NCBI RefSeq assembly: GCF_006345805.1
Contig: NC_043002.1
Span: 34,906,001 to 34,970,000, forward strand
Length of the DNA stretch: 64,000 bases
Direction of reading: 5' to 3'
Origin: Octopus sinensis
Lineage: Eukaryota
A model generated the notes under the pieces. That model ran no database searches, was not told the DNA's origin, and saw nothing but the letters and a program-made list of their open reading frames with translations. Below are positions 1 through 64,000 of this stretch, one piece after another. A program made the position numbers and the translations under genes. The number at the start of each line of letters is the position of its first letter. Position 1 is the first letter of the stretch.

Positions 1-296
1 ACTTATTCTATTGGTCGCTTTTACCAAACCGCTAAGTAACGGGGACATAAACACACCAGCATCGGTTGTCAAGTAATGCTAGGGAGACACACACAAACAC
101 ACACACGCATATACATATATACGACGGGCTTCTTTCAGTTTCCGCCTACCAAATCCACTCACAAGGCTTTGGTTGGCCCGAGGCTATGGTAGAAGACACT
201 TGCCTAAGGTGCCACGCAGTGACGCAGTGGGACTGAACCCGGAACCATGTGGTTGGTAAACAAGCTACTTACCACACAGCCACTCCTGCGCCTATG
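1..296 (-). mobile_element. tRNA-derived SINE (family S3, CORE-like body), cut by the window edge
   Basis: Minus strand reads GGCGCAGGAGTGGCTGTGTGGTAAG (A-box-like), GGTTCAGTCC (B-box-like), then CCTTAGGCAAGTGTCTTC. Homologous copies at ~17381, ~21072, ~36314 and ~37755. Confidence 0.75.
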
Positions 297-539
297 TATA
301 TGTATATTTTTATTAATATTTAGCACCTCAAGTTCCAAGTGTTTCTTGCCTTGGCACTTATCAAACAACACATGAAACTCTTGGACCTTGAATCATTTTG
401 TTACTTCTGCTAAATATTAATGTGGCTTCCCTTAACTTACAACCATCCACACTTATGACCACAAAAAAATAAAATAAAAAATCAATTTTTGGACATTGGG
501 GAGCTGTGCATATGATAGCTATGGTAGCATCTGGCAGTG

Positions 540-2830
540 CAAGCCTCTCTTAGACCCAGGCATCCACTGTCTCTCATGCTCAATATCCTGAGATCAGTCT
601 TCACTACTTCATCTCGCATCTTCCCAGGTATTCCTCTTTAACCCTTTGGTGTTTAAGCCAGCTATATCCAGCCCAAATATCCTACATGTTTTACATTCAA
701 ACTGGCCATATCTAGTCCCTCACACCTAACCTACATTGACATTCTAAGAAAAAATTATCACACCATTGAAACTTCATAGCTGTAAGATAATGTATGATTA
801 ATTGAAAATAATTTGAGTGAAAAAAGTATTACATTTAACAAATTAATCTGAACACTAAAGGGTTAACAAGTTTCACCCTGATTTAATGATCAGTATTTCT
901 TTATGCAGCTGTCCTCATCCATACAATCTACAGTCCATATCACCATACTGGCACAGTTTTTGCACATATCTGATGCCTATTAAGTCTAATTTTTTTCTCA
1001 ACACACTTTCACCTTGTCATACATGTACACTGACATTGCATATCCATCAGGGAATGGTAGCACCATTTGTTCTTAGTTTTCACATCCTCTACATTTATAG
1101 TCCACATTTCACAACCATGTAGCATTACTGTTCATACACAAATGTCATACATTTTTCATTGAGAGAGAGAAGCCTTTTGCAACCAACAGAGTGCTCTCTG
1201 AACTTTTACCAGTCAGCTCTTTTTCTAGTAGCTACACCTTCAGAACATCCTCCCCTTCTCTACCACTTATGTTCCTTGGCTTGCACTGGGTATACTATAA
1301 GGAATTTCTGCCTACATCTATTTTACATATCAAATAAGGCCATTTACATGAAGTGATTTAGTGTTATGTCTGTTTTCCTTCTTACTAGAACTTTGAGTTA
1401 TGCTAAGTTAACTTCAAGGCCTTTTGACTCCATTTTGCCTCCACACATTGAATTTTTTTCTAACTGTATTATAGAATCAGCTTAGAACAAGGTCAACAGC
1501 ATAGAGGAATTCCCGAGGGTAATTGGTCATGAACTCTTTTGTAATGGCCTGGAGGACAATGATGAATAGGAAGGAAGGCGGTGAGCTGGCAGAAACGTTT
1601 GCATGCCAGGCGAAATGCTTTGTGTTATTTCGTCCGTTGCTGCATTCTGAGTTCAAATTCCACCGAGGTCGACTTTGCCTTTCATCCTTTAGGGGTCGAT
1701 AAATTAAGTACCAGTTGCGCACTGGGGTTGATGTAATCGACTTAATCTGTTTGTCCCCTCTATGTTCAGCCCCTTGTGAGCAATAAAAAAAAAATGATGA
1801 ATAGGAAGGGACTGAGAACCAAACCCTAGTGAACTTGTATCAACACACTAAATTCACTGCAAACTCTCACTTTACTGACAGCACTCCTGTACATGGCTAG
1901 AACAACTCTCACCAGTCCTTTAGCTGCCCCTAGCTTTTGCAGTAACCACCAGATCTGGGATCCAGGGACCCTGTTAAAGTCTATACACCAGGTCAATGAA
2001 TGCTGAGCATGACAATTTACTTTTGGCTTACTACCTCTCCTGCAATTGTCTTACTAGAAAGAGAGCCTCAGATGTACTTCTCCCTGGCACAAAACCAAAC
2101 TATATCTTATCTAGGTTAATGTTGCCTAATTAGTTGAGCTGTAACAGTTTCTATAACTTTCAGACCCAGACTACAGATCTGATATGTCTGTTAATTACTT
2201 CTCTCTAAGGGATCTTCTTTAGCCTTGTAATAGGTTACTACAATGCGGCTATACCAACTGATGGGTATAGTACCTTCTTGTACAACCTAATTAAGTATAC
2301 TGGTGACTAGGCTGTCCCACTCTACCAAATATTTTAAGGGTCTCAGTAGTAATTCCTGATAGACCAGGAGCTTTCCCTGTTTTCATATCCTTAATTACTC
2401 TGCTTATAATACCACTGTTAACTAAAATAACAGATCTCTCAGCTGTGTTCACATCAGGAAGACTCTCTTTTTCCCAAGCATCCTCCACATTCAGTAGGAT
2501 TTCATTGTAACAAATCTATGCTTCTTTCTTTCCAAAATTACCAACACCTGATTATCTCTGATACACCACATGCTGTATAACATTGACAAACCAGTTACTT
2601 TCTGCTTCTCCTCTTGCTACATAAACCTGTCACCTATCTTCTCTTTTAGGTACAGGATATAATTCTCTGCTGACCCCATTATTCCAATTCTCAAGTCAGT
2701 CTCCTAGCTTTTATGACTTTGTCTAATCTGTTTCACCAATCATGTCATTCTCTGCTTGGATGGAACTTCACATCAGCTACAGATAATTGGTCTGTAACTC
2801 TCAGTAAGTTGTCCTGTAGGAACTTTTAGC
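540..2830 (-). mobile_element. Degenerate RTE-clade LINE, interrupted by a SINE
   Basis: ORF 2291-2488 (WEKESLPDV...MKTGKAPGLSGIT) is homologous to the RTE at 10244-12236 (WDKESLPNV...MKTGKAPGPSGIT). Segment 1150-1470 matches the post-YADD region of the same family. Confidence 0.7.
1576..1792 (+). mobile_element. tRNA-derived SINE (family S1) with 17-bp target-site duplication
   Basis: Head GGCGGTGAGCTGGCAGAA, B-box GAGTTCAAATTCC, A-rich tail. AATGATGAATAGGAAGG is duplicated at 1558-1574 and 1793-1809. Confidence 0.85.
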
Positions 2831-2921
2831 TATCCTCTATGCTGTATGTTCCTATTTCCTTTCCTTTTTGTCAAATGCTTTTCTAAATTTCTATGCACAC
2901 ATCATATGTGTGTGTGTGTAT

Positions 2922-2953
<32 letters not shown>

Positions 2954-4145
2954 CACACATACATAAATACATATAAATATTATATGTACACATATACAAA
3001 TACATATATAAATATGTGCACACAATCAAGAAAGATAGTGTGAAGAGGAAGGAAACCGTACCCAATACAAAATATTAAGATATATTCACTAGACACTGAA
3101 AAACTTCATTATTATTACTCCATGTTGGCCACCTCTGATCTTCGAAAGATAATAAAAGATAGATCATAAAAGAGAGAGTCGGAATAATATAAAATGACCG
3201 TCCCGATATATATATCCAACCCATGCCGGCCTGGAAAGCGAACGTTAAATGATGATAAACAAAACATTATTTCTTCGAAGCTGAGTATGCAGATCCCTGC
3301 TCGAAGAGTTTTCCATTAAGCATCATTGAAATTCCATACTGCACAACCAATCTCAGTATCTCAGCATTTCATATATATATATACACATTACTTTGAGTGT
3401 GCGTGTGTGTATGTGAATGTGTGTGTACATGGACATCGCAGAATATGTGATGCAGTGTTTATAGACATCATCAGAATTGCATGTTGCTACGTTTTTATAA
3501 ATTTACGTCAGACAGGCTCAAAGAAATTCAAGTATATTTTGAAGAGCATGAAATATTTTGTAAATTATTGTATTGTTTTATACTAATCAATGTACAAAGG
3601 GAGTAAATAATTGTGCGAGTAATATAAAGATGTGCTTCTCGGGTGTGATTAGGTCAACGAAACAGGTCAGATGATGTAAATGGGTCAATGTAGTGTTAAG
3701 TGTAGGCTCTTATGGGTTTACACCGTTTAAAAATATAGCAACATTGACGGGAATGGAACGAAAACAGAAGGAATTTGACACTCTTCCAAGCTAATATTCC
3801 AATTAAACACGTAAACTTGGAGTGAAGTGGTACTAAAGCGTTGTAATCTTCACCTTTGCAAAGTTAATCAAAGAACAAACAGACCGATGGGAAATAATGT
3901 TTGATTATTTAAGAGCGTGTATTGTTTATTTTAGCGCCAGTGACAGTAGAGACGAAATATAGCGACCGTTATGAATCTATGGGGACATTAACTTGTCAAA
4001 TTAACACCATAACAGGCAAGTTGGAGTTAAACATTAAAAAAATACAATTATAGCTTCCTATTGTAAAAGGATGGAGATTAAATAGAACAAAAGATAGTTT
4101 TCTGTTGATGGCGTGCGTGTGATCGACTTACAAATATATATTTAC

Positions 4146-4443
4146 CTTGGTTGTCCACGTGGCATTCAAGAAAAGCTTTTCTTGAATCTTCCGCTTTATG
4201 CAGCACTTCTCTCCAGACCTGTTCTGTTGCAGGTCGTTCTGAGTCGCTCTCAGCTCCGCTTGAGTTGCTCGGGTCACTTTTCGGATCTCGCACAAAGTAT
4301 AGCACGCCAGCTCTCAATCTGAAATCCTTGGATCTTTTTCTTACACACCGTTTGTCCGAGTCAGATAGTCCTTCAGGATATTGTCCGTGTCTAAGGTAAT
4401 GACTAACAGCCGATAGATCGACATGCTTCTTTTTAATCTTCAT
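4146..4443 (-). CDS. First coding exon (99 codons plus 1 nt) of a protein with an integrase-type H2C2 / ZBTB11-N-terminus-like domain; later exons not found in the window
   Basis: AAAC-ATG start. Non-repetitive ORF MKIKKKHVDLSAVSHYLRHGQYPEGLSDSDKRCVRKRSKDFRLRAGVLYF...EVLHKAEDSRKAFLECHVDNQG. Strong donor CAAG/GTAAAT at 4146/4145. The YL..G.YP.....KR..R.....F.L..G.LY...V........L..CH pattern resembles the ZBTB11 N-terminus and gypsy integrase H2C2 domains (judged by eye). Confidence 0.7.
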
Positions 4444-4489
4444 GTTTTATATAGGAAATTTAGAAATCCTGGGAAAATCTTTCATCGGG

Positions 4490-4600
4490 AGATTGCTTCC
4501 CCGACTACCATGGCCGCCGTCGGTCCTGAATAGAGTAATGGCCGCGCATAAAAATGTCCCGGATTTATTATTCCGGAAGTGAAAAAAACAATTAAATTTA
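4490..4600. promoter_or_regulatory. CpG-rich proximal promoter of the minus-strand gene
   Basis: Local CpG enrichment, ETS/GABP-type CCGGAAGTG at 4573-4581, and YY1-like ATGGCCGC twice (~4510, ~4538), all 50-140 bp upstream of the ATG. Confidence 0.5.
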
Positions 4601-7183
4601 GTCATGTAATTACGAAACGAATTGTTAAAAAGGCCATCCACACTTGATATACTGATTGAACTCTTTATTAATCAATACATGATATAGTTTATATATCTGC
4701 GATATAATTAGTTTTACACGATTAGTCACTTTATTTACATTTTGCCTTCGTAGATACAAATATTTCACCTGATTAATTTATTTGAACATTTGAGAAAATA
4801 TTCTATATAATTATTATTTTTACGGTTACGAATGCTGTTCATTTGGAAATAATTACAATATATCTGTTAATAACTTCGTTAGCATCTTTAAAATGCTCCC
4901 ACGCTAGATAATAATAATTTAAATATTTTTAGTTACACGACAACATATATTTCAGTGCAGATTCAAAACGTTTTTCATTTATTTTATTTTAGAGTAAAGG
5001 AGTATTTTCTTTGTTTAATTTCTTATAAAGTAAACAAAAGTCATTTAGTTTCGCTGGACTCCGTATTTCGTAAAGTAGATCTATGGCAGGTTTTTTTGAT
5101 AATTCTAAAATGTGTTACTTCTTTTATTGTTTTGAAAAATTATTATTTGGAAATTTGTTTTATTTCGAAATATTCTTTTTACCGTGATACAGAAAGAAAA
5201 TGAAATAAAATATGAGTATTATTTCTACAGAATAATGCAGCGGAGACTGTGTGAAGAGGAGGTTCATCTCGTACGATGCTTCAAAATAAAATTCCAACTT
5301 CCTGAGAGAAGCAGGCAGCCATTATTACTATGGCTTATGTTGATGAAAATATAAAATATATAAACTTTTTAAATCGTAGTGGTGAAATGTTGATAAATAA
5401 TCCGGGCGGATCTTCTAAACTGAACCGGTCATCATTTTACGCAGAGAAATATATAACAATATTTATGATGGCAGCCATCATCATTTCGCTTCACATCTTG
5501 CTCATCTCTCAATATTTCGTGTCATCCACTGCTATGTCAAGATAACACTAAACAGTTATATGTCATACCTCCCCCCACTCATATTATCCACTATTCTAAT
5601 GTAAATGTTCTGTTATAGACGTAAAGAAAAAAAAATGAATAATAATAAAATTTAACTGGTTAGCTGCTACACTTAGAAACAGATTGAACGTTGTCTAATT
5701 ACCCAGATTATATTAAACGATGTATTGATTTTCTAAACCGTATAGCTCTAATTTTCCTTTGATATAAACTGAGATTATGTATAACCATTTAGTCTGTTAT
5801 CGTTATAAACATCGGTGTGGTTTTAATTAATATAAAAAATTATTGGATCTCGGTAGCAATTAGGATGATGTAAGATATTCATGTTGAATTAAAGCGATAC
5901 TTCATTGTAAGGTTAACGTAAAGCTATCAACTGGGCAGGATAAAAGAATTCTATGTTCTCTAACATCATCTCGACATTAAAGGAAACAATAAAGATTCTC
6001 TTCATTTCGCGGGAAAAACTAATGACGACACCGGGAATACTCCGGACGGCGTTGTCGCCTAACAACACCATGCTCAGTCATGGTTATTTCTAATATATAA
6101 AATATATTGTATTTTACATATACTGTCTATATACGATTCGAACTGCGATGTTCTTTTGACAAAGTGGGTGTGTGCTACGCAGTGTAGTGATAATCACAGA
6201 CTCGGGAAAATCGACGCTTCGTGCCTGGAATCGATTAATGTCACCTCATTACGTATGTTTAGTTTTATTGATAGAACTATATTGATTGTACACTATAATA
6301 TTGTATGCTGTTGTGTTCACTGCAGTTATGTTGATTATATATTCGGTTTGTTAATCCTGTAATATTTGTTTATTAATTTCAGAAAGGTCATTCAGATAAA
6401 GAAAGGTCGAATAATTTTGTAATCTATGATCACTAATTCAGAATTGCACAAAAATAATATTTTTTTTAAAAAACTTAATCCTTTAAATTTTAAGGGAGAA
6501 GCATAGTAAATTATAGTTTTCTCCTCGAAGATATTTCCTTCTTTCGATCATAAGTGACAAGAGCACCTCGAGTTAAAACATTCTTCTAAGAATTAGAAAA
6601 TACTTCAACCCCTATTAGCTACTGACTTTCTCCAAAGATTAAATAACGCTCGCACTTGGAGTATATAGTACACGTATTTGGAACGGAATTACTGCTACAC
6701 AAACACAAACAACCTCTACACATCCCAAATAAGGTTATTTGACTGATTGATAAAACTAACAGACGTCAACCACTAGCTCACAGAGATGCTGTTTCTGCCT
6801 CTTCTATACATTATTACAATAGCCTCGTAACTCGATACATACCCTCACCATTCAGATGTACTCTTCCTGTCTCTCTTTCCGTGTCACCCTTCCAATACCT
6901 CACCGCCATGCATTAAAAACTTTACCCAGTCCTTTCTTCCCACAACGCCCCACCCCTAAATTTCCCTTATTTTTGCTGTCGACAATACCCTAGTAATGTT
7001 TAAAATGAAACATCGACTATACCAATCCCACCCAATCTTCCACAGTTGTGGGCACTGTCCTCTCTTCTTTGACTTGTGTGTGTGTATATATATATATACC
7101 GAAGTAAATACATAAATGTGAAACAAGGTGGACAAAAGAGTACTCAAATACCAGTGGTAGAGTAATTAAAGTATATATATATA

Positions 7184-7521
7184 GGCGCATGGCTCAGTGG
7201 TTAGAGCGTCGAGCTTACGATCGTGAGGTTGTGAGCTCGAATCCCGGACCGGGCTGCGTGTTGTGTTCTTGAGCAAAACACTTTATTTCACGTTGCTCCA
7301 GTTCACTCAGCTGTAGAAATGAGTTGCGACGTCACTGGTTCCAAGCTGTATCGACCTTTGTCTTTCCCTTGGATAACACTGGTGGCGTGGAGAGGGGAGG
7401 CCGGTATGCATGGGCGACTGCTGGTCTTCCATAAACAACCTTGCCCGGACTTGTGTCTAGGAGGGTAACTTTCTAGGTGCAATCCCATGGTCATTCATGA
7501 CCGAAGGGGGTCTTTACCCTT
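7184..7521 (+). mobile_element. tRNA-derived SINE (family S2), apparently full length
   Basis: A-box TGGCTCAGTGG and B-box-like GCTCGAATCC, followed by ~270 bp of non-tRNA body. Related minus-strand copies at ~51972-52266 and ~15368-15565. Confidence 0.8.
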
Positions 7522-7536
7522 TATATATATATATGC

Positions 7537-7582
<46 letters not shown>

Positions 7583-7614
7583 TATATATATATATATATA
7601 CACACACACATATA

Positions 7615-7945
7615 TCATCATCATCATTTAGCGTCCGTTTTCCATGCTAGCATGGGTTGGACGGTTCAACTGGGGTCTGTGAAGCCGGAAGGCTGCATCA
7701 GGCCCAGTCTGATCTGGCAGTGTTTCTACGGCTGGATGCCCTTCCTAACGCCAACCACTCCGTGAGTGTAGTGGGTGCTTTTTACGTGCCACCCGCACAG
7801 GTGCCAGACGGAGCTGGCAAACGGCCATGAACGGATGGTGCTTTTACGTGCCACTGGCATGGGGGCCAGGCGTGGCTGGCAACGGACACGAGCGGATGGT
7901 GCTTTTACGTGCCGCCGGCACGGGGCCAGGCGAGGCTGGCTACGG
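7615..7945 (-). mobile_element. Short element sharing the RTE LINE 3' tail (family S4)
   Basis: (CAT)n tail, TCCATGCTAGCATGGGTTGGACGG and GGATGCCCTTCCTAACGCCAACC motifs, essentially the same as the LINE 3' end at 14390-14549. Confidence 0.8.
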
Positions 7946-8564
7946 CCACATATATATATATACATATATATACACACATATATATATACACACACACACA
8001 CACATATATATACACACACACACACATATATATATATACACATATATATATATATATATACACACATATATACATCTCTTATTATAAAAGGCAGATTTTA
8101 TCTGCCTCCCTTTGGGAGTTATACAAATCTACAATATAGGATTTCTTCAATTACAATTTACCTAGCATTTTTAACAGTACAATGCATCGCGTCATGCCAG
8201 GTCCAGTTTTAAAAATTTAAACTCCAATTAAGCAAAATTTACAGAAAACTCACATTTTGGTGTGTGTGTCAAATGCTTTTCTTAGTGTGGGTTACACCAC
8301 ACGCAAACGCACACACACAGTGGGCAACAAATAAAATGAAAGTAAATAGCGACAGAGTGATTTGAGGAAGACTAAACTGAAAGTATTCTGTCTATGACGC
8401 TGATAGATACATGAGTAAAATGTATGGGAAGCTAAGAGCTAAGAGTGAGTGAAAATGTTCTTGGAAGAGAGTAAATAGCGAGAGAGAGAGAGAGAGTGAT
8501 TTGACGAAGACTTTACATTAAATAACCGTAGTGGCTTGTGTTAGTAATAAAGTAAACATACACT

Positions 8565-8579
8565 CATACATACATACAT

Positions 8580-8610
<31 letters not shown>

Positions 8611-8720
8611 TACATACATACACACACACATACATACATACACACATACATACATACATATACATACATACATACATATACATACATACATACACACACA
8701 CACATACACACACACACAGT
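8565..8720. repeat. (TACA)n/(CA)n compound microsatellite
   Basis: Direct reading. Confidence 0.95.
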
Positions 8721-8904
8721 ATTGAAGCTTGAGAACAATCAGATACATTTGCAACACATCTGTTGAAAATATTATTGTTCACACACATACATATACATAT
8801 ATACATACAGACAGACAGACAGATAGACACACACACACATGATCCAGCATGGCCACAACCTCAAGGCTGAAACATATAAAAGAATAACAGAATATAAATG
8901 TGTG

Positions 8905-9255
8905 CAAAGTACAAGAAATATTAATGCAGTATATGGGGATTGGACAATAAGCGTAAGGCAGTGTCAATGGTGGTTCCAGAAATCCCGAGCCATAAACTAC
9001 AGCCTAGAAGACGAGCCTCATCCTGAAAGATCTGTAGAACTCGATAAGGACATCCTGAAAACCCTGGTGGAACAAAATCTCATCGTAACTGTTGAGGAAC
9101 TAGCAGAGAAGCTTGGATTTGGTCATTCAACCATTCATTGAGACCTGTGTGCTATCGGAAAAGTCAGCAAATTGGGTCAATGGGTTCCTCACGAACTTTC
9201 CGAGTCTAATTGCATGCAGAGAGTGAATGTATGCTTTTCTTTGCTGTCACATCTC
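8905..9255 (+). mobile_element. Mariner transposase N-terminal fragment (same family as 25683-26961)
   Basis: RNINAVYG...WFQK...SLEDEPHPERSVELD...TVEELAEKLGFGHSTIH*...GQWVPHEL: helix-turn-helix region plus WVPHEL motif, with an internal stop. Confidence 0.85.
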
Positions 9256-9276
9256 ACCACTACTGCGCTATGTATA

Positions 9277-9800
9277 TCTATATATATAAAACTGTAGTTG
9301 TGTGAGTGTCTGTCCCCTTCGATTTAGATTCCTAACTACTCCCACATTTTGCGGTGCAGTTTAACCAAATTCGGGTAGCTTATAGTCGTGATTCATATCG
9401 AGCCCGTCTGAATATTAGCATGAGTCTACGATTTTAAAAATAATTTAACATCATTTTTTATTTCATTTTAATGCATAATTTTTCGTGTGTCGATGGCGGC
9501 GGAGTTGGCGTCCACGCTCACACCTGCACCTGTGGGGAAGGGAGTGTAAGGAAATCAACGTCGTAATGCGTTGTCAAGGAGACCAGTGTTCTTTTAGAAC
9601 AACGACTTCATGGCTTGAAGACACCAAAACAGAAATGGCTAAGAAAGCGTCTACATGAGTCTACGATTTAAAAAAAAATTTACCATCGTTTTTTTTCCAT
9701 TTTTAATGCATTTTTTGCTATTTTTTGGCTATAACTCTCTAAAAATGCTTATATAGTTATTTCCCTTACAAACCCGAGCAACGCCGGGCGATACTGCTAG
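9277..9800 (+). mobile_element. Non-autonomous Helitron
   Basis: A/TC 5' end (TCTATATATATAAAA), 3' hairpin CCCGAGCAACGCCGGG at 9773-9788, CTAG/T 3' end, inserted in an AT dinucleotide. Internal ~60-bp duplication (~9420 and ~9654). Confidence 0.75.
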
Positions 9801-9843
9801 TATATATATATATGCATATATATATATATATACACACATATAT

Positions 9844-9884
<41 letters not shown>

Positions 9885-9964
9885 TATATATATATACACA
9901 TATATATACACACACACACACATATATATATATTATATATATATATACACATATATATATATAT

Positions 9965-10010
<46 letters not shown>

Positions 10011-10027
10011 CACATATATATATATAT

Positions 10028-10076
<49 letters not shown>

Positions 10077-10199
10077 ACACATATATATATATATATACAC
10101 ATATATATATATATACACACATATATATATATATACACACATTATATATATATATATATATATATAACACATATATATATATTATATACACATATATAT

Positions 10200-10243
<44 letters not shown>
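9801..10243. repeat. Long compound (TA)n/(CA)n microsatellite
   Basis: Direct reading. Confidence 0.95.
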
Positions 10244-10247
<4 letters not shown>

Positions 10248-13200
10248 CACAACGGTGGTAGCAGGGAAGTGTATCAGACTGCCAGAAGGGAAGCTAGGAG
10301 ACAGGTCTATCTAGCCAGAGGGGAAGCAGATAAAAGAAAATTTGCCAATGTCCTGCGCCGTGAGGATGAAAGACTTGAGGTATTTCGTGTTGCAAGACAG
10401 TGTGTGAGAGAGAATCGAGATGTGGTAGGAGAGAATGTGTTCGCATGGAGGATGGTTCACTTGCGCTAAATGAGGATGCAAAGAGAGAAGCTTGGAGACG
10501 CCACTATGAAAGGTTGCTGAATGAGGAAAATGAATGGGATAAAGAGAGTCTGCCGAATGTTGACCCAACAGAGGGACCAGCTATCCGAGTTGATAGTTCC
10601 GTGGTAGCTAAGGCAATTAGAAGCATGAAGACAGGGAAAGCCCAGGCCCATCAGGAATTACTGCAGAGATGCTCAAAATATCTGGTAGTGTCGGCTATAG
10701 CATAGTCACCCGTATAGTTAACCAGGTGATACACGAAGGAGTCATACCCAATGACTGGTGTAGCAGCATAATAGTCAACTGCTACAAAGGTAAAGGCGAT
10801 GCCCTAGATACAAATAACTACAGGGGCATCAAGCTGTTGGATCAGGTAATGAAGGTTACGGAGAGGGTTATAGCCCAGTTAATTAGAGAGAGAGTTAGCT
10901 TAGATGATATGCAGTTTGGGTTCGTGCCAGGGAAAAGTACTACTGATGCTATATTCCTGGTAAGACAGCTGCAGGAGAAATACCTAGCCAAGGTAAGCCC
11001 TTGTACCTGGCTTTTGTTGACTTAGAGAAAGCCTTTGACAGGGTCCCCCGATCCCTTATCTGGTGGTCAATGAGGAAACTAGGGATAGATGAATGGTTAG
11101 TGAGAGCTGTGCGAGCCATGTACAGAGACGCAGCTAGTAAGGTGAGGGTTGGCAACGAGTACAGTGAAGAATTCCGGGTAGAGGTTGGGGTCCACCAAGG
11201 TTCAGTCCTCAGCCTCCTCCTATTATCATAGTCCTCCAGGCAATAACGGAAGAATTTAAGACAGGATGCCCCTGGGAGCTCCTATATGCTGATGACCTTG
11301 CTCTAATTGCTGAGTCACTATCAGAACTGGAGGAGAAGTTTCAGGTGTGGAAACAAGGATTAGAATCGAAGGGCCTTAGAATCAACCTAGCCAAAACCAA
11401 AGTCCTAATAAGTAGGAAGGTGGACCAACCACAAACGACTTCAGGTAGATGGCCCTGCTCGATCTGTAAAAAAGGTGTAGGTAGAAACTCTATAAGGTGC
11501 ACCAAGTGTAAGCTATGGACACATAGAGGTGCAGCAATGTCAAAGGAAGGCTAACTAAGAAAATAGTTTTTGTCTGTGGCAGATGCTCAGGAGAAATAAA
11601 CACTGGAAATGTGCAGAGACCAACTTCTACCACGTTCCAGGGAGACAAACTAGAAGTAGTTGATAGCTTCCGCTACCTAGGAGACCAAGTCAGTAGCGGG
11701 GGTGGGTGTGCTGAAAGTGTAACTGCTAGAGTAGAATAGCCTGGGCAAAGTTTAGAGAGCTCTTACCCCTGCTGGTGACAAAAGGCCTCTCGCTAAGAGT
11801 AAAAGGCAGACTATATGATGCGTGTGTACGTACAGCCATGCTACATGGTAGTGAAACATGGGCCGTGACAGCTGAGGATATGCGTAAGCTTGCAAGAAAT
11901 GAAGCCAGTATGCTCCGATGGATGTGTAATGTCAGTGTTCATAATCGTCAGAGTGTAAGTACTTTGAGAGAAAAGTTGAACCTAAGAAGTGTCAGTTGTG
12001 GTGTGCAAGAGAGACGGCTGCGCTGGTATGGTCATGTGACGAGAATGGCTGAAGATAGTTGTGTGCAAAAGTGCTACACCCTAGCAGTTGAGGGAACCTG
12101 TGGAAGAGGTAGACCCAGGAAAACCTGGGACGAGGTGGTGAAGCACGACCTTCGAACTTTAGGTCTCACCAAGGAAATAACTGAAGACCGAGTCCTATGG
12201 AAGTGTGCTGTGCATGAGAGGACCCGGCAGGACTAGTCAGGCCATATCCCGTGGCCCCTACCTGGGACGTAGTCGATCCACCTGTGCATACCTTCCTTCT
12301 TGTGACACTTGTGAAGACCTGCTGAGGCAAGTGAAAATCAATCAAAATAGATGAACATCAATGGAATTTGTATCTTTGTGTTACCAATGCCTGTGGCACA
12401 CAAGAAAACCATCCGAACGTGGCCGTAGCCAGTACCGCATCGACTGGCCTCCGTGCTGTGGGAACATGGTGGCACATAAAAACACCATCCGAAGACCCGG
12501 CAAGACTAGTCAGGTCATAACCCGTGGGCCCTACCTGGGACGTAGTCAGTCCACCTGTACATACCTTCCTTCTTGTGACACTTGTGAAGACCTGTTGAGG
12601 CAAGTGAAAATCAAAAAAAAAATCAAATCAAAACAAATCAAAATAGATGAACATCAATGGAATTTGTATCTTTGTGGTACCAGTGCCGGTGGCACACAAG
12701 AATCCATCCGAACGTGGCCGTAGTCAGTACCGCTTGTGGTACCAGTGCCGGTGGCACACAAGAATCCATCCGAACGTGGCCGTAGTCAGTACCGCTTGTG
12801 GTACCAGTGCCGGTGGCACACAAGAATCCATCCGAACGTGGCCGTAGTCAGTACCGCATCTGGGCCATCGTGCTGTGGCACATAAAAACACCATCCGGTC
12901 GTGGCCGTAGCCAGCCTCATCTAGCGCCTGTGTCGGTGGCACATAAAAAGTAATCCGAGACCGGCAAGACTAGTCAAGCAATAAACCATGGCCCTACCTG
13001 GGACGAGTCAGTCCACTGTGCATACTTCCTCCTTGTGCTACTTGTGAAGGCCTGTTGAGGCACGTGAAATCAAAATCAAATCAATCAAAACAAATCAAAA
13101 TAGATGAACATCAAGGAATTGTATCTTTGTGGTACCAGGCCGGTGGGACAAGAGAAAACCATCTGAAAGTGGCCGTAGCCAGTACTGCATCGACTGGCCT

Positions 13201-14549
13201 CCGTGCTGTGGGCACATGACAAACACCATCCGATCGTGGCCGTCGCCAGCCTCATCTGGCACAAGTGTCAAAATCAAAATCAAAACAAATCAAAATAGAT
13301 GAACATCAATGGAATCTGTATCTTTGTGGTAACAGTGCCGGTGGCACACACTTTGTGGACAGGCCGGTGGTACCAGTGCCGGTGGCACACAAGAGAACCA
13401 TCCGAAAGTGGCCGTAGCCAGTTCCGCATCGACCGGCCTCCGTGCTGTGGGCACGTAACAAACACCATCCGATCATGGCCGTTCGCCAGCATCATGGCCT
13501 CCGTGCTGTGGGCACATAACAACACCATCGATCGTGGCCGTTCGCCAGCCTCTTTGGCACCGTGTCAAATCAAAATGAAACAAATCAAAATAGATGAACA
13601 ATCAAATGGAATCTGTTATTCTCCCTCGACGGTTGGTACCAGGGTACAGTGCCTGTGGCACACAAGAAATCCATCAGTGCTGTAGTCAGTGCGGTGGGCA
13701 CATGACAAACACCATCCGATCGTGGCCGTTCGCCAGCCTCATCTAGCCACCTGTGTGTCGGTGGCACATAAATACACCATCCGAAGACCCGGCAAGACTA
13801 GTCAGGCCATAACCCATGGCCCCTACCTGGGACGTAGTCCAGTCCACCTGTGCATACCTTCCTTCTTGTGACACTTGTGAAGACTGTTGAGAGGCAAGAA
13901 AGTGAAAATCAAACAAATCAAAATAGATGATGAACATCAATGGAATTTGTATATTTGTGTACCAGTGCCGGTGGCACGTGGCACATAAGAAAAACCATCC
14001 GAACGTGCCGTAGCCAGTACCGCATCGACTGGCCTCCGTGCTGTGGGCACGTAACAAGCACCATCCGATCGTGGCCGTTTGCCAGCCTCATCTGGCACCT
14101 GTGCACTGCGGTGGCACATAAAAAAAACACCATCCGAGCGTGGCCGTCTGCCAGCCTTGTCTGGCACCTGTGTCGTTGGCACATAAAAAAAACCATCCGA
14201 GCGTGGCCGTCTGCCAGCCTCGTCTGGCACGTGTGTCGGTGGCACATAAAAACACCATCCGAGCGTGCCCGTCTGCCAGCCTCGTCTGGCACCTGTGTCG
14301 GTGGCACATAAAAAAAACACCATCCGAGCGTGGCCGTTCAGCCTCGTCTGGCACCTGTGTCGGTGGCACATAAAATCACCCACTACACTCTCGGAGTGGT
14401 TGGCGTTAGGAAGGGCATCCAGCTGTAGAAAACTGCCAGATCTGACTGGACTGGTGCAGCTTTCGGGCTCCCCAGACCCCAGTTGAACCGTCCAACCCAT
14501 GCTAGCATGGAAAGCGGACGTTAATGATGATGATGATGATGATGATGAT
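10244..14549 (+). mobile_element. 5'-truncated RTE-clade LINE: frameshifted RT ORF (to 12236), ~2.3-kb tandemly expanded 3' UTR and (TGA)n tail
   Basis: RT motifs KGKGDAL..NNYRGIKLL, QFGFVPGKSTTDAIF, FVDLEKAFDRVPR, GVHQGSVLS, LLYADD (~11283), RLRWYGHV, RGRPRKTW. About six indels or stops break the frame. Confidence 0.92.
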
Positions 14550-14552
14550 ACA

Positions 14553-14935
14553 CATCATCATCATCATCATCGTTTAACGTCCGTTCTCCATGCTAGCATG
14601 GGTTGAACGGTTCGACCGGGGATCTGGGAAGCCAGATCTGGCTGCACCAGGCTCCAGTCTTATCTGGCAATGTTTCTACAGCTGGATGCCCTTCCTAACG
14701 CCAACCACTCCGTGAGTGTAGTGGGTGCTTTTTACGTGCCACCTGCACAGGTGCCAGGCGAGGCTGGCAACGGCCACGGTCGGATTGGTGTATTTTATGT
14801 GCCACCGGCACGGAAGCCAGTCGAGGCCGCGCTGGCATCGGCCACAAGTCGGATAGTGCTTTTTACGTACCACCAGACCAGGGATCCTGGCTGGTTCAAT
14901 TCGATTTCGCTTTAGCTTGCCCCAACATGTCTTCG
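14553..14935 (-). mobile_element. S4 / RTE-tail element, tail-to-tail with the LINE
   Basis: (CAT)6 at 14553-14570 followed by the reverse complement of the LINE tail. Confidence 0.8.
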
Positions 14936-15215
14936 CAAGCAAAGGGGGTTGGCAAAATCCTATGAAAGTACTGGTTAGTTACCTATACAAACAATTGAAC
15001 ATTACAGTTTACATTCTACTGCAAGGCAACTATATAAACCGCGGAGTGGTTGGCGTTAGGAAAGGCATCCAGCCGTAGAAACACTGCCAGATCAGACTGG
15101 GCCTGATGCAGCCTTCCGGCTTCACAGACCCCAGTTGAACCGTCCAACCCATGCTAGCATGGAAAGCGGACGCAAAATGATGATGATGATGTCTGTCTAT
15201 ATATATGTATGTGTG

Positions 15216-15312
<97 letters not shown>

Positions 15313-15804
15313 ATATATATATGTATGTGTATATATACATATATATATTTATAAAATAAATAAATGCGCCCTTTTTAAAGCCTAACTAGGCTCATGGGCC
15401 CGGTTTCCATGGCATATGTGTTCCCCAGCTGGATGGGACACTAGTCCATCACAGCGTTACTCATTTTTGCCAGCTGAGTGGACTGAACGCGTCGCCCAGT
15501 CCAGAAATCGAAACTACAATCTTACGATCATGATGCTGACACCCTAACCACTAAGCCACGTACCTCCACACACACACACATATATATATAAATATATAAT
15601 AAAATATTAGGGAATAAATCCAAACTTACAGGGAAAAATCAGATTTAGGATTGAATCCAATTTTATAGTAAAATATTATATTATATTAAATTAGAGATAA
15701 AACCACTATTAGGCAAATCATACAATGAAAAACTTAAGCCAATACATAAGATTAATTAATTTATATTATTTAAATATATATTAAAATTATTAAAAAAGAT
15801 AATT

Positions 15805-15994
15805 AATATAACACTACGATCGTTTCATGGCTGTTCAATTCTTAAAATTTTCGAGTTACAGTCATTCTTCAGGTGGTTTAAATATTTAACTTGGCGAGGT
15901 TTAATCAAGTTAAATATTTAAACCACCTGAAGAATGACTGTAACTCGAAAATTTTAAGAATTGAACAGCCATGAAACGATCGTCGTGTTATATT
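15805..15994. repeat. Fold-back inverted repeat: 89-bp arms, 12-nt loop, 1 mismatch
   Basis: 15805-15893 is the reverse complement of 15906-15994 except for one position. Confidence 0.95.
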
Positions 15995-15996
15995 TA

Positions 15997-16779
15997 TCAT
16001 CATCATCATCATCATCGTTTAGCGTCCGTTTTCCATGCTAGCATGGGTTGGACGGTTCTACTGGGGTCTGTGAAGCCAGAAGGCTTCATCAGGCCCAGTC
16101 AAATCTAGCAGTGTTTCTACGGCTGGATGCCCTTCCTAACGCCAACCACTCCGAGAGTGTAGTGGGTGCTTTTTACGTGCCACCCGCACAGGTGCCAGAC
16201 AGAGCTGGCAAACGGCCACGAACGGATGGTGCTTTTTATGTGCCACGGCACGAGGGCCAGGCGAGGCTGGCAACGGCCACGAAACGGGGCGGTGCTGGCA
16301 ACGGTCGCGAAACGGAAGGTTCTCTTACATGCCACCGGCACTGGTAACACATTTGCAATTTCCATTGATCGATTTCGATTCTGATCCTCACTTGCCTCAA
16401 CGGGTCTTCACAAGTAGAGTTTCGACATGCCACCGGCACTGGTAACACATCTGCAATTTCCATTGATCGATTTCGATTCTGATCCTCACTTGCCTCAACA
16501 GGTCTTCACAAGTAGAGTTTTGTGTCCCAAGAAGGGAAGGTATGCATACGTAGGCTGGCTCCATCCCATGTAGAAGGCCACGGGTTATGGACTCACTTGT
16601 CCTGCCGGGTCTTCTCGCGCACAGCACACTTCCAGAGGACTCGGTCTCTAGTCATTTCCTCAGTGAGACCTAAAGTTCGAAGGTCGTGCTTCACCACCTC
16701 GTCCCAGGTTTTCCTGGGTCTGCCTCTTCCACAGGTTCCCTCAACTGCTAGGGTGTGGCACTTTTTCACACAACTATCT
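15997..16779 (-). mobile_element. 5'-truncated copy of the same RTE LINE (ORF C-terminus, 3' UTR and tail)
   Basis: 16580-16779 is the reverse complement of LINE 12055-12236 (EGTCGRGRPRKTWDEVVKHDLRTLGL); (CAT)n tail at the left end. Confidence 0.9.
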
Positions 16780-16881
16780 GATGATGATGATGATGAGAAT
16801 AAAAGTATATCAATGTATTTGATGTGTAGTGAGATTAATTTGGAATCAACTGTTCTTGCTTCATCTGGAATTGTTCTTTAG

Positions 16882-17093
16882 ATCATCATCATCATCATCA
16901 TCGTTTAACGTCCGCTTTCCATGCTAGCATGGGTTGGACGGTTCAACTGGGGTCTGGGAAGCCAGAAGGCTGCACCAAGCCCAGTCTGATCTGGCAGTGT
17001 TTCTACAGCTGGATGCCCTTCCTAACGCCAACCACTCCGAGAGTGTAGTGGGTGCTTTTTACATGCCACCTGTACAGGGGCCAGACGAGGCTG
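16882..17093 (-). mobile_element. S4 / RTE-tail element
   Basis: (CAT)n plus the conserved tail motifs. Confidence 0.8.
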
Positions 17094-17126
17094 GATATAT
17101 ATATATATATATATATATAAATGTAT

Positions 17127-17190
<64 letters not shown>

Positions 17191-17380
17191 TAAAAAAAAC
17201 TTTTCTTCTAATTTTTCTAAATTTAATTATTTAATCGTTACAGTTGAAAAGGTCTCAAAATGACCGAAACCGGTACTGAAATGTTCACTATAAAATTATT
17301 TTAGCATTTTCTATTTTTTACTTGTTTTTTCATATATATCAACTCGTGTGTTCCTTTTCACCCTTATACATATATATATA

Positions 17381-17757
17381 TTCTTTTACTTGTTTCAGAC
17401 ATTTGACCGGCCATGCTGGAGCACCACCTTAAGGGGTTTTTTAATCAAAGAAATCAAACCCAGAGCTTATTCTTTCCATGCCTAGTACTTATCCTATAGT
17501 TCTCTTTTTCCAAACCGCTAAGTTACAGGGACATAAACACACCTCCATCACTTGTCAAGTGGTGATGGCAGTGGGGGAGAAGCACACAAACACACACATG
17601 TATACAACAGGTTTCTTTCAGTTTCCTTTGACCAAATCTACTCAAAAGGCTTTGGTCAGCCCAAGGCTATAGAAAAAGAGATTTGCCCAAGGTGCCACGC
17701 AGTGAGATTGAACATGGAACCATGTGGTTGGGAAGCAAGCCATGACTGCACTTATGT
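17381..17757 (-). mobile_element. SINE family S3
   Basis: Homologous to 1-296 and extends into the GCCATGCTGGAGCACC tail. Confidence 0.7.
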
Positions 17758-18805
17758 AGTGCCAAATGGTATATTCCTGGTTATGGCACATAACTGGTTA
17801 CCATTGGTTTTTGCGCATCTGCTATTGCGTTTGGCAGTATTGATGAATGAGACATGCGAGCTGGAAACATATAGCCTCTGTAATGCTGAAGGTAAATATA
17901 CAGTCTTGGTCAGCTTGGTGCTGTTTAATTAATTAACTAATTGATTGCTTGATTAATGGTTCAGTTAATCAAACAATCAGTTCTGTCAAAGTCATTTGGT
18001 TACCATCTGCAACCCACCTCATCAATGACGCAGTTTCTGTTCTAGGTTTGTCTGCCTGTCCTGAAGCTAGTTAATGGGTAAGTAAGTTAATCAACGGAAA
18101 AATAAATAGTAAAGAAGTGAAATAGAACCAGTGTGTGTATCAATTATTGGCAAGATGATCCTTCTGAGATACAACAATCATGTGTTTTCAAATTTAGGTA
18201 CAAGTCCAGCAATTTCAGGGAAGTGGGTAAGTTGATTACATCAACCCCATTGATCATTATTTTATCAACCTTGAAAGGATGAAAGGCTGAGTGTACCTCA
18301 GCAGAATTTGAACCCAGAGTGTAAAATGGCCAAAATGCCACTAAGCATTTTGTCTGGCATGCTAATTTTTCTCCTGCATTACTTATGTCATATCCATTTG
18401 ATTCGGATACATAATCATCACTCATTTTTACTTTCTTCTTTTCTATGTTGGCATGGGTTAGACAAAACTTCTTAAGATGGAATTCTATGGCTAGATATCA
18501 TTCTTGGCGCTAAACAATATATATTTTGAAGTAAGGTACGTTATTTCAATGGTCTCCATGTCAAACAGCAGTCGGATATTTTCTTTGTGAAAGATATAAA
18601 AATAGGATCAGGTAGGGATGTGTGAAAAGAAGCTGGCTGCCCCAAAAATAATATAGCAACGTCATCAGACCTTGAACAACCATAACCCTGTCATCACTGC
18701 AATTGGATATGTCAATTTCCCATCGGGCCTTATCAGCCCCGAATGAGCGTGTAGACAATATGGACAACAGCCTTCCTAATGTTCATCAGTGAAGTGATGC
18801 CAAGA

Positions 18806-18864
<59 letters not shown>

Positions 18865-20699
18865 ACACTATTTTACAATGACATGTGTACTTTACCCATA
18901 CATAACCCTTTTGCACCCCAGTAGATTATGTTTCCATGCCAACACATCCTGATACCCTACGACTGTTCTACCTCATGTCAGGCAATTAATCTAAGTTGCA
19001 CCAGTTCTGTACTAATTAGCCCTAGTAGCAAATGTGCTTCATGACATAACTCAAACAATGGATGACTGAAATCATCTCCCTAGGTATGTCCCTTCCATTC
19101 CCTCATGCAATCTAAACATCCCCATTGTCCCAAGTGGGAAACACTGCCTACCCACTACTTCACAACCAAAATGACTTAATTATCAACACTCTCATAAAGC
19201 ATACCTCCATGTTTTCTGCTCACTTTATTTCTAGTCCTACATTACACAGAATCAACACAACTCCTCTAAAACAGCTACTCTATCCTACACACATGCTCAC
19301 ACACACACACATACCCCTTCCATACGCACAATTGCTAAATGCAAAATCAACTAAATAAAGTCTCTCCAATAATCCTTAAATTGTGCTTCGGTATCAGTCT
19401 CTATTCTTATAAAATACTTGAGTATTTGAGTACCGAAATCTATTTCAGGTTTTAGAGGACATCTTAGAGTGTATCTCTTTTAAAGAAAAGCAAGCTCCTT
19501 GACCCTGCCAACTTCCACAGCCCTATTGCTTTCCATTAACAATCAATTTCTTCATCATCTTCACTCACTCACTCTCTCTCTCTCACACCCTCTCTCTTTC
19601 TCTCTCTGTTATCACCAGTATGGCTTTTGTAGAACCAGATCAATTATATACTTGCTTCCCTATATCACTGCTCAGTGGTCTGTTCATTTCTACAATGACA
19701 AAGTTTTAGCTAAGCTATTCACTTAAGGGCTTTATCAGCTTTTCTTTTTCAGATTAGAAAACTTGTCAGATTACAGCCTCCACTGACAGATTTCTCTCCA
19801 ACTTACATTCTCTCAACTTTTCTGAACCCCAAGTTTAATGTCATCTCCCAGTCTTCTTTCTGTACCCCAACAACCTTTTGGCTGTCACTTCTAACACACA
19901 CTCATATTTGTACACACATGAGATATCGACCTCCATTATCCTTTACCTTTCTGCACACAGGTGTACTTCATATGCAGTCTATACGCTTCATGTCAGGTTC
20001 ACACTGTTGAAATTAACGGAGGCTGCAAAAAACTTCTTTCAGTGGAAACCTCACATCCCTAGCAACAATACAAATACACATTTTTTTTATATATATTGAG
20101 GTAACACTGTTGTACCTCACTTTTTCTCTGCATGAGCAATACACAACTAAACCCTTTAAACATGCTACAAATGTTAGGTCTAACAATCTCTAATAATCTT
20201 TTATTGTAATTTCTCACACATACAACATTATGCCAAAACCCCATCTCTAAGACACATTCCTTTTTGGAGACAAAAATAATTTAATCCCAATTACTTCCTC
20301 CCAATAAGGTCAAATAGCTGCAGTGACACTGAAGAGGTGATTCTTGTATCTAGGATGCTGTTGTTGTTGGTACACATGTACATCTCATTAGAACAAAAGG
20401 TCATCAGGCAAGGATCTATTCACCAACATATTACAGCCACTGCCTTAAAGACATATGGTCTCTTCTCGATACATCTTCTATTGCTGCTAAAATAGCTTCA
20501 ACATAGTTTTCTACAGAACTGTCTTGCCTTGTGCATCACAGCTTCCAGGCCTAATACTTCCTCATAAATCTTCATCTCTTGAAATATTCTCCACCTCTAC
20601 ATTTTTCTCAGACACTAGCCTACAACATAAACCATATCACTCTCGCAAGTCTACGGACATTTTTTTTACAAATGTAGCCATTACTCCACCGCCTCCCAA

Positions 20700-21063
20700 G
20701 AAGTTTGCTTTGATAAAATCAAAATCAAAATCGATCAACATCAATGGAAATTATAGCTGTGATACCAGTGCCGGTGGCACATAAGAGAATCATCCAAACA
20801 TGGCCGTAGCCAGCACCGCCCCGACTGGCTTCCGTGCCAGTGGCACGTAAAAAGCACCATCTGATCATGGTCGTTTGCCAGCCTCGTCTGGCACGTAAAA
20901 AGCACCCACTACACTCATGGAATGGTTGGCATTAGGAAGGGCATCCAGCCGTAAAAACATTGCCAGATCAGACTGGGCCTGGTGCAGCCTTCTGGCTTCC
21001 CAGACCCCAGTTGAACTGTCCAACCCATGCCTGCATGGAAAGCGGATGCTAAACGATGATGAT
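20700..21063 (+). mobile_element. S4 / RTE 3' UTR fragment
   Basis: 3' UTR minisatellite unit followed by the conserved tail and GATGATGATG. Confidence 0.75.
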
Positions 21064-21071
21064 GACAATCT

Positions 21072-21452
21072 TGGCTGTGTGGTAAGAAGTTTACTTTCCG
21101 ACCCCATGGTTCTGAGTTCAGTCCCATTGTGCAGCACTTTGAGCACGCATCTTCTATTATAGCTCCAAGTTGACCAATGTCTTGTAGACAGAAACTAGAA
21201 GAAGCCCATCATATACATGTGTGTATCTTTGTATTTATCTTCACCATTTGATATCTGGTGTTGGTTTGTTTACACCCCTATAACTTAGCAATTTAGCAAA
21301 AAAAAAAAAAAAGAAAAGAAAAACAGATAGAATCAGTACCAGGTTTTAAAAAATATAGGTTGATTTGTTGAACTAAATTTCAAGGTGATGCCTCAGCATA
21401 TCACCAGCATGGACTGCAGGTCCATTGATTGAAACAAGCAAAAGATAAAAAG
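21072..21452 (+). mobile_element. SINE family S3 (diverged)
   Basis: TGGCTGTGTGGTAAG head, GAGTTCAGTCCC, and body homologous to 1-296. Confidence 0.65.
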
Positions 21453-21561
21453 ACTCTATTGTTTTAAGGAGTTTTTGGTATTAAGATTTATCAGTATGAT
21501 GTTTCGTTTTGGGATTTGGTTTGCAAGATTCTTTATATGAGTTCGTGTGTTGAAACATATT

Positions 21562-21749
21562 CTGTTGTATCTGGGGAGAGTAATTTTCTTTTTGTGCCTT
21601 ATGATTTAACACACTCACCGGTAAAATTTCCACTTATTTCTTATTTTTATTTATTTATTTTTTTATTTAAGAAATAAGTGGAAATTTTACCGGTGAGCGT
21701 GTTAAATCATAAGGCACAAAAAGAAAATGACTCTCCCCAGACACAACAG
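21562..21749. repeat. Fold-back inverted repeat: 82-bp arms, 24-nt T-rich loop, 3 mismatches
   Basis: 21562-21643 is the reverse complement of 21668-21749 at 79 of 82 positions (by eye). A related single-arm flank sequence occurs near 50980-51050. Confidence 0.93.
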
Positions 21750-22852
21750 TATGATGTTATTTCAGGCAAATATATCAATGATTTCACATATTTTCTCATG
21801 GTACTGATTAACTCACTCCTGTGTGCTGCTAGAAAACCCAAATGCTATGATATCTCAAAATGACTCACCTTAATCATCATATCTTTCTCAAGCTACACAG
21901 CTTCAAATCACTTCAAAATTCATGTTAATGTTGTTGATCAAATGTTAATGATTTGAACGTTATTACAGGTATCTCTATTGAAACACATCTAAAATCTATG
22001 ATGGACTTTATGGTTGCTATTGACTACAAAGATGGATTATTTTTGTTAATGGTTTATTGCACTGCTGATAACCATATGATAAATGTAGTGGTTTATCTCA
22101 TTGCTGATAACATCTGAGATGGTGTTGCTGTTATGCACGCTGACATCCTGGATTACATCAGGAGACAGACCACCCCATCACTAACAGACACTTTCCAGCA
22201 TCTGGCCTCACAAGTGTGCTACTCCTCTCTCTGCCTTTTCTATTGCTATAATAATGGCCTTCTTTCCTTAGATTTGGCTGCTTTCGTACCCTGACCACTA
22301 AGGTACTCCTTTCCCACTCATCTCGCCACCCCTTGTGCACTTAACTATTCCTTTCTCTGCACCCAATCACTACACCCAATACTTCTTTCCAGAACATCAA
22401 CCCTCTGGATTCTTTTCCCTGTTCATATCCTTCCTGCAGGCATTAATCTACAACAGTTTAAACAGAACATTTAATGGCAGCAGTTTCTGCTTGTGAAAAA
22501 ATGTTATATGATAACCATAGCAATTTATCTGTATGTTGCTAGTTATATGATAGCCATCACAATTTTATTTCACTGCAATGAACTACATGAAAACCATAGT
22601 GCTCTATGATAGAAATGAATGTGGAAGGAAGTAGAGGAAGGGAACAACCAAGAAAGATACAACTGAAGATGCCACACAAAGAAATGTGGACAAAAGGGTT
22701 TTGTAGTTAAGTTTGGGTAATAGGAACATAGGTAACAGTGATGTTATTTGCATAAGATTGTATGTATATTTCATTGAGGTGTATACAGAAAGATTGTGTA
22801 GGTATGATTTAAAAAGAAAACCAAACAAAAGATTTGGAATTTATTATTTAAC

Positions 22853-23232
22853 CATCATCATCGTTTAATGTACGTTCTCCATGCTAGCATGGGTTGGACA
22901 GAAGGCTGCACCAGGCTCTAGTCTGATCTGGCAGTGTTTCTACAGCTGGATGCCCTTCCTAACGTCAACCACTCCGAGAGTGTAGTGGGTGCGTTTTACG
23001 TGCCACCGACACAGGTGCCAAGCGAGGCTGGCAACGGCCACGATCGGATTGGTATTTTTTACGTGCCACCGGCACCATCATCATCATCATCATCATCGTT
23101 TAACGTTCGCTTTACATGCTAGCATGGGTTGGACGATTTTGACTGAGGGCTGGCGAACCAGATGGCTGCACCAGGCTCCAATCTTGATCTGGCAGAGTTT
23201 CTACAACTGGATGCCCTTCCTAACGCCAACCA
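22853..23232 (-). mobile_element. Two head-to-tail S4 / RTE-tail elements
   Basis: (CAT)n tails at ~22853 and ~23075, each followed by the conserved tail motif. Confidence 0.75.
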
Positions 23233-23779
23233 GGGTAAATCCCAGCTGTTTCCTCTTGAAACACTTCTGCTTATTCCCTTATTACAATGCAATATGTGGT
23301 CACAGTTGCTGCTGTATGTCAGTCGAAATACATTAAAATTGAGAATTATGGAAATATTATTTGCAGAGTTGTTGTATAATAAAACAGGAAAGTGGACAAT
23401 CTCTTTGGTGTTATTCACTCTTCACTACACATGCTTCGCCTGCCAAAAGGAATTACAGTTTTACATGGTAGACAGACATTGAAGATTTTCAAATAAGAAG
23501 TTCCTTACATGTCTATCTAACATGTCAATACTTTTAATTCCCATTGGCAACCGAAACAAGTGCAATGGAAAACAAATAACATCAAAAAAAATGTCCACCT
23601 TCATATTTTATTTTGTTATATATATAAATTCATATCGCAACATAGTTTTACTTGCCAGCTAAGTCTTAAGTATTCTGCTTACAGAAAATGCAAATAATAT
23701 ACAGTCTTTTTAATCACCATGTTAGGGTGAAATAAATATTAGCATTTTTAAAAATCTTTGGTCTAGAAGGAGCTGGGCC

Positions 23780-24130
23780 TATGACCTTTACATGTCTTGT
23801 GAAACAAGTGAAGTTGATGCTGTTAATATTCTACCTAAAATATTTCAAGTTCATGACTGCAGGAAAGACATGTACTGGGAGCGAGTTAATGAGATCTTGT
23901 GTACTAGGGAGCAAGTGCTGGGTGTCATGATTGGTGTGGGATCTATGAGGATTGGCTACAGTGTGGGTGATGAGAGAAGACAATCGTGAGTAAAAAGTAC
24001 TTGACTGAACTAGCCAGTTCGGAAATGGTCTTTGGAGTAGCAAGTTTTTAATGTGGTCTTTCAAATAGCAAGATAAAAAGCAGATGGGGGAAACAGCACA
24101 TCTCTGGACCAAAGGCTGAAACATGTTTGT
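23780..24130 (-). mobile_element. Degenerate CR1/Jockey-superclade LINE ORF2 C-terminus
   Basis: FQPLVQRCAVSPIC...RLSS...STQDLINSLPVHVFP resembles the LQPL..RR.V.SL...RT..LWNSLP..VFP motif of such LINEs. Confidence 0.5.
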
Positions 24131-25428
24131 GACTTCATGCTAATCTGTCAAGTAATTTTTTTCTTCTATTTAAATTCGTTTTGGTGGATATGTGGACTAG
24201 GATGCACCAACATTAATCATCTCAGATATAGGAGTATCTACTGAAATAGTCAGCTGGGCTTTATAGAGGGTTAGTATTTGGTGGAGGAAGAAGTATCTTC
24301 TAACTCTGAAGAGAAAAAAAACCATTCCTTAAAATACAGTCATTGCTATGTAAAGGGTGTATGTTTACATGGAAAGATCCTGTATGATTGTGGACATCAT
24401 TTGGAGTGATCACAAGGGCCCTGGTTGCATACTACTATTGTTGAAACAGGTGTGTAGTGTGGTTGTGTTTTCTTGGTATGTGCAGTGATTGTGGGGATTT
24501 TTACTGCAGAAGAAGATAAGATGGGCTTGAACTTAGAGAATATTTTGAGATCTCTGTTCACTAGGTCATTGCAGATTTAGTGTGAGGTGTCTCACTTGTA
24601 TGTGGATGGCATTTGTGTGCAGAAGGTTTGGGTGGAATGGAATGTCATATCATACATGAGTGTGGGCATTGTTGAAGGTGACTGCAAGTAGGGTCAATAA
24701 TGTATGGGGAAAGTGTGTAGGGAAGAGGACCAAACCCTGGCTAACAAAGTGTAAGAGCTCCATCAAGTGTATGTTGCAGTTGTATGATCTGATCGAAAGC
24801 CACCAATCTGAGATATGATAGACAGAGCCCATAGGCAGGCAGTTTTGACAGGAGATTTATTCCAAGTTGCTGATGTTGAGGGTAATGACACTGTTAGAAG
24901 TCATTGGCGAGTAACATAAAATAGTTGCTCTCTAGTAAATTGGATTTTATAAAAGCTATACTGGCAGTCATTTTCTAATGACAGTTCAGTTTATTGTTGG
25001 TCAGGATCAATGGACATGATTTATATTTTCAGTTCAGTAACAGGAGGAGCAACTATTTGTAGAAACAGGGAGTGGGCATTTGTAGCAATTCCATTGCTGC
25101 TACTTTATTAACCTCAGCTGAATGATAGTAGACCCTAGCTAAAATCAAACTCAAGAAGTAAATGGACAAAACTAAATGCAGGAAATGAATCCAGAACTCT
25201 AGTATTTCTCCCAACTCATGCTTCTAACCGTCATCTTCAGTTATTAAATATTAATTTTTAACATTGACTTCATGGCATACGTATTAGGGAAATTCAGGAT
25301 CGATTAAATCTATCGTAACATTTGACTGTTATTTTGTCAGACTGAAAAGTATGGAAAGTGAATTCCACTTGCATGGCATTTGAACTTAGGATGTGAAGAG
25401 ATCCAACTTAACAGCAATTCTGCTATCT

Positions 25429-25636
25429 CATCATCATCATCATTTAGCATCCGCTTTCCATGCTATCATGGGTTGGATGGTTCAACTGGGGTCTGGGAAG
25501 CCAGAAGGCTGCGCCAGGCCCAGCCTGATCTGGCAGTGTTTCTACAGCTGGATACCCTTCCTAATGCCAACCACTCCGTGAGTGTAGTGGGTGCTTTTTA
25601 CGTACCACCTGCACAGGTGCCAGACGAGGCTGGCAT
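25429..25636 (-). mobile_element. S4 / RTE-tail element
   Basis: (CAT)n plus the conserved tail motifs. Confidence 0.75.
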
Positions 25637-25682
25637 CTACGCTTCATAATTTAATGTTGACACACACACATACTAGGAAATA

Positions 25683-26961
25683 TTGGGTCATCCCATAACA
25701 TGTGGTTTTTTAATACTTCTTTCATTTTTCAAAATTAAGATAAACAAAGTTCTTTTTTAATCTAAAATATACGCTCTTCCATTTTCTACAATGCTCTTCC
25801 ATCTATCTGGTTGACTCACAAAGCCCCTCTTCCAAAATTCACTTGTCCGTGACAAAAAATACTCCTCCAGTACTGTTCTGACCTCGTCTACAGAATTCAT
25901 ATTTTTTCCATCCAAATGATTTTGATGATTGCCAAATAAATGATAATCAGATAGGGTAATGTCCAGTGAATATGGTAGGTGGGGTATTGTTTCCCATTCA
26001 AACTGCCCCAGCCTTTGGAATGTCATCCTTGCTGTAAGTGACCGAGCATTATTCTGATGGAAGAATACCTTTTGTCTTGAAACTAAAGATAGTTGTTTTT
26101 CTTCTAGTGCTAACTTAAGCCACTCAAGCTGCTGGCAGTAGATCTCCTTTGTTATCATTTAGTTTGGGTTTAAAAGTTCAAATTGGACTAAACCTTTTCA
26201 TATCCCACCAAACAAATAACAGCACTTTACATGGGTGAAGACTTTCTTTAGCCTGGTGTGTCAGTGTTACTCTTTTCCCTACCGACTGTCTTCAGTACTT
26301 GACATTTTTATAGAGAACCCATTTCTCGTCACCAGTCACTATTCAGTCTGAAAAAGCTTCATTTGTGAGACATGACAGCAAAGAAGAGCACACATTCACT
26401 CTCTGTGCATGATTAGACTAGGAAAGTTTGTGGGGAACCTATTGACCCATTTTGCTGACTTTTCTGTTAACACACAGGTGTTGGTGAATGATTGAATGAC
26501 CAAACCTAAGCTTCTCTGCTAGTTCTTCAACAGTTATGATGGAATTTTGTTCCACCAGGGTTTGCATGTCATCCTCATTGAGCTCTACAGATCTTCCAAG
26601 ATGAAGCTTGTCTTCTAAACTGTAGTTTCTGGCTTGGAATTTCTGGAACCACTGTTGACACTGGCTTACATTTATTGTCTGATCCCCATATATTGCATTA
26701 ATATTCCCCGCACTTACCATTACGTTGTTGCCTTTAATGAACTCATAAATAAAAATATGCCGAATATGCTCCTTTGTCACTTCCATTATAACTTTGAAAG
26801 AACAACTGTTAAAATCGAACTGCTTTCTTCAAAACTTGCACTAAGAATAAAGTAAAATTAATGCCTGCTTTTATAGCAAGTTGATACAGGTAGTTTATCC
26901 CATCTGCATCTGACTTAGTTCATGCAATTGAAAAAATCGCATTAATTATGGGATGACCCAA
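25683..26961 (-). mobile_element. Full-length but degenerate mariner (Hsmar1/cecropia-like), 1279 bp
   Basis: TIRs TTGGGTCATCCCATAA / TTATGGGATGACCCAA with TA on both flanks. Broken transposase MEVTKEHIRHIFIYEF...LEDKLHLGRSVEL...HQNNARSLT...PHLPYSLDITLSDYHLF. Confidence 0.9.
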
Positions 26962-28439
26962 TAGTATTTAACTTTGCAACTTCTCTGGTGATGCTGGTCT
27001 AAGTATCCCAGTAATAAATTACAGATATCAGAAACACAGTTAATAGTTTATGCATGTAATGACACAAATACTGGTAATTTACTTCTTTAGATGCAAGAAG
27101 AATGATGGCAATGTTCTCTGGCAGAATCATTTGCACACTGGGCAAAATGTTTAGTGGCATTTCATCCATCCTTACGTTCTGAGTTCAAATTATGCCAAGG
27201 TCAACTTTGCCTTTCATCCTTTCAGAGTTGATAAAATAAGTGCCAGTTAAGCACTAGGGTTGATGTATTTGACTTACCTCTACCCCAAAATTGCTGGCCT
27301 TGTGTCAAAATTTGTAACCAATATGAAGATAGTCTTAATAATATATCAACGGAAAGTTTCTCTTCCTTATTCTTCTAATTTCATCTCTCTCTCTCTTTCT
27401 ACTATCCAATGACTTTCTTTCCAATTTGTTTATCTTTAAGTAAATTTGTGATAACATATCTTATTAAAATACTATATATAACCAGGATTAGATATTTTGC
27501 CTTCACTGTATGTGCTGAAGTAGTAATTAATGGATCACTAAGTAATTAGGAACATTTAGATATTAAATATCATTGTTTAGATACTGAATAATTAAGAAAT
27601 GACACGGAAAGCAAAATCAATAGGTACGTTGTTGATTCATTAAAACGCTAAGTGGAAGTAAATATGCAGATCAATATTATTGAGGGAAGGTCAATATTAT
27701 TGTAGCTTCTTCTGGCTTGTACAGGACACATACATTTTGGTCTTTACCACTTTATAGTGATTTCAGTTTCATCTCGGAATACATAGTGTTTCTTATTCTG
27801 AGAAAGTCGGTTTATCTTATCTTACCAATCTCTTTGATCATACTGCAATATTGATTTCAAATTTAGCAGGCCAGAAATTTCAGGAGAGGGGTTAAGTCGA
27901 TTACATTGACCCCAGTGTTCAACTGGTACTTATTTTATCGACCCCCAAAAGGATAAAAGGCAAGTTGACCTGGGCAGAATTTCATCTCGGAATATGAAGA
28001 TGGATAAATTACTGCTAAGAATTTTACTCAGCAGGCTAACAATTCTGCCTGCTTGCCACCTTTTATCTTACTGTAATATCAACATCACTTCCATCATCTC
28101 AAAAATAAAAGATATAGTTATAAATAAATTCTTCTTCACTCCTGCCTCCCCCACCTCCCAACACCATCACACCACACCACACACCACTACACCTTACACA
28201 CCCATACTACACAACATACTGCAATGCACACATCAGCACTGACCACTTCCCAGACCCACATTTTCACACCTACACATACACACATCAAGATCACCAGCCC
28301 TCTTCCACACACACATACAAACTCTCTTATACACACGCACACGCACCTTCATTTTGAGATCACCACCACTTTATTATCTTCCCTTCTCCCTAGCTCTCCT
28401 GTGGGACCTTTCTGTCCAGGCCTTTGCCATGATAGATCA

Positions 28440-28610
28440 CTAGCCACTACACATTCTTTATTTTCTCTCCTTGTTTCTTTCTGTGTTCCTTTCTGTGGAA
28501 AAGCGTAGGCTCGAAATGTTAAAGACTTTTTCACTTCCCGAGCGTTATACTAATACATCTGTTTGTTGTCTACATCACCTGTCTTTGTCTTTTGTTTTTT
28601 TTTTGTGAAA
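28440..28610 (+). mobile_element. ~200-bp mini-element with a degenerate hammerhead-like motif (28489-28524)
   Basis: Homologous to 51130-51335. Motif cttt-CTGTGGA-A-AAGC-GTAG-GCTC-GAAAT-GTT-aaag. Confidence 0.45.
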
Positions 28611-30911
28611 CCCCACTACAATTTCTATAGAACCAGATTTTACAGATTCTTATTGTATCACTCATCATGATGTTTGATATAAGGTTTTGTATTTTATAAT
28701 GGAAAAGAAGCTAATGCAATTGTATGTCTTAAGAAATATGTGGTGAGTCATCACTACATTGGCAAATACTATGAAGGATGTATTTTATTAATGAAGTCTT
28801 AATGCTGGCTTACTCTGTGCTTGACTAATAGATAAATTAATATTTTGTTTATTGATTAATTAGTGATTCTCTGATTCTACTTCAGTATGTATGGTGAAAT
28901 CTATGTAGATTTCATAGCAGAATAGACTCTGTAGAAATCTAATGAAGGTTCTGACTTTTGTAACAATAATCCACCTGTTATTGAAATAGTCACATACAGT
29001 GGGGGGTGGGGTGGGGACAAAAATAGTGAGCATCCATTAATTTTTATCATCGCTTTTTTACCCATTTTCTATGCTGACATATTAGATGGGTTTTCATGTT
29101 TGAGTTCAATATGTCTTTAGGGGTACTGCTCCTCTAAATGAGTTGTGGGGACACCATCTTGCTTGGTTTCCACCACTCTCCTTCTTAACCCTTTCGTTAC
29201 TGTATTTATTTTGAGATGCTCTGTGTTTCTTCCAATTATTTTAAATATAACAAAGAATTTAGTAAAATAACATCGTTATCATTAAGCTAGTGTTAGGAAC
29301 ATAAATTGTGTCTAAGATTTAGTGGAAGATTTGAATTCAAAACTTATGAAAACAAGACATTTATACTAAAGAGCCAGAGCCAGTTTCAGCTGGCTTGGTA
29401 ACAAAAGGGTTAATATCAACCACTTTACCAAGTGAACTGAGTTCTTGTTTGATGACACTAGTACTAGAGAAATATTGTGTTCATGGTAAGACACAACCTC
29501 ACACTTAACAGAGTGTACTGGTTGAGTTTTTTGTCACATCAGCAATAGAGAGGTAACTGTGTCCTTGACATGACTAAAGGGTCCTTACAACCACATATCT
29601 CTGCTCATTTGCCTGCCTCTTTACAGAGTGAGAAGCATGAGTAATAGAGACGAGAATGATAGTGATGAGAGGAATGTGTAATAGGGAAAGGAATGGTAAG
29701 AGTACACAGTATTCTGAAATAGAGACATATATTCAGGCATCTTAACATAGATGGTAGAGAGATGACAGAAGTTTATGTAATCAAGGAGACAAAGCGATGA
29801 CAAAGACTAGATGTGTGGAAGAAAAAGAGAGTATGATAGCTGACAGAGTGAAATGGGGTGATGACAGGCATGATGACAGGAGGGGAGGGTGAAGTTAGAG
29901 GGTACTGGGCAATCAAGACTCAGTGTAGTCATCTACACATAGGCCTTCAAGATAGGTTGAAGGGGTTGAGTGATGAGAGTGGTGGTAAGGAGAATGGAAA
30001 GTATATGGGTCTTGTACCAGTTAACTGCACAAAGGAGTGTCTGTGATGGAGAGTCAGACTAGGTGCAGTGGCATCCTTAGTTACCCTGGAAGCAATGTGA
30101 GCCACTCTCAGTTACACCGAAGGCAAAATTCAGTGAGACCCAAGAAGACAAAGAATTAAGAAATGAGGGATTGAGGTATGGGTGAAAGAATGCAATGTAT
30201 GATGAAAGGAAGAGAGATCCACTGCTACTTTAGGTCACAACAACTTAGTACAGTGAGATCAAGAAATGACTTATAGGGACTTACGCTCAGGAAGCAAGAA
30301 AGATAAAGTCATGGACAAAAGGGATCTGGGTAACAGTGGTGTGGGCAATATACAGATGAGTGATAGGCTTGTGAGATAGAGGAATGAGCAACAAAGGCAG
30401 TGAGTAAGGATACAAGTGTTGGAGGATTGAGAGGCCATCAAATAAGTCAGTGATGTAAATTTGATAATACGCAAATATATATATATACAGGCATGCATAT
30501 GTGCACACACATGAATACATATGCCTAGTGATACATGCCTTTATATAAGATAATTTTAATATTCATTTTGCCAATCCTCCTTCCATACAGTAACTCAGTC
30601 CTTTACTATTAGAAACAACAGCTTTAGATCTGTCTTTGTTACTTTGTTCCCCACAAAATACAATATAAAATATGAAGAAAACGTGCCATCAGCGGACGTT
30701 AAACGATGATGATGATGATGATGATGATGATGAAGAAAATATGTAATTTCTTAACTCACCAGCTGTTTCAGGATGCCCAGTGTTATGTAATAATCATAAT
30801 CATAATTTGCAGATGAAATGTGCAAAAAGACATGAGTATGTAACCAGTAACCAGTCACATGAAGATACTACAATAAGTCTGGCTCCCCTCATCAAGTGAA
30901 TATAGGAAAAT

Positions 30912-31215
30912 ATCATCATCATCATTTAGCATCCGCTTTCCATGCTAGCATGAGTTGGACGGTTCGACTGGGGTCTGGGAAGCCAGGTGGCTGCACCAGG
31001 CCCAGTCTGATCTGGCAATGTTTCTACGGCTGGATGCCCTTCCTAACGCCAACCACTCCGTGAGTGTAGTGGGTGCTTTTTACGTGCCACCGGCACAGGT
31101 GCCAGACGGGGCTGGCAAACAGCCACGGTTGGATGGTGCCTTTTACATGCTACCGGCACGGGGGCCTGGCGAGGCTGGCAACGGCCACGATCGGATGGTG
31201 CTTTTTATGTGCCAT
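30912..31215 (-). mobile_element. S4 / RTE-tail element
   Basis: (CAT)n, conserved tail and minisatellite units. Confidence 0.75.
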
Positions 31216-31884
31216 ATTAATATAATATAGTTGATAAATATGATAATATTTTCCATGCTAAATGAATTATTCTTCCAATAGATGTGATTCTACAGAAGAT
31301 ATTTTGACCTTTAAGTCATGAAACAGTTTAGTTGTATGCTAATGTAAATGTTTTGTTAAATCTACATTTTTAACTACTCACTTATATCTTATACTGTTTC
31401 TTTATTATTTCAGAACATCAGATGACATCAGATTTAAAGAATTTTTAACCTTAGGTACACTGTCATTAGTTATCATATTTTGAAGACTAATGGAAGAAAC
31501 TACATGCAGCTGATAAAAGGTCTGTTTATAATAACTGTTAAGATTACAGTAAAATATTTCCTCTGAAATGAGACTAAAAGCATAATTTCTCTAATTCACT
31601 GCTGGGAATCTGTACAAGATGATTTTACATTCCAATTAAACTTGGACATATTTACAAAGGTGTTTGAGGCATTTTCAGATACTGATGAAGATCATATTGA
31701 TGGAAGTATGGCTGAAGAAATATTTGTTTGGAATAAACTATAACACAAATAAAAGACTGTAGCCATATGATATGGTTAAAGAAAAAAAACCATTGGGAAA
31801 ATAAACTGTGTGAGAAATTTAAAAGGTTAACTTTTTTCATCTGAAGAGATAGGACATTCATTATAGTACTGTGATATTTCTGAA

Positions 31885-33423
31885 ATGTCTCTAAAAAGAA
31901 ACCTAACTACTGGAGAGAAGCCATATCACCGTGATATCTGTGGTAAATCATTTTTGAATGGAAGTCACTTAATTAGACACAAACACATTGATACAAGTGA
32001 GAAACCATATCGTTGTGATATTTGCAATAAATCATTTTCTAATGACAAGCATATAGCTAGACACAAATGCATTCATACTGGAGAGAAGCCACATCAATGT
32101 GATATCTGTGGTAAATCATTCTCACAGAGTGGTGACTTGATTATTCACAAACGCAGTCATACAGGAGAGAAACCATATCACTGCAATATCTGTGGTAAAT
32201 CATTCTGCCATGGAAAAGCCTTAAATATTCACAAACACATTCATACTGGAGAGAAACTATATCATTGTGACGTTTGTAGTAAATCATTCTCTGAAAATGG
32301 TCACTTAACTAAACACAAACGTATTCATACTGGAGAGAAACCACATCATTGTGATATCTGTGGAAAATCTTTCTCTTTAAATGGCCACTTAACTAAACAC
32401 AAATACATTCATACAGGAGAGAAACCATATCGTTGTGATATTTGTGGTAAATCATTCTCTCAAAATTATCACTTAACTGTACACAAGCGAATTCATACAG
32501 GAGAGAAACCATATCGTTGTGATATCTGTGGTAAATTATTTTCGGATGGAAGTCACTTAATCAGACACAAACGCGTTCATACAGGAGAGAACCCATATCA
32601 TTGTGATATTTGTGGTAAATCATTTTCTGATGGAAGTCACTTAACTGCTCATATACGTATTCATACTGGAGAGAAGCCATATCATTGTGATATCTGTGAT
32701 AAATCATTCTCTCAGAAAAGTAATCTCACTGTTCACAAACATATTCATACAGGAGACAAACCATATTATTGTGATATCTGCGGTAAATCTTTTTCTAGAA
32801 GTGGTGACTTAACTACTCACAAACACATTCATATGGGTGACAAGCCATATTGCTGTGACATCTGTGGTAATTCATTCTCTCAAAATTATCACTTAACTAC
32901 ACACAAACGAATTCATACAGGAGAGAAACCACATCACTGTAACACCTGTGGTAGGTCCTTCTCTCATAGAAATGCCTTAAATACTCACAAACGCATTCAC
33001 ACAGGAGAGAAACCATATCAGTGTGATATCTGTGGTAAGTCATTCCCTCATGCAAATACCTTACTTATTCACAAACAAATTCATATAGGAGAGAAGCCGT
33101 ATCACTGTGATATATGTGGTAAAACTTTTACTTTCACTAGTGACTTAGAGAAACACAAATGCATTCATGATGGAAAAAAAACATATCATTGTGATATATG
33201 TGGTAAATTATTTTCGGATGGAAGTCATGTAGCTAGACACAAACGCATTCACACAGGGGAGAAACCATATCCCTGTGATATTTGTGGTAAGTCATTTTCC
33301 GTTAGTTGTAACCTAACTACTCACAAACGTATTCATACTGGAGAAAAGCCATATCATTGTGGTATCTGTGATAAATCATTCTCTCAGAAAAGTAATTCGC
33401 CACTCACAAGCTCATTCATTTAG
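31885..33423 (+). CDS. Poly-C2H2 zinc-finger protein, 512 aa: 16 intact fingers, one degenerate N-terminal finger and one frameshift-truncated C-terminal finger
   Basis: 28-aa repeats Y-x-CDICGKSF...H-x3-H with HTGEKP linkers (13 + 17x28 + 23 = 512). Single coding exon with no effector domain seen, typical of the coleoid C2H2 expansion. The true start and upstream exons are uncertain. Confidence 0.92.
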
Positions 33424-33880
33424 GAGAAAAACCATATCACTGATATTTATGGTCTGTTGTACTCTTTAAATGGTAACTTAACTAAAACTACAATCATTCA
33501 GCAGGCGAGAAACCATATCACTGTGATATTTCTTGGAAATAATTTCACAAAACCACTTTCATACAGGATTTACCACATGTCGCTGTGATCTGTAAATCAT
33601 TCTCTGAAAGTTGCACCTTGGCTACTCGTAGACATTACTCTTGCAGGAGAGAAATCTTCCTACTATGATGTATGTGGTATGTCATTCTCATGGAAATAAA
33701 AACTTATTCATATTGGAGTGAATCCATAATCATTGTGATAAATCATTCTCTCAAAAAAGATAACTTCACCATTTACAAATGCATTCATGTAGGAGAGACA
33801 CTATATAACTGTGATGTCTGTGGTAAATCATTTTCTCAAAATTGTATGTCAACTAAACATATGACAGAAAATTAACTATA
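33424..33880 (+). pseudogene. Decayed zinc-finger repeats downstream of the stop codon
   Basis: Recognisable GGAGAGAAACCATATCACTGTGATAT and TGTGATGTCTGTGGTAAATCATT units with stops and indels (about 5 remnants). Confidence 0.8.
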
Positions 33881-33914
33881 TCAATGTCTAAAGCCATTCC
33901 ATTAAAAAAAAATA

Positions 33915-34050
33915 TCGGTTCGGCTAACAAGACCGATAGAATAAATACTAGGCTTACAAAGAATAAGTCCTGGGGTTGATTTGCTCGACTAAAGGCGGTG
34001 CTCCAGCATGGCCGCAGTCAAGTGGCTGAAGCAAGTAAAAGAATAAAAGA
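33915..34050 (+). mobile_element. 3' part of SINE family S3
   Basis: GATAGAATAAATACTAGGCTTACAAAGAATAAGTCCTGGGG...GGCGGTGCTCCAGCATGGCCGCAGTC, the reverse complement of the copies at 17381-17530 and 42385-42570. Confidence 0.7.
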
Positions 34051-34678
34051 ATATATATAACACTAAATGTGTGTCTTTCTTTTTTGTATTTGGTTTGCAA
34101 AATTTTTGATGTAAACTCATGTTTTGAAACAAATTTGGTTGTATCATAGACATTATGCCAACAATAAACCCAGCCCCCCCCCCCCCAAGACCTTTCTGTG
34201 TCATTTGCAACCTTATCAATGACTTGCTCTCTCTCCTCCTGATCTAAAAGTGTTCATACAATAAAGAAGCTACAATAGTATGTGATAACAAACACACAAC
34301 ACTAGTGCAATAACACTGTGTTATTACAGAATTTTCATATTCTATCTAACTTTTCCAGAGGGGAAAATGATACTGTTGATTTATTTGACATTGTAGGTAA
34401 ATAAATGAATAATGGAACATTATTATAATTCTTATGTTACAAAGATATACACAAATCATAAAATGAAGTATTTCTTCATACCATAAGATGTGTATATGAT
34501 GTCTAATAAAAATACATTCTTTCAATATCTTATGTATATTCTGATGTGAAATTTAGATTTCCATCTTAGAGGATGATTCTAATGATGGTTTAAACTTATA
34601 TTAAGTTTATCATTTTTTTACTTATAACATAACCAGATGAGCCTGAATATTCAGATTAATGTAACTAAACTGAATCTA

Positions 34679-35968
34679 CGAGGGACGTTCAATAAGTAAT
34701 GCCTCTGACCCACTTGCAGTTGTTGGATCTAGCTGAAATTTTGCATGTGCAATCATTTATATCTCTATAGAGTAAGTGGCAAATTACAGCTCTGAATTAC
34801 TTGTGGTTTCTGATTTACAGGTGTTTGAACCGAGTCAAGTGTGAAATGGAGCCTGTTGAGTGTTGAGCAGTGATCCGGTTTTTGTATTTGAAAGGACGCA
34901 CACCACGGGAGACTTTTGATGAAATGAAAGTAACTTATGGTGATGATGCCCCATCATATGACCTTGTAAAACGCTGGCATCGTGAATTCAAACATGGTTG
35001 GAACTCTGTGGAAACAGCTCCCAGATCTGGTCGCCCCTTCTGCCATTAATGACGCATCTGTCCGTCAAGTTGAGGCTGCCATTTTGGAAGATCGACGCAT
35101 AATTATTCGCCAAATAGCCCATGAGGTCAAGATTAGTACCGGATCTGTGGAAACTATCATTCATGACCATTTGCATATGCAAAAGGTGTCTGCCAGATGG
35201 ATTCCCAGGTTGCTCACGCCTTTCCAGAAGCAAGAACGCGTCGAGTGCTCGAGGGTGAATTTGGAGATGTGCCAAGAAGATGAGTCAAAATTTTTCAAAA
35301 GACTGATTACACAGGATGAAACCTGGGTCCATCACGATGATCCAGAGACCAAAGCCCAGTCAATGCAGTGGAAGCACCGGGACTCACCCCCTCCAAAGAA
35401 GGCAAGGGTGCAGCCCTCCGCTGGCAAGGTCATGCTCACAGTCTTCTGGGACCAGGACGGAGTAGTGATGACAGATTTCCTGGCAAAGGGTACCACAATT
35501 GCAGGAGCCTATTATGCTTCACTTTTGAGGAAATTAAGAGAAGTTATCAAAATCAAGAGGTGGGGCAAGATCAGCAAAGACATCCTCCTCCTGCAGGACA
35601 ACGCTCCGGTCCACAACTCGCTTGTCGCCAGATCAGAAGCACAGGCGTATGGCTATGAACTCCTCCCCCATCCTCCTACTTTCCTGACCTTGCACCCTCT
35701 GATTTTCACCTCTTCCCAGTCATGAAGTTGTTTTTGAAAGGAAAGCGTTTCCCAGATGATGCAGCCTTGATTTCTGAAGTCACGTTCAGGTTGGAGGACC
35801 AAGCTGGGGTCTTCTACAAAAACGGTCTCCAGAGCTGCATCAAACAATGGGAGAAATGCGTAACTCTGGGTGGTTCCTATGTAGAAAAAGACTAATAACT
35901 GTGCCAAGTTTCGTTGCTCTACTGCTATGGGAAGTGGGTCAGGGGCATTACTTATTGAACGCCCCTCG
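34679..35968 (+). mobile_element. Full-length mariner (DD34D), 1290 bp; transposase pseudogene 34846-35895
   Basis: ~37-bp TIRs CGAGGG(A/G)CGTTCAATAAGTAATGCC(T/C)CTGACCCACTT with TA duplications. WIPRLL, DETW, DNA and (Y)xPDLAPSD motifs, with 34 residues between the 2nd and 3rd D. One early TGA and two frameshifts (~35040, ~35678). Confidence 0.95.
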
Positions 35969-36503
35969 TAAATATAACTGGTGTAATTAATCAGAAAAAA
36001 GCTTTATTTCTACAGTCAGTTATACGACAGCTCACATTTTAAATTAGAACATTTAAAATGTTATAATTATACAAAAAAACAGAAAAAAAGAAAGAAAAAA
36101 AACGAGGGGGTAAAGCAGAAGATAGAGGGGAGGGAGTGATGGGCCACAATCCCCAGAACAAATGACCACAATAGCGTTGCCATAGAGAATGGCCTGTGAT
36201 ACTGCGGCAGCCACTCCACCTCATGGAGTTCATTTCTGAGACATTCTCACTGGCATAATTTTGGAATCAGTGTCATCAATAGTTTGTTGCTTATTTTGTA
36301 TGCTTGTTGAAGCACTGGCATGACTGTGTAGTTAAGCAATTTTCTTTCTAACCATATAATCTCTGATTCACCCCACTGCAGAATGCAGTGGGCAAGTGTC
36401 CTCTGTATAGCCTCACATTGACTTGTCCCTTTGTGTGAAATTTTATTGGCAAAACTATACAGAAGTTTATTCTAGGTATGTGTGAGAGAGAGTGTCTGTG
36501 TGT

Positions 36504-36504
<1 letters not shown>

Positions 36505-36535
<31 letters not shown>

Positions 36536-36912
36536 TGTTTAACATCCGCTTTCCAAGCTAGCATCAGGCTCCAATCTTGATTTGGCAGAGTTTCTACAGC
36601 TGGATGCCCTTCCTAACACCAACCATCCGAGAGTGTAGTGGGTGCTTTTTATGTGCCACTGGCACGGGGGCCAGTCAGGCGGTACTGGCAATGACCTCGC
36701 TTGAATCTTTTTACACATGCCACCAGCACAGGTGCCAGTAAAGCGACTTTGGTAACGATCACGCTCGAATGGTGCCCTTTTACGTGCCACTGGCACAGAA
36801 GCCAGTTGGCTGCTCTGGCAGGGGCCAGTCAGGCGATACTGGCAATGACCTCGCTCGAATCCTTTTACACATGCCACCAGCACAGGTGCCAGTAAGGCGA
36901 CTTTGGTAACGA
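36505..36912 (-). mobile_element. S4 / RTE 3' UTR fragment
   Basis: (CAT)n tail, conserved motif and duplicated internal unit. Confidence 0.7.
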
Positions 36913-37710
36913 TTACATATATATTAAAATAAACATATATATATATAACCTATATAGTACATATATAAACATAGCTTATTTAGCTATTTTTCAGTAAATT
37001 GGAAAAAAAATTATGAACAACCATAATCATAGAATATCATCAAAAATGTTTGCATCACTTTGGCCAATCCTAGAGAAGCAAGCAGCCAATTTCTTTATAT
37101 ACTCAACAATTACAGTAGCTACAGAAAACTGGGGGTACTAATTTGCATATTGTGAGTTTTAACACTTTATTTAATATCAGGGGCCTGTCAACAAGGATCT
37201 CAATCCACACAGTACCAAGGTATGATACAATATATGTAACACACACTAGCTTAAAAGCTACCCTATCGGATGGTTTTTAAGCTAGCTCCTGTGGAGCGCT
37301 CTTCATTGGGCCTTAGACCCAACAATGACACTTCATGCATTGAGTGCTTATTAAATTTTATTAAACTTGACCAATATTTTTCAAGCTTTGAACAATTTTC
37401 ATCAAAACAATGATATAATTTGTCGACTTGGAACTTATTGCACAGCTGCATGATAAACAGCATTCTTTTGTCTTCCCATTCGGGGTCAGTACAATTTTTT
37501 TCTGTCTAAACTCTTTCTTTCTCTCACTGTTGCTTTCAACCATCACCATCACCAGTACCACCACCATTGCCATCACAACTGCCATATACACACCATTCAG
37601 ACTTCTGACACCACCACCATCAATACCTGTTAGGACACTAAGCTAAAATATTGTTTAGGTTAGTAAAGAATTCCATGTATCCATCACCATTTTATACTGT
37701 AAATCTGTGG

Positions 37711-37756
<46 letters not shown>

Positions 37757-38561
37757 GCACTACAAGCTGCTTTCAGTTTCTGTCTACCAAATCTTGTCAC
37801 AAGACTTTGGTTGACCTGGGGCTCTAGTAGAAGACATTTGCCCAAGATGTCACACTGTGGTACTGAACCTGGAACCACTGGGTCAGAAGTAAACTTCTTA
37901 ACACATGGCCACATACACAATATATTTACGTAAGCAATTTTTAAGTTTTTATACATTTAAATAGATACCATTTGCAATTGACAATCTATTCCATTAGAAT
38001 ATATGTTTGCTAACACTGAAGCAATATGACCATGCTAACTAAGAATGCAGTTTGCAACCTAATTCCTCAAAGTGTAAAAGTTACAGCTTCTGAACAACCA
38101 CCTTGCACTGAAGAAACTTGTATCTTAGCCTAATGGACCAAACTGCTAAAAATTACAGAAGCCCAATACTAAAAATGAAGCAAAAAAAAAGCAATCAACT
38201 TGGCAAATTAGCCTGGAGTTGTAAGCACCCAATTACTGATTTTGGCTGTGGTGGTCTGGCAGAAGTCTTGATGAGAGAGAAGCTGTCTGCAACACTTTGT
38301 TGCTTCCTAGTTTAACTACAGAGAGGATTGCTTGCAAGTGGAATGTCATCATCATCATCATCATCATCATCGTCGTTTAACGTCCGTTCTCCATGCTAGC
38401 ATGGGTTGGACGGTTCGACCGGGGTTCTGGGAAGCCAGAAGGCTGCACCAGGCTCCAGTCTAATTTGGCAATGTTTCTACAGCTGGATGCCAATTAAATA
38501 TTACTACTTGAGACACACTACATCAATCATCACACAAACACGCTCACATATATGTGTGTTG

Positions 38562-38596
<35 letters not shown>

Positions 38597-39559
38597 TATA
38601 TATAGTGTGTGTTTGTGTGTATATATATATATATATTGTTGTGGAAGGATTCCAACCACCCCCAAGTGACTAAAAGTTGACTGAATCATTGTTATGAAAT
38701 AAAGAACTGTCAGTAGTTCAGGGGTAAGCAGTTCACTGTAAGCCATTGGTTGAGAACGTTTAGCCTCATGTAATAGTAATTGTATTCCATCATATAAATA
38801 CTCACACACACACACACACGCAAACACACACTCTCTCTCTCTCTCCCTTGCTCTTCCCACTGGCTAGGCAACCAAGTATCCCCTTTACAGCAGCACATCT
38901 GTTTCTGTCCTCTATCTTGTTACCTTTCTTTCCCTCTCTCTCTTTCTCTTTCTCTCACTCTTCCTCTTTCTCTCTCTCTCTCTCTAGCTGAGTAACCATT
39001 TACCTCCTCTATAGCAAGACACCTGTTTCTGCTACTCTGTGTCTCTCTCTCTCTCTCTCACACTCTAAGCTTTCATCATCTGACACAAGATCACCTCCTC
39101 CATTGCCTGCTTCCCTCTCAAAAATTCCTTGTCTAGCAAGTTATTTGGTGACCCTGCTGATGCTGATGCCACGTAAAAAGCATTCAGTCCACACTGTGAA
39201 GTGGTTGGCATTTGGAAGGGCATCCAGCTGTAAATACCATGCCAAAATTGACCTCACCTGTGCTGGTGCTATGCAAAAAGCACTCAGTCCACTTTATGGA
39301 GTGGTTGGTGTTAGGAAGGGTATTGAGCTGTAAAAACCATGCCAAAACAGATGCAGAAGCCTGGTGTAGCCTTCTTCCTGGACAGCTCCTGTCAAACCGT
39401 CCATCCCATCCCAGCGTGGAAGGCACACATTAAATAATGATGATGATGATGATGATATATATAGATATATAAGATGTTGTAAATAGGAAAGAAAGAAAAT
39501 AGGCTTTTATCATCAACAAGGAAATGATTATGCTTGATAAGTAGAAAAGGAGTGAGTAC

Positions 39560-39910
39560 AAATTACATGTCGTATATCCAGTGTAGATGTGAATGTATGA
39601 GATGTAGAACCGCATGCAGAATAACAGAGGTGGTAAACCTCATATGCAACAGGCACACAAAGATACTAAACTGTAAGTGCTCATGGCAAATAGATTATAT
39701 CAAATATCCAGAACACTACTTAGAAGTGCTTGAAAGCTTTTGTTTGGTAGATGACCTAATTACTATTGGAGTTTTATGCTTTAAAAGCATAGTAGCCAGA
39801 TTGAAAACTGGTTGGAAAATTATGAGGGAATTTTACCTCTGCTGGTAATAAAAGAGTTTTTTCTTTGAGTAAAGAGCAAATTTATGATGCTTGTGTACAA
39901 AGTGTCAGAT
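39560..39910 (+). mobile_element. Degenerate RTE LINE fragment
   Basis: SIVARLKTGWK...LRVK.K.YDACVQS parallels ESVTARVRIAWAKF...LRVKGRLYDACVRT of the 10244 LINE. Confidence 0.6.
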
Positions 39911-41294
39911 GAGGGCCATTTGTGATGACTAGGAAGAAATGAAGTAAGCATACTTCACCAAATGTTTACTGCTAATGTGCATGAGTGAAATAATATTAAT
40001 GAATTCCCTTTGCCTAATAAGTGACCTCATATCAGATGCTTGTTGAAACTGAAGAAGTTACATCTTGGAACATCCAGTTTACCATTTAAAAAATATAAAA
40101 TGAAGAGACACTTTAGCAACTAATTCGATAACTATTAAATTCATTTTTTAATTTTCTCATTGTACAATTGTAACCTGGTCAGAGATTGGTCAACTTAGTC
40201 ATGTGTGTGGTTGTTAGTCCTATCTGCTTTTACTGTTCTTGTATCAAATATGCATGTGTTGACAATAACTATTCTATGATTCATTTGAGTTTCCAGGTAT
40301 TATATTTATGACCACTTTATTTGTACATTCAACAAATTAAACGTACAATACATATGCACATTCAATAAATTAATTAATTTTGTGTAAGGGGTACAGGGCA
40401 TATAAATCATTGCATATAATGAGTATTTATTGATTGACACAGCTAATGAATGTCTGTAAATAGGAGAGAAAGATAAGTGAGTTGAGAGACTACCAGATAA
40501 GATAAACAACTGATTTGTGAAAATCTTGAAGTAGCTTTAAGTTGAAATAGCTTGCCTTTAAGTAACTATCAGCACAGAACATTCTAGAATCTGTTTGATG
40601 GGAAAATTTGCTTGCTTCCTCTTAAGTTGCCACTTTAGTCATAAATAAGTCAGCAGTGTTGATTGGCCAGACTATATTCCAATTGGCATTAGGACATTTT
40701 ATGATGTCTCTTTTCCTTTTATGGAAATATATCATGCTATGAACTATGGTTCAAATTTCAGCTGGGTTCTCACCACAGTGTTTATTATTTTGGCGTATTA
40801 ATAAAATAAAGTACTAGGAGTGATATAATTTCTGGCCTTGTGCCTGAGTTAGAAATTATTATTAGAAGCCTAAGAGTGTTGGATTGGCAGAATCATTAGA
40901 GTATCAGACAAAATGCCCTGTGGTATTTGTAGAGGCTCTTTACATTCTGAGTTCAAATCCTCTCTGAGGTCAACTTATTATTGATTCATTATAATTGATT
41001 GTTTCCTACCTCCAAATTTCTTTTCTGTGCCTTTGTTACAATTAATTATTATTAGTAGTAGACTCTCTGGTCAGAAATAACATGTTAAGTGTGCTAGATA
41101 TCAGAGCAAATGTAATGCTTCATTTTTAACAATTAATTATATACTGCTAGAGAATTCATAATTAATTATTTATAAACTGCTAGAGAATTAATTAATTATA
41201 AACTGCTTGAGAATTCATTTTAATGGACAATAAATTACAAAATAATAATAAAAAAAAAAGCATGCATACTTGACTCTTTCAATTATTCCCATCA

Positions 41295-41790
41295 TTATCA
41301 TCCAGTGTTTTAAATCCGGGTTTTGTCCCCGCTAACAGGGGTGGTCGGATCTACCTCAATGCCATAGCAACCGCCTCCACACCATCTCACCATCTTGCCT
41401 GGTTTTGGGCATCCTCGTTTTTCAAACCAACCCTCCCAATCTCCTCCTCCTTCACCTTTTCCTTGGTCTACCTTGCTTTCGTGCTCCATTTACCTCAAAC
41501 CCGGTCACCCTCCTCAGAATATGCTCTTCATCCCTCTTCAACACATGCCCATACTACCTCACTCCATTCACCCTTGCCAACCATTCCACCGATTCCTCCA
41601 ACCCCATCATCCCCATCAAATCCTCAGTCCTCTAATCAAACAGCTTCACCCCACACATTTCTCTCACCATTGCTCTCTCAGTCCTTCTCAAAATTACCAT
41701 CTCTCTCACCCTCAGACACCATGTCTCACTCCCATACAGCATTTCAGCTCTCACACAACTCTTATAGACCCTTCCTTTCATCTTTAATTA
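41295..41790 (-). mobile_element. 3' fragment of a second RTE family
   Basis: Minus strand translates LKMKGRVYKSCVRAEMLYGSETWCLR...YGHVLKRDEEHILRR...RKQGRPRK, with stops. Confidence 0.8.
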
Positions 41791-42904
41791 TATACTAAGA
41801 ATATAACAAGAGAAAATACTGTAGTTAATCTTTCAAGCGTTTTGAGGTATCACATCACAAATCTTTGTGGCATTACAGCGAATGATGGCGAGGCAGAGAT
41901 ACTGGAACAGCCAAGTACACTCTCAAGTATCACCTGATACTTTAGATATCAATGACTGTCAGTGGCTCATCTCTTGAATGCCATGAGTTAAAGATGTAAT
42001 TCACAAACAAATTATGGTATTTTAGTATCTTGATGTCCCATATGTGACACATTGCCTCTTGTTGAAGAATAACCCCACACCAAAACAACAGTAGCTCCCA
42101 CGAAACCGTCACAGCACACAAAATGTTACCTCACCATTTTATACGTCTTGTGTGTGTTCTGAAAATCTTTGATAAAGACTTTTATATCAAAACTATTTTC
42201 AATGTCCTCAGAAACAGTATCAAGATATAGTAATAGATGGGGGGGGGGGAACACGCATTATATATCACTCCGGGCATTTCTTTAGCTTTTAGGTTGTTTT
42301 CAAATGCTGCTGAGGTCGTCTTTGCCTGTCATCCTTTTGAGGATCGGTAAAATAAGTACCAACTGATATAATCGATATTTCTTTTATTCCTTTGGTCTTT
42401 TATTTGACTGCGACTATGCTGGAGCCCCGCCTTTAGTGGAACAAATCGACTCCAGGACTTATTCTTTGTAAGCCTAGTACTTATTCTTTCGGCCTCTTTT
42501 GTCAAACCGCAAAGTTACGGGGACGTAAACACACCAGCATCGGTTGTCAAGCGATGCTGTGGACACGCACGCACACATACACACACACACACACGGGTAG
42601 ATTACTGAAAGCAGTAGATTATTGCCTTTATGTCCCTCTTTTCAAATTACTGGTCTTGTGAAAAAAGAAAAACAAAAATGAAATAATTTTATTCCTCTAC
42701 GTTTGGGCGTTAGCACATAATATAAAAGAGTTAGCACATAATATAAAACACCCGATTCTTCATATAATGAGTTCAAATCCTATCGCAGTAAACATATTTC
42801 GATCATTCTTCAAGTGTCAACAAAAATGTATCAGTCACGTACTGTAATCTTAGCCACCTAAAGCTCTCTCACCAAATTTCTGTACTTATGCTTTCTATGT
42901 CGGT

Positions 42905-43095
42905 TTCAAATTTTAGCACAAGATCAGCAATTTCGGGGCAGGGGATAAGTCTCAACTTGTACTTATTTTATCGACCCTGAAAGGATAAAAGTCAAAACCG
43001 AGCTCGGCGGAATTTGAACTCAGAACGTGAGGACGGACGAAATGCTACTAAACACTGCCCTGCAATGAGAACGATCCTGTTAGCTTGTCGCTTAC
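42905..43095 (-). mobile_element. SINE family S1
   Basis: Reverse complement of the 1576 element (GAATTTGAACTCAGAACG, TTTATCGACCC). Confidence 0.7.
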
Positions 43096-43442
43096 ATCTT
43101 TTATATTACATCTAACTGTTTCCGCCATTGAAGAGTCACTTGATTCTTCTGTCTCAAGTCATATTCGAAAATGTTTTAAAAGGAAATACATATTAATGTC
43201 ATTCTAAATGTTCAGAATATCAACTGCACGACCATGAATGCAAGATATTTAATGATCGGTCAATTGAATAAGAGCTGAATGGAGTTTAAACATTATTCAT
43301 CCCTACTCCACAAATAAGTCATTGCTAAAATAAACATGCCGATAGGGTACCGAATAACTGGTAAAAGGATTTTTAACGGTAGGTAATATCGCAAAGTTAG
43401 CTTCAGAATTGAACAACTCGTGCAGTATTAGAGTGAAAAATA

Positions 43443-43660
43443 AGGCGGCGGGCTGGCAGAATCGTTTGCACCCGGGCAAAATGGTTAGTGGCATGTCGCC
43501 CGTCTTTACGTTCTGAATTCAAATTCCGCCGAGGTTGACTTTGCTTTTCATTCTTTCGGGAATCGATGACATAAGTACTAAGTTGGGCACTGGGGTCAAT
43601 GTAATGAAATTATCTCCAATTCCGAAATTGCTGGCCTTATATCAAAATTTAAAATCAATA
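43443..43660 (+). mobile_element. SINE family S1
   Basis: GGCGGCGGGCTGGCAGAATCG head and GAATTCAAATTCCGCCGAGG. Further diverged copies at ~18180, ~27117, ~27860, ~40883 and ~43905. Confidence 0.75.
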
Positions 43661-44345
43661 TTAGAGTGAAGAAAAATAGCCTGCAATGAATCAAAGATTA
43701 CGTTAATGATATAAGGGGAATAACTCTTCAATCTCTATATTAAATGGTAGTTTACGGCTTTCTTGATTCTACAATAACCGATTTTTCCTAAACTTACAAA
43801 CGTTGAATAGAAATTATCATCCATTTTTTCGAAAGGGACAAAAAACTGTTGAACACCATACAATGTTGACCTAAAAATTACTTGATATTTTTCGGAACAG
43901 TGAGGCTGCTTTCGAAAGCAGGTCAAGTCAACTTTGTCAGAATTTGAACTTAGAATAATAAGAGTCAAAGAGAAATGCCTCTAAGCAGTTTGTCCAATGT
44001 GCTAACGATTCTGTCAGATCACTTCTTTATGTAGAGACTATAATACTAAATCTTCCAGCAGTTTTTCCTTACTTATCTAGTGAAATAAGGAATCATTAGC
44101 TATGCTTTGTTCGTTGCTTATATTTTGAATAATACCTTACAGATGGATATATAAAATATCAAACTAACTCATGTTCCAATATAGGGATCTTTTCCTTTTG
44201 AACGGCAGTTTTCAACACAATTTCTAGTTAACTAAACACTTTTAAACTTCGTATACTGGTAGAATGTGTCAAAATAAAACATCTTTTTCTCTTGGCTTTC
44301 TTGAGAAAATTGTAATTTGTAAGTTTAATGTAGTTTAATTTTTCG

Positions 44346-45790
44346 AATTTCCACAACTGTGCACAGTTTCTCTTCCCTATCTCAAATCATTATATCAGGT
44401 CTGTTGTGCTTATTGAGGTCTTCCCTGGTACATTCTACCAGTATTCCTTTTTATTATGAGTGGCTATGGCTTCTACCACACTGTGGTTTCTTATTTCTTT
44501 GTCCTCAAGATTATCCTTCTGATGGATTTCATTATAGAGTGTCCTAGCTGCAACGTCGTGTCTCATCAGTAGATAATACGATGATGACATTTTTGGACAA
44601 CTACTTATGATTTTCATTGTGAACTCCACAAAGTCTGCATTAATTGTCACATTTTACAGCTTTTCCTGCATCTCTATTCCTTTTGTGCATCAGGCACTTG
44701 GTTGATATTTCCTGTTCCTGGATTGCAAATGCATATCCTTCAAAGTGAGAGGTAGTAATCCGGTTATTGGTCCATGAAAACTGCTTTGATGATCAATTTT
44801 TCTATCATCACGGAGCTTTCTACTAACATATCCATGCATAATCTTCTGCTCATAAAGGCTCATCCTTTCCTCTTATAACATGTGGCGGTAGAGTCATGCA
44901 ATTTCCTTGCGCATGTATTCTAGGTTATCAGACAAAGAGTGTTGCTCAAGGAGCTGCCTTCCAAATCTTATGATGTTATATGCAAATTTGGTCAAGAGAT
45001 GCACTTGGTGGCTAAAAGATATTGCTGAAGAGATATGATGTGACATTCAAAGGCATTTTGGATTGATGTTAAGCCTTTACTGCCTTGTATACATTTTAAG
45101 TAGAGGCAGTTTACATCACTGTTTATGTGGAAATTATGTGTGCTTGTTAGTATTTTTTGAGTTTTCACATCAATGGCTCAGATCTCAACAAGCATCCAGT
45201 CAAGCAGCCCAAATGTTTGTATGAGTACCGGCACTGTAAACACATTGTGAGCCACTGTTTTATTGAGTGTAGAGAGTTCTGAGGTCCAAATTCGGCTGTA
45301 ATATTCTTTAGTGACATGTGTTTTGTTACTGGTGCCATTGTAAGATACATTCTTTCTAGCTGTTTGTTTTGTTGTGATAATGTTATTGGTTTCACAATGG
45401 TTCTGGAGGAAGAGGTTCTAAACATGCTGTATATATCTTATACATTAGTTCTGACATGCAATTGGCCAGTAGTTTTTTTGCCATGTGGTTCTGTATTTGG
45501 GGATCAATTTTGTCTCTGGTAGAGCTAACCAGTGTGGTATGCTACTGTTCCCAATGAAAGCTTGCTGGTACAGATTGATATGATATGGTCATTAGAATGT
45601 TAGCTTCTTGTACCAATATCCAACAATCAAGTCTCTTTCAGGTGCTATTCTTTCCTGGAGTTTCTGGATCACAGTTGCAAGAGTTTCACCATCAATATTG
45701 CATGACTTGGGGATGTAATGTAGGAACAATAACTTCTTCGGATTTCTTCCAGCCACAGAGCATTTTGTTAAATTCCTTCTCTTTACTCCA
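44346..45790 (-). mobile_element. Degenerate R4/Dong-like non-LTR retrotransposon (restriction-like endonuclease type) with an internal RT deletion
   Basis: Minus strand gives APERDLIVGYWYKKL (RT N-terminus), TLNKTVAHNVFTVPV..TFG..DW...EI.AIDVKT, EGYAFAIQEQEIST, IISSCPKMSS.YY.MRHD (CCHC) and HNRPDIMI.DREEKLCTVVEI (PD-D/E nuclease). Confidence 0.8.
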
Positions 45791-45794
45791 GGAG

Positions 45795-46188
45795 TGTATG
45801 TATGTATGTATGTATGTATGTATGTATGTATGTATGTATGCATGCATGCATGTATGCATGTATGTATGTATGCATGTACGTATGGATGCACGTATGTATG
45901 CATGTATATATACACGCATGTATGTATACATGTATATATGCATGCATGTATGTATGTATGTATGTATGTATGTATGTATGTATGTGTGTGTGTGTGTATG
46001 TGTGTATGTATGTATGTATGTATGTATGTATGTATGTATGTATGTGTGTGTGTGTGTGTATGTGTGTATGTATGTATGTATGTATGTGTGTGTGTGTGTG
46101 TATGTGTGTATGTATGTATGTATGTATGTATGTATGTATGTGTGTATGTGTGTATGTATGTATGTATGTATGTATGTATGTATGTATG
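45795..46188. repeat. (TATG)n/(TG)n compound microsatellite
   Basis: Direct reading. Confidence 0.95.
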
Positions 46189-47664
46189 TTTGATTATCTC
46201 TGTTTATAGGATTTGCAAGCTTTGACATGGTTGATATGTGTACATTACAACACTGCAACTGTCACAACTATATTTGAAAGAGATTTGGCTACTATTTCTA
46301 GCATGTTAGCAACCACATGAAACTCCTTTGTTGTCTGGATAGAGGCAAAAGGACAGACATATATAAATACAGACAGAAATAAACGTAAGAGAGACGAGGC
46401 TGACTGACGGACATATTGACAACATTTGAGATACCGTAAAACACGAGTTGTTTAGCTTCACGTCAGCTTTGAACGATCTGATCTATGTTGAACAGTGGTC
46501 TGTTTATGACCATTATATCTTTTGATATTGTGTATTTATTATCTCTACCCCTTAATTCAGAATGGGTGTGATTTAATAGGAATTTAACTGCTATTACGTG
46601 TATGCCGAGCCACCACAATGTCTCTCTGGTATAATAAACTTAAAGAGTTATTCCCCTTGGTCTGTCTAGCTCTAAGGCATAGCTAAAAATCTATCCTCGT
46701 TACGACTGTTCGGAACGAATGGAATATACTGTAAATACACCTTCGAGTAGACTCTTGTATATATATATGCATGTATGTATTTAAACAAGATTCAGTTGAA
46801 TAAGTTGGGGAACCTAGTTAAGTCGGCATAAAATGCAGACACAACAATTTTTATATGAATACCAGCCTTGGTACAGAAGTACTGGCAGAATGATATTGAG
46901 GTAATGTATGCAGTCAATTTAACCCAACAGAGTATATAATCCGCTCTTGAGCTATTCAGACATGTGCATTTTATTAAATATACAGTCTATAATATACTTC
47001 AGAACTCGCCAGGGTCATGTTCTGAGATAGATGAATCAAAAATAAATAAGTAACAACTGAAGGGCAGGTGTCAATCTATTACGGCTGTTTCTAATGAATT
47101 TTTTAATTGATAAATGAGTACATTATATCATTATAAAAAACCGTTTTCTTCAGATGAATACATGAATCTTACAACCAAAATAATTTTTTAAAATAATTCA
47201 AAAACCACAGCAACATACATATTCAATGAGTCTGCAACTAGTTTAGGCGCAGAATGTATGTAGGTATAAATGCCAGAAAGGTTCCTTCTCAGAACAATAA
47301 AGAGTCATTCTGGAAAAAAAAAATCTGGCATGAGATAATGGAAGTTAATGAGAGTTCGAGGTTGTTCGAGGAAATCCGAAACAAATATTGTCTGCGTGTT
47401 AAACTACAAGCATACAATACACCGACGAGGCCTTTGAGACTGTAATTAAAAGACCTCAGGATCGAAAAGCCTCAGGATGGGACAGGCTTGTTGGATACTA
47501 GTACAAAAAGTAACAACAAAAAACAAACAAAAAATCTTTTATTGGCGGTAGCTTATTGATTTATATCAACAAGCACTCAGTGGAAATTATAAACATCCCA
47601 AGATAGTCAACGCAAGCAGAAACAAAATTGACAACCCCTAAACAATGCAAATCATCTGAGAACT

Positions 47665-49247
47665 ACTGGCTGGCGAAGCGCATACCAGAATTTCATTTAT
47701 CCGTTCTGTCTGTCTGTCTGTGTGTGTGTGTGTCCTCTAGGATCTCGAGCATCCTCCATCCGATTGCGCTCAAATTTGATATGTAGATACCCACGGTATC
47801 AGGGCGTGTATAAGTCTTGAAAAAATTACAAAAATCGATTCCAGGTGAGAATGCAATCGATAAAGCCGTGGGAACGTGTATTTGTACGCGCATGTACATC
47901 AGCTGTTGTGATCGATACTACGCGTACGCGAGAAAAATGCACGTGTAGTTTGCGTAAAAAAAAGCCGGCTGGCTTGAAATAATGCCACAAAATGCAGTAT
48001 ATTTAAGAGACCAAAAAAGTAAGATGCAAAACTTGTCATGAAAGAAGGAAAGACTATTTGGTTTCTCAAGAAGTTTTTTTTTTTGCCTTAACTTCGTTTA
48101 ACAAAACCAGAAATTTTATTGAAATAAAGGCTTGCTTAATTATTTTTTAATGAAAAGAAAACAACTGATTGCTTTTTATTCAGCAGATATGATTCAGCAC
48201 CGTTCATTGGCCGGGGGGCGTTTTGCTCGTAAAATATATAAGCCTGTCTGTGCCTATTCTTTTAGATTACTGTGATAATAAATATTAATGTAGGTGTGAG
48301 TTGAAACCAAACCGCTAGGTAACGAATCATACATCAAGACAGAATCACAATAGTTTCACGTGATCGGTATTTTAAGCCACCAATCAGCGTCAGGCTATCG
48401 CGCGATTCAATCTTCTAGAGTCTTCGGATTTTTTTCTGTTTGGCTGCACCTGTAAAACTTTTAAGATTTGGTGTATTCATGTAATTTTCCACGCTGAAAC
48501 TCAGGGACTAATTCACTTTTTCCAGAATTTTATTTTTTAAAGTTACAGCGGTTTGATAATTTTTATCTAGTCAGAAAGCAGGATTTGGAAGCTGTCCTTT
48601 CGTGCGGACTGCACTCATTAAATGAAATATTGGCGGAATTCTGCTTCACGCACGCCATATAACCCCTCATGACTTTTTTTATTTTAGGAATTTTCAAAAA
48701 ATTTTTACGGATTTGTATTCTACACACGAGAATTCATACGATTATGAAAAGTGATTTAAAGCCTATTTAGCTATTATTTTTAGCACATCTCACAGCCACC
48801 TCATACCTCAAGTATTTTAAGCATTTAATAGGCGAAAAATGACCACGTAAGTAAGCAGCTTGGTAACAAATTGGAAACAGGCACGTGTATGTTATCCAAA
48901 ATTTGCAAACTTTAAAAGCTATTAATTCTTTATCTATTGGTTTATGGCGAAAATGAATTTCTTGTCAATGATTACCATACAAAACTACCCTAGTACATCA
49001 AATATTAAATCAAGTGGAACAAAAATTGAAGAAATTGAAAAGTGGCAGCCAACAGAAAAGATCTTAATCTTCTTCTTGCGCCTTATAAAAAAGCCGCTTT
49101 TGTCAGTAATTGCAGGATGTTGAGGCAGCTGCGCGATGTGTTTCCACTCTGACCACAGCTAGACGAGACTCAAGAAGACAATTAAGACAGATAGCAGATA
49201 GACGACTGGAATTTCCGTCGCCACGAATGTAGGACACTTGTTACTAG
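47665..49247 (+). mobile_element. Possible Helitron/HINE (DINE-1-like) non-autonomous element
   Basis: 5' part has a short inverted repeat (CTGG...CCAG around GCGAAGC), (CTGT)n and CCGATT..CTCAAATTT. 3' part has an imperfect hairpin followed by CTAG/T at 49244-49248. The two ends may not belong to one element. Confidence 0.35.
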
Positions 49248-49511
49248 TTATGTTGGGCTAGCCACATGTTACTGCAGTAAGTTTGAAGCAAACTCCAAGC
49301 AGTATATCTCTCCCAGTATGTAAATATTGGTGTTGTCATTTGTAAAATACCAACGCTACTGGACTCTGTGTACGATAATAAACGCTTGTGTTAAATGTTC
49401 GCGGTTGTCGTTCAGTTACTTTTTCACGCAGCCAAGATACACATTTTCATTCATCAACTCAACCAGTCATCGCCTCAAACCAGCCAACAAACACGCGACA
49501 TTATCATCATC

Positions 49512-49545
<34 letters not shown>

Positions 49546-49546
<1 letters not shown>

Positions 49547-49760
49547 TTAATCCAAACATGAAAGCACAAAAAAAAACACAACAACGCGAGGACGTGGAAC
49601 AAATATGGTATCATTGAACGCTCAGGAAAGAAGGAAAGAAGGAGGGTTTAACGTTTCGAGCGGAGCTCTTCGTCGGAAACATAGGAGAAGGAAAGATCCA
49701 GAGAAGGGAAGACAGAGGAAAAAAATTGCCAACGGTACACACGCGGTCACGTAGGGAAGA
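49546..49760 (-). mobile_element. ~210-bp mini-element next to (TA)n with a hammerhead-like motif (49646-49680)
   Basis: Minus strand reads gttt-CCGACGA-A-GAGC-TCC-GCTC-GAAAC-GTT-aaac. Confidence 0.5.
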
Positions 49761-50236
49761 GGATTTGAAAATACAGAGGTCTTTTAAAATGTTTATTGAC
49801 TAGATCGGTTTCGCTTTTTTTAAAAAAAGATTTTCAAAAGTAAACTGCAAGACTTTGTGTAGCCTTTGTGATGTTAAAAATCAATTAATATACATGTATT
49901 AAAATACAGTGATAGAGTCATTGACAACGATAAGAAAATGTTAAGAGAGACTTTGCATTCAAACAGTTTACATAAATGTGCTCAAAATAGGCAGTAAAAT
50001 AAGTTCCTAATTAAGTTCATCAGAAATCATAATTGTTTATAAGCCTATATACAGAAAGAATTTGTAGACAGTATTTGATAGGAGAAGGCGTGTATTGCTT
50101 TATCAAATGTTCATCAGAAATCGTAATTGTTTCAAGGATTTTGGAGGAATGACCGACCTTTTTCTTTCATCTTCAGTCTTGCATATATATATTCTTTTAC
50201 TGTTATTCTTTTACTTGTTTCAGTCATTTGACTCTG

Positions 50237-50628
50237 GCCACGATTGTCAGATAATTTCTGTGACAACATCAACCCTAACATCTGGCCACTTAGCTCCTCA
50301 GACAATACCTCACTTGATTATTATGTGTGGGGCGCAGTTGAGCGAGAGACCAACAAAACTCCTTGTAACACCAAAGATGAACTGAAGGCAAGAATAATGG
50401 CAGCATTCACCCACTTAAACAAGGAGACAGTCTAGAAGAGTTGCAGGAGATTCCGAAGTCGTCTGGAGACTATGGTTGAAATTAATGGCGATTTTATTGA
50501 ATAAATTTACTCTTTAGTATTTCCAGATATTTTTATGTAATTTTTGGTAAATATATTTGTTAAAATGAAATATAAGCGTTATTTTCATGTTTGCGTAATT
50601 TAGACGACAGTTTATTCACCGCACCCTG
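50237..50628 (+). mobile_element. 3' fragment of a Tc1/maT-like transposon
   Basis: WPLSS.D...LDYYVWGAVE...NTKDELKARI...RF.SRLE.MVE.NG C-terminus; ends TCACCGCACCCTG/TA. Confidence 0.75.
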
Positions 50629-51062
50629 TATATACACCACACACACTTTCTAAGTTGGGTCTATTAATATAAATATTTATATATTTATACTTAAATATTC
50701 ATCGTCTGAGAGCCCCCACCTTTTGCCTTCTCTCGTTATGCATGTATACATATTTTGTATTTAATACCGAAACTATTATATTTCATATATTTAATTTGTT
50801 TATCCGCATATTTGCCTCTATATCCGTTCAACTTGATCCCTCTCATAGCCATTCTTCACCCAGTGGAATCGATCCTGTGTAAAGACATCGGAATCTACGT
50901 TTGAATCTTTTGAGCACCAAGTGTCTTCTATACTGAGAATCTCTGGATCTCATCTGTGAACTAATTATTCCGTTTTTGTATTTGGTTTGCAAGGTTCTCA
51001 ATATGAACTCGTGTGTTGGCATAATGGCCCTCAGAGATACAACAAGGACTGTGTGTGCGTGC

Positions 51063-51124
<62 letters not shown>

Positions 51125-51129
51125 CGCCA

Positions 51130-51335
51130 TGTTGAATCGCTAGCTTCTGCACGCATTTTTTTCTCTCCTTGTTTCTCTCCGTGTTTCTTTTCTGTGTATC
51201 TTTCTGTTGAAGAGCGTAGGCTCGAAACGTAAAAGACTTGTTTTATTTATATTCCTGAGCGCCATACTAATACAATTGTTTGTTTGTACTCCACCTGCCT
51301 TCGTCTTTTGTTTATTTTCATAAAGTTTCCCGTTA
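51130..51335 (+). mobile_element. ~200-bp mini-element between (TA)n runs with a hammerhead-like motif (51199-51236)
   Basis: tcttt-CTGTTGA-A-GAGC-GTAG-GCTC-GAAAC-GTA-aaaga. Confidence 0.5.
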
Positions 51336-51459
51336 TATATATATATATATTCACTCACTCCTTTCTGTACATCTGTATATCTGATATCCTTTTTAGACAA
51401 GTTTAAATTAAGTGTAGAATATGTAATTAAAGTTCATATTAGCTATCCCCTATAGTTTC

Positions 51460-51499
<40 letters not shown>

Positions 51500-51571
51500 C
51501 CCATAATAACCTTACAACGATGAAAATGCCAGGCAGCTAGAAGAAAATGCATATCAGAGCAAAAGTTTTGT

Positions 51572-51665
51572 TGCCCGCAGAGGGACTCGAACCCCCGACC
51601 CTCAGATAACTTAACTGCTTCCTTTCATTAAAAGTCTGATGCTCTACCGACTGAGCTATGCAGGC
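51572..51665 (-). tRNA. tRNA-Lys(UUU), 21-nt intron (51608-51628), copy 1
   Basis: GCCTGCATAGCTCAGTCGGTAGAGCATCAGACTTTTA[ATGAAAGGAAGCAGTTAAGTT]ATCTGAGGGTCGGGGGTTCGAGTCCCTCTGCGGGCA. Full cloverleaf with two G-U wobbles and a T4 terminator downstream. Confidence 0.9.
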
Positions 51666-51971
51666 TTCCGACCTTCCGCTTTAACTTTTAGACAAATGAA
51701 ATATTTTGGACTCAGCTACACATTCCTTGTTAACTGAAACGATTGTTGCATAGAGCTGTCATCTGATATCTTACGTCACCCCGTAGTGATTACTAATAAT
51801 TCCTTCACATTTACTGCTGATATTTAATATAGTAATTCGTTCACTCATCAAGTCCCATCCTGGTAAAGTCATATTGGTCATTCAAAATGTATATACACTA
51901 CTCTCTTTCAATTATAATCCTTTCTACTCTAGGCACAAGGCCCGACATTGACAAAGTTACACTGAGTCTTA

Positions 51972-52266
51972 AAAATTCCCTTCGGTCACGAATGACCAAG
52001 AAAGTTCCTCTCCGAGTCACAAGTCCGGGCAAGGTTGTTTGTCGAATACCAGTCAGTCCTTTCCACAACGCTGATGTTGTCCAAGAAAACGACAAAGGCC
52101 GATTCAGTTTGGCAACAGTAATGTCGCAAATTATTTCTACTGCTAAGTGAACTGGAGCAATATGAAATGAAGTGTCTTGCTCAGAAACACAACTCATAGT
52201 CCGGTCTAGGAATCGAACTTACAACATCACGATTGTAAGCCCAATGTTCTAACCACTGAGCCATGC
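51972..52266 (-). mobile_element. SINE family S2 (diverged)
   Basis: Reverse complement of the 7184 element, including GCATGGCTCAGTGGTTAGA. Confidence 0.7.
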
Positions 52267-52693
52267 ATCTTCACAAAAAGGTCATCGTAAAGCCACAACG
52301 GAGAATCGAACTTTGTATCTCTCAAATTATCTTGAAAACACCTAATAATTTATAAACATCTAATGTTAAAGTGGAAAAATTATCAGAACATTTTTCTATT
52401 CAGTTTTGCAAATATAGAATACTGTACGATTGACTATTTGTTTTACTACTACTACTACTACTACGACTACTACTACTACAACACACACACACACGCACGT
52501 GTATCTCCCTTTGCAGGATAGAGGACGCCGTGATGGTGTCAAGCCTATCTGGCGACGTTGATGTTCGCCTGGGGCTAAATGCAACAGTAACACCCCCACC
52601 ACCCTGCCCTGTCCCTAGCCATATTCAGATGGCTTTAGTCCCTTATGTTATGGAGCAGTTACTGTCTATATCTCATTTAGAGAATTATTATTG

Positions 52694-52733
<40 letters not shown>

Positions 52734-53230
52734 ATAATTAAGGGTAAAATCAATTAGTTATTAATTAATTTCACCAAGTATTTCTCAGTATGTAAAAACC
52801 ATTCAAGGCGTATTCAAAATATTTCACGTGGATGGGAGGGGAAGGTACATAGATTCTTTACTTGCACTGTTTGAATTCGCTGGCACTATCAGTTTGGAGG
52901 TGTTCGTCTGAGGTGATTCATGTCGGATGAATATGTTCATTATTTTTAGTGCTTTCAAATCCAAACAAGAAATGTTGAGCTGACGAAAGAAATGTCGAGT
53001 TTTAATTCGGCTAATCTAGAAACGTTGAACGTTCTCAAATAATCTTTGTACTTGTGATATTTTGTTGTTTTCCCTCCATGTCTACGTGAGTTATTTTTGA
53101 GTAAGCACTTTCAGGGAGATTCTTCTTAAAGTAGTAGAAATGGCTAAACAAAAATTTTTTTTGGCTGCTATTTCTAAAAATTTCAGTATGTGGCAAAGTA
53201 AATTATTTTACTAAGCCCTTAATTATATAA

Positions 53231-53298
<68 letters not shown>

Positions 53299-53491
53299 GA
53301 GAAAAAGAAGAAAAAAGAAAAAAATGACGTACAGAAGTTGATTATTCATAGAAATTTAAATTCATGCAGAGAAATTCCTGCATACAGCTGTTTCCACACC
53401 TAATCAATTGAAATATGGAAATGTAAATTCCAATCTTTGAAACCAGTTAATTGGATATTTCTTCATGGACAACTTCCAAAAGAAACTACGT

Positions 53492-53583
53492 CGCCTGCAG
53501 AGGGTCTTGAACCCGCGACCCTCAGATTTCATAACTCGACAGTTCTTAAAAGTCTGATGCTCTACCGACTGAGCTATGCGGGC
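53492..53583 (-). tRNA. tRNA-Lys(UUU), 19-nt intron, copy 2 (C4-A69 and C50-U64 mismatches)
   Basis: Exons match eukaryotic tRNA-Lys(UUU); intron AGAACTGTCGAGTTATGAA at 53528-53546. Confidence 0.8.
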
Positions 53584-54008
53584 TTCAACCGCTAGATTTA
53601 ACTTTTAGACAAATGAAATATAATGGACTTAGCTACACATTCCTTGTTAAAGGAAACGATTGTTGTATAAAGCTGTCATCTGATATCTTATGTTACCCCT
53701 TAGTGGTTTCTAATAACTCCTTCAAATTTACTACTGATATTTAATATAGTAATTCGTTCATTCATCAAGTCCCATCCTGGTAAAGTCATATTGATCATTC
53801 AAAATGTATATACACTATTCTCTTTCAATTATAATCTTTTCTACTCTAGGCACAAGGCCCGACATTTTTGTGGAGGGTGCCACTCGAATAGATCGACCCC
53901 AGAGCGCAGGTGGTATAATATAGCACTGTACCTATGCCTGTGTTTAGCCCCTTGTGGGTAATAAAGAAATAGGTATAATATAGCCCTCATCTGTTTCAGT
54001 TGCATCAC

Positions 54009-54248
54009 GAAAACTATGTTATGAAGTATTTTTCCATATTTCTCCTGAAGGAGGTGTCATTTTTTGGACATTTGTAGAAGGGAAAGATCTTAAATTTTCC
54101 TTCTCCACATGTATCTGGGTATTTACTCAGTGAAACACCTAGAAACATGTGGAGAAGGAAAATTTAAGATCTTTCCCTTCTACAAATGTCCAAAGAATGA
54201 CACCTCCTTCAGGAGAAATATGGAACAATACTTCATAACAAAGTTCTC
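54009..54248. repeat. 240-bp fold-back element, copy 1 (95-bp core arms 54018-54112 / 54145-54239, 2 mismatches)
   Basis: Direct arm comparison; CAC on both flanks. Confidence 0.95.
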
Positions 54249-54327
54249 CACCAAATTGAATGGGTGAAAATATTTCTATAATATTTTGTACTAGATGAAG
54301 GACGAAATTTGTAAAGTAAGTTGTATT

Positions 54328-54360
<33 letters not shown>

Positions 54361-54576
54361 CACACAAACAGTACTACACATATGTACATATAAATAAATA
54401 AAAACACTCTTTCATCCAGATTCTCCAACCCATATCAGCACAGGTATCAAACATTGGATTGAAAGACTCACCAGTTGCAAAAATGTAAACACATTTTTTT
54501 CTTCTTTCCCTCCTCCTCCTCCTTCCTTTCATTCCCTTTCCCATTTGACACACCTTTCAGATACACAGACACCCAC

Positions 54577-54639
<63 letters not shown>

Positions 54640-54881
54640 CTCTCTCTCTCTCACACAAGACAATGATAAAAAAAGAAATCCAGACAATTTTTTGAAAAGT
54701 GACATTTTGCTCCCCTTGGAGTGACCAGCTGGGTTTGCCATTTCTAAAAGCCAATAATCACTTACCATTGAAAGACTGACCAGCTGCAAAGATATCAGCA
54801 AATTTTTTTCTTCTTTCTCTCCTTCTTCTTCCTTTCCTTCTCTTTTTCTTTAAAACTTCTCTAAGATACAAAAACACACAC

Positions 54882-54926
<45 letters not shown>

Positions 54927-55194
54927 TTCTCCCCATTCTTCACCCTCTTGTAGTATCTTAAAATCTCTCCCCGCCCCTACACACTCAATAATACTATAAA
55001 AGGAGACAAAATTCCTGCAAAAGTTCAATTTGAAAACTCCACTAGAGTGGACCAAAGCGCTTTTATATGATATATGATTCATAAAAAATGTAACATACTA
55101 ATAAATATCTGTAAATATAAAACCATCCAGCAAATATAAAACCAACCAGTCAATTGGGCATTTCTTCTGCAACAATTTCCAAAAGAAAAATCGT

Positions 55195-55286
55195 CGCCCG
55201 CAGAGGGACTTGAACCCGCGACCCTCAGATTTCATAACACGACAGTTCTTAAAAGTCTGATGCTCTACCGACTGAGCTATGCGGGC
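55195..55286 (-). tRNA. tRNA-Lys(UUU), 19-nt intron, copy 3
   Basis: GCCCGCATAGCTCAGTCGGTAGAGCATCAGACTTTTA[AGAACTGTCGTGTTATGAA]ATCTGAGGGTCGCGGGTTCAAGTCCCTCTGCGGGCG, then ACGATTTTTCTTTT terminator. Confidence 0.92.
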
Positions 55287-55462
55287 CGACATGCGATTCA
55301 ACCAACATTTAGATAGATTAAATCTTTTGAACTTAGCTAATATATACCAACGTACATACATACACACAAGCATACATACATATATACATACATACATTCA
55401 TACATACATACATACATACATACATACATACATACATACATACATACACAAACAATACTCAG

Positions 55463-55549
55463 ATGAAATCTGAGGGTCGCGGGTTCAAATTCTTCTGGGG
55501 GCAACGAGATTTCTTTTGGAAATTGGTCCAGAAGAAATAACCAATTGAC
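55463..55549 (+). pseudogene. Inverted copy of the tRNA 3' half plus 3' trailer
   Basis: ATGAA-ATCTGAGGGTCGCGGGTTCAAATTCTTCTGGGGGC...TTCTTTTGGAAATTG...CCAATTGAC is an imperfect reverse complement of 55149-55235. Confidence 0.85.
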
Positions 55550-55639
55550 AGGTTTCAAACAAGGAGGGGGCCAGTCGAATAGATCGACTCCAGTACGCAG
55601 GTGGTTTAATATAGCCATCAGTTATTTCAGTTGCAACAC

Positions 55640-55879
55640 GAGAACTATGTTATGAAGAATTTTTCCATATTTCTCCTGAAGGAGGTGTCATTCTTTGGAC
55701 ATTTGTAGAAGGGAAAGATCTTAAATTTTCCTTCTCCACATGTATCTGGGTATTTACTCAGCGAAACACCAAGAAACATGTGGAGAATGAAAATTTAAGA
55801 TCTTTCCCTTCTACAAATGTCCAAAGAATGACACCTCCTTTAGGAGAAATATGGAACAATACTTCGTAACAAAGTTCTC
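55640..55879. repeat. 240-bp fold-back element, copy 2
   Basis: Same arms as 54009-54248 with a few substitutions. Confidence 0.95.
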
Positions 55880-55958
55880 CACCAAATTAAATGGGTGAAA
55901 ATATTTCTATAATAATTTGTACTAGATGAAGGACCAATTTTGTAAAGTAAATTGTATT

Positions 55959-56018
<60 letters not shown>

Positions 56019-56242
56019 ACAAACAGTACTACACATATGTACATATACATAAAGAAAATCACTCTTTCATCCAGGTTCCCCAACCCATATCAGCACAGGT
56101 ATCAACCATTGGATTGAAAGCCTCACCAGTTGCAAAAATGTAAACACATTTTTTTTTCTTTCCCTCCTCCTCCTTCCTTTCATTCCCCTTTCCCATTTGA
56201 CACACTTTTCAGATACACAGACACCCACACACACGCGCACAT

Positions 56243-56295
<53 letters not shown>

Positions 56296-56851
56296 CACAC
56301 ACGCGCGCGCGCGCGCACCCTCTCTCTCTCCTCTCAGAAGACAATGATAAAAAAGAAATCCAGATAATTATTTGAAAAGTGACATTTTGCTCCCCTTGGA
56401 GTGACCAGCTGGGTTTGCCATTTTTAAAAGCCAATAATCACTTACCATTGAAAGACTGACCAGCTGCAAAGATATCAGCAAATTTTTTCTTCTTTCTCTC
56501 CTTCTTCTCCCTTTCCTTCTATTTTTCTTTAACACTACTTTAAGATACAAAAACACACACGATCTCTCTCTCTCACTCTCTCTCTCTCTCTCTCTCTCTC
56601 ACTTTCTCCACATTCTTCACCCTCTTGTAGAATCACATATCTCTACCCGCCCCTACACACTCAATAATACTAGAAATGGAGACAAAATTCTTGCAAAAGT
56701 TCAATTTGAAAACTCCACTAGAGTGGACGAATGCGCTTTTATATGATATATGATTCATAACAAATGTAACATACTTATAAATATCTGTAAATATAAAACC
56801 AACCAGTCAATTGGAAATTTCTTCTGCAACAATTTCCAAAAGAAAAAACGT

Positions 56852-56943
56852 CGCCCGCAGAGGGACTTGAACCCGCGACCCTCAGATTTCATAACACGGT
56901 AGTTCTTAAAAGTCTGATGCTCTACCGACTGAGCTATGCTGGC
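56852..56943 (-). tRNA. tRNA-Lys(UUU), 19-nt intron, copy 4 (A4-G69 mismatch)
   Basis: Intron AGAACTACCGTGTTATGAA; 5' end GCCAGCA. Confidence 0.78.
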
Positions 56944-57083
56944 TGACACACAAAACAACGAAAATTTAGATAGATTAAATCTTTTGAACTTAGCTAATAT
57001 ATACATACGTACATACATACATACATACATACATACATACATACATACATACATACATACATACACACACAAACAATACTCAG

Positions 57084-57118
57084 ATGAAATCTGAGGGTCG
57101 CGGGTTCAAATCCCTCTG
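57084..57118 (+). pseudogene. Inverted, truncated tRNA 3' half
   Basis: ATGAAATCTGAGGGTCGCGGGTTCAAATCCCTCTG. Confidence 0.8.
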
Positions 57119-57719
57119 ATTATTTAATCCCATTGATTATTTAAGATTTTCATTTTTTACCAAAGGACATCTATCTATATAAATATCTTGTTTTCTGGCA
57201 CTAATATTACAATATCTTAAAATGTAATAATCAATAGTGTTGCTCTTAATGCGCAGCAGTGGTGCAACGAAGTTTAATATATGAAAATACATGATAATAT
57301 AAGAGGAGCCATTGTGTGTGATTTTAGATGGCTGAAATGGATCTAGTACCATGTAAATGTATGTTTCTTTATAGATGAAAACTGTAGTCAGAGATCTATA
57401 CTCATGCTTCACAGAATTACCAGGACCGTCAGTTAATTTACTTGTGACAATGATTAAATTTTACTTGTTTCAGTAATTAGACTGTGGCCGAAGATGATGA
57501 CATAGCGTGGTAGGAATAAAAGAGCAAAAGACTGAATGCTAAGGGAAATAGAAGAGCGTAAAAATATTTCGAAAGACCGGAAGGACATAGCCAAGCTGGA
57601 AAACGTGATGGGCAGCAAGAAAGGATTGAGCAAAAAGGGAAAGCAATTGTAACAGTTGCCGGGTGAAAATGTGTTCGACTACGAGAAAAAAAAAATGGTA
57701 TTGCAAGAAAATAATATGT

Positions 57720-57811
57720 CACCCGCAGAGGGACTTGAACCCTCGACCCTCAGATTTCATAACACGACAGTTCTTAAAAGTCTGATGCTCTACCGACTGA
57801 GCTATGCGGGC
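57720..57811 (-). tRNA. tRNA-Lys(UUU), 19-nt intron, copy 5 (perfect T-stem, G1-U72)
   Basis: T arm GAGGG-TTCAAGT-CCCTC; intron as in copy 3. Confidence 0.85.
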
Positions 57812-58325
57812 TTCCTCTCGTCCAGTTTAACTTTTAGGCAACTGAAATATTATGGACTTAGCTAGACATTCCTTGTTAACTGAAACGATTGTTGCATAGA
57901 GCTGTCATCTGATATCTTATGTCACACCGTAGTGATTACTAATAATTCCTTCACATTAACTACTGGTATTTAATATAGCAATTCGTTCACTCATCAAGTG
58001 CCATCCTGGTAAAGTCATATTGGTCATTCAAAATGTATATACACTACTCACTTTCAATTATAATCTTTTCTACTCTAGGCACAAGGCCCGACATTTTTGT
58101 GGAGGGGCCAGTCGAATAGTTCGACCCCAGTGCGCAGGTGGTATAATATAGATAGAAAGATGATAGAAAAAAATGATGTACAGAATGTTTTATTGAAAGA
58201 AATTCGAATACCTGCTTACACTTGTTTCCACACCTAATGAATTCAATTCAAGAATTTTAAGTTCTCACATCTGAAAACAGTTAATTGGGTATTTCTTCAA
58301 GGTCATTTTCGAAAAGAGAAGTCGT

Positions 58326-58416
58326 CGCCCGCAGAGGGACTTAACCTGCGTCCCTCAGATTTCATCAATCTAAAGTTCTTAAAAGTCTGATCCTCTACCG
58401 ACTGAGCTATACGGGC
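58326..58416 (-). pseudogene. tRNA-Lys(UUU) pseudogene with intron, copy 6
   Basis: 1-nt deletion in the T loop (GGTTAAG, B-box broken), D-stem mismatch and a diverged intron AGAACTTTAGATTGATGAA. Confidence 0.8.
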
Positions 58417-58685
58417 TGTCAAGCGTTTCAGCGAAAAGTTAGATAGATTAAATCTTTTGAACCTATCTACTATATACATACGTACATATATACAAACATA
58501 CATACATACAATACTACTTGCAATGGTTACATTGCAATGGTTACATTTCTACTCGAGGCACAAGGCCCGACATTTCTGTAGAGGGGGCCAGTCGAATAGA
58601 TCGACCCCAGTGCGCAGGTGTTTAGCCCATTGTGGGTAATAAAGAAATGGGTATAACATAGTCTCATCTGTTTCAGTTGCATCAC

Positions 58686-58924
58686 GAGAACTATGTTATG
58701 AAGTATTTTTCCATATTTCTCCTGAAGGAGGTGTCACTCTTTGGACATTTGTAGAAGGAAAAGATCTTAAATTTTCCTTTCCACATGTATCTGGGTATTT
58801 ACTCAGTGAAACACCTAGAAACATGTGGAGAAGGAAAATTTAAGATCTTTCCCTTCTACAAATGTCCAAAGAATGACACCTCCTTCAGGAGAAATATGGA
58901 AAAATACTTCATAACAAAGTTCTA
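58686..58924. repeat. Fold-back element, copy 3 (239 bp)
   Basis: Same arms with a 1-nt deletion in the left arm. Confidence 0.93.
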
Positions 58925-59252
58925 CACCAAATTAAATGGCTAAAAATGTTTCTATAATATTTTGTACTAGATGAAGGACCAAATTTGTAAAGTAAATTGT
59001 ATTAAACACACACACACACACACACACACATATGCACACAAACAGTACTACACATATGTACATATAAATAAATAAAAACACTCTTTCATCCAGATTCTCC
59101 AACCCATATCAGCACAGGTATCAAACATTGGATTGAAAGACTCACCAGTTGCAAAAATGTAAACACATTTTTTCTTCTTTCCCTCCTCCTCCTCCTTCCT
59201 TTCATTCCCTTTCCCATTTGACACTTCCTTTCAGATACACAGACACCCACAC

Positions 59253-59323
<71 letters not shown>

Positions 59324-59568
59324 ACACTCTCTCTCTCTCACACAAGACAATGATAAAAAAAGAAATCAAGACAATTTTTTGAAAAGTGACATTTGGCTCC
59401 CCATTGGAGTGACCAACTGGGTTTGCCATTTCTAAAAGCCAGTAATCACTTACCATTGAAAGACTGACCAGCTGCAAAGATATCAGCAACTTTTTTCTTC
59501 TTTCTCTCCTTCTTCTTCCTTTCCTTCTCTTTTTCTTTAAAACTTATTTAAGATACAAAAACAAACAC

Positions 59569-59609
<41 letters not shown>

Positions 59610-59878
59610 TTCTCCCCATTCTTCACCCTCTTGTGGTATCTTAAAATCTCTCCCCGCCCCTACACACTCAATAATACTATAAAAGGAGACAAAATTCCTG
59701 CAAAAGTTCAATTTGAAAACTCCACTAGAGTGGACCAAAGCGCTTTTATATGATATATGATTCATAAAAAATGTAACATACTAATAAATATCTGTAAATA
59801 GAAAACCATCCAGCAAATATTAAACCAATCAGTCAATTGGGCATTTTCTTCTTGGACAATTTCCAAAAGAAAAATCGT

Positions 59879-59972
59879 CGCCCGCAGAGGGACTTGAACC
59901 CGCGACCCTCAGATTTCATAACACGGCAGTTCTTAAAAAAGTCTGATGCTCTACCGACTGAGCTATGCGGGC
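59879..59972 (-). tRNA. tRNA-Lys(UUU), copy 7, with 2 extra T in the anticodon loop (pseudogene or homopolymer error)
   Basis: Six A at 59935-59940 where intact copies have four; otherwise like copy 3. Confidence 0.65.
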
Positions 59973-60140
59973 CGACATGCGATTCAACGAAAATTTAGAT
60001 AGATTAGATCTTTTGAACTTAGCTAATATATACCTACGTACATACATGCACACAAGCATACATACATATATACATACATACATGCATACAAACATACATA
60101 CATACATACATACATACATACATACACAAACAATACTCAG

Positions 60141-60227
60141 ATGAAATCTGAGGGTCGCGGGTTCAAATCCTTCTGGGGGCGACGAGTTTTCTTTTGGAAA
60201 TTGGTCCAGAAGAAATAACCAATTGAC
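60141..60227 (+). pseudogene. Inverted tRNA 3' half plus trailer
   Basis: Paralogue of 55463-55549. Confidence 0.85.
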
Positions 60228-60316
60228 AGGTTTCCAACAAGGAGGGGCCAGTCGAATAGATCGACTCCAGTACGCAGCTGGTTTAATATAGCCATCAGTT
60301 ATTTCAGTTGCAACAC

Positions 60317-60556
60317 GAGAACTATGTTATGAAGTATTTTTCCATATTTCTCCTGAAGGAGGTGTCATTCTTTGGACATTTGTAGAAGGGAAAGATCTTA
60401 AATTTTCCTTCTCCACATGTATCTGGGTATTTACTCATCGAAACACCTAGAAACATGTGGAGAAGGAAAATTTAAGATCTTTCCCTTCTACAAATGTCCA
60501 AAGAATGACACCTCCTTCAGGAGAAATATGGAAAAATACTTCATAACAAAGTTCTC
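60317..60556. repeat. 240-bp fold-back element, copy 4 (95/95 perfect arms 60326-60420 / 60453-60547)
   Basis: Direct arm comparison. Confidence 0.95.
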
Positions 60557-60634
60557 CACCAAATTAAATGACTGAAAATATTTCTATAATATTTGTACTA
60601 GATGAAGGACCAAATTTGTAAAGTAAATTGTATT

Positions 60635-60670
<36 letters not shown>

Positions 60671-60894
60671 ACAAACAGTACTACACATATGTACATATAC
60701 GTAAAGAAAATCACTCTTTCATCCAGGTTCTCCAACCCATATCAGCACAGGTATCAAACATTGGATTGAAAGCCTCACCAGTTGCAAAAATGTAAACACA
60801 TTTTTTTTTCTTTTCCTCCTCCTCCTTCCTTTCATTCCCCTTTCCCATTTGACACACTTTTCAGATACACAGACACCCACACACACGCGCACAT

Positions 60895-60951
<57 letters not shown>

Positions 60952-61213
60952 CGCGCGCGCCCGCGCACCCTCTCTCTCTCTCTCTCAGAAGACAATGATA
61001 AAAAAGAAATCCAGTTAATTATTTGAAAAGTGACATTTTGCTCCCCTTGGAGTGACCAGCTGGGTTTGCCATTTTTAAAAGCCAATAATCACTTACCATT
61101 GAAAGACTGACCAGCTGAAAAGATAACAGCAAATTTTTTCTTCTTTCTCTCCTTCTTCTCCCTTTCCTTCTATTTTTCTTTAACACTACTTTAAGATACA
61201 CAAACACACACGA

Positions 61214-61255
<42 letters not shown>

Positions 61256-61505
61256 ACTTTCTCCCCATTCTTCACCCTCTTGTAGAATCATATATCTCTA
61301 CCCGCCCCTACACACTCAATAATACTAGAAAAGGAGAGAAAATTCTTGCAAAAGTTCAATTTGAAAACTCCACTAGAGTGGACGAATGCGCTTTTATATG
61401 ATATATGATTCATAACAAATGTAATATACTTATAAATATCTGTAAATATAAAACCAAAAAGTCAATTGGACATTTCTTCTGTAACAATTTCCAAAACAAA
61501 AACGT

Positions 61506-61597
61506 CGCCCGCAGAGGGACTTGAACCCGCGACCCTCAGATTTCATAACACGGTAGTTCTTAAAAGTCTGATGCTCTACCGACTGAGCTATGCGGGC
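61506..61597 (-). tRNA. tRNA-Lys(UUU), 19-nt intron, copy 8
   Basis: Exons as in copy 3; intron AGAACTACCGTGTTATGAA. Confidence 0.9.
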
Positions 61598-61709
61598 TGA
61601 CACACAAAACAACGAAAATTTAGATAGATTAAATCTTTTGAACTTAGCTACTATATACCTACGTACATACATACATACATACATACATACATACACAAAC
61701 AATACTCAG

Positions 61710-61744
61710 ATGAAATCTGAGGGTCGCGGGTTCAAATCCCTCTG
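61710..61744 (+). pseudogene. Inverted, truncated tRNA 3' half
   Basis: Paralogue of 57084-57118. Confidence 0.8.
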
Positions 61745-62305
61745 ATTATTTAATCCCATTGATTATTTAAGATTTTCATTTTTTACCAAAGGACATCTAT
61801 CTATATAAATATCTTGTTTTCTGGCACTAATAATACAATATCTTAAAATGTAATAATCAATAGTGTTGCTCTTAATGCGCAGCAGTGGTGCAACGAAGTT
61901 TAATATATGAAAATACATGATAATATAAGAGGAGCCATTGTGTGTGATTTTAGATGGCTGAAATGGATCTAGTACCATGTAAATGTATGTTTCTTCATAG
62001 ATGAAAACTGTAGTCAGAGATCTATACTCATGCTTCACAGTATTACCAGGGCCGTCAGTTAATTTACATGTGACAATTATTATATATTATTTGTTTCAGT
62101 CATTAGACTGTGGCCGAAGATGATGACATAGCGTGGTAGGAATAAAACAGCAAAAGACTGAATGCTAATGGAAATAGAAAACGTGATGGGCAGCAAGAAA
62201 GGATTTAGCAAAAAGGGAAAGCAATTGTAACAGTTGCAGGGTGAAAATGTGTTCGACTAAGAAAAAAAAAAAAGAAGAAATGGTATTGCATGATAAAAAT
62301 TGTGT

Positions 62306-62397
62306 CGCCCGCAGAGGGACTTGAACCCGCGACCCTCAGATTTCATAACTAGACAGTTCTAAAAAGTCTGATGCTCTACCGACTGAGCTATGCGGGC
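62306..62397 (-). tRNA. tRNA-Lys(UUU), 19-nt intron, copy 9 (A37 replaced by U)
   Basis: Five A at 62361-62365; intron AGAACTGTCTAGTTATGAA. Confidence 0.7.
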
Positions 62398-62784
62398 TTC
62401 CGTCCGTTCAGTTTAACTTTTAGACAAATGAAATATTATGGACTTAGCTAGACATTCCTTGTTAACTGAAACGATTGTTGTATAAAGCTGTCATCTGATA
62501 TCTTACGTCACCCCGTAGTGATTACTAATAATTCCTTCACATTTACTACTGATATTTAATATAGTAATTCGTTCACTCATCAAGTCCCATCCTGGTAAAG
62601 TCATACTTGTCATACAAAATGTATATACACTACTCTCTTTCAATTATAATCATAACAATGTTCTCCACCAAATTAAATGGCTTAAAATATTTCTATAATA
62701 ATTTGTACTAGATGAAGGACCAATTTTGTAAAGTAAACTGTATTAAACACACAGACACACACACAAAAACACAGACACACACAG

Positions 62785-62815
<31 letters not shown>

Positions 62816-63044
62816 CACACAAACAGTACTACACATATGTACATATACATAAATATTAATAATCTTTCATCCAGATTCTCCAACGCACATCAGCACAGGA
62901 ATCAAACACTGGATTGAAAGATTTATACAGTGGTATAAATGTCAACACAATTATTTCTTCTTCTTCTCTTTCTTCTATCTTCCTTCTCCAGCGACAACCC
63001 TTCCAGATACACAGGCATCCACACACACATGTGCACACACACGT

Positions 63045-63082
<38 letters not shown>

Positions 63083-63578
63083 CAATGACAAAAAGAAATC
63101 CAGACAATTTTTGGAGAAGTGACATTTTGTCCCCCTTGAAGTGGCCAATTGAGTTTGCCATTTCTAAAAGCCAAGTGTCACTTACCATTGAAAGACTGAC
63201 TAGCTGCAAAGATATCAACAAATTTTTTCTTCTTTCTCTCCTTCTTCCTTTCCTTCTCTTTTCTTTAACACACCTTTAAGATACAAAAACACACATGATC
63301 TCTCTCTCTCACGTTCTCCCCATTCTTCACCCTCTTGTAGTATCTTATCTCTCCCCGCCCCTACACACACAATAATGCTATAAAAGGAGACAAAATTCCT
63401 GCAAAAGTTCAATTTGAAAACTCCACTAGAGTGGAGCAAAGCGCTTTTATATGATATATGATTCATAAAAAATGTAACATACTAATAAATATCTGTAAGT
63501 ATAAAACCATCCAGCAAATATAAAACCAACCAGTCAATTGGACATTTCTTCTGCGACAATTTCCAAAAGAAAAATCGT

Positions 63579-63670
63579 CGCCCGCAGAGGGACTTGAACC
63601 CGCGACCCTCAGATTTCATAACGCAGCAGTTCTTAAAAGTCTGATGCTCTACCGACTGAGCTATGCGGGC
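63579..63670 (-). tRNA. tRNA-Lys(UUU), 19-nt intron, copy 10
   Basis: Exons as in copy 3; intron AGAACTGCTGCGTTATGAA; T5 terminator. Confidence 0.9.
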
Positions 63671-64000
63671 TTCCATCCGTTCAGTTTAACTTTTAGACAA
63701 ATGAAATATTATGGACTTAGCTAGACATTCCTTGTTAACTGAAACGATTGTTGTATAACGCTGTCATCTGATATCTTATGTCACCCCGTAGTGATTACTA
63801 ATAATTCCTTCACATTTACTACTGATATTTAATATAGTAATTCGTTCACTCATCAAGTCCCATCCTGGTAAAGTCATACTTGTCATACAAAATGTATATA
63901 CACTACTCTCTTTCAATTATAATCATAACAATGTTCTCCACCAAATTAAATGGCTTAAATTATTTCTATAATAATTTGTACTAGATGAAGGACCAATTTT

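What the first reader, a model, noticed from the sequence alone, without database searches (positions are those of the whole stretch)
51572..63670. Tandem array of ten intron-containing tRNA-Lys(UUU) genes in an animal genome
Seen: ten co-oriented copies whose exons fold as tRNA-Lys(UUU), each with a 19-21 nt insert between positions 37 and 38 and an oligo-T terminator downstream. Relative to human tRNA-Lys(UUU), the exons show compensatory pairs (C6-G67, G49-C65), which argues for real genes and not a SINE. Known: in human, fly and worm, tRNA introns are confined to Tyr(GUA), Ile(UAU) and Leu(CAA), plus Arg(UCU) in vertebrates, whereas Lys(UUU) introns are familiar from yeast. Inference: a lineage-specific intron gain followed by array amplification would put AAA decoding under TSEN/RtcB splicing control. 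I cannot tell whether this is already annotated.
Basis: partly seen in the sequence, partly recalled or inferred. Interest (0 to 1): 0.82.

Follow-up and report, generated by a model that had tools for sequence, protein, structure and literature searches.

The report
Intron-containing lysine tRNA gene array
This is one block of a large tandem cluster of real lysine-tRNA (anticodon UUU) genes that each carry a short, standard tRNA intron. Model animals lack this intron in this tRNA, but it turns out to be the rule across this octopus-like genome and common in other marine animals.

Summary
Ten co-oriented tRNA-Lys(UUU) genes lie on the minus strand at 51572-63670 (Rfam tRNA, 35-64 bits). Each has a 19-21 nt insert between positions 37 and 38 and an oligo-T run downstream. 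Three more copies follow beyond the window.

The inserts behave as standard eukaryotic tRNA introns. Across 118 intron-bearing Lys-UUU copies in this genome (66 distinct introns, at least 10 unalignable families on several chromosomes), G sits at intron position -3 in 117. That G is the partner of C32 in the anticodon-intron pair. Exons are 10-15 times less variable than flanks.

Only 3 of the 10 window copies match the consensus exactly. Two carry structure-compatible variants and five carry lesions.

The intron is older than this array, which is one of three 96-97% identical segmental duplicates on the same chromosome. The same intron position also occurs in at least 96 animal-type Lys-UUU genes on environmental contigs.

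An exact-core census found 90 genes with the insert and 10 without. Of those ten, about four keep an intact cloverleaf, so dependence of AAA decoding on splicing is likely large but not shown to be total.

Verdict: a new member of a known kind, of moderate interest.

The parts
51572..51665 (-). tRNA-Lys(UUU) gene t1. It has a 21-nt intron (ATGAAAGGAAGCAGTTAAGTT) unrelated to the other nine. Its exons form a variant isodecoder: U4.G69, G50.U64, G57 and A73.
   Evidence: RF00005 63.1 bits; ARAGORN Lys(ttt) i(38,21). The identical gene heads the paralogous array at C6:34584862-34584955 (locus L045, 1862-1955).
53492..53583 (-). tRNA-Lys(UUU) gene t2 with a 19-nt intron. It has a C4.A69 acceptor mismatch and U60>A, so it is probably impaired.
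   Evidence: RF00005 51.2 bits, with non-standard pairs flagged; sequence.
55195..55286 (-). tRNA-Lys(UUU) gene t3 with consensus exons. The 5' exon is 55250-55286, the intron 55231-55249 (AGAACTGTCGTGTTATGAA) and the 3' exon 55195-55230.
   Evidence: RF00005 59 bits. The exons are identical to the genome-wide consensus. TCTAAA lies at about -27 to -22, and a T5 run starts 5 nt downstream.
56852..56943 (-). tRNA-Lys(UUU) gene t4 with a 19-nt intron. C4>A gives an A4.G69 mismatch.
   Evidence: RF00005 53.8 bits.
57720..57811 (-). tRNA-Lys(UUU) gene t5 with a 19-nt intron. The variant A50-U64 closes the T-stem mismatch, and G1.U72 is a wobble pair. This is the best-scoring copy.
   Evidence: RF00005 63.6 bits with no non-standard pair flagged. 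Closely related A50/U72 variants occur in the paralogous arrays: L043 8213 shares the GAGGG 3' exon but has a damaged 5' acceptor strand, and L046 9434 and L048 3285 read GAAGG.
58326..58416 (-). Decayed copy t6: a D-stem break, T-arm substitutions and a one-base deletion in the T loop. It is a pseudogene.
   Evidence: RF00005 35.3 bits with four flagged pairs; alignment.
59879..59972 (-). tRNA-Lys(UUU) copy t7 with two extra T after the anticodon. Cutting at the usual distance from the tRNA body would leave U37 in place of A37.
   Evidence: 57.8 bits.
61506..61597 (-). tRNA-Lys(UUU) gene t8 with consensus exons and a 19-nt intron.
   Evidence: RF00005 59 bits.
62306..62397 (-). tRNA-Lys(UUU) copy t9 with A37>T. 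The same variant occurs in the paralogous arrays.
   Evidence: 58 bits. L043 2395 and 3695, L047 3693 and L048 7841 carry the same change.
63579..63670 (-). tRNA-Lys(UUU) gene t10 with consensus exons and a 19-nt intron.
   Evidence: RF00005 59 bits.
53838..62651 (-). Two copies of a ~4.7-kb higher-order repeat (53838-58065 and 58546-62651). Each is built from basic units of about 1.6 kb, with microsatellite-rich spacers.
   Evidence: Self-BLAST gives 92.6% identity over 4259 nt, and the basic units are 76-91% identical along whole spacers. Microsatellites are listed.
54009..54248 (.). A 240-bp near-perfect palindrome (116-nt arms, 8-nt loop) that recurs once per repeat unit in the spacers.
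   Evidence: The reverse-strand self-hits place further copies at about 58686, 60317 and 69500 (the last lies past the window end).

Best explanation
The region is one block of a large, tandemly duplicated cluster of nuclear tRNA-Lys(UUU) genes transcribed by RNA polymerase III. The genome is of the octopus lineage, and nearly all stand-alone genes for this tRNA in it carry a short standard intron between positions 37 and 38.

The proposed steps are as follows (all inferred from sequence unless noted):
1. Each unit is transcribed from internal A and B boxes, helped by an AT-rich TATA-like element about 25 nt upstream. Transcription stops at the oligo-T run 5-15 nt downstream.
2. The tRNA splicing endonuclease (TSEN) binds the mature tRNA body and cuts at fixed distances from it. 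The 3' cut depends on the pair between C32 and the G three bases before the intron's end (the anticodon-intron pair).
3. RtcB joins the two halves. The product is a 73-nt tRNA-Lys(UUU) identical to the one encoded by the few intronless copies.

About half of the ten window copies look able to do this: three with consensus exons and two compatible variants. The rest are decaying duplicates, as is usual in large tRNA arrays.

Shown here: gene structure, intron position, conservation of the pairing G, strong constraint on exons relative to flanks, and presence of TSEN and RtcB genes. Not shown: transcription, splicing and use in translation.
For: 1. tRNA identity. There are ten RF00005 matches at 35-64 bits and three more just past the window.

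2. Intron position and the pairing rule. All inserts lie after position 37. Across 118 intron-bearing copies in the genome (66 distinct introns, at least 10 families by single linkage), G is at -3 in 117 and a purine at -5 in all 118. The rest of the intron is free to vary. PMC10485636 states that eukaryotic introns lie invariably at 37/38 and that only this proximal anticodon-intron pair is conserved and critical.

3. Selection on exons. In 50 comparable chromosome-6 copies the pairwise diversity per site is:
- upstream flank 0.41
- 5' exon 0.025
- intron 0.13 (concentrated at intron positions 7-11, with the last six bases almost invariant)
- 3' exon 0.044
- downstream flank 0.45

4. The same 73-nt mature sequence is kept at loci whose introns cannot be aligned with one another.

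5. Pol III signals. T4 or longer lies within 25 nt downstream in 91 of 94 clustered copies, including all 13 of this array. AT-rich elements lie at about -30 to -20 in every cluster.

6. DNA-level tandem duplication. Homology runs through the spacers, and 5-9 kb blocks are 96-97% identical to two other arrays 0.33-0.43 Mb away on the same chromosome.

7. The genome has RtcB and tRNA-endonuclease genes.

8. A retrocopy of the mature, intronless tRNA ends in CCA plus A7 and is flanked by a 15-nt target-site duplication (C1:162485736). A processed tRNA with this acceptor stem therefore existed in the germ line.

9. The same design recurs elsewhere. There are 96 animal-type intron-bearing Lys-UUU genes on environmental contigs, all with G at -3. 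Another eukaryote has a tandem unit of Glu(CUC), Lys(UUU) with intron and Tyr(GUA) with intron.
Against: - No RNA data were available, so transcription and splicing are inferred.
- Half of the window copies carry lesions. Only 21 of 94 clustered copies have perfect consensus exons, and 51 are within one difference.
- The consensus itself has a C50.U64 mismatch in the T stem.
- For the intron family in this window, the free-energy fold pairs U33-A37 with the intron's last bases and A38. That buries the 3' splice site in a helix and does not leave the expected 3-nt bulge. Beyond C32:G(-3) the expected helix has only U34:A(-5). Other families in the genome form 3-5 bp in the expected register, checked by eye.
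- Low exon diversity could be partly due to gene conversion and not to selection.
Confidence: 0.8

Rival explanations
1. The array is an inert tandem repeat of tRNA pseudogenes. Working tRNA-Lys(UUU) would come from the few intronless copies or from other clusters, and the insert would be a tolerated lesion, not a processed intron.
For: - Five of the ten window copies have damaging changes.
- Two-thirds of the chromosome-6 copies differ from the consensus.
- Intronless copies with perfect or near-perfect exons exist: C1:195243437, C14:50690349, C6089:1601 and C6:51529216.
- The fold of this intron family is not textbook.
Against: - Exons are 10-15 times less diverse than flanks.
- The intron's last six bases are almost invariant, while its middle varies.
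- G at -3 is kept in 117 of 118 copies across unrelated intron families and in 125 of 125 environmental copies. A lesion would not be conserved in this way.
- Terminators are kept in 91 of 94 clustered copies.
- Six of the ten exact-core intronless copies have a broken acceptor stem or a damaged T arm, and most abut interspersed-repeat sequence.
Confidence: 0.12
2. The copies are heads of a tRNA-Lys-derived SINE or another retroposon, not genes.
For: - Several dispersed Lys-UUU copies elsewhere in the genome are followed by shared repeat bodies.
- tRNA-Lys-related SINEs are known from cephalopods (my recollection of work by Ohshima and Okada; not checked here).
- The first look for tRNA-like sequence gave 619,363 candidates genome-wide.
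Against: - Units are head-to-tail, with homology through the entire 0.6-1.9 kb spacers and a 4.7-kb higher-order period.
- Each tRNA is followed at once by a terminator and unit-specific DNA.
- None of the five repeat bodies occurs between 49 and 64 kb, although they are dense in the first 45 kb of the window.
- No A-rich tail or target-site duplication bounds the copies.
Confidence: 0.03
3. The copy number is inflated by assembly error. The window array would be an uncollapsed haplotype or a misjoined duplicate of the array at C6:34.58-34.63 Mb.
For: The two arrays begin with the same unusual 21-nt-intron gene and share the order of intron variants. Blocks are 96-97.4% identical.
Against: - Divergence of 3-4% with mosaic block order, plus an inverted third array, looks like real segmental duplication and not allelic copies.
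- Even if true, this changes the count and not the nature of the genes.
Confidence: 0.1

Closest known systems
Standard eukaryotic nuclear tRNA introns cut by TSEN and joined by RtcB. In model animals these occur in Tyr(GUA), Ile(UAU) and Leu(CAA), plus Arg(UCU) in vertebrates.
   Same: - The position is exactly between nucleotides 37 and 38.
- The length (8-25 nt) is in the usual range.
- The sequence is unconserved except for the base that pairs with position 32.
- The genes have Pol III terminators.
- TSEN and RtcB genes are present.
   Different: - The host tRNA is Lys(UUU), which is not among the intron-bearing tRNAs that PMC12168002 singles out for animals.
- About 90% of the gene copies in this genome carry the intron.
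- The intron family in this window has a very weak anticodon-intron helix beyond the C32:G pair.
The yeast (fungal) tRNA-Lys(UUU) intron
   Same: Same isoacceptor and same 37/38 position. PMC6582322 is a study of intron removal from the ten intron-bearing yeast tRNA species (abstract seen). That Lys-UUU is one of the ten is my own knowledge.
   Different: - The intron sequences show no detectable similarity.
- Fungi ligate with Trl1/Tpt1, whereas animals use RtcB.
- Whether the animal and fungal introns share ancestry or arose separately cannot be told from these data.
Tandem tRNA gene arrays in animal genomes, such as the Xenopus 3.18-kb tRNA repeat and the zebrafish chromosome 4 clusters (my own knowledge)
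   Same: Head-to-tail units of about 1-5 kb, amplified by unequal crossing-over, holding a mixture of intact and decayed copies.
   Different: This array is a single-isoacceptor array in which every copy carries an intron. The unidentified eukaryote in the Rubritalea MAG has a mixed Glu/Lys/Tyr unit instead.
tRNA-derived SINEs of cephalopods
   Same: The sequence is a tRNA-Lys(UUU) and the copy number in the genome is high.
   Different: The window copies are tandem DNA duplicates. They have terminators, no SINE body, no tail and no target-site duplications.

Membership tests
Nuclear tRNA gene (Rfam RF00005 cloverleaf) | Covariance-model score above the curated gathering score, with all four arms present | tested here: met
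   Ten matches at 35.3-63.6 bits against a gathering score of 29, each covering model positions 1-71.
Nuclear tRNA gene (Rfam RF00005 cloverleaf) | Lys(UUU) identity: anticodon loop CUUUUAA after removal of the insert, and a body close to known animal tRNA-Lys(UUU) | tested here: met
   ARAGORN in intron mode calls Lys(ttt). The spliced sequence differs from human tRNA-Lys3, as I remember it, at five positions: 6, 49, 50, 65 and 67.
Pol III type 2 (tRNA) gene | Internal A and B boxes, and an oligo-T terminator shortly downstream | tested here: met
   TAGCTCAGTCGG and GGTTCAAGTCC are invariant or nearly so. T4 or longer lies within 25 nt in 13 of 13 copies of this array and 91 of 94 clustered copies. 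Promoter activity itself was not tested.
Standard eukaryotic (TSEN-type) tRNA intron | Located between nucleotides 37 and 38 | tested here: met
   True of all ten window copies and of all 98 intron-bearing copies read in full in the genome. The rule is stated in PMC10485636.
Standard eukaryotic (TSEN-type) tRNA intron | Anticodon-intron pair between nucleotide 32 and intron position -3 | tested here: met
   C32 with G(-3) in 10 of 10 window copies, 117 of 118 copies genome-wide and 125 of 125 environmental copies.
Standard eukaryotic (TSEN-type) tRNA intron | 3' splice site exposed in a small bulge next to an anticodon-intron helix | tested here: inconclusive
   The constrained minimum-energy fold of this window's intron family pairs U33-A37 with the intron's last bases and A38, and does not leave the bulge. 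Other families of the genome give 3-5 bp in the expected register with a 3-nt bulge (registers checked by eye).
Standard eukaryotic (TSEN-type) tRNA intron | Removed in vivo by TSEN and RtcB to give a mature tRNA | not testable with these tools
   Only indirect support is available. Genes for both enzymes are present, and a CCA-tailed intronless retrocopy of this tRNA exists.
Archaeal-type bulge-helix-bulge intron | A strict motif of 3-nt bulge, 4-bp helix and 3-nt bulge around both splice sites | tested here: not met
   In this window's family only C32:G(-3) and U34:A(-5) can pair in the central helix.
tRNA-derived SINE | Dispersed copies made of a tRNA head, a tRNA-unrelated body and a tail, bounded by target-site duplications | tested here: not met
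   The units are tandem, with homology through the spacers. No repeat body occurs in 49-64 kb.

The most novel reading that the evidence does not exclude
The Lys(UUU) intron is an old feature of a large animal clade (cephalopods and probably many other marine invertebrates) in which essentially all working tRNA-Lys(UUU) must be spliced. It would have been lost in vertebrates, insects and nematodes, and might share ancestry with the fungal Lys(UUU) intron. If so, the 'animal set' of intron-bearing tRNAs drawn from model organisms is a derived, reduced state. The Lys(UUU) intron may then be kept for a reason such as an intron-dependent modification of this heavily modified tRNA.
Probability: 0.3. 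Interest if true: 0.65.

Novelty: new member of a known kind. Interest (0 to 1): 0.45.

Why it matters
Textbook lists of intron-bearing animal tRNAs come from a few model species. In this genome about 90% of the genes for one of the most heavily used and most heavily modified tRNAs (Lys-UUU, which reads AAA in an AT-rich genome) need splicing. The same appears true of many unsampled marine animals.

That gives a natural system for asking why tRNA introns persist. Possible answers include intron-dependent modification, quality control, and regulation of AAA decoding through TSEN/RtcB.

The genome also supplies a ready-made comparative test. More than 60 distinct introns sit in one tRNA, and they show which intron positions are under constraint. 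The result also warns annotators that bacterial-mode tRNA finders miscall these genes: ARAGORN's default called five of the ten 'tRNA-Stop' or 'tRNA-Ile' and missed three altogether.

Tried and rejected
- ARAGORN in its default bacterial mode found only seven of the ten copies and miscalled five of them (Ile, Stop) because it does not model the intron. Intron mode fixed this.
- A fuzzy-regex gene finder missed copies or timed out. I replaced it with short-query BLAST of the two exons.
I did not try another route, so only their central 50 nt were used.
- Taxonomic placement of the environmental contigs failed. The LRR protein of L089 has only unnamed metagenome relatives, and no paper mentions the sample identifiers.
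- The C2H2 zinc-finger ORF was useless for naming the organism. A LINE fragment pointed to octopus instead.
- Literature searches for Lys-UUU or tRNA introns in molluscs and cephalopods found nothing relevant. The supplement of PMC12168002 is not held.
- The idea that all intronless copies are SINE heads was weakened. It fits the five copies sharing the AATGGCGGTGCCCCAGCATGG body. The SINE carrying 'body 5/4', however, normally has a non-Lys head.
- I saw no support from covariation for a hairpin inside this window's intron family. The variants at intron positions 5 and 13 break the proposed stem and are not compensated (by eye).

Full report
**The observation.** Rfam's tRNA model finds ten matches in the window. 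All lie on the minus strand between 51572 and 63670, at 35.3-63.6 bits against a gathering score of 29. Each has a 20-24 nt insertion in the anticodon loop. ARAGORN's bacterial default found only seven of these and miscalled five of them. With intron search on, it calls tRNA-Lys(ttt) with an intron of 19 or 21 nt at position 38. The alignment gives a 37-nt 5' exon ending CUUUUA, the insert, and a 36-nt 3' exon beginning AUCUGA. All copies have T4 or longer within 25 nt downstream. The array continues for three more copies past the window end and stops there; nothing was found 30 kb further on either side.

**Integrity of the ten copies.** Three copies (55195, 61506, 63579) have exons identical to the genome-wide consensus.
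- Copy 57720 has A50, which closes a T-stem mismatch, and a G1.U72 wobble. It scores best.
- Copy 51572 has a different 21-nt intron and four exon changes that keep pairing (U4.G69, G50.U64, G57, A73).
- The other five carry an acceptor-stem mismatch (53492, 56852), many lesions (58326), two extra T in the anticodon loop (59879) or A37>T (62306).

**The organism.** The window is C6:34906001-34970000 of a 2.72-Gb assembly with 13,516 sequences. A LINE fragment in the window is 75-79% identical to Octopus vulgaris and O. bimaculoides proteins, against 52% or less for any other named taxon. From memory, the assembly statistics match Octopus sinensis, but I could not verify that.

**Genome-wide picture.** An exact search for the exon core with a gap of 1-31 nt gave 100 matches and none for the reversed control. 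Ten are intronless and 90 carry an insert.

I read 98 intron-bearing copies in full and took the central part of 20 more. This gave 66 distinct introns of 8-25 nt (mode 19). They fall into at least ten families that cannot be aligned with each other. They lie at:
- three arrays on C6 (34.507-34.546 Mb, 34.585-34.633 Mb, and the window array at 34.957-34.975 Mb)
- C10 0.65-0.69 Mb
- C10 21.88-22.05 Mb
- single sites on other chromosomes

All of these loci encode the same 73-nt mature sequence apart from an A/G change at position 57.

**Are the inserts real introns?** PMC10485636 states that eukaryotic tRNA introns lie invariably between 37 and 38. It also states that only the proximal anticodon-intron pair is conserved and critical for excision. 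Here G occupies intron position -3, where it can pair with C32, in 117 of 118 copies and 65 of 66 distinct introns. Position -5 is a purine in all copies, while other positions vary freely. Conservation of one base across unrelated intron sequences is what selection for cutting by the splicing endonuclease predicts.

**Evidence of constraint.** Among 50 comparable chromosome-6 copies, pairwise diversity per site is 0.41 upstream, 0.025 and 0.044 in the two exons, 0.13 in the intron and 0.45 downstream. Intron variation is concentrated at positions 7-11, and the last six bases are almost fixed. Gene conversion may contribute to this. Conversion does not explain identical exons at loci with unrelated introns.

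**Weaknesses.** For the intron family in this window, the expected helix beyond C32:G(-3) has only U34:A(-5). The minimum-energy fold prefers a register that buries the 3' splice site. Other families form 3-5 bp in the expected register.

**Promoter, terminator and enzymes.** The A and B boxes are invariant. An AT-rich element lies about 20-30 nt upstream in every cluster; in this array it is TCTAAA, with two invariant A. Terminators are present in 91 of 94 clustered copies. The genome has a multi-exon RtcB gene and genes with the tRNA-endonuclease catalytic domain. Transcription and splicing themselves are inferred.

**Origin of the array.** Units share homology through their whole spacers. 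Basic units of about 1.6 kb are 76-91% identical, and a 4.7-kb higher-order unit is repeated at 92.6% identity. Blocks of 5-9 kb are 96-97.4% identical to the arrays at 34.583-34.624 Mb (same strand) and 34.536-34.547 Mb (inverted). The odd 21-nt-intron gene heads both the window array and the 34.585 Mb array. None of five interspersed-repeat bodies that are dense in the first 45 kb of the window occurs in the array. This is DNA-level tandem and segmental duplication, not retroposition.

**The intronless copies.** Of the ten exact-core intronless copies, five are followed after a short T-run by a shared ~50-nt repeat body. Three of those five have a damaged cloverleaf; the other two (C1:195243437 and C6089:1601) do not. 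Three further copies have broken acceptor stems or a damaged T loop and abut other repeats. Two (C14:50690349 and C6:51529216) stand alone. In all, four of the ten keep an intact cloverleaf. Another copy, C1:162485736, ends in CCA plus A7 and is flanked by a 15-nt target-site duplication. It is therefore a retrocopy of a mature, processed tRNA. So a few intronless templates exist, and total dependence of AAA decoding on splicing is not shown. By gene count the intron-bearing form dominates roughly 9 to 1.

- Ninety-six copies have animal-type sequences (GCCCGG...GGGCG). They comprise 21 distinct mature sequences and 73 distinct introns, all with G at -3, and 94 have terminators.
- Their contigs carry eukaryote-type ORFs, including a cyclin-dependent-kinase-inhibitor domain and an extracellular LRR protein. 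I could not place them taxonomically.
- A contig filed under a Rubritalea MAG holds 14 tandem 1054-bp units. Each has tRNA-Glu(CUC), an intron-bearing tRNA-Lys(UUU) and an intron-bearing tRNA-Tyr(GUA). This is clearly eukaryotic DNA.

The Lys(UUU) intron is therefore not peculiar to this genome.

**Comparison with what is known.** PMC12168002 surveyed GtRNAdb. It reports that animal tRNA introns are concentrated in Tyr(GUA), Ile(UAU) and Leu(CAA), with kingdom-specific patterns for Arg(UCU) and Met(CAU). [quoted passage not shown] Five literature searches found nothing on tRNA introns in molluscs. Automated annotation very likely already records these genes.

**Verdict.** This is a standard kind of element, a 37/38 tRNA intron in Pol III genes arranged in tandem. 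It sits in a host tRNA and a clade where it has not been discussed. I call it a new member of a known kind, with moderate interest.

Noticed in passing
window 51572-63670 and all Lys-UUU loci read (L001, L007-L057): The consensus tRNA-Lys(UUU) of this genome has a C50.U64 mismatch in the T stem. The mismatch is kept at every locus whatever the intron family. Fifteen of 96 animal-type environmental copies also have a pyrimidine-pyrimidine mismatch at 50:64, and five of them share the same GCGGG/CCCTC T stem (L133, L152, L153 and two in L158).
   Followed up: partly
L014 (G000 C1:162485736-162485808): An intronless tRNA-Lys(UUU) copy ends in CCA plus A7 and is flanked by a 15-nt direct repeat (AAATCTTCCCTTATC). 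It is a retrocopy of a mature, CCA-tailed tRNA.
   Followed up: partly
L007, L008, L009, L012, L013 (dispersed sites in G000): Five intronless Lys-UUU copies are followed, after a short T-run, by the same ~50-nt body (AATGGCGGTGCCCCAGCATGGCCACAGCTCGTGAGCTGAAACTA) and an A-rich tail. This looks like a short SINE with a tRNA-Lys head.
   Followed up: partly
L057 (C10:21878486), L037 (C13:59976408), L036 (C10695:69474): Dispersed Lys-UUU copies that still carry an intron are followed directly by bodies of other tRNA-like interspersed repeats. They may be retroposed unspliced transcripts, or repeats inserted into the terminator T-run. About 20 more dispersed intron-bearing copies could not be read.
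   Followed up: no
window 54009-54248; also near 58686 and 60317, and L001 near 5500: A 240-bp near-perfect palindrome (116-nt arms, 94% complementary, 8-nt loop) recurs once per repeat unit in the spacers of the array. It looks like a MITE.
   Followed up: partly
L178/L179 (CBDBEG010000035.1, filed as 'MAG: Rubritalea sp.'): A 14.4-kb contig in a bacterial MAG consists of 14 tandem 1054-bp units. Each unit holds tRNA-Glu(CUC), an intron-bearing tRNA-Lys(UUU) and an intron-bearing tRNA-Tyr(GUA). This is eukaryotic DNA mis-binned into a bacterial genome.
   Followed up: partly
L071, L075, L100, L116, L126, L131, L146, L173 (metagenome contigs of up to 97 kb): Intron-bearing tRNA-Lys(UUU) genes with a different acceptor stem (GCCTT...) lie on AT-rich, gene-dense contigs with long ORFs of up to 844 aa. 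These contigs look nothing like animal DNA and may be large DNA viruses or protists. Their introns also have G at -3.
   Followed up: no
L065 (OFDO01002803.1): A tRNA-Lys(UUU) almost identical to human tRNA-Lys3, but with a 22-nt insert at 37/38, lies next to a 325-aa ORF that by eye resembles bacterial HisI/RsmH. The contig may be a chimeric assembly.
   Followed up: no
window 1-45000: The rest of the window is dense in interspersed repeats, with at least 40 matches to five repeat bodies. It also holds a 518-aa open frame of 15 or more C2H2 zinc fingers (31867-33423), a mariner-type transposase remnant (34970-35725) and a LINE fragment (11730-12236). The tRNA array itself is free of these repeats.
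   Followed up: partly
G000 C9077:57603-58931 and C2292:174097-174867: Besides the multi-exon RtcB gene on C6:111.444-111.457 Mb, there are nearly intron-free RtcB-like stretches on two unplaced scaffolds. One of them has six in-frame stops. They may be retrocopies or contaminant DNA.
   Followed up: no
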